Below are positions 1 to 64,000 of a DNA stretch of 64,000 nt, one piece after another. Origin of the DNA: a virus (taxonomy: Duplodnaviria; Caudoviricetes); the IMG/VR virus record IMGVR_UViG_3300032218_002424, positions 32,001-96,000 of that record; one strand, 5' to 3'. Positions within the stretch are counted from its first letter, which is position 1. The number at the start of each line of letters is the position of its first letter. The notes beneath the pieces are model-generated. The model made no database searches, had not been told where the DNA came from, and saw nothing but the letters and a program-made list of their open reading frames with translations. The translations under genes and the position numbers were made by a program.

Positions 1-1821
1 GACTCTTCTGTCATTCTTACATTTTTAACACCTTCAAATAACGGATCTGCAATAACAAGATATGAATATTCTATAACAAACGGAGCTTCTTGGATATCAG
101 TTGGTTTACCAAGCAATAATACATTTACTGTTTCTGGATTAACAAATAATGTTTCTTACACTTTTTACATAAGAGCTGTAAATGCAAAAGGAAATTCTGC
201 TTCATCTGCTGGAGTAACTAAATCTCCAACTAGTGGATCAAGTGGTGGAACAATAACAATTCCAGGTGCACCAACATTTACAATTTCATTTATTACAAAC
301 ACTGGATTTAGAATCAATCTTACTCCGCCAACAAATAATGGTGGTGCAGATATTATAAGATATCAGCATACCATAGACGGAGGAACTACTTGGACAAATG
401 ATTTTACAAACACTGGACCAATTACAGTTTCTGCACTTACCCCAGGACAAACTTATCAAGTTTCTATTAGAGCGGTAAACTCTGTTGGATCAGGACAAGC
501 TGCTGTAACTCAACCTACGACAACAACCAAAATTGTTCCAGATGTAACTGGAATTGCTTTAAATACAGCAAAAACAATTATTACTTCAAATGGATATGTT
601 TATGGAGATGGAACAGTAAGTGCTTCAAATAACCAGTTTTATTTAAATTATTCTGGAGGATACACTAGTGCTCAGTCTCCAGTTGCTGGATCAACATTAA
701 CTGGAGGATCAACAATTCGTGTTGACTACACAACATATTTGGCAGCACCTTCATATGGAACAGTTCCAAATGTTATTGGGTTATCTTACTCAAATGCTAT
801 TTCTCAAATACAGCAGGCTGGATATTCTAATATTACTCAAGTAACACAATCTGATCCTACAAAAAATTATGGAATTGTATATGCTCAAAATCCATCTGCT
901 GGTACAGCATCACTTGTTAATACAGTTATTTCAATTACATATTCAGACTTTACTGGAACATTGCAGGCTCCAACAAATAGAACTCTTCCTTCAATAACAT
1001 ATGATAATCTTTATATTGGTTCTGTATTTAATTTAAATCCAGGACAATGGACAGACTCTCCAACATCTTATACTTATCAATGGTATGACTCTAATGGAAA
1101 TAACTTTTTAAATGCTACAGGTTCAACTTTTACTGCAAATGCAACAGCAGTTTCTAGATCTGTTACAGCTAAGGTTACAGCTACAAATGCTGCTGGTTCT
1201 TCTGTTGCAACACCTGTTGGAACTTCATATGGACCAATTAAAAATTTAGTAAAGCCATCAGAAATTGGATATGGAATTACAAATCCAAGAGCTGCAAATT
1301 CAATTATTATTAAATGGTCTGGTGGAGATTCACCATTTTATTTTGTTGGAATTTACAAAGCTGGAACAAGTTCTTATGTTGCTACAAAAATTACTAATCA
1401 GGAAACAACGACATTTACTGGTTTAGATTCGGCATCAAATTACTTTGTTCAAATATTTGGAAATAATAATTCAGAATATACAAATGACTCAACTACAAGT
1501 TCAGTATTGTCAACATTTTTTTCAGCTGCACCAAGTACACCAGTTTTAAATTCTGCAACAAAGTCTGGAAATATAATAAACTTTTCTGCAACTAGAGGGT
1601 CTAATGATGCAAGAATAAGAATTCAATTAGAAAATTTAGATGGATCCCTTGCTACTGGTGCAGGTTATATAGATTATGGATTTGATTTAACTCAGGGAAC
1701 AGTTTCTGGATCATATTCAATTAACGGTATATCTTCTGGAACCTACAAACTTGCAGCTTATGGGTATAATGAAGATTACGGAATTGAAACTACTGGATCA
1801 AAAGTTCAGATTAGTATATAA
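1..1821 (+). CDS. Large virion/adhesin protein, 5'-truncated: FN3 repeats, two PASTA-like repeats, Ig-like and FN3 domains
   Basis: Frame 1 is open from base 1 (DSSVILTFLTPSNNGSAITRYEYS...YTFYIRAVNAKG, FN3 pattern), so the track start at 739 is internal. VPDVTG...AQSPVAG (from 535) and VPNVIGLS...VYAQNPSAG (from 763) match the PASTA pattern. Confidence 0.75.
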   Translation, partial: DSSVILTFLTPSNNGSAITRYEYSITNGASWISVGLPSNNTFTVSGLTNNVSYTFYIRAVNAKGNSASSAGVTKSPTSGSSGGTITIPGAPTFTISFITNTGFRINLTPPTNNGGADIIRYQHTIDGGTTWTNDFTNTGPITVSALTPGQTYQVSIRAVNSVGSGQAAVTQPTTTTKIVPDVTGIALNTAKTIITSNGYVYGDGTVSASNNQFYLNYSGGYTSAQSPVAGSTLTGGSTIRVDYTTYLAAPSYGTVPNVIGLSYSNAISQIQQAGYSNITQVTQSDPTKNYGIVYAQNPSAGTASLVNTVISITYSDFTGTLQAPTNRTLPSITYDNLYIGSVFNLNPGQWTDSPTSYTYQWYDSNGNNFLNATGSTFTANATAVSRSVTAKVTATNAAGSSVATPVGTSYGPIKNLVKPSEIGYGITNPRAANSIIIKWSGGDSPFYFVGIYKAGTSSYVATKITNQETTTFTGLDSASNYFVQIFGNNNSEYTNDSTTSSVLSTFFSAAPSTPVLNSATKSGNIINFSATRGSNDARIRIQLENLDGSLATGAGYIDYGFDLTQGTVSGSYSINGISSGTYKLAAYGYNEDYGIETTGSKVQISI

Positions 1822-1830
1822 TGGATAATA

Positions 1831-3579
1831 ATGTCTTACTACCTTAAAATTATAAAAGATAATCCAATAGCATTTTTGCCATTGGATGAGTCTACATTTA
1901 CCACCGCATATGATATTTCTGGATGCGGAAATAATGGAACTTACAATGGATCATTTTCAAACAAAATTATGCCTTTGGTTTATGGGGGATCAAACTCTAT
2001 TTTAATTACTGATACTTCATATGTGACATATTCAACAACAAAAGATTTTTATTCATTAACTGCTAAAGGCGGTTTAGCAACAAAAGACTACTCCGATAAT
2101 GATTTTGCTTTAGAAATATGGTTTAAACAAAATATTTTAACTCAAGATTTAAATCCAATCTTAGCTGATTCTACAAATCAAGTAGGACTATTTTATCAAA
2201 ATGGAAATATTATTTTTAAGATTCCAGGACAATCTTTAGTATATAAATTATCTTTTTCAAATAAAGCAATGCATATTGTGGCAAATTATAGTATTTATGC
2301 TATGGAACTTTATATTGATGGGTCGTTGGTAAAAGCTCAACAACTATCTCAGTATTCATTTACCAACTCTTCAGTATCTTTTGCTTCTGGACCATCTCAA
2401 TCTGGCAATTCATTTATTATTGATGCCCCAGCAATTTACAGAAAAGCATTAAATAAAGAACAAGTGACAAATCATTTTTATGCTGGAGTAGAACATACAA
2501 ACCCTTCTCAAATTGTTTCTCCAGATAAAGGTATATTGTTCCCATTGCATGGTGGTAATTTAGCACCAGTATTCAAATATGAATATCAAACTGAAAAACA
2601 ATGGAAGAGAATTTTAAATGATACTGTTTATTATGATTCCACATACGGATACGTTTCCTTTGTTCAAACATCAGATGTTCAATCAAAAACATTTGTTGGT
2701 CAAGATATTATTAATATTCCATCAACACTTTCAATAGACTCTTCTAAAATTGAATGGCGGGCGGATAAAGGAATTACAGTTGAAACAAGTATAGACGGAA
2801 CAACATATGTGCAATGTACAAATGGATCAGCTCTTCCACAATTCAGTAAAGAAACATCAATAACTACAAATATTTTATATGTTAGAATAACAATGACATC
2901 CTCAGACACATCCACAGATCTTCCTAGACTATCTGGATTTAAAATTTATTTTTATGCTAATAAAGATTTGTATGCACAAAATTACGGATACTTTGCAACC
3001 TCTACAAAAGAATATGATTTATCTTTATTTAATTATCCAGTATTGCTAAGACATCCAAATGTTGGATTAAAAACAGTAGGCACAGGCGGATTTGATATTG
3101 CCGTAGATCAAGAAATTAAAACAATTGAGCTTATGTTTACTCCATCAACTACAGCAAATAATATTTTGTTTTATTCTACAGCAAATGGCTCTTATCCAGA
3201 AACAAAATTGGGGTGGAATGGAACGGGTACATTAAAGTCCAATATTTCTAAGGTATATATTAATGGAGTAGATAAAACATCTGCAAATATTAAAAATGAA
3301 CTAGTTGCTGGACAACCTCATTATATTGTTTTAGTTTTAACGGAACCGATTAAAAATACTCTACAATTTAACTATTTATCTTCATCTAATTATGGACCAG
3401 CCTGCAATTATCATAATTTGGCTATTTATTTATATGAATTAACCTCAACCCAAGTAAATACTCATTACAACCTTTATGTAGGAAAGCCTTCAACATCAGT
3501 ATCAGATTCGTCATTCTCCTTGACAGAATCATCCACAAACTACTATAATAATCAGTGGTTAGTGGTTTCCAGTGCATAA
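1831..3579 (+). CDS. LamG/concanavalin A-like virion protein
   Basis: YYLKIIKDNPIAFLPLDE...DFALEIWFK...LYIDG...IDAPAIYRKAL...HF is a LamG-type pattern; lies upstream of the portal as in BE-type phages. Confidence 0.7.
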   Translation: MSYYLKIIKDNPIAFLPLDESTFTTAYDISGCGNNGTYNGSFSNKIMPLVYGGSNSILITDTSYVTYSTTKDFYSLTAKGGLATKDYSDNDFALEIWFKQNILTQDLNPILADSTNQVGLFYQNGNIIFKIPGQSLVYKLSFSNKAMHIVANYSIYAMELYIDGSLVKAQQLSQYSFTNSSVSFASGPSQSGNSFIIDAPAIYRKALNKEQVTNHFYAGVEHTNPSQIVSPDKGILFPLHGGNLAPVFKYEYQTEKQWKRILNDTVYYDSTYGYVSFVQTSDVQSKTFVGQDIINIPSTLSIDSSKIEWRADKGITVETSIDGTTYVQCTNGSALPQFSKETSITTNILYVRITMTSSDTSTDLPRLSGFKIYFYANKDLYAQNYGYFATSTKEYDLSLFNYPVLLRHPNVGLKTVGTGGFDIAVDQEIKTIELMFTPSTTANNILFYSTANGSYPETKLGWNGTGTLKSNISKVYINGVDKTSANIKNELVAGQPHYIVLVLTEPIKNTLQFNYLSSSNYGPACNYHNLAIYLYELTSTQVNTHYNLYVGKPSTSVSDSSFSLTESSTNYYNNQWLVVSSA

Positions 3580-3632
3580 TTTGTCACACAGCCTGACAAA
3601 ATCTGGACTTATACACCACGAAATGGTAAAAT
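3580..3632 (+). promoter_or_regulatory. Promoter of the portal operon with an upstream inverted repeat
   Basis: TTTGTCA-N7-TGACAAA (3580-3600); TGGACT (3604-3609), 17 bp, TGG-TAAAAT (-10 at 3627-3632); ATG 6 nt later. Confidence 0.6.
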
Positions 3633-3638
3633 AAACTA

Positions 3639-3974
3639 ATGGATATCAAAAGACTTAATTCTGAATTTATCGAAGAGACAACCCTAGGACTTTATGTTTG
3701 GGAAATGCCAGACGGAAGATGGGTGGGAGATGATGAAGGAAACTTCATGACAATCCAAGCATTCAAAGGCGATAAGACCAAAATGGATATGCTTGCGACG
3801 GCGGTAAGAGGATATGGAATTTACGAAGGTAAACCAACGTTCTTGTCAGGAAGAAGAAAAGTTACAGATGAAGAATTCGAAGAACAGCAATCAAGATTAA
3901 AATGGGGCCTTGTTCCAGATCCATATGACATGGGTGTATACAAGGAAAATAAGGCGAAGGGTCTAATCGTATGA
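3639..3974 (+). CDS. Hypothetical protein preceding the portal
   Basis: 111-aa ORF, leaderless start, overlaps the portal start (ATGA). Confidence 0.7.
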   Translation: MDIKRLNSEFIEETTLGLYVWEMPDGRWVGDDEGNFMTIQAFKGDKTKMDMLATAVRGYGIYEGKPTFLSGRRKVTDEEFEEQQSRLKWGLVPDPYDMGVYKENKAKGLIV

Positions 3975-5566
3975 CAAAAGTAGTTTATGAAGAAGATAGC
4001 AATATCGTAGATAACGATGTTCGCATTAATACTTATGCGGATATGGTTAGATTTAGCAAAGCTCAAGAAGAAACTACAACTGACCCTTTCGCAGCAGATG
4101 CTGAAGAATTAAAAAAGTTTACTGGCCTATCTCCTGCATTTAGACGCAAATTAGGTAGAGAGCTAACAAAAGCATTTACTGGCCAAGATGGTGCACAAAC
4201 ACAACAGAGTCTTCTAGCTCAGGCGATCACTGGATATGCACTTTTAGATGTAATTGAACCAACATACAATATGGAATATCTCTCACGACTTTATGAAATT
4301 TCAACATATAATTATTCTGCTTGTAATGCTAAGACATCAAATATTGTTGGCTTGGGACACATGTTTATTGAAACAAGAAAAACAAATGACGCTCTTGATG
4401 GAATCACAGATGAAAAGCAATTAGACCGTGCACGTAGAAAGCTTGCAAAGTTAAAGCAAGATTTACAAGACTGGTTAGATGAGTGTAATGATGAAGATAC
4501 ATTTACAGAAACTTTAATTAAGGTATGGACTGACTATGAAGCTACTGGTAATGGCTATCTGGAAGTCGGTAGAACGGTTCGTGGAGACATTGGATACATA
4601 GGACATATCCCATCAAAGACAATGCGTGTACGCCGCCTTAGAGACGGTTTTATCCAGCTTCTGTATGGCAAGCTAGTTTACTTTAGAAATTTTGGAGATC
4701 AAGAAACTCCCAATCCAATTCTCGGCGGAGCAGATCGTCCTAATGAAATTATTCATTTAAAGAAATATACACCAGTAAATATGTATTATGGTGTTCCAGA
4801 TATTATTGCTGCACAAAATTCTTTAGCTGGAAACGAATTTGCTGCTAAATACAATTTAGACTACTTTGAAAATAAAGCTGTTCCTCGTTATATTATTACA
4901 GCAAAGGGTGCAAAGCTTTCTCCAGAATCAGAGCGTAAATTGCTAGAATTTTTCCAGGTCGGATTAAAAGGAAAGAACCATCGTTCACTTTATATTCCTC
5001 TTCCAGCAGACACTCCAGATTCTAAGGTTGAATTTAAGATGGAGCCAATTGAAGCTGGAGTCCAAGAAGGCTCATTTGATAAATATCGTAAATCAAATAG
5101 AGATGAAATTTTGCTTGCTCATCGTGTTCCAATTAATAAAATCGGAACTCCAGAAGGTGTTAATTTGGCAGTTGCTCGTGATGCGGATAAGACATTTAAA
5201 GAGCAGGTTTGCCGTCCAGCACAAATGCGTTTAGAGAAGAAATTAAATCAAATTATTCAAGAAAAGACAGATGCTTTAATTATTAAGTTTAATGAATTAA
5301 GCCTAACAGATGAAGATACTCAGTCTAAAATTGATGAAAGATATCTTCGCATGCAGGTTATTGTGCCTAACGAAGTTAGAATTCGTAAGGGTATGATTCC
5401 AATTGAAGGCGGAGATAAAGTAGTCGAATTAAAGCCACAACAGGCGGCAGAACAAACTGCTCAGGCTGGAAATACAAGACAAAGAACCCAACAAAGAGAT
5501 GCTAATTCCCCAGATAAATCTGGAGAAGGAAGAAATGCTCAAGGGGATGGAAGACAAACTCCATAA
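3971..5566 (+). CDS. Portal protein
   Basis: GNGYLEV, HIPSKTMRV, NEIIHLK..P...YYGVP, YFENKAVP, NEVR motifs of HK97/PBSX-like portals; position before the protease and capsid. Confidence 0.93.
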   Translation: MTKVVYEEDSNIVDNDVRINTYADMVRFSKAQEETTTDPFAADAEELKKFTGLSPAFRRKLGRELTKAFTGQDGAQTQQSLLAQAITGYALLDVIEPTYNMEYLSRLYEISTYNYSACNAKTSNIVGLGHMFIETRKTNDALDGITDEKQLDRARRKLAKLKQDLQDWLDECNDEDTFTETLIKVWTDYEATGNGYLEVGRTVRGDIGYIGHIPSKTMRVRRLRDGFIQLLYGKLVYFRNFGDQETPNPILGGADRPNEIIHLKKYTPVNMYYGVPDIIAAQNSLAGNEFAAKYNLDYFENKAVPRYIITAKGAKLSPESERKLLEFFQVGLKGKNHRSLYIPLPADTPDSKVEFKMEPIEAGVQEGSFDKYRKSNRDEILLAHRVPINKIGTPEGVNLAVARDADKTFKEQVCRPAQMRLEKKLNQIIQEKTDALIIKFNELSLTDEDTQSKIDERYLRMQVIVPNEVRIRKGMIPIEGGDKVVELKPQQAAEQTAQAGNTRQRTQQRDANSPDKSGEGRNAQGDGRQTP

Positions 5567-5567
5567 C

Positions 5568-5613
5568 TTTTAGTCGACAAGTATTTGCCTTTTTAAGCAC
5601 ACGTTGATAAACT
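5568..5613 (+). promoter_or_regulatory. Promoter of the head operon with a TTTTAGTCGAC element
   Basis: TTGCCT (5585-5590), 17 bp, TGA-TAAACT (5608-5613); TTTTAGTCGAC at 5568-5578 recurs at 45074. Confidence 0.55.
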
Positions 5614-5622
5614 TTACTGTAT

Positions 5623-6927
5623 ATGAATATTGAAAAAGCACATTGGTCAAGTAATGGAAATCGCCTGTCAATTGCGGTTCCATTCTCAAAGGTCAATAAG
5701 GAAAACAGAACAGTTTCAGGGTTCGCTACACTTAATAATGTAGACCAAACTGGAGATGTTGTTACGGCTGAAGCAAGCCTAAAAGCATTTGAAGGTTTCC
5801 GTGGAAACATTCGTGAAATGCATCAATCAATTGCAGTTGGTAAAATGCTTTCATTCAAAGCTGAGACATTCTTTGATCCAATTTCAAAGTCATTCTACGA
5901 TGGTGTTTGGGTAAGTGCTTACATTTCAAAGGGTGCACAAGATACTTGGGAAAAAGTTCTTGATGGCACACTTTCTGGTTTTTCAATTGGCGGAAGAATT
6001 AATGAATCAGATTTAGAAGTTAATAAATCAAATGGTGAGTCTGTTAGATTTATTAAGGACTACGATCTTATTGAGTTGTCGCTTGTTGATTCACCAGCAA
6101 ATGAACTTTGCAATGTTCTTTCAATCGAAAAGGTTAACGGAACACTTGTTTATAAAGGTTTAGTAGCAGAAACTTTTGCAGCTAATGTTTTTTTCTGTCC
6201 ATCAGATAACATTGTTGTTTCAGAGATGTCAGCTGAAAGAAGTTGCTCAGTATGTAATACAAAAATGGAAGTCATTGGTTGGGTGGAGAACAATGATGTT
6301 AATAAGGCGGATACAGTTCGATATGTCTATGAAAAATATATCAATAAGGTTTCTAGTTCTGCACAAGAACCAGAAAGCAACACCGAAGTAAAGGGAGGTA
6401 CACAAGTGTCAGAAGCAACAGTAGAAGACACAACCGTCGAAACTCCTGCAGCAGAAGCAGCAGTTACTGAAGAAGTAGCAGCACCAGCAGAAGATGCAGC
6501 AGCAGACGTTGTAGAAGCAGCACCAGCTGCAGAAGCAGATGCCGCCAATACCGAAGATGCACCAGCAGCAGATGCAGTAACTGAAGATTCAGAAATTGCA
6601 AAGGCTATGGGAGATCTCAAGGGCTTCTTGTCAGATACACTTAGTAAGGCAGCAGAGACAAACGCAGCACAGGTTGCAGAAGTTAAGTCAACTGTAGAGT
6701 CCTTTATGAAGAGTGTTGAGACAAGAGTTTCAGAATTGGCAGAACAATACAATACACTCAGCCAAAAAGTAGCTGAGGGAATTGACTCTGTTGAAAAGAG
6801 AGTCAATGCAGTTGAAACAGATACTGCAGTTAAGAAGTCTGCTGACCTTGGCGGGTCAACAGAGTTTGTAAAGAAATCAAAATGGTCAGGAGCTTTCCTC
6901 GGTTCCGTTAACGATATTTTAAACTAA
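5623..6927 (+). CDS. Prohead (capsid maturation) protease fused to an acidic scaffold
   Basis: RTVSGFAT..D...D, REMH, GTLSGFSIGG, ELSLVDSPAN are HK97-type protease motifs; then a small Cys cluster and an Ala/Glu-rich coiled-coil C-terminal half. Confidence 0.9.
   Translation: MNIEKAHWSSNGNRLSIAVPFSKVNKENRTVSGFATLNNVDQTGDVVTAEASLKAFEGFRGNIREMHQSIAVGKMLSFKAETFFDPISKSFYDGVWVSAYISKGAQDTWEKVLDGTLSGFSIGGRINESDLEVNKSNGESVRFIKDYDLIELSLVDSPANELCNVLSIEKVNGTLVYKGLVAETFAANVFFCPSDNIVVSEMSAERSCSVCNTKMEVIGWVENNDVNKADTVRYVYEKYINKVSSSAQEPESNTEVKGGTQVSEATVEDTTVETPAAEAAVTEEVAAPAEDAAADVVEAAPAAEADAANTEDAPAADAVTEDSEIAKAMGDLKGFLSDTLSKAAETNAAQVAEVKSTVESFMKSVETRVSELAEQYNTLSQKVAEGIDSVEKRVNAVETDTAVKKSADLGGSTEFVKKSKWSGAFLGSVNDILN
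6406..6927 (+). CDS. Nested in-frame scaffold protein (internal GTG start)
   Basis: Strong SD AAGGGAGGT at 6391-6399, followed 6 nt later by an in-frame GTG at 6406, exactly where the acidic region begins. Confidence 0.65.
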   Translation: MSEATVEDTTVETPAAEAAVTEEVAAPAEDAAADVVEAAPAAEADAANTEDAPAADAVTEDSEIAKAMGDLKGFLSDTLSKAAETNAAQVAEVKSTVESFMKSVETRVSELAEQYNTLSQKVAEGIDSVEKRVNAVETDTAVKKSADLGGSTEFVKKSKWSGAFLGSVNDILN

Positions 6928-6947
6928 AAAAGGCAGGTGAAAAAAAT

Positions 6948-7997
6948 ATGAGTAACGAATTATTAGAAAAGGCAGTAGCAGCTAACACAACAGCAACTAC
7001 TAGCATGAACGGCCAGAGCCTTTCAGGTTCAGGTATCCACGTCGGAGCTACCCAAACAGGTGGTCTCCTAAATCCAGAGCAGTCAGCACGATTCCTCGAC
7101 TACGTATTTGATGCTACCGTAATTGGTAAGGTCGCACGTACAGTAAGAATGAAGGCAGACACAACTGAGATTGATCGCATCGGAGTTGGCGAGAAGCTAA
7201 TGAAGGTTGCGTCAGAAGCAGAAGACACAGGTTCAAACGCTGGTGTCACATTCTCAAAGATCAACTTGACTACTAAGAAGCTTCGTCTTGACTGGGAACT
7301 CTCAACAGAGTCTCTAGAAGACAACATCGAAGGTCCAGATCTAGAAGATCACATTGCACGTCTTATGGCAACACAAGCTGGAAATGACATCGAAGATGTA
7401 GTCCTTAATGGAGATACATCACTTTCATCAGATAACCTTTACAAGGCATTTGATGGCGTTGTTAAGAAGGCTAAGGCTAACGGACACGTAGTTGATGCAG
7501 GTGGAGCAGCAGTTTCCCGTGCAGTATTCAACTCAGCACTCAAGGCACTTCCACGTAAGTACAAGCAACGTCGTACAGACCTTCGCTTCCTTTCAGGATC
7601 TAATCTTATCCAGGACTTCCTATATAGCCAGTCAATCTCAACCAATTTTGCAAACCCACAAGATATCGCATCAAGCGTTATCCGTGGTGAAGTTGCACCA
7701 CTTGGTGGACCAGCAGGTTATGTAGCACCATACGCATTTGGTATTCCAATTGTTGAAGTTCCACTCCTTAATGAAATCCAAGCTGGAGATTATTCAGGAC
7801 ACACAGGTTCACACGGTGACATCCACCTTTCATTCCCAAATAACGTTGTTATCGGAATTAAGCGTGACGTAACTGTTTACCGTTTCTTCTGGCCTCGCAA
7901 GGACTCAGTTGAGTACACACTCTACACAAGAGTTGGTGTTCAAATTGAGCAAGCCGATGCATGGGTCGTTGTAAAGAACGTTAAGGTAGCTTCCTAA
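6948..7997 (+). CDS. Major capsid protein (HK97 fold)
   Basis: GGLLNPEQSARF, KLRLDWELSTESLEDNIEG, NGD, GIPIVEVP; codon use typical of high expression; followed by a terminator. Confidence 0.93.
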   Translation: MSNELLEKAVAANTTATTSMNGQSLSGSGIHVGATQTGGLLNPEQSARFLDYVFDATVIGKVARTVRMKADTTEIDRIGVGEKLMKVASEAEDTGSNAGVTFSKINLTTKKLRLDWELSTESLEDNIEGPDLEDHIARLMATQAGNDIEDVVLNGDTSLSSDNLYKAFDGVVKKAKANGHVVDAGGAAVSRAVFNSALKALPRKYKQRRTDLRFLSGSNLIQDFLYSQSISTNFANPQDIASSVIRGEVAPLGGPAGYVAPYAFGIPIVEVPLLNEIQAGDYSGHTGSHGDIHLSFPNNVVIGIKRDVTVYRFFWPRKDSVEYTLYTRVGVQIEQADAWVVVKNVKVAS

Positions 7998-8014
7998 TTT
8001 AGGAAATATACTAT

Positions 8015-8048
8015 TAAAGACCCTCGAATTAATTTTCGAGGGTCTTTA
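8015..8048 (+). terminator. Intrinsic terminator after the capsid gene
   Basis: TAAAGACCCTCGAA-TTAATT-TTCGAGGGTCTTTA, a 14-bp perfect stem with a T-rich tail. Confidence 0.85.
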
Positions 8049-8095
8049 CCTTTTAAGCTCGTAATGCTATAATTGAACAGAACAAAGGAGATTAT

Positions 8096-8503
8096 ATGTC
8101 ATTTTCAACAATGAAAATCGCAGAACTCAAACAAATCGCAGAAGACTTTGCAGTGGACCTACCTAATTCAAAGAGCAAAGCAGAAATTATCGCAGCCTTC
8201 GCAGAAGAAGGCGTAACTTGGGAAATTTACCAAAAGACATTAAAGAATCTAGAAGATGATTCAATTGAGGCGGATGAAGCAATAGAAGTATTGCCAAAGT
8301 TTGACCCAAAGGCGGCAACACCAGAAGATACAACTTTAGTTAGAATGACTAGAGCAAACTTCAGATATGATATTCTTGGATTTACCTTTACAAAGGAACA
8401 TCCATTTGTAGCTATGCCAACAGAAAAAGCAGAAGAACTTTTTAGAATTGAAGAGGGATTTCGCATGGCTACAGCTACTGAAGTAAAAGATTTTTACAAC
8501 TAA
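8096..8503 (+). CDS. Head-associated protein with an N-terminal Rho-N/HeH-like helical motif
   Basis: MKIAELKQIAEDFAVDLP..KSKAEII; SD AAAGGAG; extended -10 TGCTATAAT at 8065-8073. Confidence 0.6.
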   Translation: MSFSTMKIAELKQIAEDFAVDLPNSKSKAEIIAAFAEEGVTWEIYQKTLKNLEDDSIEADEAIEVLPKFDPKAATPEDTTLVRMTRANFRYDILGFTFTKEHPFVAMPTEKAEELFRIEEGFRMATATEVKDFYN

Positions 8504-8515
8504 AAGGAAGATTAA

Positions 8516-9508
8516 ATGGCTGAGTTATACGTAAATAGCAACGGAGTTTTGCGTCAAAAAATTTATTGGGCAGGAAAGCCAGTAGATACAGATAATGATG
8601 TTTCTGTTGCTGTTTACGATGTAACTGAAGATCCAGCAATTATTCCAGCACTTTCCCCAACATCATTGTTGGGAACATATGCTGCTTCAAATTTAGAAAC
8701 AGATAATGGAAACTATGAATTAGTTCTTCCATTTAATCTGACTGAAAGAAATAGAAAATTAAAGCTAATTTGGTCTTATAGTGTAAATGGAGAGGCTGGA
8801 CAGCAAACTACGTTTGTTGATGTTGTAACTCCATATACAAATATTTCTGAAGCAATTGATGCTTTAAATTTTGGAGTAGACCCATCAGACCCAGACTATA
8901 AGTCATATGAAGAACTTATGCGGGCAGAAGCTTACGCAAGAAAACTTATTGAGAATTATACATTTGACCAATTTTATCTTTATGATGATGTTCAAATTGT
9001 TTATGGAGCAGGCGACGATTCAATTGCTACTCTTTACAAGGTAAATCAAATTCATGAATTATATGCAAATGATATTCTATTGCTTGATAATCCTCACAAT
9101 ATAAATAATATTGGATATGATATTATTCCAGCATCAACTGGATATGGAATTAAAATTGATAGAGGTTCTTCAATCACAAGAGACAACACCGTGTACCTTG
9201 CAAATGGAATGGTGTCTCCAACTGTATATGATTTAGGATTTCAAGGTTTCTTTCAAAAAGGTGTTGCCTACAGAGTCCAAGGAAGATTTGGATGGGATGC
9301 TATCCCAGACGAAGTAAGTCTTGCAACAATTGAACTCATGAAAGATTTCTTTAACAGAGATACACAATGGAAACATAAGTATGTAAAGAATATTCAGACA
9401 TTTGACTGGAATTTTGAATATGATCCAGGAGTTTATAATGGAACAGGAAACTTTTATGCTGACAGCATTCTTTCAAATTATGTTGTCAAGCAAATGTTGG
9501 TGATCTAA
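8516..9508 (+). CDS. Head-tail adaptor
   Basis: ARKLIENYT and GRFGWDAIPDEVSLATIEL pattern of gp15/gp6-like adaptors; synteny. Confidence 0.7.
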   Translation: MAELYVNSNGVLRQKIYWAGKPVDTDNDVSVAVYDVTEDPAIIPALSPTSLLGTYAASNLETDNGNYELVLPFNLTERNRKLKLIWSYSVNGEAGQQTTFVDVVTPYTNISEAIDALNFGVDPSDPDYKSYEELMRAEAYARKLIENYTFDQFYLYDDVQIVYGAGDDSIATLYKVNQIHELYANDILLLDNPHNINNIGYDIIPASTGYGIKIDRGSSITRDNTVYLANGMVSPTVYDLGFQGFFQKGVAYRVQGRFGWDAIPDEVSLATIELMKDFFNRDTQWKHKYVKNIQTFDWNFEYDPGVYNGTGNFYADSILSNYVVKQMLVI

Positions 9509-9936
9509 TGTTAGCAGATTTGGTAGGAACAATCCTGTCAATGAAGGTTGACATTTATGTACAACAAGATTTTCAGGATACAGACACAGGTGCAATTAAA
9601 AAGTCTTGGATTTTAGACAGAACAATACCATGTTTTGCAAAAGGAAATATTTCAAATTCTTCAAGTGGTCGTGGATCTGACAGACAAAAATATGGAACAA
9701 GATACAAAGACATTGAATCAATTTCAGTAAGAGTTGGAGAATTTATTTCTCACAGAGAAAAACTTGTAAATATTAGAAGTGATAAAGATCAAACATTATG
9801 GTTTGAATTAAATTATCCAACAAGTACACCTACTGTTTTTGAAGTTGTTGGCAATACTCCAATTACCGATCCGTTCGGTGCAGTACTTGGATACAACTTG
9901 ATGTGTGCAAGATCGGAAAATCAGACAATTGATTAA
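9508..9936 (+). CDS. Head-tail stopper/closure protein
   Basis: Size and synteny; QDTDTGAIKKSW pattern. Confidence 0.6.
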   Translation: MLADLVGTILSMKVDIYVQQDFQDTDTGAIKKSWILDRTIPCFAKGNISNSSSGRGSDRQKYGTRYKDIESISVRVGEFISHREKLVNIRSDKDQTLWFELNYPTSTPTVFEVVGNTPITDPFGAVLGYNLMCARSENQTID

Positions 9937-10720
9937 CAATACAATAGCTCTAGAAACAGCTTCACGAGGCTTAGAACGACTTATGGTGGGTTCTAAGCAA
10001 AAAGGAGTTATAGACGATGGCGGGACAGTTCAAAAAATTTCTGCTGGACTTTATTATCAGGTTAATGTAATGAATTCAATGGTAACAGAAGATTGCATAT
10101 CTCAAGGATATGTAAATAAAATATTTAATAAGATTAAGTTTGATTTAAATGAATTTATGGATATGCAAGCAAGATCTAAACCAAAATCATTTCACCATGT
10201 TTATGAATGGGGAAAAGTTGGTCAATCAGATTCAAGATTGTTTACAATTAATAGATCTAAGCAAAATGGGTTTAATTTTGTTTTAGGATATGATTTTAAA
10301 CTTTCAACAACAACTGTTCCAGAAAAAGGAAAAAATCCAAAAAAATATGTTTTTAAAAATAAAGCAATGGTTATGGAATATGCAGAGCAAGTAATTGTTC
10401 GTCCAAAAAATCCAAAGGCAGGTTTAGCTTTTGATATTGATGGAAAGTTTATTACCCTTGCTGCTGGAAAATCTGTTAAGATTAATAACCCAGGCGGTAA
10501 AGATGTTAAACTTTCATTTGCAAATGCATATACAAGATTTATGTCTGGGCCAGTTCAAAATTCAATTGCTATGTCTGGAGCTAAAGAATCATTTCAGGCA
10601 GTAATAGCAAACTCTATGCATTTGCCAGGTATGATAAAAGCAAAATCTTATTCCTATAATCCAGCATCTGTTAAGAATGCCGCAAAGAATGCAGTTCAAT
10701 TGAACGGGAGAAACATGTGA
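9929..10720 (+). CDS. Neck/tail-completion protein
   Basis: Synteny; likely TTG start at 9929 overlapping the upstream stop; FHHVYEWG motif. Confidence 0.55.
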   Translation: MINNTIALETASRGLERLMVGSKQKGVIDDGGTVQKISAGLYYQVNVMNSMVTEDCISQGYVNKIFNKIKFDLNEFMDMQARSKPKSFHHVYEWGKVGQSDSRLFTINRSKQNGFNFVLGYDFKLSTTTVPEKGKNPKKYVFKNKAMVMEYAEQVIVRPKNPKAGLAFDIDGKFITLAAGKSVKINNPGGKDVKLSFANAYTRFMSGPVQNSIAMSGAKESFQAVIANSMHLPGMIKAKSYSYNPASVKNAAKNAVQLNGRNM

Positions 10721-11229
10721 GTGTAAATTACAAATTGGATTCAGCTAATGAAGTTCGTAAATTTTTATGGCGGGAATTAGAAGCACAGGGAATCTTCAAA
10801 GAGACAGACTATTATTCTGATAATGTTGGGGAGATAATTATCCCTATTATTCCAGTACAACAACAGCCAGAATTAAATCAATTCCTTAATGGTAAAAAGC
10901 ACATAGTCTATGATAAAACTAATATGACTTATGACTCTAATTGGCTTATATGCACTGAAAAGATGCAGTTTACTTTATATGCAATTGATGTGTCTGATAT
11001 CAATGAAATGAGAAACTTCATTATTGACCTATTTAGAAGAATGGATGAGTCAGCCAGAGATATTAATAGCTTTATGGGAAATGCTAGTCTTATTAGATTT
11101 CATACAATTTATATGTCTGATATATCCCCAATTGCCCCATCAGAAGAATTGCAGGGATTCCTTTCAGCAGATGTTATTATTGAGGTAAAGTATTCAAGAG
11201 ACGTAAATTCAGCAGGTAGATACAAATAA
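10717..11229 (+). CDS. Tail terminator protein
   Basis: Position immediately before the tail tube gene; size. Confidence 0.55.
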   Translation: MSVNYKLDSANEVRKFLWRELEAQGIFKETDYYSDNVGEIIIPIIPVQQQPELNQFLNGKKHIVYDKTNMTYDSNWLICTEKMQFTLYAIDVSDINEMRNFIIDLFRRMDESARDINSFMGNASLIRFHTIYMSDISPIAPSEELQGFLSADVIIEVKYSRDVNSAGRYK

Positions 11230-11232
11230 CCC

Positions 11233-11261
11233 TTGCTTTATGAACTGATCAACTGTAAAAT
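11233..11261 (+). promoter_or_regulatory. Promoter of the major tail gene
   Basis: TTGCTT, 17 bp, TAAAAT; ~60-nt leader with SD AGGAGG. Confidence 0.6.
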
Positions 11262-11330
11262 TAGAACTGAGGAAAGATGCCTAGCCAGCAGCCACTAAAA
11301 AATTTATAGTATTCCAGGAGGTGGAAATAA

Positions 11331-11975
11331 ATGGCATTTGAAGCAAAAAATATTATTGTCGGAGCAGCACCGCTGTTCTTGTCAAAAAAGGATTCAACTA
11401 ACGCAACATACGCAATAGTTCTTCCAGAAGGAACTAACGTAACAGCTAATACTTCAATTTATGATCCAGCAACTCGTGAGTTGTCAGGAGCAGGATTATC
11501 AGCAGCATATGCAAACGTTGGTTACACAAACAACGGTCTACAAATTACTTACAACCCAACATACGGTTCAGTAACAGTTGACCAGCTTCTTGATACAGCT
11601 AAGCTGTTCAAGGAGTCAATGGAAGTAATGCTTGCAACTGAATTTACAGAAGCAACACTTGAGAACGTTCTTAAGGTATTTGGTCAAGGAGCAGACACTC
11701 TTTCAAACGATACTCTAGGACTCGAAGCAGGTGCTCTTGGTCAAGAGCCAACAGAGCGTCAACTTATCGCTGTAGGTCTTGCACCACGTTCATCAGCAAA
11801 CAAGAAGCGTGAGCGTGTATATTATGCACGTCGTGTACTTTCTGTACAGCAGTCACAATTCACACTTGCACGTAATAACCCAACAGTATTTCCAGTAACC
11901 TTCCGTCTTCTTCCAGATGCAGCATATGCAGGAGCAGAATACGGTAAGATTATTGACCGTGTAATTGAAGCTTAA
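11331..11975 (+). CDS. Major tail tube protein
   Basis: NIIVGAA, VGYTNNG, VDQ, EATLEN, FPVTFRLLPD; strong SD; high-expression codons; synteny. Confidence 0.85.
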   Translation: MAFEAKNIIVGAAPLFLSKKDSTNATYAIVLPEGTNVTANTSIYDPATRELSGAGLSAAYANVGYTNNGLQITYNPTYGSVTVDQLLDTAKLFKESMEVMLATEFTEATLENVLKVFGQGADTLSNDTLGLEAGALGQEPTERQLIAVGLAPRSSANKKRERVYYARRVLSVQQSQFTLARNNPTVFPVTFRLLPDAAYAGAEYGKIIDRVIEA

Positions 11976-12005
11976 TTCAAAACTTAATAACAACTTAATA
12001 TAGAG

Positions 12006-12034
12006 GCATGGCCCCCAGAAATGGGGGTCCATGC
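12006..12034 (+). terminator. Hairpin terminator after the tail tube gene
   Basis: GCATGG-CCCCCA-GAAA-TGGGGG-T-CCATGC, GNRA loop. Confidence 0.75.
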
Positions 12035-12090
12035 ATTTGGTTTATCAAAACACTTTTGATATAATTAAAGAAATTAGGAAGAGGAATAAA

Positions 12091-12423
12091 TTGGCAACTA
12101 CAGTATATAATGTAGAAGAAATCGAATTACAAAGCGGAGATAAGGTAAAGCTTAAGCCTTTATCAATTAAAGAACTTAGAGAGTTCATGGTCGTCATCGG
12201 AAAGACGGCAAACGTATCAACAGAAGATGAAACATTAGATATCCTTATTGAGGCATGTGGAGTAGCACTTAAGAAGCAGCTACCAGATTTGGTTACAAAT
12301 AAAGATGCATTTGAAGATGCACTTGATGTTCCAACAATCAACAGAATTCTTGAGGTTTGTGGCGGAATTAATATGTCAGACCCAAACCTTCTGGCGGCTC
12401 AAGTTCTAACTGGTCAGAACTAG
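12091..12423 (+). CDS. Tail assembly chaperone (gpG-like)
   Basis: TTG start at 12091 after SD GAGGA; between the tube and tape-measure genes. Confidence 0.8.
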   Translation: MATTVYNVEEIELQSGDKVKLKPLSIKELREFMVVIGKTANVSTEDETLDILIEACGVALKKQLPDLVTNKDAFEDALDVPTINRILEVCGGINMSDPNLLAAQVLTGQN

Positions 12424-12755
12424 ATCTAGCCGCTTTAGAAGGACAAGTTTTTCTACTAGGTTTTTGGAAAAATTTTGAGGACCTAGAAGAAAATCTTTCA
12501 ATGCCAGAACTTATACACATACTTAAAACTATGGGCAAGAAAGAAGATGATAACAGAAGATTCCAGGCTTCATTGCAGGGAATAAACCTTGGAGAGGATG
12601 AGGTCATTGAGGAAGAGCATTCAAGTTTTGATGAGATCAAAATGAGAGCACTTGGAATTAATGGACTCGAAAACGATATCATTGCTCTTCGTGGTTCTGC
12701 AGCATCAGCAAAAGGTTTTGGAATAAACGAAGGACTTGGTTATTCCGAAGAATAA
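12091..12755 (+). CDS. Tail assembly chaperone, -1 frameshifted form (gpGT-like)
   Basis: Slippery heptamer C CCA AAC at 12381-12387; the -1 frame is open (PSGGSSSNWSELDLAALEGQVFLLGFW) into track ORF 12501-12755. Confidence 0.82.
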
Positions 12756-12758
12756 AAA

Positions 12759-15700
12759 ATGACAGAGAACATTAATACCCAGATCACCGCTAGTGCTGAC
12801 TTTTCTAGTTTAATAAGTCAGATACACCAAGCGGTATCTCAATTAGCTCTCTTGCAACAAAAAATCGGTGCATCAAATGTAGCACTGAGTCAACAAATAA
12901 ATGCAAGTAATAATGCATTTGCAAATACATTAAAAAATAGTAATCAATTTAGCACACACTTTGTAACCTTAGCTGGAGATACTGAAAAATTTGGTAAAGC
13001 TTTAGATCAAGGAAAACTAAAGTTAAAAGACTATTATAATTCTTGGCAACAATATCATCGCCAAGGCACTGGATTAATCAAAGATCTGGCAAAACAACAA
13101 GCGGCATTACAAAATGCAATTGTTCAACCTATGGGCAGAAATGCTCAAGGACAAATGCAGTTCAATGTACATGTTCCAGCTGGAATTGACGAGCTTGCAA
13201 ATAAAACAAAAATTGCTAAGCAAGAAATGTCAATCCTTAATAAAGTTATGTCTGACGGGGCCAACCAGTTAATTAACTGGGGAAAGAATACACAGTGGGC
13301 AGGCCGCCAATTAACAGTAGGTTTAACAGTTCCAATGGCAGCATTTGGACAAGCTGCAGCACAATCATTTATGCAGATTGATACAGAACTAACAAGACTT
13401 ACAAAAGTTTATGGCGGACTGTCTGCTACCTCACAAACAGAGTTAACAAAAGTAAGAAATGAAACTATCAAAACAGCAAAAGAACTTTCTTCTGCATACG
13501 GAGTTAACTTTAAAGAAACTATTGCTTTAGCAGCTGACATTGCTGCAACAGGTAAACAAGGCAATGAACTTATGTCTTCACTTAGGGAAACAACAAGATT
13601 GTCTGTTCTTGGTGAAGTAAGTAGACAAGATGCAATGAAAGCAACTCTCGCTATTCAAAATGCATTTAAACAAAATACAACAGAACTTGGTCAATCAATT
13701 GACTTCCTTAACGCTGTTGAAAACCAAACATCAACCACACTTCAAGATTTGGTTAATGCTATTCCAAAAGCTGGTCCAGTTGTAAAGGGCTTGGGCGGAA
13801 ATGTAAAAGACCTTGCATTAATGTTGGTAGCAATGAAAGAAGGAGGCGTTGATGCCGCTTCTGCTGCAAACGGATTAAAGTCAGCACTTGGATCTTTAAT
13901 TAATCCAACAAAAACAGCAAAGGGATTATTCCAATCTTTTGGTATTGATCTTGGATCTATTGTAAATAATAATGCTGGCCATGTAACAGATACGATTATG
14001 GCATTGCAAGAGGCATTAAATAAATTAAATCCATTACAAAAACAACAAGCTTTAGAAGCTTTGTTTGGTAAGTACCAGTTTGCAAGAATGGGTGCACTGT
14101 TTGACAATCTAGGTAAAAAGGGAAGCCAAACGCTTCAGGTATTAGATTTGATGAAAGCAAGCACACAAGATCTTGCTGGAGTAGCACAACGAGAATTAGC
14201 ACAGCAAACAGAGTCAGCATCTGGAAAGTATAAAAGAGCACTCGAATCATTAAGAGCAGATTTAGCAACAGTAGGATCTGGATTTTTGGGAGTGTCAACA
14301 AATCTTCTTAAAATTGCTGATGGAATCCTTAAGGCTTTTAATGCACTTCCATCTCCAGTCAAAAAGTTTGTAACTTTATTGGGTGGGTTAACAGCTGTAG
14401 CAGGACCAATTATTATGCTTACTGGTGTATTCTCAAACTTCTTGGGATACGTACTTAAAGGTTTTGCTGGTATTAGAGCATTCTTTAGTCATGCAGATAA
14501 GTTTAAATTATTAACTCCAGATATTAGAGCAGCAAATGAAGCTGGTCTTTTAATTGAAAAAACATTTTATTCAGATGCAGAAGCAGCAATTGTATTAAAA
14601 AATGCATTATCAGCACTTAAACTAGAAATGCAACAAATTGCTGCATTGGCAAACGAACATACTATTACAGCTAAGCCACTTGTTGGTGGAATTAGTGGCA
14701 CACAAATTGGCGGACTCGATTTTGCACATTATAATCCACAAGCTAGATTAACAGAAGAGCAAAGACTACAACAAACTTTTCATACAGCAATTCCATTAGA
14801 TCCATCTACTAATAAAAAGATTGGTGAAAATCCACAGGTAATGATGATGCCAGGTCAGGGCATTGCAAAAGTTCAGGGATTGACAATGATTAATGGAGCA
14901 ACCACTGGAATTAATGCGGCAGAGTCTGCAAAGTGGAATGCTATGATGACAACAATGGCAATGCGTACTAAGTCTGAAATGCAAGCCGTAGAAAAAGTTT
15001 TGATAGAAACAGGACAATTGCCAGCAGAATTTATGGCAGACTTTAATGTTATTCTTCCAAAGATGCAGGCAATTGCAACAACTGCAGCAGAATCTTCTGC
15101 TAGAGTTGCTCGTTCTGCAGAACAAGGAATTCTTTCTGTTAAGGCAGCTCAATCCGAAATTGAAGCAATTAATGCTGCAATGATTGCAGATATGAATGCC
15201 CTTAGTATTGCATCTGGAGTTCCGCAAGCTAGAATGACAATGGTTCCAGGAACCAATACAGCTATTGCTTCAGGTACTGCAGTTGCTGGAAATCAAGATT
15301 ACAATATGAGATCTGTTTTAAGAAGTGGCGAAGGAAGAATGGGTGGTATTACTTCTAGAATATCAAACGCACTTAAAATTGGAATTAGAAGAATTAAACT
15401 GCAAAATGGTGGAACAGCAATTGGACATTATTCAAAGGGATTTACTCCAAAATCTGCTATGGCAGCCGCAAGAATGCTCAAAGCTTTTGCAAAAAGATCT
15501 TCTGGTATTGGTGGATTAAGAACTCCTAATTTAAGAGGAACTGGAAGTGGTCCTTCTACAATTAGTGCATCTGAAGCGGGAACTGGAATATCATTTGGAT
15601 TATTAACAAAGAGAAACTCTAAGGTATATCAAGATCCAACAATTCAAGAATATGGAATTACTCCAACATCTGGAAATGATTTCTTAGTACATGCATTAAC

Positions 15701-18700
15701 TCCAGGGTATAGAGCAAGAACTGCATCCCTTCCAACAATGGGAACTCAATCAACCCCATCTGTTCCAGCAGATAGATTTGCTGAATTTGGAATAACAACT
15801 TCATCAAAATCTCCATACTTACAAACACTTCCAACACAATTTGTTAAAAATACTAAACAGTTTAATGAAGCATTAAGAGCTGGTGCAGATGCATCTCAGT
15901 TTAGACAAGTAACTGGACCTGATATGGTCAGCCTTTTGCTTTTCTTAAAAGATCAAGGTGTTAGTGCTGGTAAAGCAAAAGTAATTGCTGAAAGAGCAGC
16001 AAATGTTTTAAATGAGTTAGTTGCTTCATCTAATGTTCCTATTACAGAAGAATTATTTGGCAATATGGTTAATCGTGCTTCTGTAAGAGCAATTAGAAGC
16101 GGATTCCTTCCATCAATGACTAGAGTTGTAGATTCAATGGGCTACGATATGCACACTAGAAACAGAGGACTTGCACCAGTACCTTATGCCAATGGAGTAA
16201 CAAAACTTCCAGGTTATGGCGGTGGAGATATTATTCCAGCTATGTTGGAGCCAGGAGAGTCTGTTGTAACAAAGCAAGCAACTGCAAGATATGCACCAAT
16301 CATTGATATGATGAATAAAGGTCAACTTCCAGGTTTTGCACAAGGAGTTACAGGTATTGGAAAATTAGGTAACTTTGCTAAAAATATAATTACAGGTCCA
16401 GGAATTGTAGCAAGTCTTGTTGGAGGTATTGCTGGACAAAATATTGGTAATCAATTAGGTGGAACATTTGGCGGACTTGCTGGTGGAATTATAGGTCCAG
16501 CATTGTTAAGTCCAGTAATGAAATTGGGTGGAGCATTATTTAATGTTGCTAAAGCTGGCGGCGGAGTAAGAACAGTTTTGATGGGATTGAGAACAGCATT
16601 AATGGCAAATCCGTGGGGACTTGCAATTACTGGAACATTAGCGGTTGCCGCAGGAATGTGGAAACTTTGGGACAATGCTAGAAAAGCAAGACAAGCTTCT
16701 GTAGATGCATTTAAATTAACTGGCAAAGAAGCTGCTGAAGCAAAAATTAAAGTTGTAAGTTTTTCAGACAATATTAAATCTGCTATGGAGAATGCTAAAA
16801 AACAAGCAGAATTAAACAAGGCATTAATTGAATCAACAAAAATTGCAGGTGGCACTGGCGGATTAAATATGACAGTTAAAGAACTTAAAGAAATGCAAAA
16901 GTCTGCTAAAGAAACAATGCCAGATATTGTTAAGATGTTTGATCAAATGGATCGTTCAGATGTTGTTGCAAATGCAGCAGCACTAAAAGCACAATTTGTA
17001 GCAGGTGGAAAATCAGCAGAAGAAGCATCAAAGATGATTTTTTCAATTATCTCTGTTTCTAATAAAGCTGGTATGGCAGTTAAAGCAATTTCTTCACAAG
17101 CGTTTGTTGATATTAAAGATAAGGCAACCGCAGCAACATCTTCTATAATTGCATTCAATAATGCAATGAAGGTTGGAGCAGATAAAAAAGAATTAGCAGC
17201 AGCTTTTGATTCAGCAATGAGTTCCGTAGATGCATACTATCAAAGTCTTGTTGGAAGCAAAGATGAAACTGGACATATCATTACACAGACAGAAGCCCTT
17301 GCCATGTCTATGGATAAATTAAATAAGAATGCAAAAACAAATAAGGCAATTGGTGCAGACCAACTCGCAATCTTATTAAAAGAACGTCCAGAAATGTTGG
17401 GAATTCTTAGTGCAACAGATAGCACTGCAGATGCATATGCAAAGATTAAACTTTATACATCAGGAATTGCAGCAGACTTAACAAACATTAGCGGCAAACA
17501 AGCACAATCAATGTTGTCAGCACAAACAGCATTACAGCAAAGTGCAACAAATATTACTACAGATGCATCTCTTGGTGCACCAACTTCTGGTTTAGCAGCA
17601 CTTGGAACAAAGGCAGCAACCGATTCAAAGAATGCAGCTGCCGCTGCATCTGCTGCAGCTAAAGCAGCACAAAGAGATATTACTGCTGAAACAAATGCAA
17701 TTGATAAAAAAATTCAAGCAATTAAAGCAGAAGCAGATGCAAGAAAGAAAGCATTGTCAGAACAACAAGCATCTGCAGATATATCTCTTCAAATTCAACA
17801 GCAACAACTTAAATATCAACAAGCAATTGCTACTGGTAATATGGCAGATGCTGCTTCAGCACAATTAGAAATTCAAAAGTTAAGTGGACAACGTCAGACA
17901 CAACTTGCTCAAAATGCGATTGATAATAAAGCACAATCTCAAACTGAGGCCCTACAATCTCAAAAAGATGGTTTGGCAGCATCAATAGCAGCAGCTCAAA
18001 AGAAAGCAACAGATCTTCAAGGAAAAGCAACTGGTGCTGCAGACTATAGTTCAAAAATTCAAGCAATCCAACAAGCTATTGCGGGATTAATTTCTGAAAC
18101 ATCTCTTACTAGTGATCCAGCAACAATTAAAGCAAATGGAATAAAGTTAAGTCAGCAACTAGATGCCTTAAGAAAACTTGGATCTGAAGGTGTAAAGGCG
18201 GCAAATGCAATTGCTCCAACTTCTGGAAAAGTTTATAATGGTTCTACTCTTGAAAATAAGCCAACCGACTACGCACAAGTTCTTCAGCAGCTTGCATCTA
18301 AAAATGAACAAAATGCAAAAGATCAAAAATTATTTAGTGGATCGGTTTCAGATTTTGCAGCAGCAGTAGCACTCTTTAAGGGAGTTAACACAACTGGAAG
18401 TAATACAACCTTTACAAGTGGAAAAGCAGCTGCAGCAGCATTTAATAAAAAAACTGGCGGGTCTTGGGGTGCTAGTCAATTTGATAATTTTGAAACAAAA
18501 GCAAATACAAATTCTGATAGCGTATCTTCACAATTTGGTAAAGGAATGGGATATTCAGAAGGAACAGAATTTTCTGTAGATCATAACTTTAAGAGATACA
18601 CATATAAGATGCAAAAGAATAAAGATGGAAATCTTTATGCAGCATTTGAATCTGTTACACAGCTTCCAAAGAAAGCACAAGGTGGACTTATGTTTGGTCC

Positions 18701-19043
18701 AGGAACTGGAACATCTGATTCAATTCCAGCAATGCTTTCTAGAGGAGAGTATGTTGTTAAAGCATCTGCTGTTCAAAAATATGGCGTTGGCACATTAGAT
18801 AGCATTAACTCTCTTAAGATGGCAGCAGGCGGAATGGTAATGTCATATGGAGACACTTCAAGATATATGGGCGGCGGAAGAATTGCTATGGCACAGGGTG
18901 GACAAGCTACCACTGGAAATGTTATAATTTCTAATAACATTACTGTTAATGGAACAAACCTATCTGGTGATGAAATTGCAAGAGCAATTACTGTTGAACA
19001 AAATCGTCAAATGGCTATGAGCGGAAGAAGAAGGACTTATTAA
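12759..19043 (+). CDS. Tape measure protein
   Basis: 2094 aa, Ala-rich and helical; TP901-type core (WGKNTQWAGRQLTVG, LAADIAATG); hydrophobic segments; follows the chaperone. Confidence 0.93.
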   Translation: MTENINTQITASADFSSLISQIHQAVSQLALLQQKIGASNVALSQQINASNNAFANTLKNSNQFSTHFVTLAGDTEKFGKALDQGKLKLKDYYNSWQQYHRQGTGLIKDLAKQQAALQNAIVQPMGRNAQGQMQFNVHVPAGIDELANKTKIAKQEMSILNKVMSDGANQLINWGKNTQWAGRQLTVGLTVPMAAFGQAAAQSFMQIDTELTRLTKVYGGLSATSQTELTKVRNETIKTAKELSSAYGVNFKETIALAADIAATGKQGNELMSSLRETTRLSVLGEVSRQDAMKATLAIQNAFKQNTTELGQSIDFLNAVENQTSTTLQDLVNAIPKAGPVVKGLGGNVKDLALMLVAMKEGGVDAASAANGLKSALGSLINPTKTAKGLFQSFGIDLGSIVNNNAGHVTDTIMALQEALNKLNPLQKQQALEALFGKYQFARMGALFDNLGKKGSQTLQVLDLMKASTQDLAGVAQRELAQQTESASGKYKRALESLRADLATVGSGFLGVSTNLLKIADGILKAFNALPSPVKKFVTLLGGLTAVAGPIIMLTGVFSNFLGYVLKGFAGIRAFFSHADKFKLLTPDIRAANEAGLLIEKTFYSDAEAAIVLKNALSALKLEMQQIAALANEHTITAKPLVGGISGTQIGGLDFAHYNPQARLTEEQRLQQTFHTAIPLDPSTNKKIGENPQVMMMPGQGIAKVQGLTMINGATTGINAAESAKWNAMMTTMAMRTKSEMQAVEKVLIETGQLPAEFMADFNVILPKMQAIATTAAESSARVARSAEQGILSVKAAQSEIEAINAAMIADMNALSIASGVPQARMTMVPGTNTAIASGTAVAGNQDYNMRSVLRSGEGRMGGITSRISNALKIGIRRIKLQNGGTAIGHYSKGFTPKSAMAAARMLKAFAKRSSGIGGLRTPNLRGTGSGPSTISASEAGTGISFGLLTKRNSKVYQDPTIQEYGITPTSGNDFLVHALTPGYRARTASLPTMGTQSTPSVPADRFAEFGITTSSKSPYLQTLPTQFVKNTKQFNEALRAGADASQFRQVTGPDMVSLLLFLKDQGVSAGKAKVIAERAANVLNELVASSNVPITEELFGNMVNRASVRAIRSGFLPSMTRVVDSMGYDMHTRNRGLAPVPYANGVTKLPGYGGGDIIPAMLEPGESVVTKQATARYAPIIDMMNKGQLPGFAQGVTGIGKLGNFAKNIITGPGIVASLVGGIAGQNIGNQLGGTFGGLAGGIIGPALLSPVMKLGGALFNVAKAGGGVRTVLMGLRTALMANPWGLAITGTLAVAAGMWKLWDNARKARQASVDAFKLTGKEAAEAKIKVVSFSDNIKSAMENAKKQAELNKALIESTKIAGGTGGLNMTVKELKEMQKSAKETMPDIVKMFDQMDRSDVVANAAALKAQFVAGGKSAEEASKMIFSIISVSNKAGMAVKAISSQAFVDIKDKATAATSSIIAFNNAMKVGADKKELAAAFDSAMSSVDAYYQSLVGSKDETGHIITQTEALAMSMDKLNKNAKTNKAIGADQLAILLKERPEMLGILSATDSTADAYAKIKLYTSGIAADLTNISGKQAQSMLSAQTALQQSATNITTDASLGAPTSGLAALGTKAATDSKNAAAAASAAAKAAQRDITAETNAIDKKIQAIKAEADARKKALSEQQASADISLQIQQQQLKYQQAIATGNMADAASAQLEIQKLSGQRQTQLAQNAIDNKAQSQTEALQSQKDGLAASIAAAQKKATDLQGKATGAADYSSKIQAIQQAIAGLISETSLTSDPATIKANGIKLSQQLDALRKLGSEGVKAANAIAPTSGKVYNGSTLENKPTDYAQVLQQLASKNEQNAKDQKLFSGSVSDFAAAVALFKGVNTTGSNTTFTSGKAAAAAFNKKTGGSWGASQFDNFETKANTNSDSVSSQFGKGMGYSEGTEFSVDHNFKRYTYKMQKNKDGNLYAAFESVTQLPKKAQGGLMFGPGTGTSDSIPAMLSRGEYVVKASAVQKYGVGTLDSINSLKMAAGGMVMSYGDTSRYMGGGRIAMAQGGQATTGNVIISNNITVNGTNLSGDEIARAITVEQNRQMAMSGRRRTY

Positions 19044-19501
19044 TGAGCACAGTATATTTACCAGTAGGCTCAGCACTCTTTGTTGATACTTCAACAAATG
19101 ATACTCCAGTATGGCAAAAATTAACAGAGCACAATAGATCTCAGATAACTTTAGACAATAACAGAATTGAAAAAATTCAAAGAATGTCCAATGGGACACT
19201 TAGAAAATTATTTGTGGCGGATAAAAAGACATTTAGTACATCTTGGACAATGCTTCCATCATATTCAACAATGACAGTTGATGGCGGATGGGGAGCAGAA
19301 GATTTAAGATCATTTTATTATGGAACAAAAGGACAACAAACTTTTAAATTAAGAATTTCATATAATGGTACAAGAACAGAAGATTTTGTTGTTTCCTTTC
19401 AAACATGCAATTTTACAGTAGTCAAAAGAAATGTGAAGGCAAAATCATCAGATACACCCCAAGAATTTTGGGATGTTAGTCTTGCAATGGAACAGGTATA
19501 A
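19043..19501 (+). CDS. Distal tail protein (Dit-like)
   Basis: First gene after the TMP; RMSNGTLRK motif; size. Confidence 0.6.
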   Translation: MSTVYLPVGSALFVDTSTNDTPVWQKLTEHNRSQITLDNNRIEKIQRMSNGTLRKLFVADKKTFSTSWTMLPSYSTMTVDGGWGAEDLRSFYYGTKGQQTFKLRISYNGTRTEDFVVSFQTCNFTVVKRNVKAKSSDTPQEFWDVSLAMEQV

Positions 19502-21489
19502 TGATCTCTGTAGGAACAGATGCGGACGACCTTGCCGTAAAAAATCTATTATCTCAAAGCACAAGCATGTCTATGGATATTGGTGCAACAATTGATATTA
19601 ATGTAAATTCAATGGTAGACTTTACAAGTTCTTCTATTACTGGAAATGATTATACTACGATTGCAAATCGTCAGCCATTTAAAAAGCTTTTTCCATTGGA
19701 TACAATTGTAAAGCCATTAAGACCAGTTTCGGCGGGAATTAAATATGGGGTATCAGGAGATGTTGCACAATATACATATGCAGATCCCACTACAGTTACA
19801 TATACTCCAGATGCACAAAAAACAAATACAATTAAATATAGAACCTATTATCCAGGTTCAGACACATATTACAAATATTGGCTAAGCCCAAAAGATCAGA
19901 ACGCATCCCTTGCGATTACATATCCAAAAACAGTTTATGCAAATAAAATAATTATAACATTTGAAATTAGTCATTCGATGCCATCTGCCTGGTCTATTAC
20001 AGTTGGTTCCTCAACAATATCTGGAACATCAGCAGATATTAAAAACTTCAATTCAACAAAGTTTGATGCTGGGCAGTTGGCACTTTATTACAATGGAACA
20101 ACATGGAGCAAAAATGCTTCAGATATTAATTTAAATTCTTATGCAAGCTTTACAACAATGTCAATGACCGCCACAAATCCAGGCGGATATATTGGAGTAA
20201 TTGAATTTGCACCACACTGGGTAAGAGATTTGACACCATATGTAGTTGATTTTAATTTAAGAAAAGAATCTTCAGCAAGTACTGAAGCACTAATTCCAGT
20301 AGGAAACATTACCGCAAACTCTTTATCAATGATGTTAAATAACTATAATGGCAATCAATCTTCTGGATCAATTTACTTTGAAACATATTTGAAGTCAACA
20401 ACAATTGATATTACAAAGATGTATTTATACAAGCAAGCTCAAATAAATCTTTATATAAAATTATACAATTCAGGCGGAGGGTATTCAGATTCAAAGGGAT
20501 CTTATTATAAGATTAATCAAGGAACATTTTATTTAGATTCATGGGATATCGCAGAGTATGGTGATGTTACTTTAAACGGACTTGATGGAGCAAAAATTCT
20601 TCAAGAAACATTAGCACCAGATATTTTTTGCGATGGCTATTCGTCCGTAGCAATTATTAGAAGATTGCTTGATGCAGTAGGATTTACAAATTATAGCTTT
20701 AACTACAATACAAATGATCAATCAATTATTTCTCCAAATTACTGGTGGACAGATGCCACAATGACAGTTTGGGATAACTTACAAAATCTTTGCAGAGATT
20801 CTCAGATGAGTGCTGTTATGGATGAAAACAATGTATTGCAGTTTTATACAAGAGACTTTATCTATGATGCTACTAAGTCTGTAAACTATCAGTTTAGAAA
20901 TTCTTTTAGTGGATCTGATTTATCAAATATAATTTCATTGGTTAAAAAAGATTTGCCATCTGTTAATCAGGTAAAAATTATTTACTACAGTGCCGTAAGC
21001 TCTGCATACGACCAAAGTAGTGCACCTCTTTGGTCATCTGGACAATCATTTCTTGCCGCAGCAGCATTGGTTGAAAATATTTTAACTAGTGATGTTCCTT
21101 CAATAGGAGTAAAAAAATATCTTCATCTTAATCCAATTGTTATTAATGATTTAAATGCAGAGCAAATTGTTTATAGTTACAACGGATTTTTTATGGTGGG
21201 ATCTGAGATTATAGAGTATGATGCTATAGAATATCAATATACAGATATTAATACGTTAGATTCTAAAACAATTGATGTTACTGGAGAATCTGATCTTCTT
21301 AAATATCGTGGGCAAGCAAAAATTAATGCAACCCCAGGAAATAATTTATATCAAACAACATTTACGCCAACTGGAAGATATAGAATTAAAACCAGAGGAG
21401 CGTTTGGCACAAAGATCGAAAATCATTATGTTAATGCAAAAAATGATTCAGATGGTTGGTCTGGATATAAAGGCGTGGTGTGGAAGTAA
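19501..21489 (+). CDS. Minor tail/baseplate hub protein
   Basis: Synteny; TVWDNLQNLC...DENNVLQF hub-like pattern. Confidence 0.6.
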   Translation: MISVGTDADDLAVKNLLSQSTSMSMDIGATIDINVNSMVDFTSSSITGNDYTTIANRQPFKKLFPLDTIVKPLRPVSAGIKYGVSGDVAQYTYADPTTVTYTPDAQKTNTIKYRTYYPGSDTYYKYWLSPKDQNASLAITYPKTVYANKIIITFEISHSMPSAWSITVGSSTISGTSADIKNFNSTKFDAGQLALYYNGTTWSKNASDINLNSYASFTTMSMTATNPGGYIGVIEFAPHWVRDLTPYVVDFNLRKESSASTEALIPVGNITANSLSMMLNNYNGNQSSGSIYFETYLKSTTIDITKMYLYKQAQINLYIKLYNSGGGYSDSKGSYYKINQGTFYLDSWDIAEYGDVTLNGLDGAKILQETLAPDIFCDGYSSVAIIRRLLDAVGFTNYSFNYNTNDQSIISPNYWWTDATMTVWDNLQNLCRDSQMSAVMDENNVLQFYTRDFIYDATKSVNYQFRNSFSGSDLSNIISLVKKDLPSVNQVKIIYYSAVSSAYDQSSAPLWSSGQSFLAAAALVENILTSDVPSIGVKKYLHLNPIVINDLNAEQIVYSYNGFFMVGSEIIEYDAIEYQYTDINTLDSKTIDVTGESDLLKYRGQAKINATPGNNLYQTTFTPTGRYRIKTRGAFGTKIENHYVNAKNDSDGWSGYKGVVWK

Positions 21490-22862
21490 TGGCAACAGAT
21501 CGTATTGTAGATTACAATGCAACAGTATCATCTGTTGCAGCTCAAGTAGATACAACTACTCAAGCATATGATGGAACTGAACAAGTTTCATATACAATGA
21601 ATAAAGAATTTAATGTTTCTAAATCTCTTCTTACAATTAGTACCGATAACGATTCTTCAACAAATTCTATTATTATAAGAGATAGCAAAATATCAACCGC
21701 CTCCCAATACTATGCTTTTGGCACAACTATGTTTTTTAAAGCATCCGTTAATGATGAAAGACAATGCGGTGGCATGGGATTTTTTGTTGATGGAAATGGT
21801 GCCACAGGATATTTTGTTTCAATTACTAGTACATCAACTGCCGCAGCTCAAGGTGGAAATGAATTTAAATTTTATAAGGTAAAAAATGGCAATAAGTATT
21901 TATTGGATGATTCTCAATCAGTAAGTGATGCGGCTAGACTTACTGGAATTTATAGTGGAACCTCTTACAAGATAGATATATTTGTAAATGTTGGGTCAAC
22001 CAAAACCGATCTTATTGCCTATGTTAATGGATTTAAAATTACAGCTTCAGATTCATCTAAAACAGTTGGGTCTAATACAATTGCAGTTTTACCTAAATCT
22101 AGCAAGATTGGACTTTATGCCAATCTGGGTACAGCAGCATTTGACTATGTTTATGCCATGCAAATAGATTCAACACAATTTAACTCTGCAAATACATATA
22201 ATATTTATAAGCAAAGCTTTTCTAAAACAGCAATTGATGTAGCATACGGAGATTTATTTGTAAGTGGAACTCAAGAAGTTGATTCATCAACATCAACAAA
22301 ATTTGTTCAAGAGTTTGGGCCAGTTGCTAGAGAAATTAGAAATATCAAAACTAGATACGACTCTACTCCAGCTTTTCCAAAATATATTACAACTGGAATT
22401 AATCAGGCGGTTTCAGTTATTGGATCTAAACTTTCTTCGTTTACAGCAGACATATATCTTTTAAATAATTCTGGAACCTATGTTCCAATTGATGATGGAG
22501 CACTCACATCGTTTGCAATTATTGGAAATACAATTACAACAAGCAGCCCACTTACTTATATGGATGATACACTAGACCCATATTCTCCACAAGAACCAGT
22601 TGCATTTAATTCACAATGGATTCAAAAATATATTGATGCTAAAAATCTTTCTGATTGGATTAAAAATCAATGGAAAAATCAACAAAGAACTATTGAATTA
22701 GTTACATTTGCAAATCCATTAATTTCAGTTTCAGATATTATTACAGTTGATTATCCGTTCAATGGATTGTCTTCAAGTAATAAATTTGTAGTTACAAATG
22801 TTACTCAAGCATGGAAGGACGGGTTAGAGACTACCATTACAGCTAGATCCATTTATAGTTGA
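21489..22862 (+). CDS. Minor tail protein (lectin-like beta domain plus hub-type C-terminus)
   Basis: TAATG coupling; ends ANPLISVSDIITV...FVVTNV...GLETTITARS. Confidence 0.55.
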   Translation: MATDRIVDYNATVSSVAAQVDTTTQAYDGTEQVSYTMNKEFNVSKSLLTISTDNDSSTNSIIIRDSKISTASQYYAFGTTMFFKASVNDERQCGGMGFFVDGNGATGYFVSITSTSTAAAQGGNEFKFYKVKNGNKYLLDDSQSVSDAARLTGIYSGTSYKIDIFVNVGSTKTDLIAYVNGFKITASDSSKTVGSNTIAVLPKSSKIGLYANLGTAAFDYVYAMQIDSTQFNSANTYNIYKQSFSKTAIDVAYGDLFVSGTQEVDSSTSTKFVQEFGPVAREIRNIKTRYDSTPAFPKYITTGINQAVSVIGSKLSSFTADIYLLNNSGTYVPIDDGALTSFAIIGNTITTSSPLTYMDDTLDPYSPQEPVAFNSQWIQKYIDAKNLSDWIKNQWKNQQRTIELVTFANPLISVSDIITVDYPFNGLSSSNKFVVTNVTQAWKDGLETTITARSIYS

Positions 22863-22883
22863 CCAAATGGTATAATTAAAATT

Positions 22884-23276
22884 ATGACTAATGCTAACAT
22901 TTCCAGCAACCAAGTAGCAAAAAATGCTCCGATATTTTTAACGGCAGATTCACCAGAGCTATATTACCTAGACCCATCCTTTGTAAGAATTATTTCTGCA
23001 AATGCTACCACTAGCTATGTTAATGCATATTTGTCTGGCGGAAATTTTGGAGGAGGAAGTGGGCCAGTTGTTCCACCATCAAATCCAGTTGATCCAGTTA
23101 ATCCAAAAACTCCAGCAAAAGGAAAAAAGCTTCCACCAGATCTTTCTGATATTTCAATTTATAAACAAGAGATTGATTACACGGTTAATCCCCCAAAAGT
23201 TAATATTACATTTAGAGTAAAAAATTCAACTGGACTATCAGTTGTCGGACTGAATATGTTGGTGCCTAAGCAATGA
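22884..23276 (+). CDS. Minor tail protein
   Basis: Leaderless (TGGTATAAT at 22868-22876); Gly/Pro linker; synteny. Confidence 0.5.
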   Translation: MTNANISSNQVAKNAPIFLTADSPELYYLDPSFVRIISANATTSYVNAYLSGGNFGGGSGPVVPPSNPVDPVNPKTPAKGKKLPPDLSDISIYKQEIDYTVNPPKVNITFRVKNSTGLSVVGLNMLVPKQ

Positions 23277-24148
23277 TTACTAAATTTGGAAAAAGATTTA
23301 TTACTTCTTATCTAGCAGGAAATGCCCCGTTCCCAGGGCAAGAGCTTGCAATTGGTATTGATTCAACAGCAGTTAATTCAAGCGGTAACGATACACGACT
23401 TGGATTTGAATTTTATAGATATCCAGTAACCCTAGGCTCAATTGATATTCAAACAGATCAATCTGGCAACAGCACATATGCAGTTGTTTATAAAACAACT
23501 ATTCCACAAGACGTGGCGGGGATTGTAAAGGAAATAGGTCTTTACCCAGGAGTAAGATCTAGCGTTAATGCATTTGATAGCAAGTTTATTTCAGATTTTG
23601 AAAACAATTTATTGTGGGTAGACTCTACTGGAATTAATCCAGATTTAGTTACAACTCCAACACCAAGAATTGGATCAACAATGTTTAAGATTGTTTCCGC
23701 ATCAGGAGCTGTAAAAGAATTTACCTCATCAATTATTCCTCTTAATATTTCTGGTTATAGTCAAAATGACACACTTGCTTTGTCTTATAACCAAGCAGAT
23801 ACCAATCTTTCTTCTATCAAGATAAAGTTTTATAGTTCTGATTCAGATTATGTTTATTTAAACTATACTAACTTTTCCGCAACTGGAGAAGCAATTAAAA
23901 GCCTTCCGCTATCTGGATTAGTTACAGTAGGAAATCCAGATACAACATCAATCTTTAAAGTTGGTGTAGAGGTGACTGCCAAAAATACTGGTGCAACAAC
24001 AGTTTATTTGGACGGATTAAGAATTAATGACGAAGATACTTTCGATCCTAGATTTGGAATGATTGCTAGATCAGTTCTTTCAACACCACTTACAAAGTTG
24101 GCTGGAAGACCAGTTGATATAGAATACAGATTGGCACTGAACTTTTAA
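23273..24148 (+). CDS. Baseplate/tail-fibre anchor protein
   Basis: MITKFGKRF...LAIG...L.FE.YR...EIGL pattern of fibre N-terminal/baseplate domains. Confidence 0.6.
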   Translation: MITKFGKRFITSYLAGNAPFPGQELAIGIDSTAVNSSGNDTRLGFEFYRYPVTLGSIDIQTDQSGNSTYAVVYKTTIPQDVAGIVKEIGLYPGVRSSVNAFDSKFISDFENNLLWVDSTGINPDLVTTPTPRIGSTMFKIVSASGAVKEFTSSIIPLNISGYSQNDTLALSYNQADTNLSSIKIKFYSSDSDYVYLNYTNFSATGEAIKSLPLSGLVTVGNPDTTSIFKVGVEVTAKNTGATTVYLDGLRINDEDTFDPRFGMIARSVLSTPLTKLAGRPVDIEYRLALNF

Positions 24149-26271
24149 TGGCAGGACTATTAATCCCAGCTGATCTTAACGTAAAAGGATATGCAGATCC
24201 TTCCGATAAGAATTACTTTGACGTAAAAGCAACAGGCTTACTTCCAAACACTGGATATGGATTTCAATTTCAATGGGTGTTTGAAGATGGAACAACAAGT
24301 GATTGGTCAGCAACAAGATATGTTTTGACAGATTTAATTTCAACTCCTGGACAACCAGATCTTGGCGTTAACGATGTGGTTGGCGGAGCTGGATATATTA
24401 AAGTAAATTGGTCAGGAACATCTCAAGGTTCTCCAATCACAAACATTTCAAGAGTTGATGTTTATATAAGCGGTGCACCATTTGACGGAACAAAACCAGC
24501 GGAAACATTTGTTACATCTGGTACTAAAACAATTGCAGCCCCAGGCGGAACCTATATTGTAAAACTACAAGCCATTCGTCCAGATGGCACAACCTCTTCA
24601 TTATTTAGTCTTTCAAGAACTGTAGTTGTGACAGACATTGTTACCGAAACAATACAAGATCCAACAAATCCAAATGGTTTTTCCATAGACAGAATTCTTT
24701 CTGGAATTCAAGTAAATTGGGCAGGAACATACGCCAATGGAACATTTACTGGATTTCAAGCAATTAAAATTTATGTAGGCAATTCAGCAACCGCTACAGC
24801 TGGAACATATAAAGAAGCTGGTGTAATGACTGGCAACAATCTTAAAAATACAATTACAATTCCAGTAGACGGAACATATTTAAATTATGATACTCCAGTT
24901 TACATTCATGCAGCAGCAGTAAACAAAAATGGAACAGTTGGAACCATACAGCAAAATGTTGCTAACGAACCGCTTGGAGCAAGATCTGCAATACCATCTG
25001 ATTTAGCAAATCAAATTATTACAAATGCAAAATTAGTTGATGCTGCAATTACTGAAGCTAAAATTGCTACATCAGCAATTACAACAACTAAAATTGCAGA
25101 TGATGCAATCACATCATCCAAAATTATTGCAAACGCTATTACTGCAGATAAAATAGTTTCATCAGCAATTACTGCAGATAAAATTGCTGCAAATGCTATT
25201 ACTGCTGGCAAAATTTCTGCTGGATCAATTGATGTTACAAAATTAGCAGCAGGAACTATATCGGTTAATAATTTAGAGGCTGGCTTGATTACAAGCACAT
25301 CATATATTCGTGCAGGTGCATCAACTGGTGCTAGAGTTGAAATATCAAGTTCAAATATAACTAATGGTCCATCTGCTGGATTTTACATTTATGATTCAAC
25401 TGGTGTAGCAATTCTTTCAGCTCCACTAGCTGGAGGCCTATCAATAACTGGCGGTGGAACATTTAGCGGAAACTTGCAAGGAGCTGGCGGTACATTTACT
25501 GGTGCATTAAATGTTGGAACACAAAATGCTGGTGGATTATATCCATTTAGTGTTTCTAATAATGGGTATATGAGAACTATAAATGCATCAATTGGTGGAT
25601 TTATAATTGACGACACTTCTATATCAGCAAACAATAATACTTTTCAAATGAACAGTACAAATGGCAGACTTGCTGTAGGAACAATAACAGATTCACACAT
25701 TGAAATTGACGGAACAAATGGAATCATTCATAAAAACAATTCTTCAGCAACTGGTAATTTTCAATTAACACCAACAGGATCTTTAACATTAGGTTCAAGT
25801 TCTGGATCTAATTATTTTTCTTGGACTGGATCAGCATTAACTGTTAAATCTACAAGCGTTTCTTTTATTGGAGATAGTGCTTCATCATTTACAGTTAATT
25901 CAAACGGAATTTCTTTAATAGGAAACCCAAGAACTTCAGGTTCTGGAACAGATACCTGGGCAGCATACAGTGGTGGAACTCAAATTTTAGCTAATAGCAC
26001 AGGTCTTCATATGTATGGAATACCAGTTCAGCAAGATGCAGACATTGCATACCGTGCACAAGGAGCATACGATCCTCATCCAGGATATAGAAAAGGTTCA
26101 GGCGGTCAAGATTTATATCCATTAGGTGCAGTTGGAAGACAAAGAATGGTTGTTGAAAGACCTGAAACTGGCGAACTTCAAATGGGTATGGCTGTTTACT
26201 ATAGAGCAACTGGCAACTCTGATCCAGGATATACTTCTGGGTATGTAGGAGATTTGTGGGTAGTGTACTAA
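24148..26271 (+). CDS. Tail fibre protein (FN3 domains plus repeat shaft)
   Basis: FN3-like N-terminus, AITxxKI repeats, Gly-rich beta repeats, C-terminal GDLWVVY. Confidence 0.78.
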   Translation: MAGLLIPADLNVKGYADPSDKNYFDVKATGLLPNTGYGFQFQWVFEDGTTSDWSATRYVLTDLISTPGQPDLGVNDVVGGAGYIKVNWSGTSQGSPITNISRVDVYISGAPFDGTKPAETFVTSGTKTIAAPGGTYIVKLQAIRPDGTTSSLFSLSRTVVVTDIVTETIQDPTNPNGFSIDRILSGIQVNWAGTYANGTFTGFQAIKIYVGNSATATAGTYKEAGVMTGNNLKNTITIPVDGTYLNYDTPVYIHAAAVNKNGTVGTIQQNVANEPLGARSAIPSDLANQIITNAKLVDAAITEAKIATSAITTTKIADDAITSSKIIANAITADKIVSSAITADKIAANAITAGKISAGSIDVTKLAAGTISVNNLEAGLITSTSYIRAGASTGARVEISSSNITNGPSAGFYIYDSTGVAILSAPLAGGLSITGGGTFSGNLQGAGGTFTGALNVGTQNAGGLYPFSVSNNGYMRTINASIGGFIIDDTSISANNNTFQMNSTNGRLAVGTITDSHIEIDGTNGIIHKNNSSATGNFQLTPTGSLTLGSSSGSNYFSWTGSALTVKSTSVSFIGDSASSFTVNSNGISLIGNPRTSGSGTDTWAAYSGGTQILANSTGLHMYGIPVQQDADIAYRAQGAYDPHPGYRKGSGGQDLYPLGAVGRQRMVVERPETGELQMGMAVYYRATGNSDPGYTSGYVGDLWVVY
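25015..25284 (+). repeat. Nine degenerate 30-bp (10-aa) coding repeats
   Basis: IITNAKLVDA/AITEAKIATS/AITTTKIADD/AITSSKIIAN/AITADKIVSS/AITADKIAAN/AITAGKISAG/SIDVTKLAAG/TISVNNLEAG. Confidence 0.85.
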
Positions 26272-29200
26272 ATGCCATTTTGGGTAAAAGATAGTGCGTA
26301 TTCTTGGTCTCCTGTAAAAGAATTATGGGTTAAAGTAGCAAGCAATGGATCTGGTGCTTGGCAATTGGCTTCTGAGGCATGGGTAAAAGTTTCATCAACT
26401 GGATCAAGTGCTTGGAAAAAGTTTTATACTAATACTTCTTTAAAGCCATACAGCACTGTACCAATTTCAATTAGAACTTCAAGTTATACTGGAACAAATG
26501 TAAGTGGATCATATACTTATGTGGGAACAAAATTATGGGGAAATGAGTCTGTAAGTCCAACTAACTATTGGCAAAATGGTCCTTTTACAAGTACATCTTA
26601 TAATTGGTATTATAGTAAAACATCTGATGGTTCTGGATTATTAGATGGTTATACAAACATTGATACGTTTGATTCAACATATTATGATGGATATTACATT
26701 TACTTTCAAGTTAAAAAAACAAATTCAAGAGGTCTTTCTGGAACAGAAACAAGTTCTCCAGCATATATATGTTTACACGTTCCAACTCATGGAACAAATA
26801 CTTTTGGTCTTACTACAACTGCAGCACAAGTCGGGACACCGATAACCTTTGCCTACTCTTGGAAAAATTCTAGTTCTTATGGAATTGATACGTCTAGATC
26901 AACAATTGAATGGTATAGGGGATATCCATATGCAGATAAAAGAAATTTAATTGAATCAAAAACATATTCGCAGCTTGTTGCCACATCTTATGGATCAGAT
27001 TATTATGGAACTTATTCTTATACTCCAATAACTGCAGATCTAAATAATAACATTTATGTTGTGTCAACTGCATACAATTCTTATACAGATTATACTTCAT
27101 CTCCAATTGTAGACACATATTCTTCTGATGTTATTTATACTAAGCCTATAATTAATAATCCAGTAACTATAAATAAAGACGGCGGTTATCAAACATATGG
27201 GTATAATTTAAGTGCAAATACTCAAACGTATACTCCAACATCAGATCTAGTTTATTGGGGTTGGCAATATGCATCAACAAATACTGCAACTACAGGAAGA
27301 ACATTTTATCATTATATAAGTCCACCAGGAATACAAGTAAATGATTTTGGTTCAGATTCGTATGAGGGCGGAACACACACATTTACTTTGAGAGACGTAT
27401 ACGATAATGCAACAGGAAATACCGTATCTTTAGTTGGACAGTATTTAAGATTTTATTCTATTGGTCAAAAAGGCGGGGCACAATCAGATGTAAACTATTC
27501 TTCTTGGATTGGTCCAATATATAATGCCCCAGTTGCACCAACTACAGGTCCATCTATAAGTTTTGCAGGAGCATATAGTGCTTCATATGCATACATACGT
27601 GCATTTTGGGATCCAGTAACATATACCAAAGACTATACACTTCAATATAAGTCTGGAAGTTCTTGGGTAGATTTAGTAACTTTAACAACCGCACCACAAT
27701 ATGCTTCAACAGATTCATTTTTGGTTCCAGTAGGAAGTCAAATATTTAGAGTCAGAACAAGAAATGATGACGGAATAAATTTATATTCTCCAGAAGTAAC
27801 CTATGTTGTGACTGGAACTTATAACTTTGCTTTTGGAAATTATTTATATCCAAATACAAATGGTCAAATCGGTTTGGATGGTGGAGTTCAAACTGTATAT
27901 CCTTCTTCTGGAAGAGCTATTGGAGTTTATCCATTAGACATGGCAGAAACTACAACTGGATATTATTCAGATAGTAGATATTTTTATATTCAATTTTCTG
28001 GATATCAATATCAAAATGTTGGAACTGCAACATATGCACTTAGATATCAAGTAAAATTTGATACCTTAAATCCTACATATGCTGATGTTTTAATATGCAA
28101 TAAGGGATCATCTTTGCCTTTAACAGTAACTCAACCTGGACTCTATAATGGATCAAATGCAGTTTCTGGACTTCCAGGACCATATGTTATTTCTACTGGT
28201 ACAAAATATAGAATATATATGGACGGAACTATTGGAAGCTTTGGACAAACTCAAGCACAGATTCCATCTTCAAATTTCATTACAGATTCCTTGGCTTATG
28301 GTACAGCAGATGATGGATATCACAGTATTGCAACTTCAGCAAATCAATATCAAAAAAATATGCTATCAGTTACATCAGCAACAGTTGATTCAAGTGGAGT
28401 ACATGTTTCGTTTACTGGACTTAATGATTATTCTTATTACAACTATACACTAAATACTGGAAGTTATAGCGGATCTGTTTGGAATTCTTTAAATAGCCAA
28501 ACTGCTAATCCTTTAAATATTGGAAGTTTAACAGGTGGTACTACATATTATTTAACAATCACACCTTACAACTCTTTGGGACAAGCTGGAAACGTATATC
28601 AAAATTCATTTACAGCCCCAAATAATCCACAACCATTTACAACAACCAGCGGAAGCAAAGGTTTTCCTTCTGGAGCAACACAGTCTGTATCTGAACCATC
28701 TGGAAATAGAACAGTTACAGTGGGATGGAATTCATCTACAAATTCTGCTGTATATGAGGTAGCACTACAAGGAAGTACAGATAACAGTACATGGAGTTAT
28801 GTAACAATTGGTGGAGTATCTCAAACTTTAGATAATTCGGCATATGTTTTGTCTGGAACAAGTAAAACCTTTACAGCACCATACTATAGATATTACAGAT
28901 ATACTGTTCGTGGAAGAGGCTCAGACTATAGCTTGTCAAATGCAGTATATAGTGATTATGGAACATCCACTAGTTTAGTTTGGAAAAATGTTGATGGAAC
29001 TGCTCCAAGTTCTGTAAGTCTAGGAACTATAACAAAAACTACTACAACTGCTTCTATTCCATTTACAATTCCTTCTGGAGGATCAAATACAGTAGACTGG
29101 ATTCAATATTCAACTGATTTAGTTAGTTGGACCAATACTTATACAAGCCCACTATCTTTATCAAGTTTAAGTGCAAATACATCTTATAACTATTATATTA

Positions 29201-30177
29201 GAGCTTTAAACTGGGATCAGATAGCTGGATCATATTCAACTGCAAGTTTTACAACAGATCAAATTGCAGTTCCTACAAATAGTTCTGTGCCAACACTTAG
29301 CGGAACAACAAAAGTTGGACAGACATTAACATTTGGTGTCGGTTCTTGGACTGGTTCACCAACTTCATATTCTTTGAGGCTTTATAGAGGAACAGCTGGA
29401 GTTGCAACGTCTGAAACTTTGGTTAAAGATGCTGGAAATACAACAAGCAGTACATATGCTATTCCTTTATCTGATTATACAGATGCACAAAGTAATAGCA
29501 GATATTACTACAGAGCATTTGCAACAGCAACAAATGCTGGTGGAACTTCTAATAGCGGTACATATACGGCTGGTACTGAATTAGGACCTCTTACAAATAT
29601 AGTTTTGTATACAGTAACATTTGATGCAAATGGTGGAAGCAGTACTCCTTCTGCAGTTACACAAACTACAGAAGGAGGATCAGTAACATTAGCCGCTGCA
29701 ATATCAAGAACTGGATATACATTTGGAGGATGGAATACAAATTCTTCTGGTACGGGAACCAACTATTCTGCATCTTCTTCATATACTCCAAGTGCAAATA
29801 TTACTTTATATGCAAAATGGACAGCAAATGTTACAATTCCTCCAACCCCAACTATATCAATTTATGGTTATGGTAGTTCTAATAATTCAACGGCATCTGG
29901 ATTTACAATTGCTTCTTCAGGTGCAACATCTGTAAACTGGTATTTGTACAGAACTGCAACTGGAACTGGAACTACTGGTTATGGAACTGGAACGTATACA
30001 CAGGTTGCATCAGGATCATATGCCACGTCTGGAAGTGTTAACGTATTTATTTATCTTGCTTATGCAAATTCAAATGGATATTACTACCTTACCGCATCCG
30101 CAACAAATAGTGCAGGAACTAGCTCAATTTCTTCTAGATTTCCTGCAGCAGCTACAAGAAACTGGTTTTATTACTAA
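26272..30177 (+). CDS. Receptor-binding adhesin with Ig/FN3 domains and a Listeria-Bacteroides (InlB B-type) repeat
   Basis: S/T/Y-rich beta domains; LTGGTTYYLTITPYN and LSANTSYNYYIRA (FN3); YTVTFDANGG...RTGYTFGGWNT...ITLYAKW (B-repeat). Confidence 0.75.
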   Translation: MPFWVKDSAYSWSPVKELWVKVASNGSGAWQLASEAWVKVSSTGSSAWKKFYTNTSLKPYSTVPISIRTSSYTGTNVSGSYTYVGTKLWGNESVSPTNYWQNGPFTSTSYNWYYSKTSDGSGLLDGYTNIDTFDSTYYDGYYIYFQVKKTNSRGLSGTETSSPAYICLHVPTHGTNTFGLTTTAAQVGTPITFAYSWKNSSSYGIDTSRSTIEWYRGYPYADKRNLIESKTYSQLVATSYGSDYYGTYSYTPITADLNNNIYVVSTAYNSYTDYTSSPIVDTYSSDVIYTKPIINNPVTINKDGGYQTYGYNLSANTQTYTPTSDLVYWGWQYASTNTATTGRTFYHYISPPGIQVNDFGSDSYEGGTHTFTLRDVYDNATGNTVSLVGQYLRFYSIGQKGGAQSDVNYSSWIGPIYNAPVAPTTGPSISFAGAYSASYAYIRAFWDPVTYTKDYTLQYKSGSSWVDLVTLTTAPQYASTDSFLVPVGSQIFRVRTRNDDGINLYSPEVTYVVTGTYNFAFGNYLYPNTNGQIGLDGGVQTVYPSSGRAIGVYPLDMAETTTGYYSDSRYFYIQFSGYQYQNVGTATYALRYQVKFDTLNPTYADVLICNKGSSLPLTVTQPGLYNGSNAVSGLPGPYVISTGTKYRIYMDGTIGSFGQTQAQIPSSNFITDSLAYGTADDGYHSIATSANQYQKNMLSVTSATVDSSGVHVSFTGLNDYSYYNYTLNTGSYSGSVWNSLNSQTANPLNIGSLTGGTTYYLTITPYNSLGQAGNVYQNSFTAPNNPQPFTTTSGSKGFPSGATQSVSEPSGNRTVTVGWNSSTNSAVYEVALQGSTDNSTWSYVTIGGVSQTLDNSAYVLSGTSKTFTAPYYRYYRYTVRGRGSDYSLSNAVYSDYGTSTSLVWKNVDGTAPSSVSLGTITKTTTTASIPFTIPSGGSNTVDWIQYSTDLVSWTNTYTSPLSLSSLSANTSYNYYIRALNWDQIAGSYSTASFTTDQIAVPTNSSVPTLSGTTKVGQTLTFGVGSWTGSPTSYSLRLYRGTAGVATSETLVKDAGNTTSSTYAIPLSDYTDAQSNSRYYYRAFATATNAGGTSNSGTYTAGTELGPLTNIVLYTVTFDANGGSSTPSAVTQTTEGGSVTLAAAISRTGYTFGGWNTNSSGTGTNYSASSSYTPSANITLYAKWTANVTIPPTPTISIYGYGSSNNSTASGFTIASSGATSVNWYLYRTATGTGTTGYGTGTYTQVASGSYATSGSVNVFIYLAYANSNGYYYLTASATNSAGTSSISSRFPAAATRNWFYY

Positions 30178-30374
30178 TGAACGATATAAACTTTGAAAAA
30201 ATAACAAATGAGAAAATACAGATATATTTGGATAGAAAAATAAAATTTCAATCCATAATAGATTTGTCTGAAGATGAACAAGAAAAAGCTTGGTTATCAA
30301 ATGCGATAATTGAAATGGACAAGATAATTGAGTCTTTTAGGCTAAATTTAGAGTCCTTGACCCAACAGGGTTAG
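30177..30374 (+). CDS. Small helical protein, possible fibre chaperone
   Basis: TAATG coupling to the adhesin gene. Confidence 0.5.
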   Translation: MNDINFEKITNEKIQIYLDRKIKFQSIIDLSEDEQEKAWLSNAIIEMDKIIESFRLNLESLTQQG

Positions 30375-30401
30375 TTTGCTATAATATAGGAGGAGGAAAC
30401 A

Positions 30402-30635
30402 ATGGCAACTGAAACATCACTACTTACAAATGAAGATAAGGTAAACATCCTTAATCAACATATAAAGAATCTAGAATATGCTATTTATGGCTTACAGCTA
30501 GATATTATTGAATACAATGCATCAACTTCAAAGGATGCTGCTCATACAGCAGAATTAAATGCTAGACTTACAGAACTACAGGCCAAGAAAACCGTCTTGG
30601 ATTCTGAAAAGGCAGATTTAACAGCAGGAGCATAA
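30402..30635 (+). CDS. Small coiled-coil protein
   Basis: SD AGGAGGAGG; own promoter TTGACC (30357), 17 bp, TATAAT (30380). Confidence 0.65.
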   Translation: MATETSLLTNEDKVNILNQHIKNLEYAIYGLQLDIIEYNASTSKDAAHTAELNARLTELQAKKTVLDSEKADLTAGA

Positions 30636-30636
30636 C

Positions 30637-30819
30637 ATGGAAAAGGCGGAATTAATTATAACCGCTTTGCAATCTCGCATTGGCGAAATTGTATCGGATT
30701 ATGAAGTTAAGGTTGCTGTACTTAGAGCAGAACTAACAAACTTAATTAATGAAAAACAAGAAAGAGAACAGCAGATGCAAGACTACAGCGATAGTGTTGC
30801 TCAAAAAATTGAGGGGTAA
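30637..30819 (+). CDS. Small coiled-coil protein
   Basis: SD AGGAG; heptad pattern. Confidence 0.6.
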   Translation: MEKAELIITALQSRIGEIVSDYEVKVAVLRAELTNLINEKQEREQQMQDYSDSVAQKIEG

Positions 30820-30821
30820 AA

Positions 30822-31265
30822 ATGGCAACGGACTTTAAAAATATTACATTTCAAGAGGGTGCACCAATTAGTGCCAGCCAATTACAGGATCTTGTCACAT
30901 ATGTAAATGAAATTAATTCCAATGCTGCACAATTTGCTGGAACATTTGGAACACTGGCTGATAAAGCTATTTCTAGAAAAATGGTTGCTGGAACATGGCC
31001 AGTTGGAACGGTTGATGTTTCAAAGGCTGGACATCCAGTAAGAATTAATTTTACCCCACCATTAACAGCAGAACCTGCAACAGTTCAAATAACATTAGAG
31101 ACTGCTTCAACAGATTCAGAATTAATTCATTTTATTCAATCTGGAACAGCCTCAGCCACAGGAGTTACAGTTTGGATCACTAGAGCGGCTAATGGAGTTG
31201 GCTCAGCAATTGTAAAGCCAACATCAGTAACCCTACATTATTTTGCAGTAGCAAAATCTGGTTGA
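30822..31265 (+). CDS. Small virion fibre/lectin-like protein
   Basis: FQEGAPISASQLQDL N-terminus; INFTPPL..EP.TVQIT...VTLHYFAV beta-sandwich C-terminus. Confidence 0.5.
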   Translation: MATDFKNITFQEGAPISASQLQDLVTYVNEINSNAAQFAGTFGTLADKAISRKMVAGTWPVGTVDVSKAGHPVRINFTPPLTAEPATVQITLETASTDSELIHFIQSGTASATGVTVWITRAANGVGSAIVKPTSVTLHYFAVAKSG

Positions 31266-31289
31266 CAAACCAATAAAATATAGTACACT
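31262..31289 (+). promoter_or_regulatory. SigA-type promoter ahead of the replication operon
   Basis: TTGACA, 16 bp, TACACT. Confidence 0.55.
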
Positions 31290-31301
31290 TATCAAAACAA
31301 C

Positions 31302-31325
31302 AAGTCACGGCAATCGTGACTTTTT
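31302..31325 (+). terminator. Intrinsic terminator
   Basis: AAGTCACG-GCAAT-CGTGACTT followed by TTT. Confidence 0.75.
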
Positions 31326-31350
31326 GTGTCTAACAGAATAGATATTATTA

Positions 31351-32160
31351 ATGTCAAATGATTTAAAATGGATGCTTTCATCCGATCAGCAGTTCCCTCA
31401 TCAAGATGATAGAGCAATCGCTTTATGGTTTCAGGTAATGAAATGGTTTAAGCCAGATGTAATTGATTATCTTGGAGATACAGACGATCAGGCATGCTAT
31501 AGTAAGTATACAGAGGGACGTTCAGCAGAATTTATGCAGTTGCACAAAGATGACAGCAGGGATCTTATTGTTCCTATGATTCGTCACGAAGCAAAAGCTG
31601 CAAGAGATTTTTACGCCAAAACAAGAGACATGATGCCTAACGCACAACTATTTTCTGCACTTGGAAATCACGATATTAGAATTTTTGAATATTTGGATAA
31701 AAAGCTTCCAGAGTATGCAGCAGATGTAACCCCAGAAGCATTGTGGTCTTTAGATTCTTTGGGCTATGAATATATCTATTATAATGATGCACCAAAGCGT
31801 CGCTTTGGAGACATCCACGTACATCATGGAAATGCTATTTCACAAAATGCTGGTGAGTCAGTTCGAAAAGATGTAGAAAATTTTGGAGTATCTATTATTC
31901 GTGGACACTCTCACAGAGCAGGAACATTTTATCAGACATTCCAACTTCGCAACGGCGGAGAAGGAGAAACTCTTCGTGGATATGAGATTGGCCACATGTG
32001 TGATGAAAATAGTGACGGAATGAAATATACTAATAATCATAACTGGCAGAAGGCTTTTGCTATTGCTCATATTGAGAATGGGGAAAAGCCACACATTCAA
32101 CTAATTGAAATAGCAAAAGACTATACTTGCTATGTTGATGGAAAGAAGTTTTCAGCATGA
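31351..32160 (+). CDS. Calcineurin-like metallophosphoesterase
   Basis: SDQQ, LGDTDD, GNHD, HG and GHSH motifs. Confidence 0.85.
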   Translation: MSNDLKWMLSSDQQFPHQDDRAIALWFQVMKWFKPDVIDYLGDTDDQACYSKYTEGRSAEFMQLHKDDSRDLIVPMIRHEAKAARDFYAKTRDMMPNAQLFSALGNHDIRIFEYLDKKLPEYAADVTPEALWSLDSLGYEYIYYNDAPKRRFGDIHVHHGNAISQNAGESVRKDVENFGVSIIRGHSHRAGTFYQTFQLRNGGEGETLRGYEIGHMCDENSDGMKYTNNHNWQKAFAIAHIENGEKPHIQLIEIAKDYTCYVDGKKFSA

Positions 32161-32345
32161 TGAAATGTAAAAAGTGCGGAGGAAGAGTATTCGTAGATAG
32201 AGTATTTTCCCAAAAGCTACATATAGAACTATATTGCTTGATGTGTGGCAAGCGTTGGATGATTAGTAAAGAAACGAGTGCATTCGGAAGATGGCTAGAT
32301 CAAAGGGAAACAGAACACAAGAAAAATTTTGGTATTTCTTCTTAA
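32157..32345 (+). CDS. Zinc-ribbon protein
   Basis: CKKC...CLMC. Confidence 0.7.
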   Translation: MMKCKKCGGRVFVDRVFSQKLHIELYCLMCGKRWMISKETSAFGRWLDQRETEHKKNFGISS

Positions 32346-32782
32346 ATGGTAAAATACATAAGGTTTTAAAAACATCTAGAGTTAGAGACACACTAATTGC
32401 TTGGTCCTATCCAGATAAAAAAAGAGTTTTATATGTATTTTCAGATGTTAGAAAACATAAGCAAAATGCTTATACTTTAACAGAAGTTGCTAAAATGTTA
32501 AATAAGCACAGAGTTACAATCGAGGATTATATTCTTGAAGGTAAAGTACGTGCACCACAAAAAATTTACCCAATCGGAAATTCCGAAAGTTTAAAATGGT
32601 CTCAGTATATGTTTAGCGAAGATGATGTATTAGAAGTCTATGACTATATTCTTTCTGCTGGAAGAATGATAGAAGACTTGCCAACAAAATCTGAGCTAAA
32701 GGCCTTGATGAAACATAACATCATATTGTATACTAAGACCTCTGAGGGAAACTTTGTTCCAGTTTGGAAGGCTAATGATTGA
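32291..32782 (+). CDS. HTH (MerR/excisionase-like) DNA-binding protein
   Basis: AYTLTEVAKMLNKHRVTIEDY...YMFSEDDV. Confidence 0.7.
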   Translation: MARSKGNRTQEKFWYFFLNGKIHKVLKTSRVRDTLIAWSYPDKKRVLYVFSDVRKHKQNAYTLTEVAKMLNKHRVTIEDYILEGKVRAPQKIYPIGNSESLKWSQYMFSEDDVLEVYDYILSAGRMIEDLPTKSELKALMKHNIILYTKTSEGNFVPVWKAND

Positions 32783-33113
32783 AGAAGATTTCGAAGAGTT
32801 AAACGAAGGCTTAGCTCTAGAAAGAATTGCATCGAATTTAGATCTAGCATCTGCTCATGCAAATAAAAAGAAAAATGTTGCTGGTTTAATTACAATTGCA
32901 GGGGCATGGATGGAAGTAGCCAGCATACTTTCAGATACGCCAAGAGTTAAAAAGAGTGTCCCTATGGGATTCTCACCAATGGAAGAGGAAAATAATGAGT
33001 CAAGAATCATCAAAGACAGTGGTAAAAGTAGATCTCCATTACACACGGAACCTGGGGAATTACGAGAGCGTTCGAATTGGAATTGGCGTAGAGGATATAG
33101 TAAGAAATGGTGA
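32775..33113 (+). CDS. Hypothetical protein
   Basis: ATG at 32775 overlaps the upstream stop; contains PMGF; its 3' 119 nt overlap the next gene. Confidence 0.5.
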   Translation: MIEEDFEELNEGLALERIASNLDLASAHANKKKNVAGLITIAGAWMEVASILSDTPRVKKSVPMGFSPMEEENNESRIIKDSGKSRSPLHTEPGELRERSNWNWRRGYSKKW

Positions 33114-33213
33114 GAACGTAGACACTGCAACTGATCGTGTGTATAAGTTTGTAGAAGAAAAGCTTATTCAAAAAACAGAGGAAATGGAAAAGGAATTAAA
33201 GGGTGGCAAGTAA
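32995..33213 (+). CDS. Hypothetical protein (YTRNLGNYES family)
   Basis: ATG at 32995 after SD GAGGA; motif familiar from phage replication modules. Confidence 0.65.
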   Translation: MSQESSKTVVKVDLHYTRNLGNYESVRIGIGVEDIVRNGENVDTATDRVYKFVEEKLIQKTEEMEKELKGGK

Positions 33214-33580
33214 AACTACTAATCAAGAGCCTCATGCTTTAATTACACTATACGTTTCTTTATTTGAAGATAAGTATGGTAAAAAGCCTTCTCTAAATAG
33301 ATTTAGGGAAAAGTGGGCTATGCAAGACTTGATTGATAGTGTAGGATATGAAAGAGCAAAAGGTTTAATAGAATATTATTTTACCTTGGCAAAATATGGT
33401 CATCCATTAAATTGGTTTTTCTATAACTTTGATAAAATAGATAAGATGTGGAAAGATATTGAAGATGACAAGATGCATAGAGATATGCTAAGATCTAATA
33501 CCAAGGTCATGGTGGAAGAACGAGAGAGGCGGCTAAGTGAATACGGAAGCAACATTAATATCAGCAGTCTGCAAGAATAA
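33203..33580 (+). CDS. Hypothetical protein, possible helicase loader
   Basis: Directly upstream of DnaB. Confidence 0.5.
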   Translation: MASKTTNQEPHALITLYVSLFEDKYGKKPSLNRFREKWAMQDLIDSVGYERAKGLIEYYFTLAKYGHPLNWFFYNFDKIDKMWKDIEDDKMHRDMLRSNTKVMVEERERRLSEYGSNINISSLQE

Positions 33581-34763
33581 AGATATAAGTACTATCCTTG
33601 CGGATAATGTTGATGAGCTATTTACATCTCACAAAGATGTATGGGATGGATTAAAGTCTTACTATTATAAGTTTAAATCCGTACCCGAAATTGGTATTCT
33701 ACAAGAAAAGTTTAGAGACTTCGAGGCATCAGACCCTAAAGCAGAAACTGGTTATTATTTAGATCAACTTAAGTCAGAATATTTGGCTAACAAGTTAAAG
33801 ACTATTATTCTTCGTGGTGGAGCTGGACTAAAAGAGGATGCTCCTTCCAGAGTTATTGCACAAATGCAATCAGATCTTGCCTCATTAAGTAAGTTTACGA
33901 GTAACGTTCGTGATATTGATGTAACTGACTTTGAGTCAGCAGAAAAATATTTTGAAAATCTTCGTGTTCGTTCTGCAGCAATGGGTGGAAGCCCAGGTAT
34001 TCCTACTGGCTTTAAGGCTATTGATACTGCCTATGCAACTGGTATGGCTCCAGGACACCTTATCGTTGCTATTGGTTGGCCAGGACGTGGTAAGACATGG
34101 TTTACGTCCTACCTTGCATGCAAGGCATGGGAACAAGGATTCAAGCCAATGATTATCTCGCTTGAAATGTCTCCAGAAGATATGCGTAATCGTATCTATA
34201 CAATGATGGGCTCTGGATTATTTAAGGCATCTGATTTTTCTAGAGGAGATGTCAATATTGATGATTTCCATAATTGGGGTAAGAAAAACTTTGCGGATAA
34301 AAATGGTTTTGTTCTTGTGTCTAATGAAGGCATGGGAGAGGTAAGTGCTAATACTGTTCAAGCCAAGATTGACCAGCATAAGCCAGACTTAGTTATTCTT
34401 GATTACCACCAGCTTTTTGTAGATACTAAACGTAGTACTGGTGCAACAGAACGTAATATGAATATCTCTCGTGAGTTTAAAATGCTTGCTATGAATAATA
34501 ATATTCCAGTAATTGATATTACTGCAGCAACTATGGATGATATTTCAGATCAAGACAACCCTCCTATGCTTTCTCAGGTGGCATGGTCAAAGGCTATCGA
34601 ATATGATGCTGACATGGCTATTGCTATTCATAGATACACAGATACTAATATGATTGAAATTGTTTCTAGAAAAAATCGTCACGGAGATGCATTTGATTTT
34701 TACCTAGATTGGGATATCAATCGAGGAATTATTAAAGAGATTTATGAAAACATTGCAAAGTAA
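33537..34763 (+). CDS. dnaB: DnaB-like replicative helicase
   Basis: GIPTGF, Walker A GWPGRGKT, SLEMS, LDYHQL, IEYDAD, KNRHG. Confidence 0.92.
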   Translation: MNTEATLISAVCKNKDISTILADNVDELFTSHKDVWDGLKSYYYKFKSVPEIGILQEKFRDFEASDPKAETGYYLDQLKSEYLANKLKTIILRGGAGLKEDAPSRVIAQMQSDLASLSKFTSNVRDIDVTDFESAEKYFENLRVRSAAMGGSPGIPTGFKAIDTAYATGMAPGHLIVAIGWPGRGKTWFTSYLACKAWEQGFKPMIISLEMSPEDMRNRIYTMMGSGLFKASDFSRGDVNIDDFHNWGKKNFADKNGFVLVSNEGMGEVSANTVQAKIDQHKPDLVILDYHQLFVDTKRSTGATERNMNISREFKMLAMNNNIPVIDITAATMDDISDQDNPPMLSQVAWSKAIEYDADMAIAIHRYTDTNMIEIVSRKNRHGDAFDFYLDWDINRGIIKEIYENIAK

Positions 34764-35724
34764 TATAACAAGGTATACACCTTCACACATTAAATCTGTT
34801 CTTAAATCGCTTAATGTAAAAGTTGCCAGCGAAACAGGAAACGATTTTTTGGTTTACTGTCCTTTTCATTCTAACAATCACAGTCCAAGTTGCAGTGTTA
34901 GTAAAGAAAAAGGTGCATGGCTTTGCTTTAATCCTTCATGTGGAGAAAGCGGAACATTAATTGATTTAGTAAAACGTATAACAAATAGAAATGATTACGA
35001 GGCTTTGCGTTTTGTTACGGCAAAAGAATCAGAAGTTTTGGCAAATTTCGATGACTTGCTTCAAGATACTTTAGAAGAAAAACCAGACTTTGTAGAGTTT
35101 GATAAAGATATATTAAATAAGCTTTCTTTAGAAATGAAAGAATTTTCTGAAGGCAAAGAGTATATGTATACTCGTGGATTCACAGATGAAACATTGGAGT
35201 ATTTTAATGTTGGTTATTCTAATAATAGATCTATGGTTACAGTTCCTGTTCATAGTCCAGATGGTATTTGTGTTGGGATTGTTGGCAGAAGTATCAAAGC
35301 CAAAGAGTTTAAAAACTCCCCAGGGCTTCCAAGGAATGCTACCCTCTTTAACATTAATCGTGCTAAGCGTATCGGTGCAACTTGCATCATTGTGGAGTCT
35401 AGTTTTGATGCGATGAGAGTTCATCAGGCTGGTTTTCCAAATGTTGTAGCAACTTTGGGGGGACATATATCTGCAAATAATTTAGGATTACTCAATAAAT
35501 ATTTTAACAGACTTATTATAATGACTGACAATGATCAGGCAGGAAGAGCATTGGGCAATAATATTGTTCATAAGTTAAAAAATAAAGATGTCTTGTGGGC
35601 TTCAGAATCTTATGGTAAGATATACCCACATGATGCAAAAGATGCAGGCGATATGACTGATGAAGAAATTAAAACCTGTATAAAAAACTCAGTTTCGCAT
35701 ATTGAATATGTCAGCTGGGAATGA
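34744..35724 (+). CDS. dnaG: DNA primase (CHC2 zinc finger plus TOPRIM)
   Basis: CPFH...CFNPSC; IVESSFDA; TDNDQAG; KDAGD. Confidence 0.92.
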   Translation: MKTLQSNITRYTPSHIKSVLKSLNVKVASETGNDFLVYCPFHSNNHSPSCSVSKEKGAWLCFNPSCGESGTLIDLVKRITNRNDYEALRFVTAKESEVLANFDDLLQDTLEEKPDFVEFDKDILNKLSLEMKEFSEGKEYMYTRGFTDETLEYFNVGYSNNRSMVTVPVHSPDGICVGIVGRSIKAKEFKNSPGLPRNATLFNINRAKRIGATCIIVESSFDAMRVHQAGFPNVVATLGGHISANNLGLLNKYFNRLIIMTDNDQAGRALGNNIVHKLKNKDVLWASESYGKIYPHDAKDAGDMTDEEIKTCIKNSVSHIEYVSWE

Positions 35725-35781
35725 TATAATAGTAATACAGATGGATTTACACCATCAACTACATAACAAAAGGAGATACAA

Positions 35782-36453
35782 ATGGGTATCGTTAAGGGAC
35801 TTAAAGACCTAAACAAAACACTAGATAAGCCACAGTCTTCAGGTGGCGACACCGCAAAGGGCCGTTGGGTTAAGTTGGAAGACGGCGAAAGCGTAAAAGT
35901 AAGATTCTTGCAGGAACTAGATCCTGACTCACCAAATTATTCAGAAAAAGCTGGACTAGGCTTTATTGCTGTTGAGCACACAAATCCAAAAGACTATCGC
36001 CGTAAGGCTTTATGCTCTATGGACGATCAAGGCAAGTGCTGGGGTTGTGAACAACATCGCAAAGATTTTAAAGCTGGCTGGAAGGGTCGTTCTCGTTTGT
36101 ATATCAACGTTCTTGTTGATGACGGCAAGGAAGAGCCATATGTTGCAATTCTTTCACAGGGTTCTAGCGGAAAGACAGTAACACCTACACTTATTGAATA
36201 CGCTGGAGAAATGGGAAGCATTAGTAACCTTCTATGGCGTATTAAGCGTTCTGGTACAAAGACAGATACAAGTTATACAATTATTCCACTTGCAAAGGAT
36301 GAAGTTGAATTTGATTCATCTAAGCTGGAAATCTTTGAACTTGAAAAGACTGCAATCCGTGATTTGCCATATGCAGATCAGGAAACCTTCTACCTATTTG
36401 GAGAAGATGAAAAGAACGAGGATTCTGCAACTAGCAGCAATCTAGATTGGTAA
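35782..36453 (+). CDS. Single-stranded DNA-binding protein (gp32-like)
   Basis: KLEDGESVKVRFL, Cys cluster, IKRSG...TSY, acidic tail ending in LDW; SD AAGGAG. Confidence 0.75.
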   Translation: MGIVKGLKDLNKTLDKPQSSGGDTAKGRWVKLEDGESVKVRFLQELDPDSPNYSEKAGLGFIAVEHTNPKDYRRKALCSMDDQGKCWGCEQHRKDFKAGWKGRSRLYINVLVDDGKEEPYVAILSQGSSGKTVTPTLIEYAGEMGSISNLLWRIKRSGTKTDTSYTIIPLAKDEVEFDSSKLEIFELEKTAIRDLPYADQETFYLFGEDEKNEDSATSSNLDW

Positions 36454-36458
36454 TTGGT

Positions 36459-36480
36459 TGGGGCTGGGAAACCAGCCCCA
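36459..36480 (+). terminator. GC-rich GAAA hairpin between the SSB and dnaE genes
   Basis: TGGGGCTGG-GAAA-CCAGCCCCA; the U-tail is weak, so it may be a partial terminator or 3' stabiliser. Confidence 0.6.
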
Positions 36481-36496
36481 TTCCAGGTAGGCGGAA

Positions 36497-39400
36497 ATGA
36501 ATTTTACACACCTTCACGTACATAGCTATTACAGCCTTATGGACGGATACAATTCACCTAAAGAGTTAATGCAGGCTGCAAAAGACAATGGTCAAACAGC
36601 AATTGCAATTACAGACCATGGTACATTGTCATCTCACCGTGATATGCAATTAGCTGCAAAGGAACTTGGTATAAAGCCAATCCTTGGCGTTGAAGCATAC
36701 ATTTCTCCAACAGATAGATTTGATCGTTCATCTAAAACTGATAAAACAATTCAAGCATACAACCACATCATCCTGCTTGCAAAAAATCAAAATGGTTTAA
36801 ATAATATTCATCGTTTGCAAGAACTTGCATGGACAGAAGGTTTTTATCATAAGCCACGTATTGACCGTGAAATTCTTTTAGAATACAAAGAAGACATTAT
36901 TATTCTTTCTGGCTGTTTAAATGGCTTGGTATCCAAAGCAATTGAAAAGCAGGATGACCAAGAAGCACGTATGATTTTAAAATGGTTTAAGCAAAATTTT
37001 GGTGACAACTTTTATGTAGAGGTTCAGCCAGACAATCCAGTAGATATAAACAATAAGTTGCTTCAACTTGCAGACGAGGCTGGAATTAAATCTGTGGCAA
37101 CAGCAGATGCACACTTTTCAAAAGAAAGTGAAAGGTCTGCAGAAGAAGCTATGTTAATTTTATCAACATCACCTAAAGTAAACAAAGATCTTGATTTTGA
37201 TAAGTCACGTACAATGACTGATATGTTTGAAAGATTTAATTATCTTTGGCCAGACCGTCGTATTTCATTTGAGCATTTAGATTTATTTATTATGAGTCGT
37301 GAAGAAATGGCTACCAAATTTGCAGAGACTGGAATTACCAGAACAGATATTTTAGATAATTCAGATTTAATTGCTGACCAAATTGAGGAATACGACTTTA
37401 ATCAAGGCCTAGACCTTTTGCCAGTTCCAAAGACCAATGCTGATACAACCCTTCGCAAACTGTCTGTAGAGGGCTTACAACGCCTAGAAAAGGCATCTGA
37501 CAAAGTCTACCTAGATAGACTAGAGGAAGAGCTTGCTGTAATTGCCTCAAAAAATTTTGCTTCTTATTTCTTAATTGTTTCAGATATGATTAATTGGGCT
37601 AAAGATAATGGTATTCGGGTTGGCCCTGGTCGTGGATCTGCGGCAGGTTCCCTAGTCTGTTATACACTAGGTATTACTGAAGTTGATCCAATTAAATATG
37701 ATTTACTTTTCTTCCGCTTTATTAATCCAGAGCGTAATGACTTCCCTGATATTGACACTGACTTTGAAGACCGTCGTCGTAAGGAAGTTAAAGAGTATCT
37801 TAAGAAGCGGTTTAAGCACGTAGCATCTATTTCAACTTTTACTTACTTTAAAGATAAGGGTGCAATTCGTGATGCTGCTCGTGTATTTATGATTCCATTG
37901 CAGGAAGTTAATCGTGCACTAAAATCAGTAGATACATTTGAAGACTATGTTGATTCACCTAATACTAGAGAGTTTCGCAATAAGTATCCAGAAGTAGAAT
38001 GGCTTGCTAATAATTGGCGAGGAAGAATTCGAAGCACTGGAGTTCACGCAGCAGGTGTTGTTGTGGCAAAGGATGACCTTCGTAACTATGCACCAATTGA
38101 AACTCGTGAAGACCCACAAGATAAAGTTTCTGGTCGTATTCCAGTAGTTGGATACGATATGGATCAAGTTGCAGACGTTGGTTTGATTAAGTTGGATGCA
38201 CTTGGACTTAAAGCACTATCAATCATTTCGGATACATTGGCTTCAATTAAAGACCGTTACGATAAAGATATTGTACTTTCAGAAATTGCACTAGATGATA
38301 AAGCAGTGTATAGAGATCTTAGCGATGGATATACCAAGGGTGTTTTTCAGGCGGAAGCAACTCCATACACTAACCTCTTAATTAAAATGGGAGTAGATAA
38401 TTTTGAAGACCTTGCAGCATCAAATGCTTTGGTTCGTCCAGGAGCAATGAATACTGTAGGTGCTTCTTACATTAACCGTAAAAATGGCAGGGAGATGATT
38501 GAGTTTGTTCATCCAATCATGCAGCCATTTACAAAAAATACTTACGGAGTAATCATTTATCAGGAACAGGTTATGCAGGCTTGCGTATATTTGGGCGGCA
38601 TGTCATGGTCTGAAGCTGATAAGGTTCGTAAGATTATTGGTAAAAAGAAAGATGCAAAGGAGTTTGATCAGTTTAAAGATCAGTTTGTTACTGGTGCATC
38701 TCAACACATTACAAAAGAGCAAGCAGAACATCTTTGGCATGATTTTGAAGCACATGCTGGATATTCTTTTAACCGCTCACACGCTGTTGCTTATTCTATG
38801 GTATCCTATTGGACAGCATGGCTTAAGCATTATTATCCACTAGAGTTTATGTTCGCAATCTTAAAGAATGAACAATCAATTGATTCAAGAACTGAATATC
38901 TAATTGAGAGTAAGAGACTTGGGTTAAAAGTTCTTCTCCCACACATTAATGAATCCGAAATTGATTTTTCTTTGCAAGCTCAAGCCATGAGGTTTGGTTT
39001 AGCAGATATTAAATTTATTTCTGACAATATCTCTGCAAAAATTATTAAAGAAAGGCCATACTTAAGTTATGAAGATTTTACCAAAAAAGCCTCTGCTAAA
39101 GGCAGTGGTATCAACAGTCGTGCTATTGGTGCTCTTAACGCTATTGGGGCGGCAGCGTTTAAAGACAATCCAAGATCAGGATTAGAGCAAGACAATTTTT
39201 ATGAATACCTTGGTATTCCACAATTTAATTTACTAGACCTTCCACCATGGATTAAGGCACAAGCTAAACCAATTGAAGAGTTTGAAGACCTTGGATCGTT
39301 TGTGATGTTTGGAATGGTTAAAGGAATTAAAAGAGGAACTGGCTGGGCTAGAGTTGAGCTTGTAGATGAAACTGGTTCCGTAGGACTGTTTCATAATGAA

Positions 39401-39769
39401 CAAACCCAAATTGAAATTGGTCAGATGTATTTTATCCTTGTAGGAGATAATCGTATTGCAAGATACGTAAAAGTTTCTGATATTAAGCCAGATTCAGATG
39501 ATGTTTTTGTGGACTATCTATATCGTGCAAGTTATGATAATATACCTGATGATCAATACATGGTGTTAAATTTTACGCCTTACAAAACTAAGGCTGGAAA
39601 AATGATGGCTCACATTGTTTTAACCAACAAGGATAGAGAATTGGAACGTGCAATTGCATTTCCAACAATGTATAAGCTTGCTTTGGCTAAAATGAGAGAA
39701 GGAATGATTTGCGATATTACTCTTTCTAAATTAGAAGATGGAACTTTATTAGTAAAGGAAATAAAATGA
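36497..39769 (+). CDS. dnaE: DNA polymerase III alpha subunit (family C)
   Basis: PHP HLHVHSYYSLMDG, TDHG, GRGSAAGS, PDIDTDF, HAAGVV, KLDALGL, YSFNRSH; no intein. Confidence 0.96.
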   Translation: MNFTHLHVHSYYSLMDGYNSPKELMQAAKDNGQTAIAITDHGTLSSHRDMQLAAKELGIKPILGVEAYISPTDRFDRSSKTDKTIQAYNHIILLAKNQNGLNNIHRLQELAWTEGFYHKPRIDREILLEYKEDIIILSGCLNGLVSKAIEKQDDQEARMILKWFKQNFGDNFYVEVQPDNPVDINNKLLQLADEAGIKSVATADAHFSKESERSAEEAMLILSTSPKVNKDLDFDKSRTMTDMFERFNYLWPDRRISFEHLDLFIMSREEMATKFAETGITRTDILDNSDLIADQIEEYDFNQGLDLLPVPKTNADTTLRKLSVEGLQRLEKASDKVYLDRLEEELAVIASKNFASYFLIVSDMINWAKDNGIRVGPGRGSAAGSLVCYTLGITEVDPIKYDLLFFRFINPERNDFPDIDTDFEDRRRKEVKEYLKKRFKHVASISTFTYFKDKGAIRDAARVFMIPLQEVNRALKSVDTFEDYVDSPNTREFRNKYPEVEWLANNWRGRIRSTGVHAAGVVVAKDDLRNYAPIETREDPQDKVSGRIPVVGYDMDQVADVGLIKLDALGLKALSIISDTLASIKDRYDKDIVLSEIALDDKAVYRDLSDGYTKGVFQAEATPYTNLLIKMGVDNFEDLAASNALVRPGAMNTVGASYINRKNGREMIEFVHPIMQPFTKNTYGVIIYQEQVMQACVYLGGMSWSEADKVRKIIGKKKDAKEFDQFKDQFVTGASQHITKEQAEHLWHDFEAHAGYSFNRSHAVAYSMVSYWTAWLKHYYPLEFMFAILKNEQSIDSRTEYLIESKRLGLKVLLPHINESEIDFSLQAQAMRFGLADIKFISDNISAKIIKERPYLSYEDFTKKASAKGSGINSRAIGALNAIGAAAFKDNPRSGLEQDNFYEYLGIPQFNLLDLPPWIKAQAKPIEEFEDLGSFVMFGMVKGIKRGTGWARVELVDETGSVGLFHNEQTQIEIGQMYFILVGDNRIARYVKVSDIKPDSDDVFVDYLYRASYDNIPDDQYMVLNFTPYKTKAGKMMAHIVLTNKDRELERAIAFPTMYKLALAKMREGMICDITLSKLEDGTLLVKEIK

Positions 39770-39996
39770 TAGAAGTAAAATTAACTGAAGAAGAAGCAAA
39801 AAGCTTAGAAGATACTGTAATTTATCATATGGAACAATGTTTTAATACATTATATGATATGGAAGAGGTAGCAGAAGGCTTTGAGCCTTATCAACCGTTT
39901 GACGGATGTTCTAATTGTGAAACAAGAGAATATCTAATGAAAACCTTTGATTGGCTAAAGGAAAATAATAAAGTAGATATATATGTGGAGGGGTAA
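39766..39996 (+). CDS. Hypothetical protein (DGCxxC)
   Basis: Coupled ORF with SD. Confidence 0.55.
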   Translation: MIEVKLTEEEAKSLEDTVIYHMEQCFNTLYDMEEVAEGFEPYQPFDGCSNCETREYLMKTFDWLKENNKVDIYVEG

Positions 39997-40253
39997 TGTC
40001 AGAAGAGACAGTAGATATTAATCAACAAATTAGTGTCACATCTTTAATGGTTGCTATGCTTAAAACATTAAAGTCAGTTGAAGTTCCTTCTGAATTGATC
40101 TTAAATCCAGAAGGAGAAACAGGTTTGGTTGTATCTTACAATCCAGATAAAAATACATTTATAATTGAATTAGGAGAAAATAATGGGAGCAATAACAACG
40201 AACAACTTCAGAGTGCAAGCGAACTCGGAGAAAACAACGGAGACAGCGAGTAG
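39996..40253 (+). CDS. Hypothetical protein
   Basis: SD GGAGGGG, TAATG coupling; ELGENNG occurs twice. Confidence 0.55.
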   Translation: MSEETVDINQQISVTSLMVAMLKTLKSVEVPSELILNPEGETGLVVSYNPDKNTFIIELGENNGSNNNEQLQSASELGENNGDSE

Positions 40254-40587
40254 CACAATCATGGAGTTCGGGCTTGATGCATTTGCAGCAAGCTTGCATG
40301 AGTCTGCTATTGAAAAGGGTTTTTGGGAAGGCGAAACAACATTTGATAAGCTAGGAAATAAACTTGCTTTAGTACATTCAGAAGTTACAGAAGTTTTAGA
40401 GGCTTTAAGAAAAGATAAAGGAAGCCACGAAATTACAGAAGAAATTGCTGACGTTATTATTAGATTGTTAGATGTTTATGCAGCAATGAGAAATGCTGGA
40501 TTGGTTGAAGATTCATTAGATGATGTTCTAGATTTTAAAATTAATAAAAATAAAAACCGTCCAAGGCTTCACGGCAATTTGTTTTAA
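40183..40587 (+). CDS. MazG-like NTP pyrophosphohydrolase
   Basis: EVTEVLEALRK...EEIADVIIRLLD...K..KN..R; start may be 40183 or 40261. Confidence 0.85.
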   Translation: MGAITTNNFRVQANSEKTTETASSTIMEFGLDAFAASLHESAIEKGFWEGETTFDKLGNKLALVHSEVTEVLEALRKDKGSHEITEEIADVIIRLLDVYAAMRNAGLVEDSLDDVLDFKINKNKNRPRLHGNLF

Positions 40588-40617
40588 TGCTATACTAAAG
40601 AAAAGAAAAGAGTTCAT

Positions 40618-41616
40618 ATGAACATAGAAGATATTTTATCTAATTTAGATCCTAAAACTAGAAAAAGAGTTCAGTCTGCAGTTGATGTAAAAGTTGATAA
40701 GCAACTTACACCAAGTGTTGGATTGAATATGGCATTAAAAGGCGGACTTGGATATGGTCGTCAAGTCCTTGTATGGGGCAACAAGTCAGCAGGAAAATCT
40801 TCGTTTTGTTTGCAGATGATTGCATTAGCACAACAAGAAGGCAAGACCTGTGCTTGGATTGATGCTGAAGCATCTTACGATCAATCATGGGCAGAATCAT
40901 TGGGAGTAGATTCAACTTCTCTTATTTATTCTCCAGCAAAAACTGTAAATGATATGGTTGATGTTGCTACAAAGCTTATGGAGGCGGGAGTAGATTTAAT
41001 TGTTGTTGATTCCATCTCAGCACTTCTTCCAGCTATCTACTTTGAAAAAGATGGAAATGAAATGAAAGATTTGCAAGACACCAAGCAAATCGGAGCAGAA
41101 GCAAAGGATATGACCCATGCGGTCAAGATGTTAAATTATGCAAACAAAAACACATTACTTGTTCTCATCTCACAACAACGAAATCAGTTTGGATCTATGC
41201 ATGCTTCGCACATCCCCACGGGTGGAATGGCAGTCAAGTTCTTTTCCTCAACAGTCATTAAACTTTGGTCGTCAGAAGCTGAAGCTAATGCTATTAAAGC
41301 TGGCATTAAAGTTGGCGACAAGATTATCGAACAAAGAGTCGGAAGACCAGTTAACTGGATTATTGATTACAACAAACTCGGCCCCCCTAATCTATCAGGA
41401 CAATATGACTTTTACTACCAAGGGGACTCTTTGGGTGTAGATAGTGTTGGAGAAACATTAGATGTCTCTGAAATGATGGGCATTGTTCAAAAGGGCGGTG
41501 CATGGTACACAATTGGAGAAGAAAGATTCCAAGGTCGTGCTAAAGCAGTAGAATATCTTCGTGAAAATCCAGAGGTAGTTGGAAAGCTTAAGGAGGAAAT
41601 TCATGTCAGATCTTAA
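40618..41616 (+). CDS. recA: RecA/UvsX-like recombinase
   Basis: GNKSAGKS, WIDAE, VVDSI, SQQR, TGG..VKF, GAWY. Confidence 0.92.
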   Translation: MNIEDILSNLDPKTRKRVQSAVDVKVDKQLTPSVGLNMALKGGLGYGRQVLVWGNKSAGKSSFCLQMIALAQQEGKTCAWIDAEASYDQSWAESLGVDSTSLIYSPAKTVNDMVDVATKLMEAGVDLIVVDSISALLPAIYFEKDGNEMKDLQDTKQIGAEAKDMTHAVKMLNYANKNTLLVLISQQRNQFGSMHASHIPTGGMAVKFFSSTVIKLWSSEAEANAIKAGIKVGDKIIEQRVGRPVNWIIDYNKLGPPNLSGQYDFYYQGDSLGVDSVGETLDVSEMMGIVQKGGAWYTIGEERFQGRAKAVEYLRENPEVVGKLKEEIHVRS

Positions 41617-41803
41617 TAATTTGTTGAGTCAAGTTAAGGGCAAAAACATAAAGAACGAGCAAGAAGTTGTTCCTGTATATGGTGGTTCATTTTTATGTCA
41701 GGAATGTGAAGAAGAAGTAAATAATGCTTCACACTATGTAAAAGAAGAAAAATTAAAATGGACCTGTACAAAAGGTCATCTTTCTTCAGTAAAGTTTAAA
41801 TAA
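41603..41803 (+). CDS. Small zinc-binding protein
   Basis: CQEC...C..GH; SD AGGAGG before ATG 41603. Confidence 0.65.
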   Translation: MSDLNNLLSQVKGKNIKNEQEVVPVYGGSFLCQECEEEVNNASHYVKEEKLKWTCTKGHLSSVKFK

Positions 41804-42108
41804 TGTCTGAGCGTTCTGAAATTAAAAGAGATGGTGCAAAGGCACAGAAAAATTCTGGGCGTGGGGACTATCAAAAGGGTGACGCACAATGGAAGAAGTT
41901 CCTTGTTGATTATAAAGAAGCATCTAAATCTTTTAACTTAAATAAGCCAGTATGGTCTAAAATTTGTACTGATACCTTTAAGGTTAGCAGAGATAAACAC
42001 CCAGCCTTAAAGATAATTATTGGAGAAGAATCCAAGGTCAGACTTGGTATTATTGAATGGTCTATTCTAGAAGAATTGATTGAATGCTGGGAGGAAAATC
42101 ATGAGTGA
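41803..42108 (+). CDS. PD-(D/E)xK nuclease, Holliday-junction resolvase-like
   Basis: E...NSG...KGD...VDYK pattern. Confidence 0.65.
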   Translation: MSERSEIKRDGAKAQKNSGRGDYQKGDAQWKKFLVDYKEASKSFNLNKPVWSKICTDTFKVSRDKHPALKIIIGEESKVRLGIIEWSILEELIECWEENHE

Positions 42109-42436
42109 TAAAAGCACACTAGAACTAATTAGTGAAATTACTGAGTTTAACGATATGCATGAGTTTATGTCTGATGAGCAATTAGACAGAGCTCTTGCAA
42201 TTCTGGTAAAATTGATTATGAACCCAGATGTTCCATCAGCAAAAGCACCTATGCTTATTATTGAGTTACAGGCTATCAGTGCAAAGCTTGCTATTTTAGC
42301 ATCTTACTACGCTACTTTTGCAAAAGACAAAGCTGGAACCATGAATAATAATAAAAAGAATGTTTATTATTCTGTAAAAGAAGCATTGGATAGACTTGTG
42401 GATGCCTTAAAGTACGCTGCAAGACATAGTTATTAA
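42101..42436 (+). CDS. Hypothetical helical protein
   Basis: SD GGAGG before ATG 42101. Confidence 0.6.
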   Translation: MSDKSTLELISEITEFNDMHEFMSDEQLDRALAILVKLIMNPDVPSAKAPMLIIELQAISAKLAILASYYATFAKDKAGTMNNNKKNVYYSVKEALDRLVDALKYAARHSY

Positions 42437-42443
42437 GGAAAAA

Positions 42444-43232
42444 ATGGCAAAAGGAATTGTAAATAATTTAAAGTTTAGAAAGTATTCTGGCAAGTTTGAT
42501 GCAGAACTTTTTTCACAAAGACTTGAGGATGCCTATCTTGCAACTAAACGTGCTGATGGAGAGATGACAAAGTATTCGTTTAGTCCAAGTACAATTGGTT
42601 ATGGACATGGAAACTGCCCAAGATATTGGTACATGGCATTTAGTGGTGCAGATTTTGTTGACGACAACAAAGCACAAGCAGTTGCTAATATGGCACAAGG
42701 AACTCAAGCTCACGAACGTTTACAAAAACTTATTGCAACAATGCCAGAGTTTGTTGAAGAAGAACGTGAAATTAAAAATGAATATCCACCTATTCGTGGT
42801 TTCATTGATCTTGTAATGAACTATGATGGCGAAACAGTTATCGGTGAAATTAAAACTGCCAAGCAAGAAGTTTGGGATACAAGACAATCTGAAATGAAAT
42901 CTTCAGCAAACCACATGCTTCAATTACTTACTTATATGAAGTTAACTGGTGCTAAAGAAGGATTCTTTTTGTATGAAAATAAAAATACTCAAGAACTTCT
43001 GGTCATACCAATTAGCATGAATGAAAGAAACCAAAAGATAATTGATGACACTTTTGAATGGTTATGTAAAGTTTGGGATAATTTTAAAGAGGGAGATCTT
43101 CCAGTAAGACCAGAAGGTGCAGTTAAAACTAAATCTCCATGCACATATTGTCCAATCAAAAAAGCTTGTTGGTCTAAAACAGCTGATGAAGGATCCGTGG
43201 AAATAGAAATGTTTAAGGTACCACTTATATGA
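42444..43232 (+). CDS. Cas4-family (RecB-like) exonuclease
   Basis: CPR, GT..H, GFID, EIKT, QL..Y, CxxCx5C Fe-S pattern; no CRISPR nearby. Confidence 0.85.
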   Translation: MAKGIVNNLKFRKYSGKFDAELFSQRLEDAYLATKRADGEMTKYSFSPSTIGYGHGNCPRYWYMAFSGADFVDDNKAQAVANMAQGTQAHERLQKLIATMPEFVEEEREIKNEYPPIRGFIDLVMNYDGETVIGEIKTAKQEVWDTRQSEMKSSANHMLQLLTYMKLTGAKEGFFLYENKNTQELLVIPISMNERNQKIIDDTFEWLCKVWDNFKEGDLPVRPEGAVKTKSPCTYCPIKKACWSKTADEGSVEIEMFKVPLI

Positions 43233-43504
43233 TTTGTGCAAACTCAGACTGCAAGCAAAAGTTTAATGCAAAAACTCATAATCAAAAATACTGCTCTGAC
43301 GAATGTTGTCGTATTGCAACTAATCGTAGGATTATGGAAAAATATTATGAAAAGAAAGCCATCAGAAATGGTGCCATAAGACATTGTAAATGCGGAGGCG
43401 AATTGAGTAGGTATAGCGAATCAAAGATATGCACAAGTTGCATATCTAAAAATAAGATAGAGACTAGAAAAAGTCTTCTGGAGATGCTTGATGGGATTAG
43501 CTAG
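43229..43504 (+). CDS. Cys-rich zinc-finger protein
   Basis: C..C, YCSDEC, CKC, CTSC. Confidence 0.65.
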   Translation: MICANSDCKQKFNAKTHNQKYCSDECCRIATNRRIMEKYYEKKAIRNGAIRHCKCGGELSRYSESKICTSCISKNKIETRKSLLEMLDGIS

Positions 43505-44057
43505 TTTAGTTAAAAGCAAAGCAATAAAAGTTCTGGGTATAGATGCCTCAACAAATTCAATAGCATTTTGTCTTATGGACAATGATGTTCCAGTAAAATG
43601 GGGAAAAATAGAATTAAAAGGCATGGATATTTATGAAAAGATGTACGATGCTAAAATAAAGACTAATGCAATGCTAAAGGAATTGGCTGCAGACTATATT
43701 GTTGTAGAAGGGGCTGTGCTTGTCAGATCTCCAGATGCTGTGATAAAATTGTCTTATGTTTATGGAGTTGTTATTGCTGAGCTTATGTCCACTGGTGCCA
43801 GTGTTATTACTATATCTCCTACTTCTTGGCAGGCATATATCGGAAATAAAAACCCGACGAAAGCTGAAAAAGAAGAAATAAGAAAAAAGCATCCAGGTTA
43901 TGCAGATTCATGGTATAAAAATCAAATAAGAAATATGAGAAAGCAAAGAACTGCTGACTATTTTAATAATAAGTACGGCATCAAAGTTGTTGATTTTGAT
44001 GTTGCAGATAGCTTTGGTATTGCACATTATGGAAATCAGGTATTAACAGAACGATGA
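43491..44057 (+). CDS. RuvC-like resolvase
   Basis: LGIDAS, VVEG, P..W, K, DVADS. Confidence 0.82.
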   Translation: MGLASLVKSKAIKVLGIDASTNSIAFCLMDNDVPVKWGKIELKGMDIYEKMYDAKIKTNAMLKELAADYIVVEGAVLVRSPDAVIKLSYVYGVVIAELMSTGASVITISPTSWQAYIGNKNPTKAEKEEIRKKHPGYADSWYKNQIRNMRKQRTADYFNNKYGIKVVDFDVADSFGIAHYGNQVLTER

Positions 44058-44200
44058 AACTATATCAAAGTAAAGAGTGGTTATTTAGAAGGTATGCGGT
44101 ACAAAAGAAAACGGTAACAGAAATAGCTAAAGAGTGTGGAGTCTCTGCAATGACCATACAGAGATATTTAGAACAGTTTGGATTGATTAAAAAACGATGA
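44054..44200 (+). CDS. 48-aa HTH DNA-binding protein (absent from the ORF track)
   Basis: MKLYQSKEWLFRRYAVQKKTVTEIAKECGVSAMTIQRYLEQFGLIKKR; ATGA-coupled at both ends. Confidence 0.8.
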   Translation: MKLYQSKEWLFRRYAVQKKTVTEIAKECGVSAMTIQRYLEQFGLIKKR

Positions 44201-44748
44201 GTAAAGACGTGTGGCTAAATGCCAACAAAGAAACAGCAGGAGATTTAATACTTACTGGATATAATGGTCCACTGCACGAAATGCCAGTATACGATAATGT
44301 TAGATCTTTGTTTGGCAAAGGTTCAATAGCATTAGATTTTGGTTGCGGAGTTGGGAGAAACTCTGTAGCTTTATCAGACACATATGATAAAGTTATTTCT
44401 TTTGATTTACCAAGTATGATTGGTTTGGTTCCAGAAGATAATAAGTTAAGTAATATAGAATATACAACCGATTGGGATTATGTAAAGTCTTTTAAAGTTG
44501 ATACCGTATTAGCAAGTCTTGTTTTTCAACATATATCAGATTCAGAACTAGATTCTTATTTAAAAGATTTGTCTCAAATGGCGGATAGATTAATCCTTCA
44601 TAGCAGAACATGGATTGATCATTCAGCATCACAGGTATTGCCAATTGTAGAACAATATTTTACAATTGATACAATTGAATATACAAAAGACCCAAATAAT
44701 CCAGTTGAGGATCATTTTATTGCAACATTAAACAAGAAGGTAGACTAA
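44197..44748 (+). CDS. Class I SAM-dependent methyltransferase
   Basis: ALDFGCGVGRN motif I; VLASLVFQHI; no DPPY/NPPY/PC DNA-methyltransferase motif. Confidence 0.8.
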   Translation: MSKDVWLNANKETAGDLILTGYNGPLHEMPVYDNVRSLFGKGSIALDFGCGVGRNSVALSDTYDKVISFDLPSMIGLVPEDNKLSNIEYTTDWDYVKSFKVDTVLASLVFQHISDSELDSYLKDLSQMADRLILHSRTWIDHSASQVLPIVEQYFTIDTIEYTKDPNNPVEDHFIATLNKKVD

Positions 44749-45071
44749 TGTTAAAGCCAGTATTTGAAGATGCAAAAGAATTTTCATGTAGGGATTTATA
44801 CTTGCATTCAGTTAGTGCCCCTTCAGGAAGTAAAATATGGTCAGCATGCCATGAAGTAGCTCACCTTCTTATTGAAAAAAATATATCTTATGGAGATTCA
44901 GCATTAAACCCTGCAAGGATATTTTCACAGGCGGATTCAACAGAACAATTAAAGGTTCGCATTGATGACAAGCTTAATAGAGTTATAAATAATCAAGGAT
45001 ATGCTGGAGATAACGATATTGATGATTTGATTGGCTATTTAATCTTGTTTAAAATTGCCTTACAGAATTGA
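44748..45071 (+). CDS. DUF1599/Nmad-like nucleotide-modification-associated protein
   Basis: KNISYGDS...RIDDKLNR...DLIGYL pattern. Confidence 0.65.
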   Translation: MLKPVFEDAKEFSCRDLYLHSVSAPSGSKIWSACHEVAHLLIEKNISYGDSALNPARIFSQADSTEQLKVRIDDKLNRVINNQGYAGDNDIDDLIGYLILFKIALQN

Positions 45072-45096
45072 CATTTTAGTCGACTAAAAGTATAAT
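45068..45096 (+). promoter_or_regulatory. Consensus SigA promoter of the terminase operon with a palindromic spacer
   Basis: TTGACA, 17 bp, TATAAT; the spacer contains the perfect palindrome TTTTAGTCGACTAAAA (45074-45089); ATG 7 nt after the -10. Confidence 0.85.
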
Positions 45097-45103
45097 ATAC
45101 TAT

Positions 45104-45640
45104 ATGAGTGAAATAGAATTAGCTGACCATTTTGATCGCATGAATAAGGTCATTACAGAGTCGCTAAAAGGTAGCAACCCAACTCAAATTGCATCTATAA
45201 CTGGCATCAAAAGAGCAGAAGTCCTAGATCTTATTGAAGAGTGGAAGGGCGTTGTCAAAAACGATTCCAGCATAAGAGATAGAGCCAAGGAAGCCTTAGT
45301 AGGTGCAGACGAACATTATAATATGCTTATTAAAGAGGCCTGGAGAACTGTAGAGCAGGCGGATGTTCAAGATGCTCTTAATGTTAAATCTTCAACCTTA
45401 AAGCTTATTGCTGATATTGAAGCCAAAAGAATTGGCATGCTTCAAGCAGTAGGTGTTCTCGAAAATACAGAAATAGCAACTCAAATTGCTGAAACAGAAC
45501 GCAAGCAAGAGATCCTCGTAAAAATATTAAAAGAGGTAACATCTTCATGCCCCAAGTGTAAGATGGATGTAGCAAAAAGATTGTCACAAATTACTGGAGT
45601 AGTCGAGCCAGTTGTGATTGAGGAAGCTAGTGGAATTTGA
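45104..45640 (+). CDS. Probable terminase small subunit (HTH plus coiled coil)
   Basis: KGSNPTQIASITGIKRAEV HTH; directly upstream of TerL. Confidence 0.6.
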   Translation: MSEIELADHFDRMNKVITESLKGSNPTQIASITGIKRAEVLDLIEEWKGVVKNDSSIRDRAKEALVGADEHYNMLIKEAWRTVEQADVQDALNVKSSTLKLIADIEAKRIGMLQAVGVLENTEIATQIAETERKQEILVKILKEVTSSCPKCKMDVAKRLSQITGVVEPVVIEEASGI

Positions 45641-47426
45641 TTTTAATGATCTTATTGATATGCTGGATGGCGAAGAGTTTGAAGAACGTCCAGTTGACCT
45701 ACGTACATTTGTAACTAGCCCAGAGTATTTAGGTCTGCCACCACTTTCTGATCTTCAATATACTCTTATTGAAAAATCTTCTCAAATTTATAAAGAATCA
45801 ACATTGATTAAGTTATTTGGTGAAGAAGAGGGAAGACGTAGATTTAAACAAACTTGTAATGAAGTTATTGCTCAATTGGGTAAAGGTTCTGGCAAGGACT
45901 ATTCTTCTACTATTTCTACAGCTTATATAGTTTATCTTTTGCTATGCTTAAAAGATCCAGCCACATACTATGGCAAGCCTCCTGGGGATTCAATTGATAT
46001 CCTTAACATTGCTATTAATGCTCAACAGGCAAACAATGTTTTCTTTAAGGGATTTAAAACTCGCATTGATAGGTCTCCTTGGTTTGCAGGGAAGTATGAA
46101 TCAAAGGCTTCTGAAATGAAATTTGATAAAGCAATTACAGTTCACTCAGGTCACTCAGAAAGAGAAGCTTGGGAAGGTTATAACGTAATTATTGTTATCC
46201 TTGATGAAATTTCAGGTTTTGCTATTGAAAATACAACTGGTCACGATCAGGCTAAAACTGCTGATGCTTTATACGATATGTATCGTGCATCGGTCATGTC
46301 TCGTTTCCCAGACTTTGGTAAAGTTATACTACTTTCTTTTCCAAGATTTAAAAATGATCCAATTCAAAAGTTTTATGAGTCTGTAATTGGTGAAAAAGAA
46401 ACTGTTGTAAGAAGTAAAGTTTTAAAGATGGATGACGATTTGCCAGATGGAACAGAAGGTAATGAGATAACAGTAGAGTGGGAAGAAGATAATATTATTT
46501 CCTACCTGTATCCAAAAACATATGCTTTAAAGCGTCCAACATGGGAAGTTAATCCAACTAAAAAGATTGAAGATTTTAAGGTAGATTTTTATAAAAATAT
46601 GCCAGATGCATTAGGTAGATTTGCTTGTATGCCATCAGATGCAGTTGATGCATTCTTTAAGTCTAGAGAAAAAGTTGAAGCAGCTTTTAGTAATTCTGGA
46701 ATAGCGGTTGATCAATTTGGAAGACTTGAAACTTGGTTTAAGCCACAGGAAGATGTTGACTATTATATCCACGTAGACCTTGCTCAAAAGCATGACCATT
46801 GTGCAGTATCTATGGCACATGTTAAAGACTGGGTTAATGTTAAAGTTACAAATGAATATTCTCAACCTGCTCCAGTTGTTGAAGTAGATTCTGTAATGTA
46901 TTGGACCCCAACAGCAGATAAATCTGTTGACTTTACTGAAGTTAAAGATTATATTCTTTCTTTAAAGAGTGCTGGATTTAATATAAGGTTGTGTACATTT
47001 GACCGTTGGAATTCACACGATATGATGCAACAACTAAAACAATATAATATTAATACCGAGATCCTTTCTGTTGCAAAGAAACATTACGATGACTTTGCAA
47101 TGGTGGTATTAGAAGAAAGAGTAAAGGGTCCACATATAAAGCTTTTAATTGATGAGTTGCTTCAATTAAGAATCATGAGGGATAAGGTAGATCACCCTAG
47201 AAAAGGATCTAAAGACCTTGCAGATGCTGTTTGTGGTTCAATCTACAATGCAATTGCAAAGTCTTTAATTCCTACGGATAGGGAGATTAAAGTTCATACT
47301 TATGAATCAATGAGTTACGAAGCAGACTTTGGGCCAAATAAAGAGGAATCATATAACCTAATTAAACCTCCAAAAAATATGCCAAATGATCTGCAAGATG
47401 CAATAGATAGGATGCTTATGCTATGA
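45630..47426 (+). CDS. Terminase large subunit
   Basis: Walker A GKGSGKD, Walker B VILDE, nuclease HVDLA, FDRW and KDLADA; GTG start after GAGGA. Confidence 0.9.
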   Translation: MEFDFNDLIDMLDGEEFEERPVDLRTFVTSPEYLGLPPLSDLQYTLIEKSSQIYKESTLIKLFGEEEGRRRFKQTCNEVIAQLGKGSGKDYSSTISTAYIVYLLLCLKDPATYYGKPPGDSIDILNIAINAQQANNVFFKGFKTRIDRSPWFAGKYESKASEMKFDKAITVHSGHSEREAWEGYNVIIVILDEISGFAIENTTGHDQAKTADALYDMYRASVMSRFPDFGKVILLSFPRFKNDPIQKFYESVIGEKETVVRSKVLKMDDDLPDGTEGNEITVEWEEDNIISYLYPKTYALKRPTWEVNPTKKIEDFKVDFYKNMPDALGRFACMPSDAVDAFFKSREKVEAAFSNSGIAVDQFGRLETWFKPQEDVDYYIHVDLAQKHDHCAVSMAHVKDWVNVKVTNEYSQPAPVVEVDSVMYWTPTADKSVDFTEVKDYILSLKSAGFNIRLCTFDRWNSHDMMQQLKQYNINTEILSVAKKHYDDFAMVVLEERVKGPHIKLLIDELLQLRIMRDKVDHPRKGSKDLADAVCGSIYNAIAKSLIPTDREIKVHTYESMSYEADFGPNKEESYNLIKPPKNMPNDLQDAIDRMLML

Positions 47427-47671
47427 ACCAATATCAGGAGAGAGCAAAAGAATGCAAGTGTTGTGGAAAGCATGTGCCAATGCCAACTGTTTTACGTGAC
47501 TACAATGGCATAATGGTCTGCCCAACAACATATGCAAATGCAATAGAGTATACTAGGATATGGAAGCAAATTGGTTCCCGTCCTACAGGTAGTATCAGAA
47601 AACATTTTTCTGAATATGTTCAGCAACTTGTAGAAGATACTATTGACAAAAACAGTGACGGGCAACTATAA
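47423..47671 (+). CDS. Small Cys-containing hypothetical protein
   Basis: CKCC...CPT; ATGA coupling. Confidence 0.55.
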   Translation: MNQYQERAKECKCCGKHVPMPTVLRDYNGIMVCPTTYANAIEYTRIWKQIGSRPTGSIRKHFSEYVQQLVEDTIDKNSDGQL

Positions 47672-47681
47672 TTAACCAACT

Positions 47682-47755
47682 GTGGTAGTAGCTTAGTTGG
47701 TTAAAGCCCCGAACTCATAATTCGGTAATCGTAGGTTCAAGTCCTACCTGCCGCA
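47682..47755 (+). tRNA. tRNA-CAT (elongator Met or Ile2)
   Basis: Cloverleaf; anticodon arm CCGAA-CTCATAA-TTCGG; T arm GTAGG-TTCAAGT-CCTAC; own TTGACA (47643)/TATAAT (47667) promoter; lacks initiator features. Confidence 0.9.
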
Positions 47756-47768
47756 CAAGGAGAAAGAG

Positions 47769-48083
47769 ATGGATGAAGAAATGTCAGAACTAGATCATTA
47801 TATTGAGATAGGTGCTATAGAGGTAGTCGGTGTTGACGAAACTGGCGAGTTTATTCTTGGCATTACAGAAAGAGCCAAAGATCTTGCTCCAGATTTGTGG
47901 GCAGCACATGTTGAGCATGTTGATGAGACTTTGTTAGGATTATATGAGGCTGGAATGCTTAATGTAGACTATAACGAAGACCTAGAAGCAATCTTTACTT
48001 TGTCCGAAGAAGGTTTGCAAGTAGCCAAAGAGCACGGGCTTATGCCGCTTGAAATTAACGAAGAAGAAATACCAAATAATTAG
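47769..48083 (+). CDS. Acidic hypothetical protein
   Basis: SD AAGGAG; 104 aa. Confidence 0.6.
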   Translation: MDEEMSELDHYIEIGAIEVVGVDETGEFILGITERAKDLAPDLWAAHVEHVDETLLGLYEAGMLNVDYNEDLEAIFTLSEEGLQVAKEHGLMPLEINEEEIPNN

Positions 48084-48088
48084 GAGAT

Positions 48089-48538
48089 ATGATGCAAGAA
48101 TTAATTGATGCATTGCGATTAGTGCAAGCAAATGTAGTAGTAATGTATAGCAAGGCACACGGATATCATTGGAATGTAGAAGGAATCTTGTTTAAGCAGT
48201 TCCATGCATTCTTTTTAGAAATCTACGAAGATGTATATGAATCTTTAGATACATTTTCAGAGCTTTTAAGAAAGTTTGGTCAGGTAGCACCATATAAGCT
48301 TGCAGACTGGATGAACAATTCAAATATGGCATACGAAGATGTGCCATACACAGCAATTCCTTTGCTTCAAAGTTTAGAAGCAACAAACCTAGTAATGCTT
48401 GCATCTTTAAAAGATGCATTTGATAAAGCTAATGCAATTGATGAGCAGGGTGCTGCAAACTTTATTGCAGAAAGAATTGATCAACATCAATTCTGGGATT
48501 GGCAAATTAAGGCAAGTTTAAAGACTACCTTATCATAA
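48089..48538 (+). CDS. dps: Dps/ferritin-like protein
   Basis: HGYHWNVEG..F...H.FF.E.Y...D.F.E ferroxidase signature. Confidence 0.9.
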   Translation: MMQELIDALRLVQANVVVMYSKAHGYHWNVEGILFKQFHAFFLEIYEDVYESLDTFSELLRKFGQVAPYKLADWMNNSNMAYEDVPYTAIPLLQSLEATNLVMLASLKDAFDKANAIDEQGAANFIAERIDQHQFWDWQIKASLKTTLS

Positions 48539-48557
48539 TTAAATAAGTAATATAATT

Positions 48558-48618
48558 ATCCTGTAGGTGCTAACCCCCCTACGCATTCGGGTCGCTACCT
48601 TGGGATGATTGTGGTTAC
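48558..48618 (+). ncRNA. Candidate structured RNA of unknown class
   Basis: GC-rich non-coding island; AUCCU/GGGAU, AGGU/ACCU and CCC/GGG nested stems; alternative GUAGG/CCUAC and UAACC/GGUUA pairings. Confidence 0.45.
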
Positions 48619-48646
48619 GTAAAGGCTAAGGAAACTTAGCCTTTAC
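48619..48646 (+). terminator. 12-bp GAAA hairpin (terminator or processing stem) 4 nt before tRNA-Arg
   Basis: GTAAAGGCTAAG-GAAA-CTTAGCCTTTAC. Confidence 0.65.
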
Positions 48647-48650
48647 TTAT

Positions 48651-48723
48651 GCCTTCGTAGCTCAGGGGATAGAGCGAGACTCTTCTAAGGTCTGCGTCGC
48701 AGGTTCGATTCCTGCCGAGGGCA
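48651..48723 (+). tRNA. tRNA-Arg(TCT)
   Basis: Cloverleaf; AGACT-CTTCTAA-GGTCT; GCAGG-TTCGATT-CCTGC. Confidence 0.93.
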
Positions 48724-48767
48724 CAAAATGCTATAATAATAATGTAAGCCAGAAAAGGAGAATATAA

Positions 48768-49277
48768 ATGGCAGAAGATACAAGAAATCCAAATGCAGTA
48801 AAAGTTTTAGCTGCAGCAAAAAAGTTTGTAGATCAAGGTTACAGAGAAGGCGAAAACAATGACACAATTATGGGTAAGTGGTTTGGATTAAATCATCAAC
48901 CATGGTGTGCAATGTTTGTCTCATACTGTTTCAATGAAGCGGGATTAGTCAACCTTGTTGCAGCACAGGGACCAAAGGGATTTGCATCATGCAACGCTGG
49001 TGTAAAATGGTTTGGAAAGAACGGACAACTTGTTCCAGTCGGACAAGCACAACCAGGAGATATCGTATTTTTTAATTTTGATGCAGATGCAACAACAGCA
49101 GAGCACGTAGGAATTGTTTACGCTAATGATCCAGCAAAGCATGTACTAACAACTTTTGAGGGAAATACTAGCGGAGATGTTAAGGGATCACAAGCAAATG
49201 GCGACGGTGCCTTCAAGAAGTCTCGTAACTACGGTTTAGTTATGGCAATTGCTCGTCCAAAGTGGCCAACTAAGTAA
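48768..49277 (+). CDS. CHAP-domain endolysin
   Basis: PWCAMFVS (catalytic Cys), PGDIVFF, HVGIV (His), EGNT. Confidence 0.87.
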   Translation: MAEDTRNPNAVKVLAAAKKFVDQGYREGENNDTIMGKWFGLNHQPWCAMFVSYCFNEAGLVNLVAAQGPKGFASCNAGVKWFGKNGQLVPVGQAQPGDIVFFNFDADATTAEHVGIVYANDPAKHVLTTFEGNTSGDVKGSQANGDGAFKKSRNYGLVMAIARPKWPTK

Positions 49278-49822
49278 TGAAAAAAGGAATTGTATTTACT
49301 TTCTTTATTTTATTAATTGCAGCAGGTGCTTCAGCATCAGCAGCTACTAAGCCAGCAGCAACACTTGATTGGGTTGTTCAAAATAATGCTGTTACTCCAG
49401 GAGTTTTAAATGCTTCTGTAACTCAAGCAAATATCTCAACAACTGTTTGTAAGTCTGGATGGACAGCAACAATTCGTCCAACAGTTACATACACAAACAA
49501 GTTAAAAGATACTCAGCTAAAGACAACTTATGCGGCATACACAAAAATGTGGGGACCATCAGCATCGGGATACGAAGAAGATCACCTAATTTCTTTGCAA
49601 CTTGGAGGCAATCCTTCAGACCCAAAGAATTTGTGGCCTCAGCCATATGCTGGAAACGGTGCACGTAAAAAGGATGTTGTAGAAACAGCACTTAAGCGTT
49701 TAGTATGTGCGGGAACAATTAAATTGGCTGATGCTCAAAAAGCTATTTTAGATTGGCCTTCAGCATATAAGAAGTATGTAACTGCAGCAGATTCAAAGGC
49801 TCCAGACACTTCCGATAACTAA
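49277..49822 (+). CDS. Secreted HNH-like nuclease-domain protein
   Basis: Signal peptide MKKGIVFTFFILLIAAGASASA; YEEDHLISLQLGG.P....NLWPQP His-Me-finger pattern. Confidence 0.7.
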   Translation: MKKGIVFTFFILLIAAGASASAATKPAATLDWVVQNNAVTPGVLNASVTQANISTTVCKSGWTATIRPTVTYTNKLKDTQLKTTYAAYTKMWGPSASGYEEDHLISLQLGGNPSDPKNLWPQPYAGNGARKKDVVETALKRLVCAGTIKLADAQKAILDWPSAYKKYVTAADSKAPDTSDN

Positions 49823-49829
49823 AAGTAAA

Positions 49830-49871
49830 TGCTATAATATATAGGTACCTGCCTTCGGGGGGTACCTATAT
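49830..49871 (+). promoter_or_regulatory. Extended -10 promoter and 5' UUCG hairpin of hsp20
   Basis: TGCTATAAT (49830-49838), then TATAGGTACC...CCTTCGGG...GGTACCTATA. Confidence 0.7.
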
Positions 49872-49900
49872 TACTTATTCGCTTAAAAAGGAGGAATAAA

Positions 49901-50329
49901 ATGGTAACACAATTTACTATGGATCTTTTTAATGATCCTTTTTTCATCGGGTTTAATCGTGACTTTGACAAGTTGTCAAGAATTCACACCCATGCTACAG
50001 GAAATAACTATCCACCATACAATGTAATCAAAACTGACGACGAAGATCTATTCTACGTTGAAGTTGCAGTTGCTGGATTCTCAAAAGAAGACCTTGAAGT
50101 AACTGCTCATGAGCAGGTTCTTACTGTTAAGGGAGAAATCAAGTCTTCTGATGACGAGGAACCAAAGTATGCTTATCGTGGTATTGCTGCAAGAAAGTTT
50201 ACTCGTGAATTTGCCCTTGGTGAATTTGTTGAGGTAACTGCTGCAACAGTTGAAAACGGAATGTTGAAGATCACCTTGGAACGTATTGTCCCAGAAGACA
50301 AGAAGCCAAAAACAATTAAGATCAAGTAA
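49901..50329 (+). CDS. Small heat-shock protein (Hsp20/IbpA-like)
   Basis: NYPPYNV, AVAGFSKEDL, RGIAARKFTREF, ENGMLKI.L.R.VPE..KPK.I.I. Confidence 0.93.
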   Translation: MVTQFTMDLFNDPFFIGFNRDFDKLSRIHTHATGNNYPPYNVIKTDDEDLFYVEVAVAGFSKEDLEVTAHEQVLTVKGEIKSSDDEEPKYAYRGIAARKFTREFALGEFVEVTAATVENGMLKITLERIVPEDKKPKTIKIK

Positions 50330-50334
50330 CATTA

Positions 50335-50367
50335 AGGACCTGAGCATGTCCTATCATAAACTGCTCA
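50335..50367 (+). ncRNA. H-type pseudoknot motif, copy 1
   Basis: AGGAC-CUGAGCAU-GUCCU stem-loop; loop UGAGCA pairs with downstream UGCUCA; second copy at 63025. Confidence 0.6.
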
Positions 50368-50386
50368 TTTTAACAGAAAGCTTATA

Positions 50387-50569
50387 ATGCCAGTATACGA
50401 ATATAAGTGCATGAATTGCAACAGCAATGTAGAAGTTACAAGAGGATTTAATGATCCAGATGTTGCACCAATTTGCACAAATTGTCAAGGAACGATGCAA
50501 AGGCATTATGGTTCTGTTGGTGTTCAGTTTAAAGGTTCAGGGTTCTACAAAACAGACAATCCAAAATAA
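50387..50569 (+). CDS. FmdB-family zinc-ribbon protein
   Basis: MPVYEYKC..C...C..C...FKGSGFYKTD. Confidence 0.88.
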   Translation: MPVYEYKCMNCNSNVEVTRGFNDPDVAPICTNCQGTMQRHYGSVGVQFKGSGFYKTDNPK

Positions 50570-50626
50570 TGTAATGGTATAATTATAATACGAACACAAT
50601 AACGTGTTTCGTGTAGGAGAGTCTAG

Positions 50627-53482
50627 TTGACCAGAAAGTTAAAACTTTTGCTTGCCAGCCTGTTTGTTATGGGTTGGCTTTTTCTATTTCAGGTTAAATC
50701 TGCTCATGCTGATGAAGTCACAATTCAAGTAACTCCAGCTGATCCAAATATATCAGATACATCAACAGTAACCTCTCAAATAACAGTTCAGTCTATTGAA
50801 ACAAAAATAACTGATTCTCAAAATACTTTAAACTCTGCAGCACAGACTCAAAGTACTGCTATCATTCAAACAATTCAAGCAAATTTTTCTAATACAGATA
50901 CATCAACCGCTATATCAATTGCAACTACTCAAGAACCAATTAAAACAGCAGTGGCAGAAGCATCGGTAAAAGTTGAAGCTGCAAACAATGCAATTCAAGC
51001 AGCACAATCTGCAGTTCAGATTGCAGTATCTGCACAAACAAATGTTGAAACTCAAACTGCAGTAGTAACGCAAGCCGTTACTAACTTAGAAACAGCAACA
51101 GCAACTGTTGTTTCAACTCAAAATACATTAAAAACAACACAGGAAGCACAACCTGCTTTAGATGCAACAGCTTCTTGCACACAAGGATCACATTGCGTTG
51201 ATTTTTATAATAAAAACGCTGAGCTAGGGCCTTTACATGACCAGATTGCTCCTACACAGGCAGCAGCTGATGCCGCAGTTGCTGCAGTTCCAGTTGCTCA
51301 AACAGCTGTAGAAGTTGCTACTACAAATGTTACAAACCAACAAACAGCAGTTGCTGAAGCAACAACCGCATCAATCGCAGCAAAAGCAGCAGCAGAGGAT
51401 TCTGCTGTAACTGTTACAACTAATGGAGTTAAAGCATCTGCCTATACGTATAACGGTGGGGCAGCCCCCGCAATTCCTACTGCAAATGTAACCCCTGTTT
51501 TAACAACAACCGTTCCATACATTTCTGCAAACTGGGGTAGCGGTGTTGTTTTAGGTGTTCGTAGCGATAGAGTTATAATTAAATACGAAGGTACTATTAC
51601 TGTTCCAGAAGAAGCAGTTGCAGTTAAGTATGCTGTTTACTCAGATGACGGTTCAAAGCTATACATAGATGGTCAACTTGCTATTAATAACTGGAGAGAC
51701 CAAGGCTCTACATGGAGCCAGTTCTCCCCTATTTATGACACTACTGTAGATAAACAACAAGACTTTATTCTTTGGTATTACGAAAATGGTGGTGGGGCTA
51801 ACGTCACACTTGGTTGGGGTATAACCAGAGCAGACGGAACTGGTTATTGGACTAACCCAATGAACACAGCTTTTGCAACCACAGTGGTTACTAAAGACCC
51901 TGTATTGGTTGCTGCTGCTAATACCGCATCTGCTACTTTTGTAGCAGCTAACCAACAGTTAACAAACGCTCAAACTACTCTTGCTGCAGCTAATCAAACT
52001 CTTACATCCGCACAGGCAGCGGTACCAGTAAAAACTCAAGCTGCTGCAGATGCACAAGCTGCATATGATACAAAACTTGCTGAAAGAAATGCTGCTTATG
52101 AAGCATGGCAAAATGCTATTAATGCTGCAAATTCTGGAGTAGCAGCAATTGCTCAAGCACAATCTGCTTATGATCAAGCACAAATAGATTTAATAACTGC
52201 TCAGACAAATCTAACAACACAACAACAAAATTTAATAAATGCTCAAACAAATTTAACAGTTGCAATTCAAACTGCAGATTCTCTTGCAAATACAACAACA
52301 ACAAAAGTAAATGAAGCAGTAACTGCCATGACAAATGCTGCTCAAGTTACAACAAATTATTATGCAGAGCAACAAAGAATTGCTGCAGAAAATGCTCGTA
52401 TTGCAGCAGAACAAACAGCATTGCAAGCTGCACAAGAAAGAGCTGCTGCAGTAGAACGTGCAAGAATAGCAGAAGCAATCGCTGCTAAAGCAGAAGCAAA
52501 CAGAATTGCTGCAGAACAGGCTATAGTAGATGCAAAGGCTGCACAAGAAAAAGCAGCAGCAGAAGCAAAGGCTGCTGAAGATGCAAGAATTAAAGCAGAA
52601 CAAGATGCTAAAGAAGCACAAGCAGCAGCAGATAAAGCTAAAGCAGAAGCCGAAATTCAAGCAGCAAAAGATGCTCAAACAAAAGCAGATGCAGAAAAAG
52701 CAGCAGCGGATGCTGCAAAAGCGGAGGCGGATGCAAAAGCAAAAGCAGAACAAGATGCTGCATTAGCAGAACAAAAAGCTAAAGACGAAGCTGCAAAGGC
52801 TGCACAAGAGGCTGCAAATGCAAAAGCAGAAGCAGATAAACAAAAAGCAGAAGCAGATAAAATAGCTGCTGATCAAGCAGCAAAAGAGCAAGCAGCAAAG
52901 GATGCAAAAGCACAAGCAGATGCTGTAATTCAAGCACAAAAAGATGCACAAGCAAAAGCTGATGCACAAAAAGCAGCGGAAGATAAAGCTAAACAAGATG
53001 CTATTGGTGTAAAACCAAATAATCCAAGTCAGCTTTCAGACACAGTTATTAAAGAAGCTCCTAAAGAAGTTTTAGTTCCGCACATTCAGCAAGATGTTAA
53101 GGGTGTAGAAAATGGTGGCATTGAATTTTTTGGAACAAAATCAGCACCTCAAGTAGTTGGAGAAGATGGAAAATTAACACCACAAGCACCACCACCAGGA
53201 TCTGGTTTGCCAATTCCACCAGAAGCAATAACAACTCAAGATACATTTATAGGACAACCAGGAGGAACAACATTTAATGCACCAGATATTGCTGTTCCAG
53301 TAATTCTTACACCACTTACTGGTGCCATCGCTTCTGTTCCAGGAGCTGAGGCGGTAAATAAAGCATTCGTAGCTATGGCTAATATTGGAAATGATATGTC
53401 ACCAGTTACGAGAAAGAAAGCTAAAAAAATATTGGTACTGACCGTAGCAGTTGCTGCCATAAGAAGGAGGTTCGGACAATGA
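50627..53482 (+). CDS. Exported PA14-domain protein with a long Ala/Gln coiled-coil stalk and C-terminal hydrophobic segment
   Basis: Signal peptide ending SAHA; NWGSG...SDDGSKLYIDG...NW.DQ...YYENGGGA (PA14); TolA-like AEK-rich repeat. Confidence 0.75.
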   Translation: MTRKLKLLLASLFVMGWLFLFQVKSAHADEVTIQVTPADPNISDTSTVTSQITVQSIETKITDSQNTLNSAAQTQSTAIIQTIQANFSNTDTSTAISIATTQEPIKTAVAEASVKVEAANNAIQAAQSAVQIAVSAQTNVETQTAVVTQAVTNLETATATVVSTQNTLKTTQEAQPALDATASCTQGSHCVDFYNKNAELGPLHDQIAPTQAAADAAVAAVPVAQTAVEVATTNVTNQQTAVAEATTASIAAKAAAEDSAVTVTTNGVKASAYTYNGGAAPAIPTANVTPVLTTTVPYISANWGSGVVLGVRSDRVIIKYEGTITVPEEAVAVKYAVYSDDGSKLYIDGQLAINNWRDQGSTWSQFSPIYDTTVDKQQDFILWYYENGGGANVTLGWGITRADGTGYWTNPMNTAFATTVVTKDPVLVAAANTASATFVAANQQLTNAQTTLAAANQTLTSAQAAVPVKTQAAADAQAAYDTKLAERNAAYEAWQNAINAANSGVAAIAQAQSAYDQAQIDLITAQTNLTTQQQNLINAQTNLTVAIQTADSLANTTTTKVNEAVTAMTNAAQVTTNYYAEQQRIAAENARIAAEQTALQAAQERAAAVERARIAEAIAAKAEANRIAAEQAIVDAKAAQEKAAAEAKAAEDARIKAEQDAKEAQAAADKAKAEAEIQAAKDAQTKADAEKAAADAAKAEADAKAKAEQDAALAEQKAKDEAAKAAQEAANAKAEADKQKAEADKIAADQAAKEQAAKDAKAQADAVIQAQKDAQAKADAQKAAEDKAKQDAIGVKPNNPSQLSDTVIKEAPKEVLVPHIQQDVKGVENGGIEFFGTKSAPQVVGEDGKLTPQAPPPGSGLPIPPEAITTQDTFIGQPGGTTFNAPDIAVPVILTPLTGAIASVPGAEAVNKAFVAMANIGNDMSPVTRKKAKKILVLTVAVAAIRRRFGQ

Positions 53483-53664
53483 AGCAATTCTTTAAAGATA
53501 TATCAGCAGATTTCTTTAGCGAAATCTGGACATTTGTTGGATTATTTTCAGCATGGTTGGTTCTAACTGGATCTGCCAAAACAGTAATCGGACAAGTAAC
53601 ATTAATCTCATTTGTATTATGGATAATCACTTTGAGATTGAGAAACCCAAAAGAAAAGGAATAG
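53479..53664 (+). CDS. Small two-TM membrane protein
   Basis: Hydrophobic; SD AAGGAGG; coupled to the PA14 gene. Confidence 0.65.
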   Translation: MKQFFKDISADFFSEIWTFVGLFSAWLVLTGSAKTVIGQVTLISFVLWIITLRLRNPKEKE

Positions 53665-53668
53665 TAAA

Positions 53669-53959
53669 ATGGCAAAAAAGACAGTAGAAGACCCAACACA
53701 AGTTGGAAGCGGAGCAATTGCAAGCATTAACAATATTCTTGCTAGAATTGTAGCCGTATTTGCAGCATCAGGACTCTCAGTAATTGGAGCAGGAGCTGTA
53801 GTAGGAATTAGCACAATTAAAGCAGTCGTTTTGGCTGGAACTTTAGGAGTAGCAACAGTAGTTGAGAAGCTTGCTCGTGGTTTCCTAGATGACGGAAAGC
53901 TTACAATTGATGAGATTAATTCAGCATTCTCAGCAGTTGATAAGAAAGCAGAAAAGTAG
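53669..53959 (+). CDS. Membrane protein, holin-like
   Basis: Two hydrophobic segments; DDGKLTIDEIN tail. Confidence 0.55.
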   Translation: MAKKTVEDPTQVGSGAIASINNILARIVAVFAASGLSVIGAGAVVGISTIKAVVLAGTLGVATVVEKLARGFLDDGKLTIDEINSAFSAVDKKAEK

Positions 53960-53991
53960 TATAATATATTCATACTCCAAGGGGGTGCTAA

Positions 53992-54246
53992 ATGGATAAC
54001 ATTTGGAAGGGTCAACTAGACCCAAATATGGTCAAAAGAAATTTTGACACGGCACAACGCCGTCATATGGCCAGTACTGGTGCAGCAATGCCAGATGGCT
54101 CTTACCCTATTGCAAATTGCAAAGATGTACAAAATGCAGTAGCATCATGGGGAAGAGGCGGATCAGATCCAAAAGTAAAAGAACATATCAAATCTCGTGC
54201 CAAAACCCTTGGTTGCGAATCAAACATTCCAGATTCCTGGAAATAA
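53992..54246 (+). CDS. Stand-alone MPDGSYPI domain protein
   Basis: AMPDGSYPI...AV...GR...HI..RA..LG....IPDSW, a pattern also seen fused to phage head proteases. Confidence 0.55.
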   Translation: MDNIWKGQLDPNMVKRNFDTAQRRHMASTGAAMPDGSYPIANCKDVQNAVASWGRGGSDPKVKEHIKSRAKTLGCESNIPDSWK

Positions 54247-54260
54247 TTACCCTACAAGCA

Positions 54261-54304
54261 TTGACAGGGCCTTATACTAAACGATATAATTAGTATAGGG
54301 CCTT
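54261..54304 (+). promoter_or_regulatory. tRNA-operon promoter embedded in a hairpin
   Basis: TTGACA (54261), 18 bp, TATAAT (54285); 15-bp stem over 54266-54304. Confidence 0.75.
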
Positions 54305-54315
54305 GGGTGTTTTAT

Positions 54316-54387
54316 TGATCCATAGCTCAATGGCAGAGCTCTCGACTGTTAATCGAGTGGTTCCTGGTTCGAGTCCAGGTGGATCAG
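54316..54387 (+). tRNA. tRNA-Asn(GTT)
   Basis: TGATCCA/TGGATCA acceptor; CTCGA-CTGTTAA-TCGAG. Confidence 0.93.
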
Positions 54388-54392
54388 CGTAT

Positions 54393-54474
54393 GCCCGAAT
54401 GGTGGAATCGGTATACACGGCAGACTTAAAATTTGCTGCTTCACAGCTTGTCGGTTCGAGTCCGACTTCGGGTA
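54393..54474 (+). tRNA. tRNA-Leu(TAA)
   Basis: GCAGA-CTTAAAA-TTTGC, long variable arm, GTCGG-TTCGAGT-CCGAC. Confidence 0.92.
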
Positions 54475-54489
54475 CAAAGGAAAACACAA

Positions 54490-54720
54490 ATGAATATAGA
54501 CGAACAAAAGGTAAACAAGTTTATTAAAAGATTTAAAACGGGAAACCAAGAAGCTTATTGGGATAATTACACATTGATTATTTGGCGGCGAGATTCTTCT
54601 GGATTCAGTAATGTGCGAGGATTGTATCGCAATAACTGTTGGGGATTATCAGAAAAAATCTCAATAGGAGATAACGGAATGTGGGAGCTACCTCACAGAT
54701 ATGTCAAATATATTAAATGA
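54490..54720 (+). CDS. Hypothetical protein
   Basis: ATG 54490 after AAAGGA; the track start lies inside tRNA-Leu. Confidence 0.6.
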   Translation: MNIDEQKVNKFIKRFKTGNQEAYWDNYTLIIWRRDSSGFSNVRGLYRNNCWGLSEKISIGDNGMWELPHRYVKYIK

Positions 54721-55012
54721 TCTAGGAATAGACCCAGAAGATTTAGAATGGTGGGACCTTGCAGCATGCAAGGGTATGGATACAAACTTGTTTTATGACA
54801 AGTATGAGTCTGACGTGAACATTGCTAAAAGTATTGATCAGGCATGCTTATCTTGCCCAGTAGCAAAGAATTGTTTAAAAGCTGGCATTGAAGGAAATGA
54901 ATATGGAATATGGGGCGGAATATATTTAAACTCTGGTTCAACAGATAAAGCACGGAATATTCATAAGACAGAATTAGTATGGAAACAGTTGAAGGTTAAG
55001 CATGGACATTAA
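54701..55012 (+). CDS. whiB: WhiB-family transcription factor
   Basis: W...AAC...D.NLF...CLSCPV...C...GIWGG. Confidence 0.92.
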   Translation: MSNILNDLGIDPEDLEWWDLAACKGMDTNLFYDKYESDVNIAKSIDQACLSCPVAKNCLKAGIEGNEYGIWGGIYLNSGSTDKARNIHKTELVWKQLKVKHGH

Positions 55013-55289
55013 TCAATGGACGGGCGAAATCAATAAGCCAGTATTTTATACTAAAGAAATGGCACAAAAAGTACGGGATATAAAACAACCTGTTCCAGGA
55101 TTACAAATGGATATAGTTAAATTCCCAGACTTTTTGGCTATTAGGTTATATGAAGGTAACTTTATGCAATACAATGATTCTCAACGAATGAGAATTATTG
55201 ATTATATTGAAATGGTTAAGAAGATCATAGAATCCTATGGTGTTCGTGTTGAACTAGAGGGAGCAAAAGGTGAAAGAGTATTACGATAA
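55002..55289 (+). CDS. Hypothetical protein
   Basis: Overlap-coupled ORF in the whiB operon. Confidence 0.6.
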   Translation: MDINQWTGEINKPVFYTKEMAQKVRDIKQPVPGLQMDIVKFPDFLAIRLYEGNFMQYNDSQRMRIIDYIEMVKKIIESYGVRVELEGAKGERVLR

Positions 55290-55464
55290 AACTATCATTG
55301 TTTTCTTGCATGAGGAAAGAGTGTATGGTCAAATTGAGAACCTTGGACTATATGCATCAATAGTAAAATTTACTAAAGATGAACACGAATATGAAGAACT
55401 AATTGAGAATGAAGAGTTTACCATAATGGATGAAATTCTTATTTCTCATGTAGAGGAAGAATAA
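55270..55464 (+). CDS. Acidic hypothetical protein
   Basis: SD GAGGGAG, GTG start. Confidence 0.55.
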   Translation: MKEYYDKTIIVFLHEERVYGQIENLGLYASIVKFTKDEHEYEELIENEEFTIMDEILISHVEEE

Positions 55465-55700
55465 TGGAAAAAATACTTTGCTATAGCTGCAATAAGAGTA
55501 AGAATCAATTAAGTGCAAAAAAGTCATCCTTAATTCCAATTAATTTATTAATGTGTGAATCATGTATTGCATCTAAATTTGAGCCTAGATGGGTAATTAT
55601 TTTGGCTGGAAGACAATTTGGATCAGACCATGTAAAAGAATTTGTAATTAAGCGTAAATATATTGGCGATTCAATTTTAGCTGATGAGTTATTAGTATAA
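55464..55700 (+). CDS. Zinc-finger protein
   Basis: CYSC...CESC; EPRW. Confidence 0.65.
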   Translation: MEKILCYSCNKSKNQLSAKKSSLIPINLLMCESCIASKFEPRWVIILAGRQFGSDHVKEFVIKRKYIGDSILADELLV

Positions 55701-55765
55701 TTAATTTAATATAGATGCCCTAATTGGTAGTGGACATCAAATTTTTAATATTGTAGAATGGTATC

Positions 55766-55996
55766 ATGTCAGAAAAAAGAATTAGAATCATAGCCTCATG
55801 GCTTGCAGTCGCATTGAATTTATTTGTTGTATGGTTTATGTATCAAAGATGGAAGAACCATCAAGATCTTTTAGTTCCGCTCACACTTTTGATTGTAACT
55901 AAAATTTGGATTAACCAATATCTTACAGAAGGAAAACTTAAGCATCTAATAGATATAGTTGAAAAAGCTAAAATTACTAGATCAAGGAATCAATAA
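55766..55996 (+). CDS. Small two-TM membrane protein
   Basis: Hydrophobic; leaderless promoter TGGACA (55731), 17 bp, TAGAAT (55754). Confidence 0.6.
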   Translation: MSEKRIRIIASWLAVALNLFVVWFMYQRWKNHQDLLVPLTLLIVTKIWINQYLTEGKLKHLIDIVEKAKITRSRNQ

Positions 55997-55999
55997 TAA

Positions 56000-56557
56000 A
56001 TGACATGTGTTGTCGGGCTTGTTAAGGGTGGAAAGGTCTACATGGGTGCTGATGCATCTGCTGTAGACGAAAAAGGCGGACACATTTTTGCACAAAAAGA
56101 TGCAAAGGTATTTAGAGTTGGTCAATTTGGTATTGCTTACACAGATTCATTTAGAATGGGTCAAATTTTGCAATATGATTGGATTCCGCCTAAGTTTACT
56201 GGAAATTCAAAAAGTCTAGACAAATTTATGAGAACCAAGTTTGTGGAATCTGTTAAAGAAGCTTTTAAGTCTGGCGGATTTGGATCAATTGGAAATAACA
56301 CTGAAGAAGATGATGGTGGAGTTTTTTTAATTGCAGTGGCAGGCACAGGAAGACTTTTTTATATGGACTCTGACTATCATGTTGGAGAAAATATTATTCC
56401 GTATTATGCTGAAGGCATAGGAATGGATTTTGCACTGGGATCATTATTTTCAACTCAAACAATGAGAGATCCTTATAAAAGACTTGAGATATCTTTATCA
56501 GCAGCATCACAATTTTCTATCGGAGTATGTCCACCATATAGTTATATTGAACTGTAG
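56000..56557 (+). CDS. HslV/proteasome-beta-like Ntn hydrolase
   Basis: M-T-C-V-V-G N-terminal Thr, GAD, K, GIG.DFALGSL. Confidence 0.75.
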   Translation: MTCVVGLVKGGKVYMGADASAVDEKGGHIFAQKDAKVFRVGQFGIAYTDSFRMGQILQYDWIPPKFTGNSKSLDKFMRTKFVESVKEAFKSGGFGSIGNNTEEDDGGVFLIAVAGTGRLFYMDSDYHVGENIIPYYAEGIGMDFALGSLFSTQTMRDPYKRLEISLSAASQFSIGVCPPYSYIEL

Positions 56558-56596
56558 GTCTTGACAATCTTGCCTACATTTACTATTATAAGGTCT

Positions 56597-57511
56597 ATGA
56601 ATAAAAAACTAATCGTAGTAGCAACAAGCATCGCATTAATTTTTGCTGGTACTGTAGGTTCATCTGCAGATACAGTAAAGCCATCAGTTGTAGTAATTGA
56701 TACGGCACTAGATACATCATTACCTATTTTTAAAGGACGAATTGCACAGGAAGTTTGTGCAATGGAATGGAACCTTTGCCCAAATGGAACGGGGTTTCAA
56801 GAAGGTCCAGGATCAGCATATATTCCTATGGCATACATGCAAACAGATGCATTTAATCATGGAACTCAAATGGCATCAATCGTTGCATCAGCAAATCCAA
56901 ATGTAAATATTATTTTTATTAGAATTGTTGGATTAACTAGAGATGGATATCGTGCATCAACCACAGAAGCTTCAGTTGTTAAGGCATTAGATTGGGTTGT
57001 TGCAAATAAATCAAAGTATAATATTGCATCGGTTGCCATGAGTCAGGGAACCCACGACCTTGCGACATTTAACAGTCTTTGTAAAACAAGTGTGCTCATT
57101 TCAGATATTGATAAATTAAAATTAGTTAATGTCCCAGTAATGTTTCCAGCAGGAAATGATTATGATACAACTCGTGTAGACTATCCTTCATGCATTCCGC
57201 AGACAATCGCAGTAGGAGCAACAGATAAATTTGGTTCAATTGCACTTTACAGCAACGGAACACCTCCAGCAGTTGATTTCTATTCATTAGGAGTAATGAA
57301 TGTAACTAATCCAGGAGGAAAAATTTCTGCAGTAGCAGGAACATCTGCTTCAGTTCAAATTGCTGCAGCACAGTGGGCAGCGGTTGAAACAGCAAAACCA
57401 AATTTGAACTATGATCAAATTTATAGTTTATTGCAACAAACAGCAACAACCACAACTAACTCTAAGGTTAAGGGTGGTTATTTAATTAACCTAGAAAAGG
57501 CAATCAAATAA
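56597..57511 (+). CDS. Secreted subtilisin-like (S8) serine protease
   Basis: VVIDT (Asp), HGTQM (His), AGN (oxyanion), GTS (Ser); signal peptide from ATG 56597; the track TTG start is the -35 box TTGACA (56561). Confidence 0.87.
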   Translation: MNKKLIVVATSIALIFAGTVGSSADTVKPSVVVIDTALDTSLPIFKGRIAQEVCAMEWNLCPNGTGFQEGPGSAYIPMAYMQTDAFNHGTQMASIVASANPNVNIIFIRIVGLTRDGYRASTTEASVVKALDWVVANKSKYNIASVAMSQGTHDLATFNSLCKTSVLISDIDKLKLVNVPVMFPAGNDYDTTRVDYPSCIPQTIAVGATDKFGSIALYSNGTPPAVDFYSLGVMNVTNPGGKISAVAGTSASVQIAAAQWAAVETAKPNLNYDQIYSLLQQTATTTTNSKVKGGYLINLEKAIK

Positions 57512-57741
57512 TGGAAAAAGATCCAATGATCGAAAAGCAACAGAGCATGTTAGAGGGAATTGTTGCTGATATTGTAGTAGAAGTTTACCAAAAATGGTTA
57601 AACCAAATGCCAGAAGAACAGCGAAAAGATGAACAGGCCACTCAGACATTAGGAGCTAATGCTTCTGAAGTTGTTTATTTTGTTGTACAGCGTTTTATGG
57701 ATAAATTTAATGAGGCAGCTGAGCAAGTAAAAAATGCCTAA
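57511..57741 (+). CDS. Hypothetical helical protein
   Basis: TAATG coupling. Confidence 0.55.
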   Translation: MEKDPMIEKQQSMLEGIVADIVVEVYQKWLNQMPEEQRKDEQATQTLGANASEVVYFVVQRFMDKFNEAAEQVKNA

Positions 57742-57916
57742 GATCGCCTTGATATCTTCAGCTATATATGATATTATAGAGCCTGACAGCTCGTTTGAAA
57801 CAGAACTTGTTGACATCCCTCAAGTCATACTTGATAGATATGATAGGGTTATGAAAGAATTTTGGGATCTCCAAAATGAATTTGAACAGTACCAGAGAGC
57901 ACAGGAAACAGATTAA
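57734..57916 (+). CDS. Hypothetical protein
   Basis: Coupled ORF. Confidence 0.5.
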   Translation: MPKIALISSAIYDIIEPDSSFETELVDIPQVILDRYDRVMKEFWDLQNEFEQYQRAQETD

Positions 57917-58218
57917 TGATTTTAACTGATAAAGATTTTGATGAAGTAATTAATTCTGAAAGAGTGGTTTTAGTTGATTTTTGGGCTGAATGGTGTGGAC
58001 CCTGCAAAAAGGTTTCACCAATTTTAGATGAAATTTCAAATGAATTTCAACTTCCAGTTGGAAAGTTGAATGTAGATGAAAATATAAAAAAAACAAAAGA
58101 ATATGGTGTCGGATCAATTCCAACACTAATTCTTTTTGTAAATGGCGAACCAGTAAACACTATTATAGGTGCAAAGCCAAAGCATGTTCTCATTAAAGAA
58201 CTGCAAGACTGGATTTAA
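57916..58218 (+). CDS. trxA: Thioredoxin
   Basis: VDFWAEWCGPCK, SIPTL, GAKPK. Confidence 0.95.
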   Translation: MILTDKDFDEVINSERVVLVDFWAEWCGPCKKVSPILDEISNEFQLPVGKLNVDENIKKTKEYGVGSIPTLILFVNGEPVNTIIGAKPKHVLIKELQDWI

Positions 58219-58264
58219 TATTCTGTGCTCAACTGAGGCAGATAAACAAAATAAGGAGAAATGA

Positions 58265-64000: not shown

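Follow-up and report, generated by a model that had tools for sequence, protein, structure and literature searches.

The 64,000-nt window analysed here belongs to an IMG/VR virus record of 109,063 bp, whose G+C content is 36.6% and whose completeness by CheckV is 93%. Within it, an hsp20 gene on the + strand (49901–50329; 142 aa; Pfam HSP20, E=7.6e-19) ends in a TAA codon (50327–50329), and a second stop in the hsp20 frame follows 3 nt past the first. A compact RNA element, pseudoknot copy 1 (50336–50367, +), starts 6 nt past the hsp20 stop, and the ATG of a 60-aa zinc-ribbon ORF of the FmdB type (50387–50569, +; Pfam Zn_ribbon_8, E=2.4e-10) lies 20 nt 3' of it. The hsp20/zinc-ribbon unit is closed by an intrinsic terminator with a 10-bp stem and a T-run (50654–50686, +; stem 50654–50678). 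Since this strong terminator stands 3' of the zinc-ribbon ORF, hsp20 and the small ORF look co-transcribed, and copy 1 is intercistronic. The preliminary description had let the element close the hsp20 mRNA, possibly as a pseudoknot terminator; this placement had to be abandoned, as the element precedes the next start codon and the real terminator lies 290 nt further on. Its remark that hsp20 has no ordinary terminator is correct locally, but a strong one follows the next small ORF. The stem of that terminator falls inside a called TTG-start ORF (50627–53482, a PA14-domain protein), whose true start must therefore lie further downstream.

Pseudoknot copy 2 lies at 63025–63052 (+). Its surroundings, all on the + strand, comprise in order the intrinsic terminator of the preceding unit (62929–62958), a sigma-70 consensus promoter (TTGACA-18-TATAAT, 12/12; 62957–62986), a leader hairpin, the knot, and tRNA-Gly(UCC) followed by tRNA-Gln(UUG) (63063–63211), with tRNA-Gly starting 10 nt 3' of the knot. 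No ORF was found within 100 nt upstream of copy 2. Both repeats are real and have the sequences given for them in the preliminary description, and the pattern CCTGAG-N8-20-AAACTGCTC matched the window twice, compared with 0.00 matches expected from 100 shuffles.

Both copies can be drawn as H-type pseudoknots. In copy 1, S1 is formed by GGAC (50336–50339) and GUCC (50348–50351), which enclose the hairpin loop CUGAGCAU. L1 is C50340, S2 pairs GAGCA (50342–50346) with UGCUC (50362–50366), and U50341 is able to pair with A50367, giving (U)GAGCA/UGCUC(A); L2 is U50347, and the L3 linker UAUCAUAAAC (50352–50361) exceeds the canonical L3 of 6 nt by 4 nt. In copy 2, S1 consists of GAC (63025–63027) and GUC (63036–63038), L1 is CU, S2 pairs GAGUA (63030–63034) with UGCUC (63048–63052) through one G-U pair, and L3 is UAUGUAAAC (63039–63047). 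The copy 2 flanks AAAAUG and CAUUUU (63020–63058) can also pair and enclose the whole knot, unlike copy 1 and the family consensus.

Covariance model R1, built from other phages, found four copies in this phage genome (G000), namely both window sites (copy 1: 24 bits, E about 1e-3; copy 2: 20 bits, E about 7e-3) and two canonical copies outside the window on the - strand, which scored 41 and 40 bits. One of these (105092–105122) has a stop codon 9 nt upstream and stands ahead of an ORF, and the second (103468–103498) lies 6 nt past a stop codon and 4 nt before a tRNA-Asp. The lower scores of the window copies reflect their linkers, which are 3–4 nt longer than canonical. Three of the four copies lie 6–11 nt past a stop codon, and all four are upstream of a same-strand gene or tRNA.

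The motif CCUGAGYAWG...AAACUGCUC with a covarying flanking stem was present in at least 200 IMG/VR phage contigs, and each of three exact-pattern IMG/VR scans returned at least 120 stretches. Several contigs carried 2–4 copies, and tandem knot pairs 57–61 nt apart were seen in two loci (L029:9932–10024 and L062:11872–11953). From 5' to 3', the consensus of alignment A2 reads NNN-C, CU, GAGYA, W, G-N'N'N', NN-AAAC and UGCUC(A). S1 has 3–4 bp of free sequence with a near-invariant C-G closing pair, L1 is CU, and S2 (GAGYA/UGCUC) has 5–6 bp. L3 is 6 nt long in two thirds of the copies and carries extra bases only on its 5' side, including in both window copies; its 3' end is an invariant AAAC, which was fixed by the search patterns, and the U after AAAC is at least 90% conserved. 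The base after AAACU is G, paired within S2.

To the Rfam 15 models the window matched only in its tRNAs at the gathering score, and the three knot copies submitted with E up to 10 gave no relevant match, including to preQ1-I (RF00522) and the riboswitch and ribozyme models. The preliminary description had likewise been unable to assign the element to a named family. A literature search by sequence string and topic found no description of the motif in phages. Both window sites are members of a phage RNA family that is very widespread and as yet uncatalogued; its fold is an H-type pseudoknot, compact at about 27–32 nt.

The pairing of both stems was assessed with patterns that left the stems free. 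The pattern CCTGAGCATG-N5-8-AAAC leaves S1 and the 3' strand of S2 open; among 91 matches from 87 loci picked by that pattern alone, S1 was fully paired in 59, with 29 different stems (chance, about 5%), and the 3' strand read UGCUC or UGCUU in 61. A descriptor with S2 free, applied to the fetched loci, gave 19 further sites outside the search pattern, 10 of which had 5/5 S2 pairs, compared with 0/11 on shuffles. Six of those 10 showed compensatory double changes, such as AAGCA/UGCUU, GAGUA/UACUC, GGACA/UGUCC and AAAUA/UAUUU. In alignment A2, 88% of the cells were paired (S2 cells, 94.5%; slid controls, 26–37%), double changes occurred at all six S2 pairs and four S1 pairs, and the covariation score was 0.433 compared with 0.159 in shuffles, a value reached by 0/500 shuffles; A2 leans towards structure because its sequences were selected for at least 6/8 pairs. 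Covariation thus supports the two stems of the pseudoknot, in tests free of search-pattern forcing. The functional, structured RNA and the H-type pseudoknot put forward in the preliminary description are thereby borne out, with wide recurrence in phage metagenomes and covariation above all 500 shuffles.

L1 and the closing pair were assessed with the pattern GAGCA-N6-10-AAACTGCTC, which leaves both of them free. Of its 182 matches, 145 had CCU ahead of GAGCA, and chance appears to account for most of the others. Three variants (L339, L340 and L345) kept L1 CU and S2 and had the S1 closing pair flipped to G-C. A relaxed descriptor with any L1 and any S2 was dropped, having matched about 15 sites per genome, the same as in shuffles. 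Nested minimum-free-energy (MFE) folding of the copies was no better than that of shuffles (z about -1), which is uninformative because the fold is a pseudoknot. Family-wide, the 40 nt upstream of the knot, often spanning the stop codon, folded with an MFE of -8 kcal/mol or below in 32–36% of cases, compared with 20–22% in shuffles and positional controls, a hint that an accessory hairpin often stands on the 5' side of the knot.

Among cultured phages, Mycobacterium phage Labelle carries a canonical copy 6 nt past the gp85 stop (ON108649.1, 56443–56469), and Cyanophage S-RIM4 (Synechococcus) carries one after a stop codon (MK493321.1, 45615–45640); Paracoccus phages gave BLAST matches only. 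The match in Vibrio phage D456 has CC in place of CU in L1 and is oriented opposite to the annotated small ORFs. In GTDB, the pattern occurred on genome contigs of Saccharibacteria (many), Aminicenantes, Lactobacillaceae, Clostridia, Calothrix/Phormidium, Alistipes, Akkermansia, Brucella and two Methanobrevibacter MAGs, and S1 was fully paired in 80 of 123 GTDB contig matches. Pseudomonas genome matches were set aside as hosts, since S1 was unpaired and the matches lay inside G+C-rich coding sequence, probably by chance. The host groups span cyanobacteria, Bacteroidota, alphaproteobacteria and many bacterial phyla as well as the Methanobrevibacter contigs, and such breadth speaks for a property of the RNA itself or for a partner that is universal. 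The Methanobrevibacter copies (L252:373–401 and L290:1889–1917) are canonical, with S1 fully paired and a long T-run after each; they could belong to an archaeal virus or provirus, or to mis-binned phage DNA.

Genomic context was recorded for 200 non-redundant instances with flanks, counting ORFs of at least 40 codons. A same-strand ORF stop lay at most 15 nt upstream in 108/200 (54%), and in 89/200 the nearest ORF end was over 15 nt away. The distance from stop to S1 was 0–4 nt in 5 instances and 5–9 nt in 85, 31 of them at exactly 5 nt, and the 5-nt onset was also seen in prokaryotic genome contigs. Stop codon usage upstream of the knots was ordinary (TAA 81, TAG 18, TGA 9), and no conserved sequence was found in the spacer between stop and knot in this set of 108 stop-anchored instances. 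The next ORF start was mostly 20–30 nt downstream, which leaves its ribosome-binding site free. In 18/200 (9%), a same-strand tRNA began 4–13 nt downstream, and 17 of these 18 knots also lay at most 19 nt past an ORF stop; ORF-pseudoknot-tRNA arrangements numbered 17, compared with 1 tRNA-pseudoknot arrangement. A crude longest-ORF strand call gave 12 convergent and 15 divergent settings and could not separate end-of-unit from leader positions.

The tRNA directly downstream of the knot was tRNA-Asp in 12/18, and a module of small ORF, pseudoknot and tRNA-Asp recurs in many IMG/VR phages (L041, L086, L145, L161), often after a short Cys-rich ORF ending in ...CAxC..C. The 12/18 probably stem from this conserved module in related phages and not from a specificity for tRNA-Asp.

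The onset at 5 nt would roughly match the footprint of the ribosome, whose helicase and mRNA entry site lie near +11. A stop codon in the A site occupies +4 to +6; after a spacer of 5 nt the first S1 pair would then fall at +12, just beyond the entry site. Because 89/200 copies lie beyond 15 nt of any ORF end, 5 nt is a lower bound and not an optimum. On the simplest reading, the knot must escape melting by the terminating ribosome, and genome compaction crowds the copies at the 5-nt limit. We infer that the knot must remain folded and that it acts either through what the RNA itself can do or through a universal partner.

Of the known elements, the coremin/xrRNA-WCC pseudoknot of plant viruses comes closest. 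Coremin has a hairpin of 3–4 bp (3–5 bp in range) that is closed by a C-G pair and whose loop reads YGAD or YGNNAD, a 10-nt spacer in which AAACUA (A16–A20) is essential, and an obligatory second hairpin, hp2 (PMC6546385, PMC10321173, PMC10520033). In xrRNA-WCC, three loop bases (GAG) pair with the spacer right after AAA, and frameshift stimulation persists without hp2, which Xrn1 resistance strictly needs; these elements occur in RNA viruses, among them beny- and cucumoviruses (Dilweg et al.; PMC6546385, PMC10321173, PMC10520033). Flipping the closing pair of coremin, the change that corresponds to the three variants above, abolishes function. The phage knot shares with coremin a short 5' hairpin with a C-G loop-closing pair, whose S1 covaries, a loop that begins with a pyrimidine and ends in A-D, a linker that tolerates insertions on its 5' side only, and a site just after coding regions. 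Like xrRNA-WCC, whose S2 is GAG/CUC, it pairs loop and linker by Watson-Crick pairs just after AAA(C)U.

The differences are equally clear. The loop of the phage knot has 8 nt (CUGAGYAW) instead of 4 or 6, which leaves just the first Y and the terminal A-D in agreement with coremin; S2 has 5–6 bp instead of the 3 of xrRNA-WCC and is shifted by one nucleotide relative to AAAC; and the base after AAACU is G, not A. An hp2-like hairpin starting 0–4 nt after S2 was found in 63 of 182 cases, compared with 63.1 expected, and is not enriched; the excess of structure within 40 nt downstream of the knot was weak. The hosts are bacteria and archaea, which to our knowledge lack Xrn1. The 8-nt loop, the 5–6-bp S2 and the unenriched hp2 do not support membership of the coremin class and allow at most a coremin-type mode of working, and the element is too short for common descent to be judged. 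Coremin itself is a protein-free mechanical roadblock; the same action of the phage knot is putative.

Other types of element resemble the knot in part. The H-type pseudoknots that stimulate -1 frameshifting (luteovirus BWYV type) are likewise compact, with a short L1 and an A-rich L3 able to dock in the S1 minor groove. In contrast to them, the phage knot has a stop codon and not a slippery heptamer upstream, no extended frame follows, and many copies are far from ORF ends or in tRNA leaders. The intercistronic and 3' stabiliser hairpins of bacterial operons (REP elements, terminator stems) also occur after stops within or at the end of operons, and for them too the proposed role is a block to 3'->5' exonucleases that gives the segments of an operon different stabilities. 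They are long, G+C-rich plain hairpins of species-specific sequence, whereas the phage knot is tiny, of marginal predicted stability and conserved in sequence across phyla.

Among the functions named in the preliminary description, the exonuclease block or roadblock fits the genomic context best as a predicted role, and the knot would probably shield segments of long messages from decay. We tentatively prefer the reading, which is quite possibly but by no means certainly right, that a fold spared by the ribosome caps the RNA end of the upstream cistron. The knot is co-oriented with the neighbouring genes, would be transcribed with them and lies in the ribosome-free gap between cistrons, at least 5 nt past the stop and about 20–30 nt before the next start; at this distance the terminating ribosome would not melt it, so that it would stay folded on the translated message. 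It would then act as a boundary or barrier and cap the RNA of the upstream cistron at its 3' end. Whether that end came from an endonucleolytic cut, from RNase P cutting at a tRNA behind the knot or from decay entering at the operon 3' end, processive 3'->5' exonucleases would halt at the knot. For copy 1, the hsp20 segment would be more stable than the distal zinc-ribbon segment, and in ORF-knot-tRNA arrangements, RNase P cleavage would leave the knot as the 3' end of the upstream message. The cap is favoured by the anchoring to ORF ends, by the 17:1 asymmetry of the tRNA arrangements and by the near universality of 3'->5' exonucleases.

Several observations speak against the 3' cap. Copy 2 sits in a promoter-proximal leader with no upstream ORF, where a cap has no obvious client, and by the crude ORF-strand call about 15/200 family members occupy similar leader positions. 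The predicted nested stability is low. Plain hairpins are usually enough to block 3' exonucleases, so that the strong conservation of L1, S2 and AAAC is left unexplained. The A-rich L3 and the C-G closing pair resemble those of pseudoknots that resist force from the 5' side, such as coremin and the frameshift stimulators.

The main rival is a coremin-like roadblock in the 5'->3' direction, which would stop RNase J, RNase E that scans in a 5'-end-dependent way, or ribosomes sliding on after termination, and would shield or insulate the RNA downstream, that is, the next cistron or tRNA. We regard it as rather unlikely, although copy 2, the other leader copies and the 5'-side-resistant architecture keep it alive. 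Coremin/xrRNA-WCC and the knot have in common the short C-G-closed first hairpin, the pyrimidine in L1, GAG at the start of S2, AAACU, and length variation in the 5' part of the linker only. Coremin stalls both Xrn1 and scanning ribosomes (PMC6546385, PMC10520033). Copy 2 stands in a 5' leader ahead of tRNAs, and every copy in this phage precedes a gene or tRNA that could be shielded. Flavivirus xrRNAs reportedly also block RNase J1. RNase J is treated at length in work on these xrRNAs (PMC5760640). Against this roadblock, hp2 shows no enrichment although coremin strictly needs it for Xrn1 resistance, and RNase J is missing from many bacteria. The order tRNA-pseudoknot-ORF, which would be the best case for a 5' shield, is nearly absent (1 vs 17), and RNase P separates the tRNA from the knot anyway.

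A third reading is directed at the ribosome: the knot would touch the mRNA entry site of the terminating ribosome and modulate termination or recycling, or block re-initiation or coupling. The distance from the stop begins at 5 nt and is most often 5–9 nt, the same range as that of -1 frameshift stimulators, which lie 5–9 nt downstream of the A-site codon. Knots of the WCC type of coremin still stall ribosomes without hp2, with 30% frameshifting, and the universality of the ribosome suits the host range. We nevertheless consider this reading unlikely, since the spacing is a lower bound, 89/200 copies are remote from any ORF end and no ORF precedes copy 2. Nor is copy 1 there for read-through, given the second in-frame stop behind hsp20.

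A self-cleaving ribozyme, or a specific nuclease-processing site, by which polycistronic transcripts would be cut at the borders of cistrons and tRNAs, would agree with the roughly 15 near-invariant nucleotides in unpaired or tertiary positions and with a very broad host range, which suits protein-independent activity. It appears improbable, as 27–32 nt is smaller than any natural self-cleaving class that we know of and no Rfam ribozyme model (hammerhead, twister, pistol, hatchet, HDV-like) matched with E up to 10. The placement between genes and beside tRNAs is like that of phage hammerhead and theta ribozymes (PMC10879173).

Slightly more improbable still is an aptamer, either a preQ1-I-like mini-riboswitch or an operator for a phage or host RNA-binding protein. 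In its favour are the strong conservation of the loop nucleotides and the similarity of preQ1-I (RF00522) in size (about 34 nt), H-type topology and A-rich 3' linker. The knot differs from it in its conserved nucleotides and in lying off the ribosome-binding site, with no queuosine genes associated here, and neither RF00522 nor other riboswitch models matched. The sites follow stops or precede tRNAs instead of covering ribosome-binding sites, the downstream Shine-Dalgarno sequence is outside S2 with the next start 20–30 nt off, and several copies stand beside unrelated genes.

A pseudoknot-assisted intrinsic terminator closing the hsp20 mRNA is scarcely credible: both window copies do have a short T-run on their 3' side, beside which S2 alone gives a hairpin, but a terminator scan called neither of them, the T-run is present in 47/200 family members and missing in 153/200 and in both canonical copies of this genome, so that the U-rich tail of the preliminary description holds for the window copies and is no conserved feature of the family. 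Behind copy 1 come a co-oriented ORF and, after it, a strong canonical terminator, and termination makes no sense for copy 2, which lies between a consensus promoter and tRNAs that need expression.

Built on the core of the coremin knot of eukaryotic RNA viruses, the knot may be the first class of exonuclease- or helicase-resistant RNA ('xrRNA') of prokaryotic viruses, a proposal that we hold to be doubtful though worth stating. If it were true, a protein-independent RNA roadblock would be common to viruses of all three domains, and phages would split long transcripts into separately stable modules such as mRNA segments and pre-tRNAs. A fold of about 30 nt that is absent from Rfam is conserved in sequence from Saccharibacteria phages to mycobacteriophages, cyanophages and Methanobrevibacter contigs, and its placement is precise to a single nucleotide relative to the ribosome footprint. 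As a barrier to decay or translocation, it would explain how neighbouring genes on one phage transcript differ in lifetime and how phages join mRNAs to tRNAs, would provide a very small portable insulator part for synthetic operons, and would connect the RNA biology of phages with the exonuclease-resistant RNAs found in viruses of plants and animals. The cultured carriers Mycobacterium phage Labelle and Cyanophage S-RIM4 allow direct testing.

The hsp20 locus gave no BLASTN match among cultured phages, and the phage is without a close cultured relative. Upstream of hsp20 (49829–49870), an extended -10 promoter-like sequence, TGCTATAAT, precedes a perfect stem-loop, whose loop is UUCG, at the predicted transcript 5' end, and the tRNA promoter (62957–62986) is likewise followed by its leader hairpin (62993–63019); both hairpins may be 5' stabilisers of early transcripts. 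The window also contains a tryptophan halogenase gene (59361–60929; Pfam E=1e-97) with 38–45% identity to halogenases of marine cyanomyoviruses, a likeness that points to an aquatic phage.
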